Part shown: one piece after another, positions 1-11,780 of the stretch | How positions within the stretch are numbered: position 1 is the first letter of the stretch | Layout: every line of letters starts with the position of its first letter | DNA from: Candidatus Hodarchaeum mangrovi | GTDB taxonomy: Archaea > Asgardarchaeota > Heimdallarchaeia > Hodarchaeales > Hodarchaeaceae | NCBI GenBank assembly: GCA_016839515.1 | Contig: JAEOUE010000027.1 | Span: forward strand, 1-11,780 | DNA length: 11,780 nt | Reading direction: 5' to 3' | The notes under the pieces: generated by a model | What the model saw: only the letters and a program-made list of their open reading frames with translations | The model's database searches: none | Told to the model about the DNA's origin: nothing | Translations under genes and position numbers: made by a program

Positions 1-2
1 CA

Positions 3-860
3 TTCCTTGCAGATGGGCATTTATTATTTGAAGATTATCCTGGTTTAGCTAAAACCATGATATGCAGAACCTTTGCTTCAACTTTAGGATGTAAATTCAA
101 ACGTATCCAATTTACTCCCGATTTATTGCCTCAAGATGTAACAGGGTCAGAAATTTATAATCAAAAAACTAATGAATTTGAATTCAAAGAGGGTCCAATA
201 TTTGCCGATATTATATTGTCAGATGAAATAAATAGAGCAACACCAAAAACACAAAGTGCTTTACTTGAAGCGATGGCTGAATATCAAGTAACAATTGGAG
301 GTACCACCTATAAATTAACTGGTGAAGGAAAACCTTTTTTGGTTGTAGCAACTCAAAATCCTCTAGAATTAGAGGGGACTTTTGCACTCCCTGAAGCTCA
401 AATAGATAGATTCTTAGCTAAGATTAGCATTGGATATCCTTCAAAAGAAGCAGAAAAAACCATTCTTACAAATAGAATCGGTAGAAAGCAGAAATCCTTT
501 GAAGTTACTCGAATCATTGATCGAAATATTTTCTATAACATGCAACGAACGGTTGAAGAAGTTTATGTTTCTGATGAAATAAAAGAATATATTGTTGATA
601 TAGTACAATATACAAGAGAAATGCCTCAAGTAAAGGTTGGAGCTTCGCCACGAGGTTCTTTAGATTTGATGGCATTAGCTAGAGCAAACGCTGTACTCGA
701 AAAACGTGATTATGTTATACCCCAAGATATTAAGGAACTAGCTGTAATAGCATTAGGTCACAGATTAGTTCTGGAAATTGGTTCATGGTTATCTGGTACT
801 TCTGCAAATATGTTAGTTGAGAAGGTATTGAAAGAAATAAAATCCCCGAGAAGAGAATAG
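3..860 (+). CDS. moxR: MoxR-family AAA+ ATPase (5'-truncated by window edge)
   Basis: The frame is open from position 3 (FLADGHLLFEDYPGLAKT, Walker A), upstream of the ATG at 57. It also contains RIQFTPDLLPQDVTG, Walker B ILSDEINRATPKTQSALLEAM, ATQNPLELEGTFALPEAQIDRF and GASPRGS, all hallmark MoxR motifs. Confidence 0.95.
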   Translation, partial: FLADGHLLFEDYPGLAKTMICRTFASTLGCKFKRIQFTPDLLPQDVTGSEIYNQKTNEFEFKEGPIFADIILSDEINRATPKTQSALLEAMAEYQVTIGGTTYKLTGEGKPFLVVATQNPLELEGTFALPEAQIDRFLAKISIGYPSKEAEKTILTNRIGRKQKSFEVTRIIDRNIFYNMQRTVEEVYVSDEIKEYIVDIVQYTREMPQVKVGASPRGSLDLMALARANAVLEKRDYVIPQDIKELAVIALGHRLVLEIGSWLSGTSANMLVEKVLKEIKSPRRE

Positions 861-910
861 AGAAGCCAGGAGGATTTTAACTGGTAAAATATTTTCGATT
901 AGACTCTTTC

Positions 911-2146
911 TTGATAATATCATTTTTTTTGTTAATTTTGGGTGTTATTCTTCGCTTATGGCTTTTAGCAGGACTAGTTTTCCCTCTCATTATCATTTTT
1001 TACTATTCCCTAAGTACTGAAGAAATTTCAATAGATAAAGTCATCATTAAAAGGTGGATTTCAAGAGATAGAACTGAAGAAAAAGGAGAACTCATAAATG
1101 TGAGATTGGATATATTAAACAATGGCCCCCGTATACCTGTTTTTGAGATTGTTGATAAAGTTCCAGAGGAATGCACAATTCATGAAGGATCGAACCATTG
1201 GTTATTTGAAATTAAACAGAATGAAACTATAAGCCTTAATTATGGAATAAAATGCCATAAACGGGGAAGATATATTTTAGGTCCAGTGATAACGCGAGGT
1301 TTTGATATTCTCCACTTTCATAAAAAAATTAAGTTACATGAAGTGTATACTTCCTTCGCAGTAGTTCCATCATTAATCAAACTTAGGGAACTTCCTATTG
1401 ATCGTCAAAGATTATTACCAGAAGTAGGATACATCCCAAGTATATCTTATAAAGGAAGGGATTTTGATTTTCAAGGTGTGAGGGATTACAAAGAAGGAGA
1501 TGAACTTCGAGCGATTAATTGGAGAGTAACTGCAAAATATAATAAACTGTCAACAAATGAATATGCATTAGATCAAGCAGCACGTATTTTCATCATTTTT
1601 GACCATACTATATCCACACAAAGAGTACTAGAAGAAGGAGTCATGGCTGCTTTAAGTACCGTAGAATATCTTATTTCGCAAAGAAATAAGGTAGGATTTT
1701 TCACCATTGGGGAATTTGTTGAGGAAATCCCTCCAGCTTCAGGTAAAAGACAATTATTACGAATAAATGAAGTACTTATAGATGTTAAACCTTCATTTCC
1801 AGCACATGAAGGAGTATTAACTCTACGTTTACAACGTAGATTACTTTCATCATTGCCTCCTATATCACAGATATTTTTTATAAGTCCATTATACAATAGA
1901 ATTATATTAAATTTCCTTAATGAATTAGCTGAAAAAGGACATGAAATTATCCTTATCATGCCCCGTTTAGAATCAATCTATGAAGAGAGTAGAGTTGTCC
2001 CTAATGCCTCTTTTTTAGCAAATGGACTTTTAGCTTTGGATAGGAATTATGTAACAAATCAATTATCAAAGTTAGGAATTACACAGATTTTTTGGTATCC
2101 TTATGGGCCAAAATATGAAACGATTAAAGTGAGAAGGACAAAATGA
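911..2146 (+). CDS. DUF58 domain membrane-anchored protein (MoxR partner); true start may be the CTG at 881
   Basis: Hydrophobic N-terminus, Ig-like segment with KRGRYILGP, DUF58 signature DFQGVRDYKEGDELRAINWRVTAK, then a vWA-like IFIIFDHTIS. Lies directly downstream of moxR, the usual arrangement. Confidence 0.9.
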   Translation: MIISFFLLILGVILRLWLLAGLVFPLIIIFYYSLSTEEISIDKVIIKRWISRDRTEEKGELINVRLDILNNGPRIPVFEIVDKVPEECTIHEGSNHWLFEIKQNETISLNYGIKCHKRGRYILGPVITRGFDILHFHKKIKLHEVYTSFAVVPSLIKLRELPIDRQRLLPEVGYIPSISYKGRDFDFQGVRDYKEGDELRAINWRVTAKYNKLSTNEYALDQAARIFIIFDHTISTQRVLEEGVMAALSTVEYLISQRNKVGFFTIGEFVEEIPPASGKRQLLRINEVLIDVKPSFPAHEGVLTLRLQRRLLSSLPPISQIFFISPLYNRIILNFLNELAEKGHEIILIMPRLESIYEESRVVPNASFLANGLLALDRNYVTNQLSKLGITQIFWYPYGPKYETIKVRRTK

Positions 2147-2757
2147 AATTACAACCGTTTATCTGGATAATCCAATTAGCAATGATTTTTACCTTTCTAT
2201 TTTTTTCCTTTATTCCAGTAATATACTCTTGGCTTACAGTATTATCTCCCATTCTTTCAGCAAGCGTTCATCTTTATTTTTTAATTGGGATTTTTTTTCT
2301 TTTAATAGGATTTATCACTCTTTTTGGAATTGTAACCTTAAAACCACAGTTAAGAATCTTTAGTTCAGGATTTTTTTCTTTTGGGGTCATTTTTGGGCTT
2401 TCAGATGCATATTTATTAGCTTTAGGGGTTGTTATATCTTGGGTATTTTATGAAATTTGGGATATCGGGTGGAGATACTCAATCCTTGATGAAGAATATG
2501 ACCCATATGAATTACAGACATTAGAGAAAAAACTGTTGAATCGATTGTTTTTTAATCAATTATCAGCTTTAGGAGTATTTGCATGGATTACTCTTTCACT
2601 TTCATGGGCAATGTTATTCATTACGACTCATTCATACATTCAGCTTGGAAAAGAGCATTTTGGGACCCTAGGACTTTCTCTTTCTGCTAGTATGTTACTT
2701 TTACTTTATTTAATACCACGTTTTACAGAGAAATCCAATCAGAAAGAACAAAACTAG
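2143..2757 (+). CDS. Hypothetical multi-pass membrane protein of the MoxR/DUF58 operon
   Basis: 204 aa with about 5-6 hydrophobic segments. Its start overlaps the DUF58 stop (ATGA at 2143-2146), indicating translational coupling. Confidence 0.8.
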   Translation: MKLQPFIWIIQLAMIFTFLFFSFIPVIYSWLTVLSPILSASVHLYFLIGIFFLLIGFITLFGIVTLKPQLRIFSSGFFSFGVIFGLSDAYLLALGVVISWVFYEIWDIGWRYSILDEEYDPYELQTLEKKLLNRLFFNQLSALGVFAWITLSLSWAMLFITTHSYIQLGKEHFGTLGLSLSASMLLLLYLIPRFTEKSNQKEQN

Positions 2758-2759
2758 AA

Positions 2760-3440
2760 TTAATAGTCTAAAATTTGATCAGATCTTATAAAAAATACTC
2801 TTTTCTCTTTCATTTTTGAGATTGCAGTAGCAACACTGTTTTCAGGGGAATTTACAGGCTTTGTGAGGTCAATAATATAATATACTTCAAATTCAAAATT
2901 TCTAGCATCAATAGCACTATAAAAAACACAGTAATCCAACGCTAAACCACACAAATAGACACGTTTAACCCCTATTGATTTTAAAAATGATTGAAGCCCC
3001 GTTTCAGTCTCTTTATCGTTTTCAAGGAACGCGGAATAAGAATCAATTGTCTGATGATGCCCTTTTCTTAGAATCATTGTTGCATACACAGTATTCAATC
3101 TTGGAGCGAAGTTTGCACCTTCTGTACCTTGTACACAATGATCTGGCCAGAGAATTGGACCTATACCATGCCCCGTAATAGGATCATATGGAGACTTACC
3201 TTCATGCATCGAAGCGAAAGATAAATGATCTTTTGGATGCCAATCTTGGGTAAATATTATCGGTATGTCTTTAGTGCGAAATTTTTCAAGTAATAAATTG
3301 ATACCTGGGATAATTGTATCCCCCTCGGCAACTGGTAACCTACCACCAGGTAAAAAATCATTTTGCATATCAATTACAATTAAAGCATCATTTGGACCAA
3401 TTCTAACTAAACCTTCAAGCCTTATATCTTGAATCTCCAT
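2760..3440 (-). CDS. pncA: Nicotinamidase/pyrazinamidase
   Basis: ALIVIDMQNDFLPGGRL (catalytic Asp), TQDWHP and LWPDHCVQGT (metal ligands), RKG...DSYSAF (catalytic Lys), GLALDYCV (catalytic Cys). Divergent from pncB. Confidence 0.95.
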   Translation of the reverse strand: MEIQDIRLEGLVRIGPNDALIVIDMQNDFLPGGRLPVAEGDTIIPGINLLLEKFRTKDIPIIFTQDWHPKDHLSFASMHEGKSPYDPITGHGIGPILWPDHCVQGTEGANFAPRLNTVYATMILRKGHHQTIDSYSAFLENDKETETGLQSFLKSIGVKRVYLCGLALDYCVFYSAIDARNFEFEVYYIIDLTKPVNSPENSVATAISKMKEKRVFFIRSDQILDY

Positions 3441-3570
3441 TAAATCACATCAATTTTTCCAGTTAATCTCCCTCACAATTATAGGATACAAAAACGTTTC
3501 TCTCTGTAAAAAACAAGTTAAAAGAAAAAGAAATAATTAATTTTGATGAAATAGTATTACTTGAAGATAT

Positions 3571-5085
3571 ATGTTCTACAAGGAAAACAGAGCTCTTTTC
3601 ACTGATTTATACGAGTTGACAATGAGCCAAGGATATTTCAATTACGAGATGAATGATAAAGCCACTTTTGATTTGTTTTTTAGAGAAAATCCCTTTAATG
3701 GTGGATATTCTGTTGCATGTGGCATTTCATTAGCTTTAGAATATTTAAAACATTTTAGATTTACCGATAGTGATATTAATTATTTAAAAAGAAAAAATTT
3801 ATTCAAGGATGAATTTCTAGAATTTCTTTCAACAATAAGGTTTACTGGTACTGTTGAAGGTGTTCTGGAAGGAACGATTATGTTTCCTTACACACCGATT
3901 ATTAAAATTACAAGTTCTCTCATTGAAGCTCAGCTAGTTGAAACCGCCCTACTAAATATAATAAACTATTCAACTTTAATTGCTACTAAAGCGGCTAGAA
4001 TTACTCATTCAGCTAAAGGAGGGAAAATAGTTGAATTTGGATTGAGAAGAGCGCAAGGTGATAGCGCTTACATTGGTGTAAGAGCTGCTTTAGTTGGTGG
4101 ATGTGTAGGTACTTCCTTTGTTAAAGCAGGCGAAATTTGGGATTGTCAAATTGCAGGAACACAAGCCCACTCTTGGGTTCAAGCATTCCCATCAGAATAT
4201 GATTCATTTAAAGCATATGCTAATTCTTTTCCAAAGAATTGTATTTTACTATTAGATACTTATAATGTACTAAAATCAGGTTTACCCAATGCTATTCAAA
4301 TTGCTAAATATCTGAGAGCGCAAGGAAAGGAATTACAAGGAGTACGAATTGATTCTGGTGATCTTGCTTATCTAGCACTTGAAGTATATAGAACATTCTC
4401 AAAAGAGGGTTTTCCTAATATTTCTATAATTCTCTCGAACGAGCTGGATGAGTATACTATCAACTCGATTGTTCAACACATTAAAGAGCAAGGAAATAAC
4501 AATGAATATGATAAGAATATATGTAATGAAACAATAAACCATCTTATTTATGGTGTAGGCACGCGATTAATCACTGGAGGAGAACAAGGAGCGTTGGGAG
4601 GAGTCTATAAATTGGTTGCTTTTAATGGAATACCCCGTATCAAAGTTAGTGAGAACCCACAAAAAACTATAAATCCTGGAGACAAAACTGTTTGGCGAGT
4701 AAGCGATTCCAAAGGAAAATTTTTAGCTGATGTGATAGGATTATCTCATGAAAATCCTATTGAAGCTGGAGATACGATTTTTCATCCAATAGATCCTTTA
4801 AAAAAGTTTGTTATTCCCCCTAATGTAACAATTGAACCTTTATATCAGAAAATTATGGAGAATGGAAGAATAACCTTAAAGGAAACAATCTTTAGCTGGA
4901 AAAAGGGCCAAAAAAATTTTATTAGTCAATTCAGAAAACTAGATCCAACATTTAAAAGACTACTAAACCCACATATTTATAAGGTTAGTTTAAGCAAAAA
5001 ATTGTTTCAATTAAAGATGAATCTAATAAAAAAATACTCTCCAGATGATATTAAAGAAAATCATCAGAATTTAATCAGCAATTGA
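3571..5085 (+). CDS. pncB: Nicotinate phosphoribosyltransferase
   Basis: FTDLYELTM, FFRENPF, EFGLRRAQG, GTQAHSWV (phosphorylated His), LLDTY, GVRIDSGDL, SNELDE, YGVGT, GGVYKLV, KVSENPQKTINPG. Confidence 0.95.
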   Translation: MFYKENRALFTDLYELTMSQGYFNYEMNDKATFDLFFRENPFNGGYSVACGISLALEYLKHFRFTDSDINYLKRKNLFKDEFLEFLSTIRFTGTVEGVLEGTIMFPYTPIIKITSSLIEAQLVETALLNIINYSTLIATKAARITHSAKGGKIVEFGLRRAQGDSAYIGVRAALVGGCVGTSFVKAGEIWDCQIAGTQAHSWVQAFPSEYDSFKAYANSFPKNCILLLDTYNVLKSGLPNAIQIAKYLRAQGKELQGVRIDSGDLAYLALEVYRTFSKEGFPNISIILSNELDEYTINSIVQHIKEQGNNNEYDKNICNETINHLIYGVGTRLITGGEQGALGGVYKLVAFNGIPRIKVSENPQKTINPGDKTVWRVSDSKGKFLADVIGLSHENPIEAGDTIFHPIDPLKKFVIPPNVTIEPLYQKIMENGRITLKETIFSWKKGQKNFISQFRKLDPTFKRLLNPHIYKVSLSKKLFQLKMNLIKKYSPDDIKENHQNLISN

Positions 5086-5098
5086 TTTACATTCTAAT

Positions 5099-5126
5099 AA
5101 ATCCTAGAGAATTTGATAGGATTTTC
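5099..5126 (+). terminator. Possible hairpin terminator or operator downstream of pncB
   Basis: AAATCCTA (5099-5106), 10-nt loop, TAGGATTT (5117-5124), beginning 14 nt after the pncB stop. The T-tail is short, so function is uncertain. Confidence 0.3.
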
Positions 5127-5302
5127 AAATTAAAAACTATAATATTTATAGTAGCTCAGTTTAAATCAATATCAGATTCTATTGTTATGAGCTAAGAAAA
5201 TTATATCTAAAGTAGGCCTTAACTCCACTTTCCACTATCCCCAATGGGAAATGGATTTGAATGAAGTCGATTATTAATTTAATTATTATTAGAGGGTCTT
5301 GA

Positions 5303-5857
5303 TTGCCATTATATAAAATTTGTTTATTGGGTGACGGTGGTGTTGGAAAAACATCCCTTCGTGAAAGATTCCTTGGTAAAGGATTTCAATCTGGGTATAT
5401 TTTGACTATTGGTGCAGATTTTGCGGTCCAGAATCTCGAGATTGATAATAGACAATATAAGTTCCAAATCTGGGATTTAGCTGGACAGCAACGTTTTTCT
5501 GCGGTGAGGACTCTCTATTATAAAGGATCCCATGGCGCTATCCTCGTTTTTGATCGTACACGACCAGATTCACTTTATAATTTAGAAAATTGGAAAAAAG
5601 AACTTTTTAACAATGTAGGAAGACAAGTTCCTTATGTAATTCTTGGAAATAAGAGTGATTTACCAAATACAATTGAAGAGGAAGAATTGAACAACTTTAT
5701 TGAAAAATCACAACAAGAAATCCAAAATATTCCATTTAGGATCAAATACCTAAATACATCAGCAAAATCAGGTGAAAATGTCACAGAGGCCTTTTCTGTT
5801 CTAGGTAGATCTATAAAAGACTTCATTGAAAAATATAAACAATTTCAAACTAATTAA
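5303..5857 (+). CDS. Rab-like small GTPase (Ras superfamily, eukaryotic signature protein type)
   Basis: G1 GDGGVGKT, G2 ILTIG, G3 WDLAGQ, G4 NKSD, G5 TSAK. RabF-like motifs IGADF, KFQIW, RFSAV, YYKGS, LVFDRT. TTG start with GAGGG at 5292-5296. Confidence 0.93.
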   Translation: MPLYKICLLGDGGVGKTSLRERFLGKGFQSGYILTIGADFAVQNLEIDNRQYKFQIWDLAGQQRFSAVRTLYYKGSHGAILVFDRTRPDSLYNLENWKKELFNNVGRQVPYVILGNKSDLPNTIEEEELNNFIEKSQQEIQNIPFRIKYLNTSAKSGENVTEAFSVLGRSIKDFIEKYKQFQTN

Positions 5858-6685
5858 TCACTTCTTAATTAATTTAGGAATATCCGAAGGAATAGAAATA
5901 ATAGTAAATTCTTTAGCTAACTTACTTATGTTACTAGCATCAACCTTTCTAACATTTATTGATATTACATCTCCATAAGTGAAAATATTAGGTAGTTTAT
6001 GCACACAAACTTTACAACCAACACAAAACTCAGGAAGAAATGTTATAGTTTTTCTTATGTATTTAATAGCCTCGTATTTACAAAAAAAATTCCCAAATTC
6101 CTGATCACCTAATCCTCCAGTAAAACGAATAGGTAATTTTGTTATAACACTTCCTTCTTCCATATCAGTAGGTACTAGTACAATTTCTTTGCCCATTTTG
6201 ACAGAATTAATAATTAGGTTTGTAATCAATGTATCATTCACCCCTGTACATATTTTCGCTGCTGTATTCGAAGTTAATGGGCTAACAATGATGTGGTGAA
6301 AAGAGTATTGGCTTAAAGATTGCGCGACAGAAAAACTTGGGTCATAACGATTGATAAGATAATGAAAACCTCCTTTAACAAGAATTTTCTCTATATTATA
6401 GTTCACAATCTCTTGATTTTCAAAAATAAAAAAAATTTTTTCTTTAAAATGTGTATATTTTTGTATCTCATAAAAAAAACCATAACGGTTTGCTACTAAT
6501 GCTCCTGAATTTGAGAATACCATCAAAACCTTAATGGAATAATCTAGAATTGAAATTAATGCCCTAAAATTTTCTTCAAAATGATGGCCACCCCCAGTAT
6601 AACACCATAATATTAGAGGATCATTTGAATGGATAAAAGAGATCATAGGAGTGAATGAAAGATCGTAATTAGATGATTGATTCAT
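5858..6685 (-). CDS. Archaeal flavoprotein (HFCD fold) with ferredoxin-like insert, DmrX (dihydromethanopterin reductase)/AfpA-like
   Basis: WCYTGGGH, FSNSGALVANRYG, VSPLTSNTAAKICTGVNDTLITN and VPTD match the AfpA/DmrX FMN-binding family. The insert has FCKYEAI and CVGCKVC, followed by the DmrX-like tail VRKVDASNISKL. Confidence 0.8.
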   Translation of the reverse strand: MNQSSNYDLSFTPMISFIHSNDPLILWCYTGGGHHFEENFRALISILDYSIKVLMVFSNSGALVANRYGFFYEIQKYTHFKEKIFFIFENQEIVNYNIEKILVKGGFHYLINRYDPSFSVAQSLSQYSFHHIIVSPLTSNTAAKICTGVNDTLITNLIINSVKMGKEIVLVPTDMEEGSVITKLPIRFTGGLGDQEFGNFFCKYEAIKYIRKTITFLPEFCVGCKVCVHKLPNIFTYGDVISINVRKVDASNISKLAKEFTIISIPSDIPKLIKK

Positions 6686-6704
6686 ATCTTTAGTGAATTA
6701 AGAA

Positions 6705-7550
6705 TTAATTTTCAGTCTTTTCCTCAAAGTGTTTTATCTCACAATTTGGCCCTAGTTTAACAGATGTCCCTACCACATAATCAGCTTTAACTCCTTCAAG
6801 GTAGACCTTGCCTTCGGAAATGATCTGATTCACTGTCAAGGTTCCCTTTCGCTTTTCTTGTTCTATATAAATGTCACCTAGGCAAATTAAATTCCCTTCA
6901 ATAGATGATTTATCCTCTAAACTACATGTAAATTTGCTACAGTTTACATCTCCATTTATTTTAAAAGCACCATTGATCTCTGCATCAAAACATGCTAGAT
7001 CCCCATTAATTTTCAGTGCTCCACTACAATTGAGTTTAGCATTCTCAGCAACAACAGGACCTTCTATTTTACCTGCTCCAGATAGATTAAGTGTTTCATG
7101 AACAGTTAAAGGCCCATCTATTTTATAAGATCCAGATGCTGTAAAAGAATTCGTCTCAAGAGCCCCATTTGCTTTGAAAGACCCAGAAACTATAAGCTTT
7201 TCCGTCTTCATATCACCAGGTAACGTACCAGACCCACTAATTCTTATTTCTTCATCTGAAATACTCCCTGATCCTGAAATTGAAATAGATCCACCACGCC
7301 ATCCTTCAACATGACCAGATCCAGAAATATTAATTTGAGAATCAGTTACTTTTCCTGATCCTGAAATGCTAATGTAACTCAACCCACGAAATAAACTCTT
7401 TTCTTTAATAAGATGAATTTGTTCTTCAAGTTTTTGCTCATATTTCTGCTTTAATTCCTTATATTCCTCTGAGGAAATCTCATCGTTTTTTAATCGAATA
7501 TCTAATGATTTAATTAAGGTTTTTAAATCATCTATTTCTTTATTTGACAA
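6705..7550 (-). CDS. Polymer-forming cytoskeletal (bactofilin-like, YhbE/YhbF-type) beta-helix protein with N-terminal SHOCT-like helical motif
   Basis: Nine or more repeats of a hydrophobic-x-hydrophobic-SG[SA] unit (ISISGSGKV, INISGSGHV, ISISGSGSI, IRISGSGTL, LIVSGSFKA, FTASGSYKI, LNLSGAGKI, LNCSGALKI, AEINGAFKI) and a C-terminal VKLGPNCEI. The ORF is open to 7613, but TTG at 7550 (or GTG at 7559) is preferred because a TATA-like box lies at 7578-7584. Confidence 0.75.
   Translation of the reverse strand: MSNKEIDDLKTLIKSLDIRLKNDEISSEEYKELKQKYEQKLEEQIHLIKEKSLFRGLSYISISGSGKVTDSQINISGSGHVEGWRGGSISISGSGSISDEEIRISGSGTLPGDMKTEKLIVSGSFKANGALETNSFTASGSYKIDGPLTVHETLNLSGAGKIEGPVVAENAKLNCSGALKINGDLACFDAEINGAFKINGDVNCSKFTCSLEDKSSIEGNLICLGDIYIEQEKRKGTLTVNQIISEGKVYLEGVKADYVVGTSVKLGPNCEIKHFEEKTEN
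7267..7367. repeat. Intragenic direct repeat CCTGATCCTGAAAT (7267-7280 and 7354-7367)
   Basis: Two identical 14-mers 87 nt (29 codons) apart, both within ISGSG-encoding segments of the beta-helix gene. Confidence 0.6.
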
Positions 7551-7577
7551 TGAATTCACTTCTTCCTTCTTATTTCC

Positions 7578-7592
7578 TATATAACCTTTAAT
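7578..7592 (-). promoter_or_regulatory. Putative archaeal BRE/TATA promoter of the bactofilin-like gene
   Basis: Minus strand reads ATTAAAGG-TTATATA, with the TATA about 30 nt upstream of the TTG at 7550. Confidence 0.4.
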
Positions 7593-7757
7593 AATTTTCA
7601 ATATTCTTAACAAGAATCTCTGATTTTATTATTGATTCAGATTATGTTTATAATATTCTAAAATAGTGAGTTAATCCAATAAACCATTGAGTTTATTAGA
7701 TGACATAAATAGTATGTCTTAGAGACAAGCTGTAAGTTCTTTGATCAAACCTCTAAG

Positions 7758-7786
7758 TTTATATATTATTTTAATTGCTTTGAGGA
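7758..7786 (+). promoter_or_regulatory. Putative TATA box (TTTATATA, 7758-7765) and RBS-like GAGGA (7782-7786) for the ArsR-type gene
   Basis: The sequence and its spacing from the ATG at 7793 fit an archaeal promoter. The AT-rich background lowers specificity. Confidence 0.4.
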
Positions 7787-7792
7787 TTTTTA

Positions 7793-8302
7793 ATGGATAA
7801 AATTTTTGAACAGCGAGTTGAGAGTATTCTAAAGATCCTTGCTGATTCTACACGTAGAGAAATTGTTAAATTAATAAGTGAGACTCCGATGAATCCCAAG
7901 GATCTAGCGGAGAAATTAAAAATATCCAGACCAGCGGTTGAAAAACATTTAAAGCTTTTAAAATTAAATTATCTCTGTGAATTAACAGTAGAACCTTTTC
8001 CAACGCCTCATTATGTTTATTTTATCACTGATATTGGACTTATGTTACTAGATTCTATTACTACTGCATGCTTACAGTATTTTCAATCTTTAGAAGGAAT
8101 TATTGAGTCAGAATTAGATCAAATTGAACGGAATTTTGTATTAGGATTAATTACGAGAAATGAATATGATTCAAAACGAAACCAATTACTTATCAAACGT
8201 AATGAGCTAGAATCACTCCAATTGACCCGAATATGGGTTGAAGAAGCTAAAAAAGTTGTTGAAGAACATACTATTAAGAGAACCTCAGAGGAGATGCAAT
8301 AA
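7793..8302 (+). CDS. ArsR/SmtB-type winged-helix transcriptional regulator with C-terminal SHOCT-like/coiled-coil extension
   Basis: LKILADSTRREIVKLI...MNPKDLAEKLKISRPAVEKHLKLL is the ArsR HTH signature. The C-terminal part contains ELDQIERNFVLGLITRNEYDSKRNQLL. Confidence 0.85.
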   Translation: MDKIFEQRVESILKILADSTRREIVKLISETPMNPKDLAEKLKISRPAVEKHLKLLKLNYLCELTVEPFPTPHYVYFITDIGLMLLDSITTACLQYFQSLEGIIESELDQIERNFVLGLITRNEYDSKRNQLLIKRNELESLQLTRIWVEEAKKVVEEHTIKRTSEEMQ

Positions 8303-9196
8303 ATCAATAAGTATTTTCAAATTACGAGAATGTTTAGTTCTATAAATTCGAAAATTAAGGAGCTGTAAATCAGGATTGTGAGGTTGAGATGGGGAACGGA
8401 TTTCAAGCACATCTATATAGTTATTAAAAAGTTTAATACAAGCTACATTAGCTTCTTTAGGGTATTCCATCGATACCCGATCCTCATGAAGTCGTACATT
8501 AACTGTTCCAAGATACATCTTCGCAGAAGAAGAGATTGCATCAGAGATCATTAAAACTAATTCTCCAATATCCATAGACCGTTTCAAGGGATCTCTTAGA
8601 ATTTTTCCAGGATCCTTTTTTCCGATAACAGGTGTGTAATTAGAATCAAGAGGACCCATAGCACTGTCTTGTGTGATCCCACCTTCAGTTCTGTGACCTG
8701 TAATTTCAAGAGATATGTCCTCATGAATCACTTCAATATCATTTGGATCGTAAAGATTACATAGAGCTAAAGTACGCTCATTTGGAGCTGGAAAGATAGA
8801 ACCAGCTTCTTTGAGTAAAATTTCAGTTATCCAAAGGCGTTCTTTCGTAACTACACTTAAATTTAAGGTAGCAGGATCAAGAATCAATAGTAATTCTGGT
8901 GTTTTCATCCCACAAATAGCTGCTAAGCTTGTAGTCTTCTGACTACCAGTTTTATCCATTAAAGTATGTAGAATAGAGGGAATAATGACTGTATCTTGAT
9001 ACTGAAGAGTATTATCGCTGTCAATGGTGAGAGGATCATCCATTGGAACATTATAAGCATGATGTATCCATACATCACCTTTAATTGATAATTGATTTTG
9101 GATATTCTCTAATAAAGATTTTTTACCGGGAAATGCAAGATCATTTCGATCTTGAAAGGTTTGTACTTTGCGTGGTTTTAACCTTTTTTTTCCCAT
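8285..9196 (-). CDS. Hypothetical protein, possibly a very divergent fumarylacetoacetate hydrolase (FAH)-fold protein
   Basis: 303-aa ATG-started ORF filling the gap between neighbours, so the CDS itself is likely real. FAH similarity (PELLLIL, ALCN, DSAMGP, IGELVLMISD, YLGT) is weak and recognised by eye only. Confidence 0.6.
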   Translation of the reverse strand: MGKKRLKPRKVQTFQDRNDLAFPGKKSLLENIQNQLSIKGDVWIHHAYNVPMDDPLTIDSDNTLQYQDTVIIPSILHTLMDKTGSQKTTSLAAICGMKTPELLLILDPATLNLSVVTKERLWITEILLKEAGSIFPAPNERTLALCNLYDPNDIEVIHEDISLEITGHRTEGGITQDSAMGPLDSNYTPVIGKKDPGKILRDPLKRSMDIGELVLMISDAISSSAKMYLGTVNVRLHEDRVSMEYPKEANVACIKLFNNYIDVLEIRSPSQPHNPDLQLLNFRIYRTKHSRNLKILIDLLHLL

Positions 9197-9269
9197 GTTT
9201 ATATTTTAAATGATAGATGATTAAAAAAGTAGCTAATACATTTTTTGAATATTCTTTAGAAATTTCTAG

Positions 9270-10487
9270 TTAAAGTTTGATTACAATCTCAGGAGTGAAG
9301 CGTGCAATTCTTTTTCCTAATTCTAATCTTTCGATCATGGGAAGGATTTCGTTAGAGCCACGATAACCATATTCTAAAGCCTCTATGTCCTGAATGATCA
9401 AACAACTCTTCATGGGAGCATTACTTAATCTGAAAAAAATTTTATTATTAAAAATTATTTTTTCTACATCGGAATAAGGATAGAGTAATTTATAACCTCC
9501 ACCATGAGGAAGAATGTTTGCATTTTGTATAAATTCTTCATGACCATAGCTTTGAGCTCTTTCTAATTGTTTAACTGTCCAATGATTCTTCTTAATATTT
9601 CTTAATCCCTCATACAAATAAATAAAAGAATATCCATTAAATCCTAAAGGGAAAAGTCTTAAATTTTTATCTCCTGATTGATGCAATGAATTTGAGAGCC
9701 CTAACCGCATAACTTGAAATCCATTTTCCTTAAAATAACCTTGATGGGTAGGATTTGAAATTATTTCAATGTTTTCTTCCCCAAATAATTCTTTTGCAAT
9801 GGAAGTACGTTTATTCTTGCTAAAAGTTTCCATTTTTTGAAAAAAATTAAAATATTCTGCTATTTTTTCTTTTGGTAACCCTTTAACACTTCCAAAGGGA
9901 GATTCGAAAGAAATGAAATCATTTTGAGACCACATACTCAAGCGATCTTTCTGAGTTTGTTGAGAGGAATGGATTAATACATAATTTCCAGGAGTAAGCC
10001 AACTTCTTATAGCTTGGTCATTAGAATATAGATCATCTAGAAAAAGAAAATCAATAAAATGATTGGATTTCCAAACATCCCATTTTCCTTTCTCACTTCC
10101 AATCGGGATTCCATTTTTCTTAATTTTGTCAATTTTTATCATAATATCTTTTAATGATGGAAGATTATGGATTTTGTAAAAACCATAACCACAACCATTA
10201 GGATGAAGTAAACTAGGAAATATATAATCTTTAGTGGCTACCAAACAACCATATCCGACCCCTTCATTGAATCGCTCTTTATTTCGAGTAATACCACCAT
10301 CAGGTCCAAATATCGTGATTACATTGAATGGATCCTCACCTAATGACCTATAAAAATATTTTATTTTAGCTAATCCAATACTCATTACTTCTTTGGCTAA
10401 TAAACATGTTAAATCGTTTGTTGCCCAAGTATAAATTTCATTTTTTGCTTCTAGAAGGAGTGTTTCATTGTTTGAAAGATTGTTCAT
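9270..10487 (-). CDS. Divergent RtcB-family (RNA ligase/guanylyltransferase-like) protein
   Basis: RtcB motifs in canonical order: GPD63, NGC99G, SN142H143FID, LIH173S, TH248Q, MRLG, PH328GGG, GY375R, and C-terminal P-x-x-V-x-K404. Confidence 0.75.
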   Translation of the reverse strand: MNNLSNNETLLLEAKNEIYTWATNDLTCLLAKEVMSIGLAKIKYFYRSLGEDPFNVITIFGPDGGITRNKERFNEGVGYGCLVATKDYIFPSLLHPNGCGYGFYKIHNLPSLKDIMIKIDKIKKNGIPIGSEKGKWDVWKSNHFIDFLFLDDLYSNDQAIRSWLTPGNYVLIHSSQQTQKDRLSMWSQNDFISFESPFGSVKGLPKEKIAEYFNFFQKMETFSKNKRTSIAKELFGEENIEIISNPTHQGYFKENGFQVMRLGLSNSLHQSGDKNLRLFPLGFNGYSFIYLYEGLRNIKKNHWTVKQLERAQSYGHEEFIQNANILPHGGGYKLLYPYSDVEKIIFNNKIFFRLSNAPMKSCLIIQDIEALEYGYRGSNEILPMIERLELGKRIARFTPEIVIKL

Positions 10488-10579
10488 TAATTCAACCTTA
10501 TTTCATATTTATTCAAATTTTCTAGGATTACAACTTAAAATTTATTCTATATCAAAAATCTAATTTTAAATTATAACTC

Positions 10580-11779
10580 TTAATATCCTTGGGCTTGCCC
10601 ATCCTTACGTGGATCTGACCCTGCAACATAGATGGTAGTTCCAAGATCCTTTTTGATAATTTGACCACCACCAAAGTTCATGCCAACACAATCTACCACA
10701 TGATGACCCTTTTCTCTTAATTTCATTCTAATAGAGATTGGGATAGGATCCTCAAACCCAACAACATTAGAAAGTTGATCATGATTAAACCTAGGAGCCT
10801 CAATTGCTGATTGAGGATCCATGTCAAATAGAACCATGTTTAAAAATACCTGAGCTTGACCCTGAGGTTGATGATGACCACCCATGACTCCAAATGAATA
10901 AATAAAATCATTTGCTGAGTTAGTTACCAAGGCAGGAATAATAGTGTGATAAGGACGTTTTCTAGGCGCGTATTGATTTGGATGATTTTTCTTTAAGGAA
11001 AATCCAGCTCCTCTGTTCTGAAAAGCTATACCAGTTTCAGAATCTACAATACCAGAACCAAATCCATAAAATAGAGAGTTTATAAATGATATTGACATTC
11101 CTTCATTATCAGCAGCGGTTAGATAAATAGTATCTTCTCCCATGTTCAATGCACTCGGAAGATCGCGCATAGCTTGGAGTGGATTAATTTGACTCGATCT
11201 TGTTTGAGCATACTTTTCAGTCAAAAAGTCTTCAGTTGAAATCTTCATCCACCCTGGGTCAGCAATATTAGCAAAAGCGTCAGCAAAAGCTAATTTTTTT
11301 GCTTCAATCAAACAATGTAAATAATCTATCGAATTATGTGAATATTGACCAATATCATATTCTTCAACAATCGATAAAATTAGGAGAGTAACTAATCCTT
11401 GTCCATTGGGCCCATGTTCCCACAAAGTATGATCATAAAATTCTTTTGAAATTGGTTTTGTCCATTCAGCTTTAAAATCAGTAAGATCAGATAAAGAAAT
11501 AAAGCCTCCTTTATCTTCAAAGAATTGTACAATATTTATAGCTAATTCCCCATCATAAAATACCCGAGAGCCCTCTTTAGCAATTTTTTCTAATGTTTCA
11601 GCTAATTTTTGTTGTTTAAAAATTTCTCCTATAACAGGAGCTCGCTCTTGGTTAATTAAATAAGTATTAGTGGCTCCTTCATTAAGAAAAAGCTTGGGTT
11701 CTAATTCTTTCCATACTTGTGCAATAACAGGACTTATTGGGAAACCATTTTTAGCGTAATATATAGCAGGGGCAAGAAT
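10580..11779 (-). CDS. ggt: Gamma-glutamyltransferase family Ntn hydrolase (YwrD-like subgroup), 5'-truncated by window edge
   Basis: The frame is open to the window end (ILAPAIYYAKNGFPISP...LAETLEKIAKEG..FYDGELA..GGFISLSDL). It contains PNGQG, the autoprocessing Thr in EDTIYLTAAD, SFINS..GFGSG, QNRGAGF, KRPYHTIIP, GVMGGHHQPQG and GSDPRKDG. Confidence 0.93.
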   Translation of the reverse strand: MLAPAIYYAKNGFPISPVIAQVWKELEPKLFLNEGATNTYLINQERAPVIGEIFKQQKLAETLEKIAKEGSRVFYDGELAINIVQFFEDKGGFISLSDLTDFKAEWTKPISKEFYDHTLWEHGPNGQGLVTLLILSIVEEYDIGQYSHNSIDYLHCLIEAKKLAFADAFANIADPGWMKISTEDFLTEKYAQTRSSQINPLQAMRDLPSALNMGEDTIYLTAADNEGMSISFINSLFYGFGSGIVDSETGIAFQNRGAGFSLKKNHPNQYAPRKRPYHTIIPALVTNSANDFIYSFGVMGGHHQPQGQAQVFLNMVLFDMDPQSAIEAPRFNHDQLSNVVGFEDPIPISIRMKLREKGHHVVDCVGMNFGGGQIIKKDLGTTIYVAGSDPRKDGQAQGY

Positions 11780-11780
11780 A

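What the first reader, a model, noticed from the sequence alone, without database searches (positions are those of the whole stretch)
9270..10487. Compact, non-canonical RtcB-fold enzyme with a rewired active site
Seen: a 405-aa protein with PD63, C99, N142-H143, H173, H248, H328GGG, Y375 and penultimate K404. Established: canonical RtcB (P. horikoshii numbering) uses D65, D95, C98, N202/H203, H234, H329/N330, H404 (guanylylated), Y451 and K480 in the same order. Differences seen: the metal-ligand Asp of DINCG/DIGCG is absent (HPNGCG); HN becomes HQ; HRKG becomes MRLG; HSGSR becomes HSSQQ; HGAGR becomes HGGGY; the Cys-to-NH spacing is about 44 aa versus about 105; and there is an insert after the PD motif (GGITRNKERFNE). 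Inference: the metal ligands other than that Asp and the nucleophilic His are kept, while several basic or polar motif residues are changed. This fits an RtcB paralog that still self-guanylylates but acts on a different substrate (3'-end capping of DNA/RNA, a small molecule or a protein) rather than being the housekeeping tRNA-splicing ligase.
Basis: partly seen in the sequence, partly recalled or inferred. Interest (0 to 1): 0.8.

Follow-up and report, generated by a model that had tools for sequence, protein, structure and literature searches.

The report
Divergent RtcB-fold enzyme, unknown substrate
This Asgard-archaeal gene encodes an unannotated, very distant relative of the RNA-joining enzyme RtcB that keeps the enzyme's catalytic core but not its RNA-holding residues, sits beside a normal RtcB in the same genome, and probably applies RtcB-type phosphate chemistry to a substrate not yet identified.

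Summary
No Pfam or NCBIfam model recognises it. An AlphaFold2 model (pLDDT 93.3) matches P. horikoshii RtcB at Z 24.5, against 5.4 for the next unrelated fold.

It belongs to an unnamed family of 410 clusters in Asgard and other archaea and several bacterial phyla. C99, N142, H143, H173, H248 and H328 are invariant in 50 of 50 aligned members. The M2 ligand Asp95 is replaced by an invariant Pro. The 5'-OH-strand residue Arg238 has no basic counterpart in 48 of 50.

The genome also has a canonical RtcB and a second copy of this family. Relatives carry archease next to canonical rtcB.

Operon partners elsewhere are an HD hydrolase, an MJ1311-type TIM barrel, and an ATP-grasp ligase with a deacylase. 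One lineage has a kinase fusion.

Best reading: an active accessory enzyme that activates phosphate through a nucleotidylated histidine. The substrate is unresolved between a small phosphoester and nucleic-acid ends. This scan has flagged the same family on other genomes.

The parts
9270..10487 (-). 405-aa RtcB-fold protein (P0001), a member of an unnamed sister family of RtcB
   Evidence: ORF and translation. 147 homologues. AF2 pLDDT 93.3. RtcB fold at Z 24.5. No Pfam or NCBIfam hit above threshold.
10248..10304 (-). P62-D63 followed by the family-specific segment GGITRNKERFNE and G78-Y-G80. D63, R68, R72 and Y79 are invariant; N69 is kept in 49 of 50.
   Evidence: Equivalence to the canonical PD-x-H-x-GYG motif is inferred from motif order.
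10188..10202 (-). P96-N97-G98-C99-G100, the counterpart of canonical D-I-N-C-G. The bridging Cys is kept and the Asp95 position is Pro.
   Evidence: Global hhalign. P96, N97 and C99 are 50/50. 75 of 76 full-length family ORFs have [PA]NxCG and 0 of 76 have DxxCG.
10050..10064 (-). [quoted passage not shown]
   Evidence: HMM alignment to 2epg, 1uc2 and 4dwr and hhalign. NHF is invariant. Position 146 is E in 30, D in 16, N in 3 and T in 1 of 50.
9957..9971 (-). H173-SSQQ177, the counterpart of H234-TGSR238. The M1 ligand is kept and the Arg238 position is Gln.
   Evidence: Position 177 is R or K in only 2 of 50.
9738..9746 (-). H248-Q249-G250, the proposed counterpart of H329-N330 (M1 ligand and gamma-phosphate contact)
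   Evidence: H248 and Q249 are invariant. The equivalence is inferred from order only and was not confirmed by profile alignment.
9492..9509 (-). P327-H328-GGG-Y332, the counterpart of H404-GAG-R408. H328 is the presumed nucleotidylated histidine.
   Evidence: hhalign. All six positions are invariant.
9357..9365 (-). Y375-R376-G377, the counterpart of the Tyr451 region
   Evidence: hhalign. Y is kept in 49 of 50 and R in 50 of 50.
9276..9278 (-). K404, the counterpart of Lys480 (guanine O6 contact)
   Evidence: K in 49 and R in 1 of 50. Role taken from PMC9745838.
8285..9196 (-). 303-aa lineage-restricted orphan ('c3'), 73 bp downstream on the same strand. It is a candidate clade-specific partner of unknown fold.
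   Evidence: It lies downstream on the same strand in 19 of the 19 loci that hold it. All 52 homologues that carry a source name are from Hodarchaeales/Heimdall/Promethearchaeota records, and none has a Pfam domain. The AF2 model is poor, pLDDT 52.6.
10580..11779 (-). gamma-glutamyltranspeptidase gene (5' end runs off the window), 92 bp upstream on the same strand
   Evidence: PF01019 at E 7e-104. It is upstream on the same strand in 22 of its 26 occurrences near family genes. The whole region is syntenic within the order, so this linkage is weak evidence.

Best explanation
The gene encodes a catalytically competent accessory member of an unnamed sister family of the RNA ligase RtcB.

Shown: it has the RtcB fold. 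It keeps the bridging Cys (C99), three His metal ligands (H143, H173 and, by inference, H248), the nucleophile His in a PHGGG loop (H328), and the guanine and phosphate contacts (N142, F144, D/E146, Q249, Y375, K404). It coexists with a canonical RtcB.

Inferred mechanism: with Mn2+ (or a similar metal) and GTP it forms a covalent His328-GMP adduct. It transfers GMP to a phosphomonoester to give an X-p-p-G intermediate. A hydroxyl then attacks to make a phosphodiester, or the capped product is released.

The substrate is not a pair of tRNA exon halves held in the canonical way. The M2 ligand Asp95 is an invariant Pro. The 5'-OH-strand clamp (Arg238, His242 and the Arg190/Gln194 segment) has no counterpart. 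New invariant residues (D25, R68, R72, R376, Y332) and near-invariant ones (N69, R227; 49 of 50 each) take their place.

My committed guess for the substrate class is a non-polynucleotide phosphoester, meaning a phosphorylated small metabolite or a peptide-linked phosphate. The grounds are that family members are operonic with an ATP-grasp ligase plus an AstE/AspA-type deacylase in five phyla, and that in one lineage the domain is fused to an APH-type small-molecule kinase.

Probabilities: about 0.85 that it is an active RtcB-type enzyme with a changed substrate, and about 0.45 that the substrate is non-polynucleotide. The confidence value given for this explanation (0.5) covers the whole statement, including the substrate guess.
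For: Fold:
- AF2 pLDDT 93.3, pTM 0.91.
- Foldseek: all 16 hits at E <= 1e-3 are RtcB.
- VIA-align: Z 21.6-24.5 for 10 RtcB entries, against 5.4 for the next fold.

Sequence link to RtcB:
- The family profile hits only RtcB chains in the PDB, 4 of 4 matches, best E 9e-4.
- Global hhalign to canonical Asgard RtcBs gives probability 62.5, E 1e-5.
- The ESM Atlas places RtcB-bearing clusters right after the family's own clusters.

Conservation:
- Catalytic residues are invariant in 50 of 50.
- PNxCG, NHF and PHGxG are present in 75-76 of 76 full-length family ORFs from 80 loci.
- Residue roles come from PMC9745838 (abstract and passages) and PMC8051266 (abstract and passages).

Paralogy:
- Canonical RtcB is present in G000 and in 19 of 21 relatives.
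- Archease is present in 18 of 21 relatives and lies next to canonical rtcB.
- This family is present in 18 of 21 relatives, with two or more matches in 12 of 13 genomes of the genus.

Substrate change:
- Position 177 (Arg238) is basic in only 2 of 50.
- Pro96 replaces Asp95 in 50 of 50.

Context:
- ATP-grasp on the same strand in 10 of 10 loci, with gaps of 10-77 bp in the six bacterial loci where the two genes are adjacent. An AstE/AspA-like gene is present in 9 loci. These span Hadarchaeota, Actinobacteria, Anaerolineae, Ardenticatenales and Bipolaricaulia.
- APH kinase fusion in two independent sequences that keep all the motifs.
- Asp/Glu racemase plus a class IV aminotransferase in 2 Atribacterota loci.
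Against: - No biochemical data exist, so nucleotidylation and metal use are inferred.
- Loss of the M2 Asp could mean altered or weakened GTP chemistry.
- Spatial clustering of the residues could not be checked, because no coordinates are returned.
- H248 = His329 is not confirmed by any alignment.
- Other recurrent partners point towards nucleic-acid ends instead. An MJ1311-type TIM barrel lies downstream in 11 of 11 loci with a median gap of 6 bp. MJ1311 is listed as the predicted Endo IV homologue of M. jannaschii in PMC2770678 (Table 1).
- A YedJ/YpgQ-type HD nucleotide pyrophosphohydrolase-like gene is on the same strand in 13 of 13 occurrences. Metallophosphoesterases occur in 4 loci.
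- None of these partners occurs next to the window's own gene. Its neighbours (GGT and the orphan c3) are part of an order-wide syntenic block and say little.
- The window's clade sits on a very long stem (1.46 substitutions per site), so family-wide inferences may not transfer to it.
Confidence: 0.5

Rival explanations
1. It is a nucleic-acid end-processing enzyme: a repair-type RtcB paralogue. It would guanylylate (cap) or seal DNA or RNA ends bearing 3'- or 5'-phosphates, using a differently built polynucleotide-binding surface. It would work with end-cleaning phosphoesterases.
For: - Partners are tightly coupled. An Endo IV-superfamily TIM barrel (an MJ1311 homologue, 3wqo E 2e-45; bona fide endonuclease IV chains at about 1e-13) lies 1-14 bp downstream in 10 of 11 Altiarchaeota/Hadarchaeota loci.
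- A YpgQ/YedJ-type HD gene is on the same strand in 13 of 13 occurrences, in Asgard, Methanobacteriota and Chloroflexota loci.
- A calcineurin-like phosphoesterase occurs in 4 loci.
- PolB and TrmI are nearby in Altiarchaeota.
- A HIT/GalT-like gene is transcribed divergently from the genome's second copy.
- Asn142, the counterpart of the residue that contacts the 5'-OH nucleophile, is invariant (PMC8051266).
- New invariant arginines (R68, R72, R376) could bind a phosphate backbone.
- From memory, read in no call: bacterial RtcB paralogues with DNA 3'-phosphate or 5'-phosphate capping activity have been described by the Shuman laboratory.
Against: - The known 5'-OH-strand contacts are not conserved. 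Arg238 is basic in only 2 of 50, the His242 position is variable, and the Arg190/Gln194 segment lies in the stretch that is 61 residues shorter.
- The ATP-grasp/deacylase operons and the APH-kinase fusion fit small-molecule or peptide chemistry better.
- The TIM-barrel partner scores as well against sugar epimerases and isomerases as against endonuclease IV.
- MJ1311 itself is uncharacterised.
Confidence: 0.33
2. It is a redundant or back-up tRNA-splicing / general RNA 3'-P/5'-OH ligase with ordinary RtcB activity, merely diverged in sequence.
For: It has the same fold and catalytic core. Archaea need RtcB for tRNA splicing (established knowledge).
Against: - A canonical archease-rtcB pair is present in the lineage.
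- Pfam's RtcB model gives no hit even at E <= 1.
- Asp95 and Arg238 are not conserved. Per passages of PMC8051266, mutating Arg238's E. coli counterpart to Ala slowed the sealing step 200-fold.
- The family is missing from 3 of 21 relatives, all three of them among the 19 with a canonical RtcB match.
Confidence: 0.04
3. It is a catalytically inactive RtcB-fold protein, a pseudoenzyme, with a binding or regulatory role.
For: One metal ligand (Asp95) and several basic motif residues are lost. The window's clade sits on a long branch.
Against: Cys, four His, Asn, Gln, Tyr and Lys of the active site are invariant or nearly so across archaea and bacteria at about 30% overall identity. That pattern is what selection on catalysis would produce. 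Pro96-Asn97 is itself invariant, which suggests a rebuilt site and not a decayed one.
Confidence: 0.06

Closest known systems
Canonical RtcB 3'-phosphate/5'-OH RNA ligase (Pfam PF01139; P. horikoshii PH1602, PDB 1uc2/4dwq/4dwr; T. thermophilus 2epg; human RTCB 7p3b/8odo)
   Same: - Same fold: Z 21.6-24.5, with 312-325 aligned residues.
- Same order of motifs.
- The bridging Cys, the His ligands, the nucleophile His in an HGxG loop, NHF, the C-terminal Lys and the Tyr are all kept.
- The guanine-contact Glu is kept as Asp or Glu in 46 of 50.
   Different: - Only 13-16% identity, and no PF01139 hit.
- The Asp95 position is an invariant Pro, and Arg238 and Arg408 are replaced (HSSQQ, HGGGY).
- There is a 12-residue Arg/Asn-rich segment after PD.
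- The Cys-to-NHF segment is 61 residues shorter.
- It is not next to archease.
- It occurs alongside canonical RtcB and does not replace it.
Accessory bacterial RtcB paralogues (E. coli RtcB2 with PrfH; Myxococcus RtcB paralogues). For RtcB2-PrfH I saw search listings, one abstract and passages (PMC9223846; PMC9304027 listing). The Myxococcus work is recalled only.
   Same: They are extra RtcB-fold genes kept beside a housekeeping copy, and are thought to have specialised substrates.
   Different: Judging by their naming in the literature, those paralogues are recognised as RtcB. I did not test this against PF01139. They keep the canonical Asp-x-x-Cys motif as far as I recall. The present family has PNxCG in 75 of 76 members and DxxCG in 0 of 76, and is missed by Pfam and NCBIfam.
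The same unnamed family as annotated in public records: 'RNA-splicing ligase RtcB family', Methanonatronarchaeum thermophilum OUJ18610.1 (P0078)
   Same: It is a full-length family member at 31% identity, E 8e-42.
   Different: It is the only source name among the listed homologues that mentions RtcB; every other name given is 'hypothetical protein'. It carries no functional data.

Membership tests
RtcB (PF01139 / COG1690-type RNA ligase) | RtcB fold | tested here: met
   AF2 model pLDDT 93.3. 4dwq_A at Z 24.5, rmsd 3.7 A over 324 residues; the next unrelated fold is at Z 5.4. Foldseek E 8e-11.
RtcB (PF01139 / COG1690-type RNA ligase) | Scores above the curated family model threshold | tested here: not met
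   No PF01139 hit even at E <= 1. The NCBIfam RtcB-family model NF007153 scores 11.8 bits against a cut-off of 407. Ten distant family members also gave no hit.
RtcB (PF01139 / COG1690-type RNA ligase) | M1 metal ligands Cys98, His234, His329 | tested here: inconclusive
   C99 and H173 align to Cys98 and His234 and are invariant. H248 is invariant and in the right order, but no profile alignment places it on His329. There are no coordinates with which to check geometry.
RtcB (PF01139 / COG1690-type RNA ligase) | M2 metal ligands Asp95, Cys98, His203 | tested here: not met
   H143 aligns to His203 and C99 to Cys98, but the Asp95 column is Pro in 50 of 50. 0 of 76 family ORFs contain DxxCG.
RtcB (PF01139 / COG1690-type RNA ligase) | Nucleophilic His404 in the HGxG loop | tested here: met
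   H328-GGG aligns to H-GAG and is invariant.
RtcB (PF01139 / COG1690-type RNA ligase) | Guanine-specific contacts Glu206 and Lys480 | tested here: met
   Position 146 is E or D in 46 of 50. K404 is K in 49 of 50. Alignments. Roles from PMC9745838. In more distant subgroups these positions vary.
RtcB (PF01139 / COG1690-type RNA ligase) | 5'-OH strand contacts (Arg238; Arg190/Gln194; His242) | tested here: not met
   The Arg238 column is basic in 2 of 50 and the His242 column is His in 2 of 50. Arg190 and Gln194 lie in the segment that is 61 residues shorter. Roles from PMC8051266.
RtcB (PF01139 / COG1690-type RNA ligase) | GTP/Mn2+-dependent self-guanylylation and 3'-P/5'-OH RNA sealing | not testable with these tools
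   This needs biochemistry.
RtcB (PF01139 / COG1690-type RNA ligase) | Genomic pairing with archease (archaeal tRNA-splicing operon) | tested here: not met
   Archease lies next to canonical rtcB in relatives, e.g. G003 C46 22164-22568 and 22726-24003. It is not next to this gene. No archease was found in G000, which is 91% complete and where canonical rtcB is cut by a contig end.

The most novel reading that the evidence does not exclude
This family is the first branch of the RtcB superfamily that does not work on polynucleotides. It would use the His-GMP / X-p-p-G route to activate a small phosphorylated metabolite or a phosphorylated peptide, making either a GDP-linked intermediate or a phosphodiester. 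The kinase (fused in one lineage), the ATP-grasp ligase, the deacylase and the phosphoesterases encoded beside it would build and recycle the same compound. In Hodarchaeales a fast-evolving copy has acquired a lineage-specific 303-aa partner.
Probability: 0.4. Interest if true: 0.85.

Novelty: new variant of a known kind. Interest (0 to 1): 0.62.

Why it matters
RtcB is the only known enzyme class that joins 3'-phosphate to 5'-OH ends through a histidine-GMP intermediate. All characterised members act on RNA or DNA ends.

A widespread and conserved sister family would extend that chemistry to an unknown substrate. It counts 410 clusters at 50% identity and occurs in Asgard archaea, Altiarchaeota, Hadarchaeota and several bacterial phyla. 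It keeps the nucleotidyl-histidine machinery, rebuilds one metal site, and drops the residues that hold the polynucleotide.

The family is invisible to Pfam and NCBIfam, so it is annotated as 'hypothetical' almost everywhere. Hodarchaeales, close relatives of eukaryotes, keep two or three copies beside the housekeeping ligase.

The hypothesis can be tested directly with a simple label-transfer assay. The recurrent operon partners (HD hydrolase, MJ1311-type TIM barrel, ATP-grasp plus deacylase, kinase fusion) give concrete leads to the substrate.

Tried and rejected
- **Family libraries.** Pfam and NCBIfam scans of the protein gave only sub-threshold noise: YceG_bac at E 0.004 and NF007153 at E 0.083. 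Single-sequence phmmer against the PDB gave only 2epg at E about 1.
- **H248 mapping.** Local hhalign against canonical RtcB gave probability 16. Sub-region hhalign to place H248 on His329 failed, with probability below 1.
- **Fused forms.** A search for longer forms found none at 740-2110 aa. This is weak evidence, since the 743-aa fusion P0153 seen was itself not recovered.
- **The downstream orphan c3.**
  - No Pfam or NCBIfam hit.
  - PDB profile best E 0.98.
  - ESM Atlas best score 0.80, which is at chance level.
  - AF2 model pLDDT 52.6, too poor to search with.
  - No profile similarity to the HD, TIM, ATP-grasp, AstE, MPE or TrmI partners.
- **Complex prediction** of the RtcB-like protein with c3: no answer, score 0.00.
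- **Expression.** No RNA holder was listed. The stretch is held by 20 DNA runs of 7 studies.
- **RNA genes.** Rfam and tRNA scans of the window found nothing.
- **ATP-grasp partner** against the PDB: only non-significant glutathione-synthetase-like hits at E 0.2-0.6.
- **Literature.**
  - Searches for a description of this family found none.
  - Burroughs & Aravind 2016 (PMC5062991), Maughan & Shuman 2016 (PMC4859591) and Desai et al. 2013 (PMC3670941) are not held. I cannot exclude that the first mentions the family.
  - Supplementary files were not consulted.
- **GGT and c3 adjacency.** I considered this as functional evidence and rejected it. The flanking genes (flavoprotein, bactofilin, ArsR) are equally conserved in 17-19 of the same loci, so the block is order-level synteny.
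Full report
**1. Observation.** Window 9270-10487 holds a single intact ORF on the minus strand, with an ATG start and 405 aa. The plus-strand frame is full of stops. The window is 32% G+C and the gene 31%.

**2. It is a real, conserved gene of an unnamed family.**
- A word-indexed search found 147 homologues at E <= 1e-3. About 55 are Hodarchaeales/Heimdall-type sequences at 55-64% identity. The rest are at about 27-34% identity from Altiarchaeota, Methanofastidiosia, MSBL1, Thor- and Promethearchaeota and Actinobacteria.
- All but one of the names given by sources are 'hypothetical protein'. The exception is Methanonatronarchaeum thermophilum, 'RNA-splicing ligase RtcB family'.
- A profile of 50 members searched against 1.84 billion representatives found 410 clusters at E <= 1e-3, 269 at <= 1e-10 and 158 at <= 1e-30.
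- Neither Pfam nor NCBIfam recognises the protein or ten distant members.
- In the 50-sequence alignment the invariant residues are D25, P62, D63, R68, R72, G76, Y79, G80, P96, N97, C99, N142, H143, F144, H173, G199, Y212, H248, Q249, L262, G263, P280, N324, P327, H328, G329-G331, Y332 and R376. Y375 and K404 are each kept in 49 of 50.

**3. Fold.** AlphaFold2 with this alignment gave mean pLDDT 93.3 and pTM 0.91. In Foldseek against the PDB, all 16 matches at E <= 1e-3 are RtcB chains (best 4dwq_A, 8.3e-11), and the next match has E 0.026. VIA-align gave Z 21.6-24.5 for ten RtcB entries. The best is 4dwq_A at Z 24.5, rmsd 3.7 A, with 324 of 405 residues aligned and model residues 8-405 mapped onto chain residues 16-481. 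The best unrelated fold scores Z 5.4. The ESM Atlas lists two 'hypothetical protein' clusters first (0.97, 0.96), then 24 hits whose family set is PF01139.

**4. Residue mapping.** The family profile matches only RtcB chains in the PDB: 4 of 4 matches, with 2epg at E 9e-4 and P. horikoshii at 0.01.
- That alignment puts N142-H143-F144 on Asn202-His203-Phe204 and H173 on His234.
- Profile-profile comparison with ten canonical Asgard RtcBs (alignment A2) gave probability 16 locally and probability 62.5, E 1e-5, globally.
- The global alignment adds PNGCG on D-I-N-C-G (C99 = Cys98; Pro96 at the Asp95 column), MRLG on HRKG, H328-GGG-Y on His404-GAG-Arg408, Y375 on Tyr451 and K404 on Lys480.
- P. 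horikoshii numbering was tied in through.
- H248-Q249 = His329-Asn330 and PD63 = PD65 remain inferences from order and invariance. The profile alignments misplace or fail on those segments.

Residue roles come from the literature. M1 is His234, His329 and Cys98. M2 is Cys98, Asp95 and His203. His404 is the nucleophile. Lys480 and Glu206 read the guanine. Asn202 and Asn330 contact the GTP phosphates (PMC9745838, abstract and passages). Asn202 also contacts the 5'-OH nucleophile, and Arg238, Arg190, Gln194 and His242 hold the 5'-OH strand (PMC8051266, abstract and passages).

Against that list, the family compares as follows.
- It keeps the whole nucleotide-binding and M1 set.
- It replaces Asp95 by Pro in 50 of 50, with an invariant Asn one residue later.
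- It has a basic residue at the Arg238 column in only 2 of 50 and His at the His242 column in 2 of 50.
- It has lost 61 residues of the segment that carries Arg190 and Gln194.
- Among 76 full-length family ORFs from the fetched loci, 75 have [PA]NxCG and none has DxxCG.
- More distant ~365-380-aa members keep PNxCG, NHF, H, H[QE]G, PHGxGY and YR, but vary at the guanine-contact positions.

**5. Paralogy in this genome and its relatives.**
- The assembly is 4.0 Mb in 348 contigs, 91% complete. It holds a canonical PF01139 gene on C315 (E 2.8e-124), cut by the contig end.
- It also holds a second member of the present family on C41.
- No archease was found in it.
- Archease is present in 18 of 21 related genomes and lies immediately upstream of canonical rtcB there. 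Its absence here is most simply explained by the contig break.
- Canonical RtcB was found in 19 of 21 relatives.
- The present family was found in 18 of 21, with two or more matches in 12 of 13 genomes of the genus.

The gene is therefore an accessory paralogue and not the housekeeping ligase.

**6. Family-wide context.** Pattern-plus-tblastn scanning of one genome per species gave 84 relatives, of which 80 loci were kept. They come from Asgard lineages, Altiarchaeota, Hadarchaeota, Methanofastidiosia, Geothermarchaeales, Nano- and Woesearchaeota, Actinobacteria, Chloroflexota, Armatimonadota, Atribacterota, Zipacnadia and Bipolaricaulia. I called ORFs of >= 90 aa, clustered them by all-against-all BLASTP and measured distances.

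Recurrent same-strand neighbours:

| Neighbour | Occurrence | Gap | Lineages |
|---|---|---|---|
| HD-domain protein of the YedJ/YpgQ type | 13 of 13 on the same strand | median 35 bp | Thor-, Hermod- and Promethearchaeota, Methanobacteriota, Chloroflexota |
| Xylose-isomerase-like TIM barrel homologous to MJ1311 (3wqo, E 2e-45) | 11 of 11 downstream | median 6 bp | Altiarchaeota, Hadarchaeota |
| 450-aa ATP-grasp protein, with an AstE/AspA-like deacylase in 9 loci | 10 of 10 on the same strand | 10-77 bp in the 6 adjacent bacterial loci | Hadarchaeota, Actinobacteria, Anaerolineae, Ardenticatenales, Bipolaricaulia |
| Calcineurin-like phosphoesterase | 4 loci | | |

Atribacterota loci carry an Asp/Glu racemase and a class IV aminotransferase, or CstA. 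Anaerolineae loci carry U32-family genes. Two independent metagenomic sequences (743 and 748 aa) fuse an APH-family kinase domain (PF01636, E 3e-20) to the N-terminus of the domain, with all motifs kept.

A quick maximum-likelihood tree of 81 rows places the window's gene in a clade of 21 Hodarchaeales-type sequences, on a stem of 1.46 substitutions per site with SH-aLRT 100. The ATP-grasp and HD associations are scattered over several clades.

In the window's own clade the neighbours are a gamma-glutamyltranspeptidase upstream and a 303-aa orphan downstream. The orphan is there in 19 of the 19 loci holding it. All 52 of its homologues that carry a source name are from Hodarchaeales/Heimdall/Promethearchaeota records, and none has a Pfam domain. 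The flanking genes are equally syntenic, so this is weak functional evidence.

**7. Mechanism.**
- Shown: the fold, the conservation pattern and the paralogy.
- Inferred: metal- and GTP-dependent formation of His328-GMP, transfer of GMP to a phosphomonoester, then attack by a hydroxyl or release of the capped product.

The loss of the canonical 5'-OH-strand clamp and of Asp95, together with the new invariant Arg, Asn and Tyr residues, argues for a different substrate. I put about 0.85 on 'active RtcB-type enzyme with a changed substrate'.

On the substrate class the context evidence is split. The ATP-grasp/deacylase operons, the kinase fusion and the amino-acid-related neighbours favour a small or peptide-linked phosphoester (about 0.45). 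The MJ1311-type TIM barrel is listed as the predicted Endo IV homologue of M. jannaschii in Table 1 of PMC2770678. Together with the YpgQ-type HD (a nucleotide pyrophosphohydrolase family, PMC8177086) and the metallophosphoesterases, it favours nucleic-acid ends (about 0.33). A back-up tRNA ligase (0.04) and a pseudoenzyme (0.06) are unlikely.

**8. Novelty and prior knowledge.** Five full-text searches found no description of this family. Three relevant papers are not held, so a prior mention, notably in Burroughs & Aravind 2016, cannot be excluded.

This scan has flagged the same family on other genomes: e1-5454840, e1-5444388, e1-5649475, e1-5519142, e1-5449370, e1-5453106 and e1-547374. 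I looked these up after my own reading was formed, and they agree with it. One reports a glycerophosphodiesterase operon, which I did not test.

I rate the finding a new variant of a known kind.

**9. What led nowhere.** See Tried and rejected. In brief:
- the c3 orphan could not be assigned a fold;
- the complex prediction gave no answer;
- no RNA run was listed;

Noticed in passing
G000 contig C41:62588-63808 (L003 1498-2745, L103 8086-9333), minus strand: A second, 415-aa member of the same RtcB-like family lies in the same genome. Its best identity to any other row of the tree is 48%, to a Promethearchaeota sequence of the HD-linked clade. It is transcribed divergently from a 405-aa HIT/GalT-like nucleotidyltransferase gene. 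A 957-aa protein without Pfam hits follows it.
   Followed up: partly
Proteins P0153 (743 aa) and P0263 (748 aa), from metagenomes: These are natural fusions of an APH-family (aminoglycoside/choline-kinase-like) kinase domain to the N-terminus of the RtcB-like domain, seen on two separate contigs. The RtcB-like motifs are intact.
   Followed up: partly
G019:C1:1558351-1561179 and G015:C38:129362-132214 (L098, L099, L102): In these two relatives the canonical RtcB sits in open frames of 993 and 1015 aa. The Pfam match is split after about position 50 by roughly 490 aa, which looks like an intein, as is known for P. horikoshii PH1602.
   Followed up: no
G000 contig C315:5938-6948 (L001): The genome's canonical rtcB is cut at the contig end: Pfam positions 87-426 only. 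Archease was not found in the assembly, although in relatives it lies just upstream of rtcB. It was probably lost at the contig break.
   Followed up: partly
window 8285-9196 (-): A 303-aa orphan is restricted to Hodarchaeales/Heimdall-type genomes and always lies downstream of this RtcB-like gene. It has many invariant Asp, Glu and His residues (e.g. W43-x-H45-H46), no detectable family, and a poor AF2 model. Its 3' end overlaps the convergent ArsR-type gene (7793-8302, +) by 18 bp.
   Followed up: partly
window 5303-5857 (+): Ras/Rab-like small GTPase (PF00071, E 6e-44). From memory, such small GTPases count among the eukaryotic signature proteins of Asgard archaea.
   Followed up: no
window 5858-6685 (-) and 6705-7613 (-): The first gene is a flavoprotein-family protein (PF02441) with a Cys-rich, ferredoxin-like C-terminal tail (weak Fer4 hits). 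The next is a bactofilin-domain protein with an N-terminal coiled-coil-like region.
   Followed up: no
window 3-2757 (+) and 2760-5085: A MoxR-type AAA_3 ATPase, a DUF58 protein and a membrane protein form an apparent operon. Next to them is a divergent NAD-salvage pair: an isochorismatase/nicotinamidase-like gene on the minus strand and a nicotinate phosphoribosyltransferase on the plus strand.
   Followed up: no
L044, L049, L055 (Anaerolineae loci): Two or three tandem U32-family genes (TrhP/UbiU/UbiV-like) lie directly upstream of the RtcB-like, ATP-grasp and AstE-like genes.
   Followed up: no
L025-L041 (Altiarchaeota and Hadarchaeota loci): The TIM-barrel gene coupled to the RtcB-like gene, with 1-14 bp gaps, is a close homologue of the structurally solved but uncharacterised MJ1311 (PDB 3wqo, E 2e-45). 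The linkage gives a functional lead for that orphan structure.
   Followed up: partly
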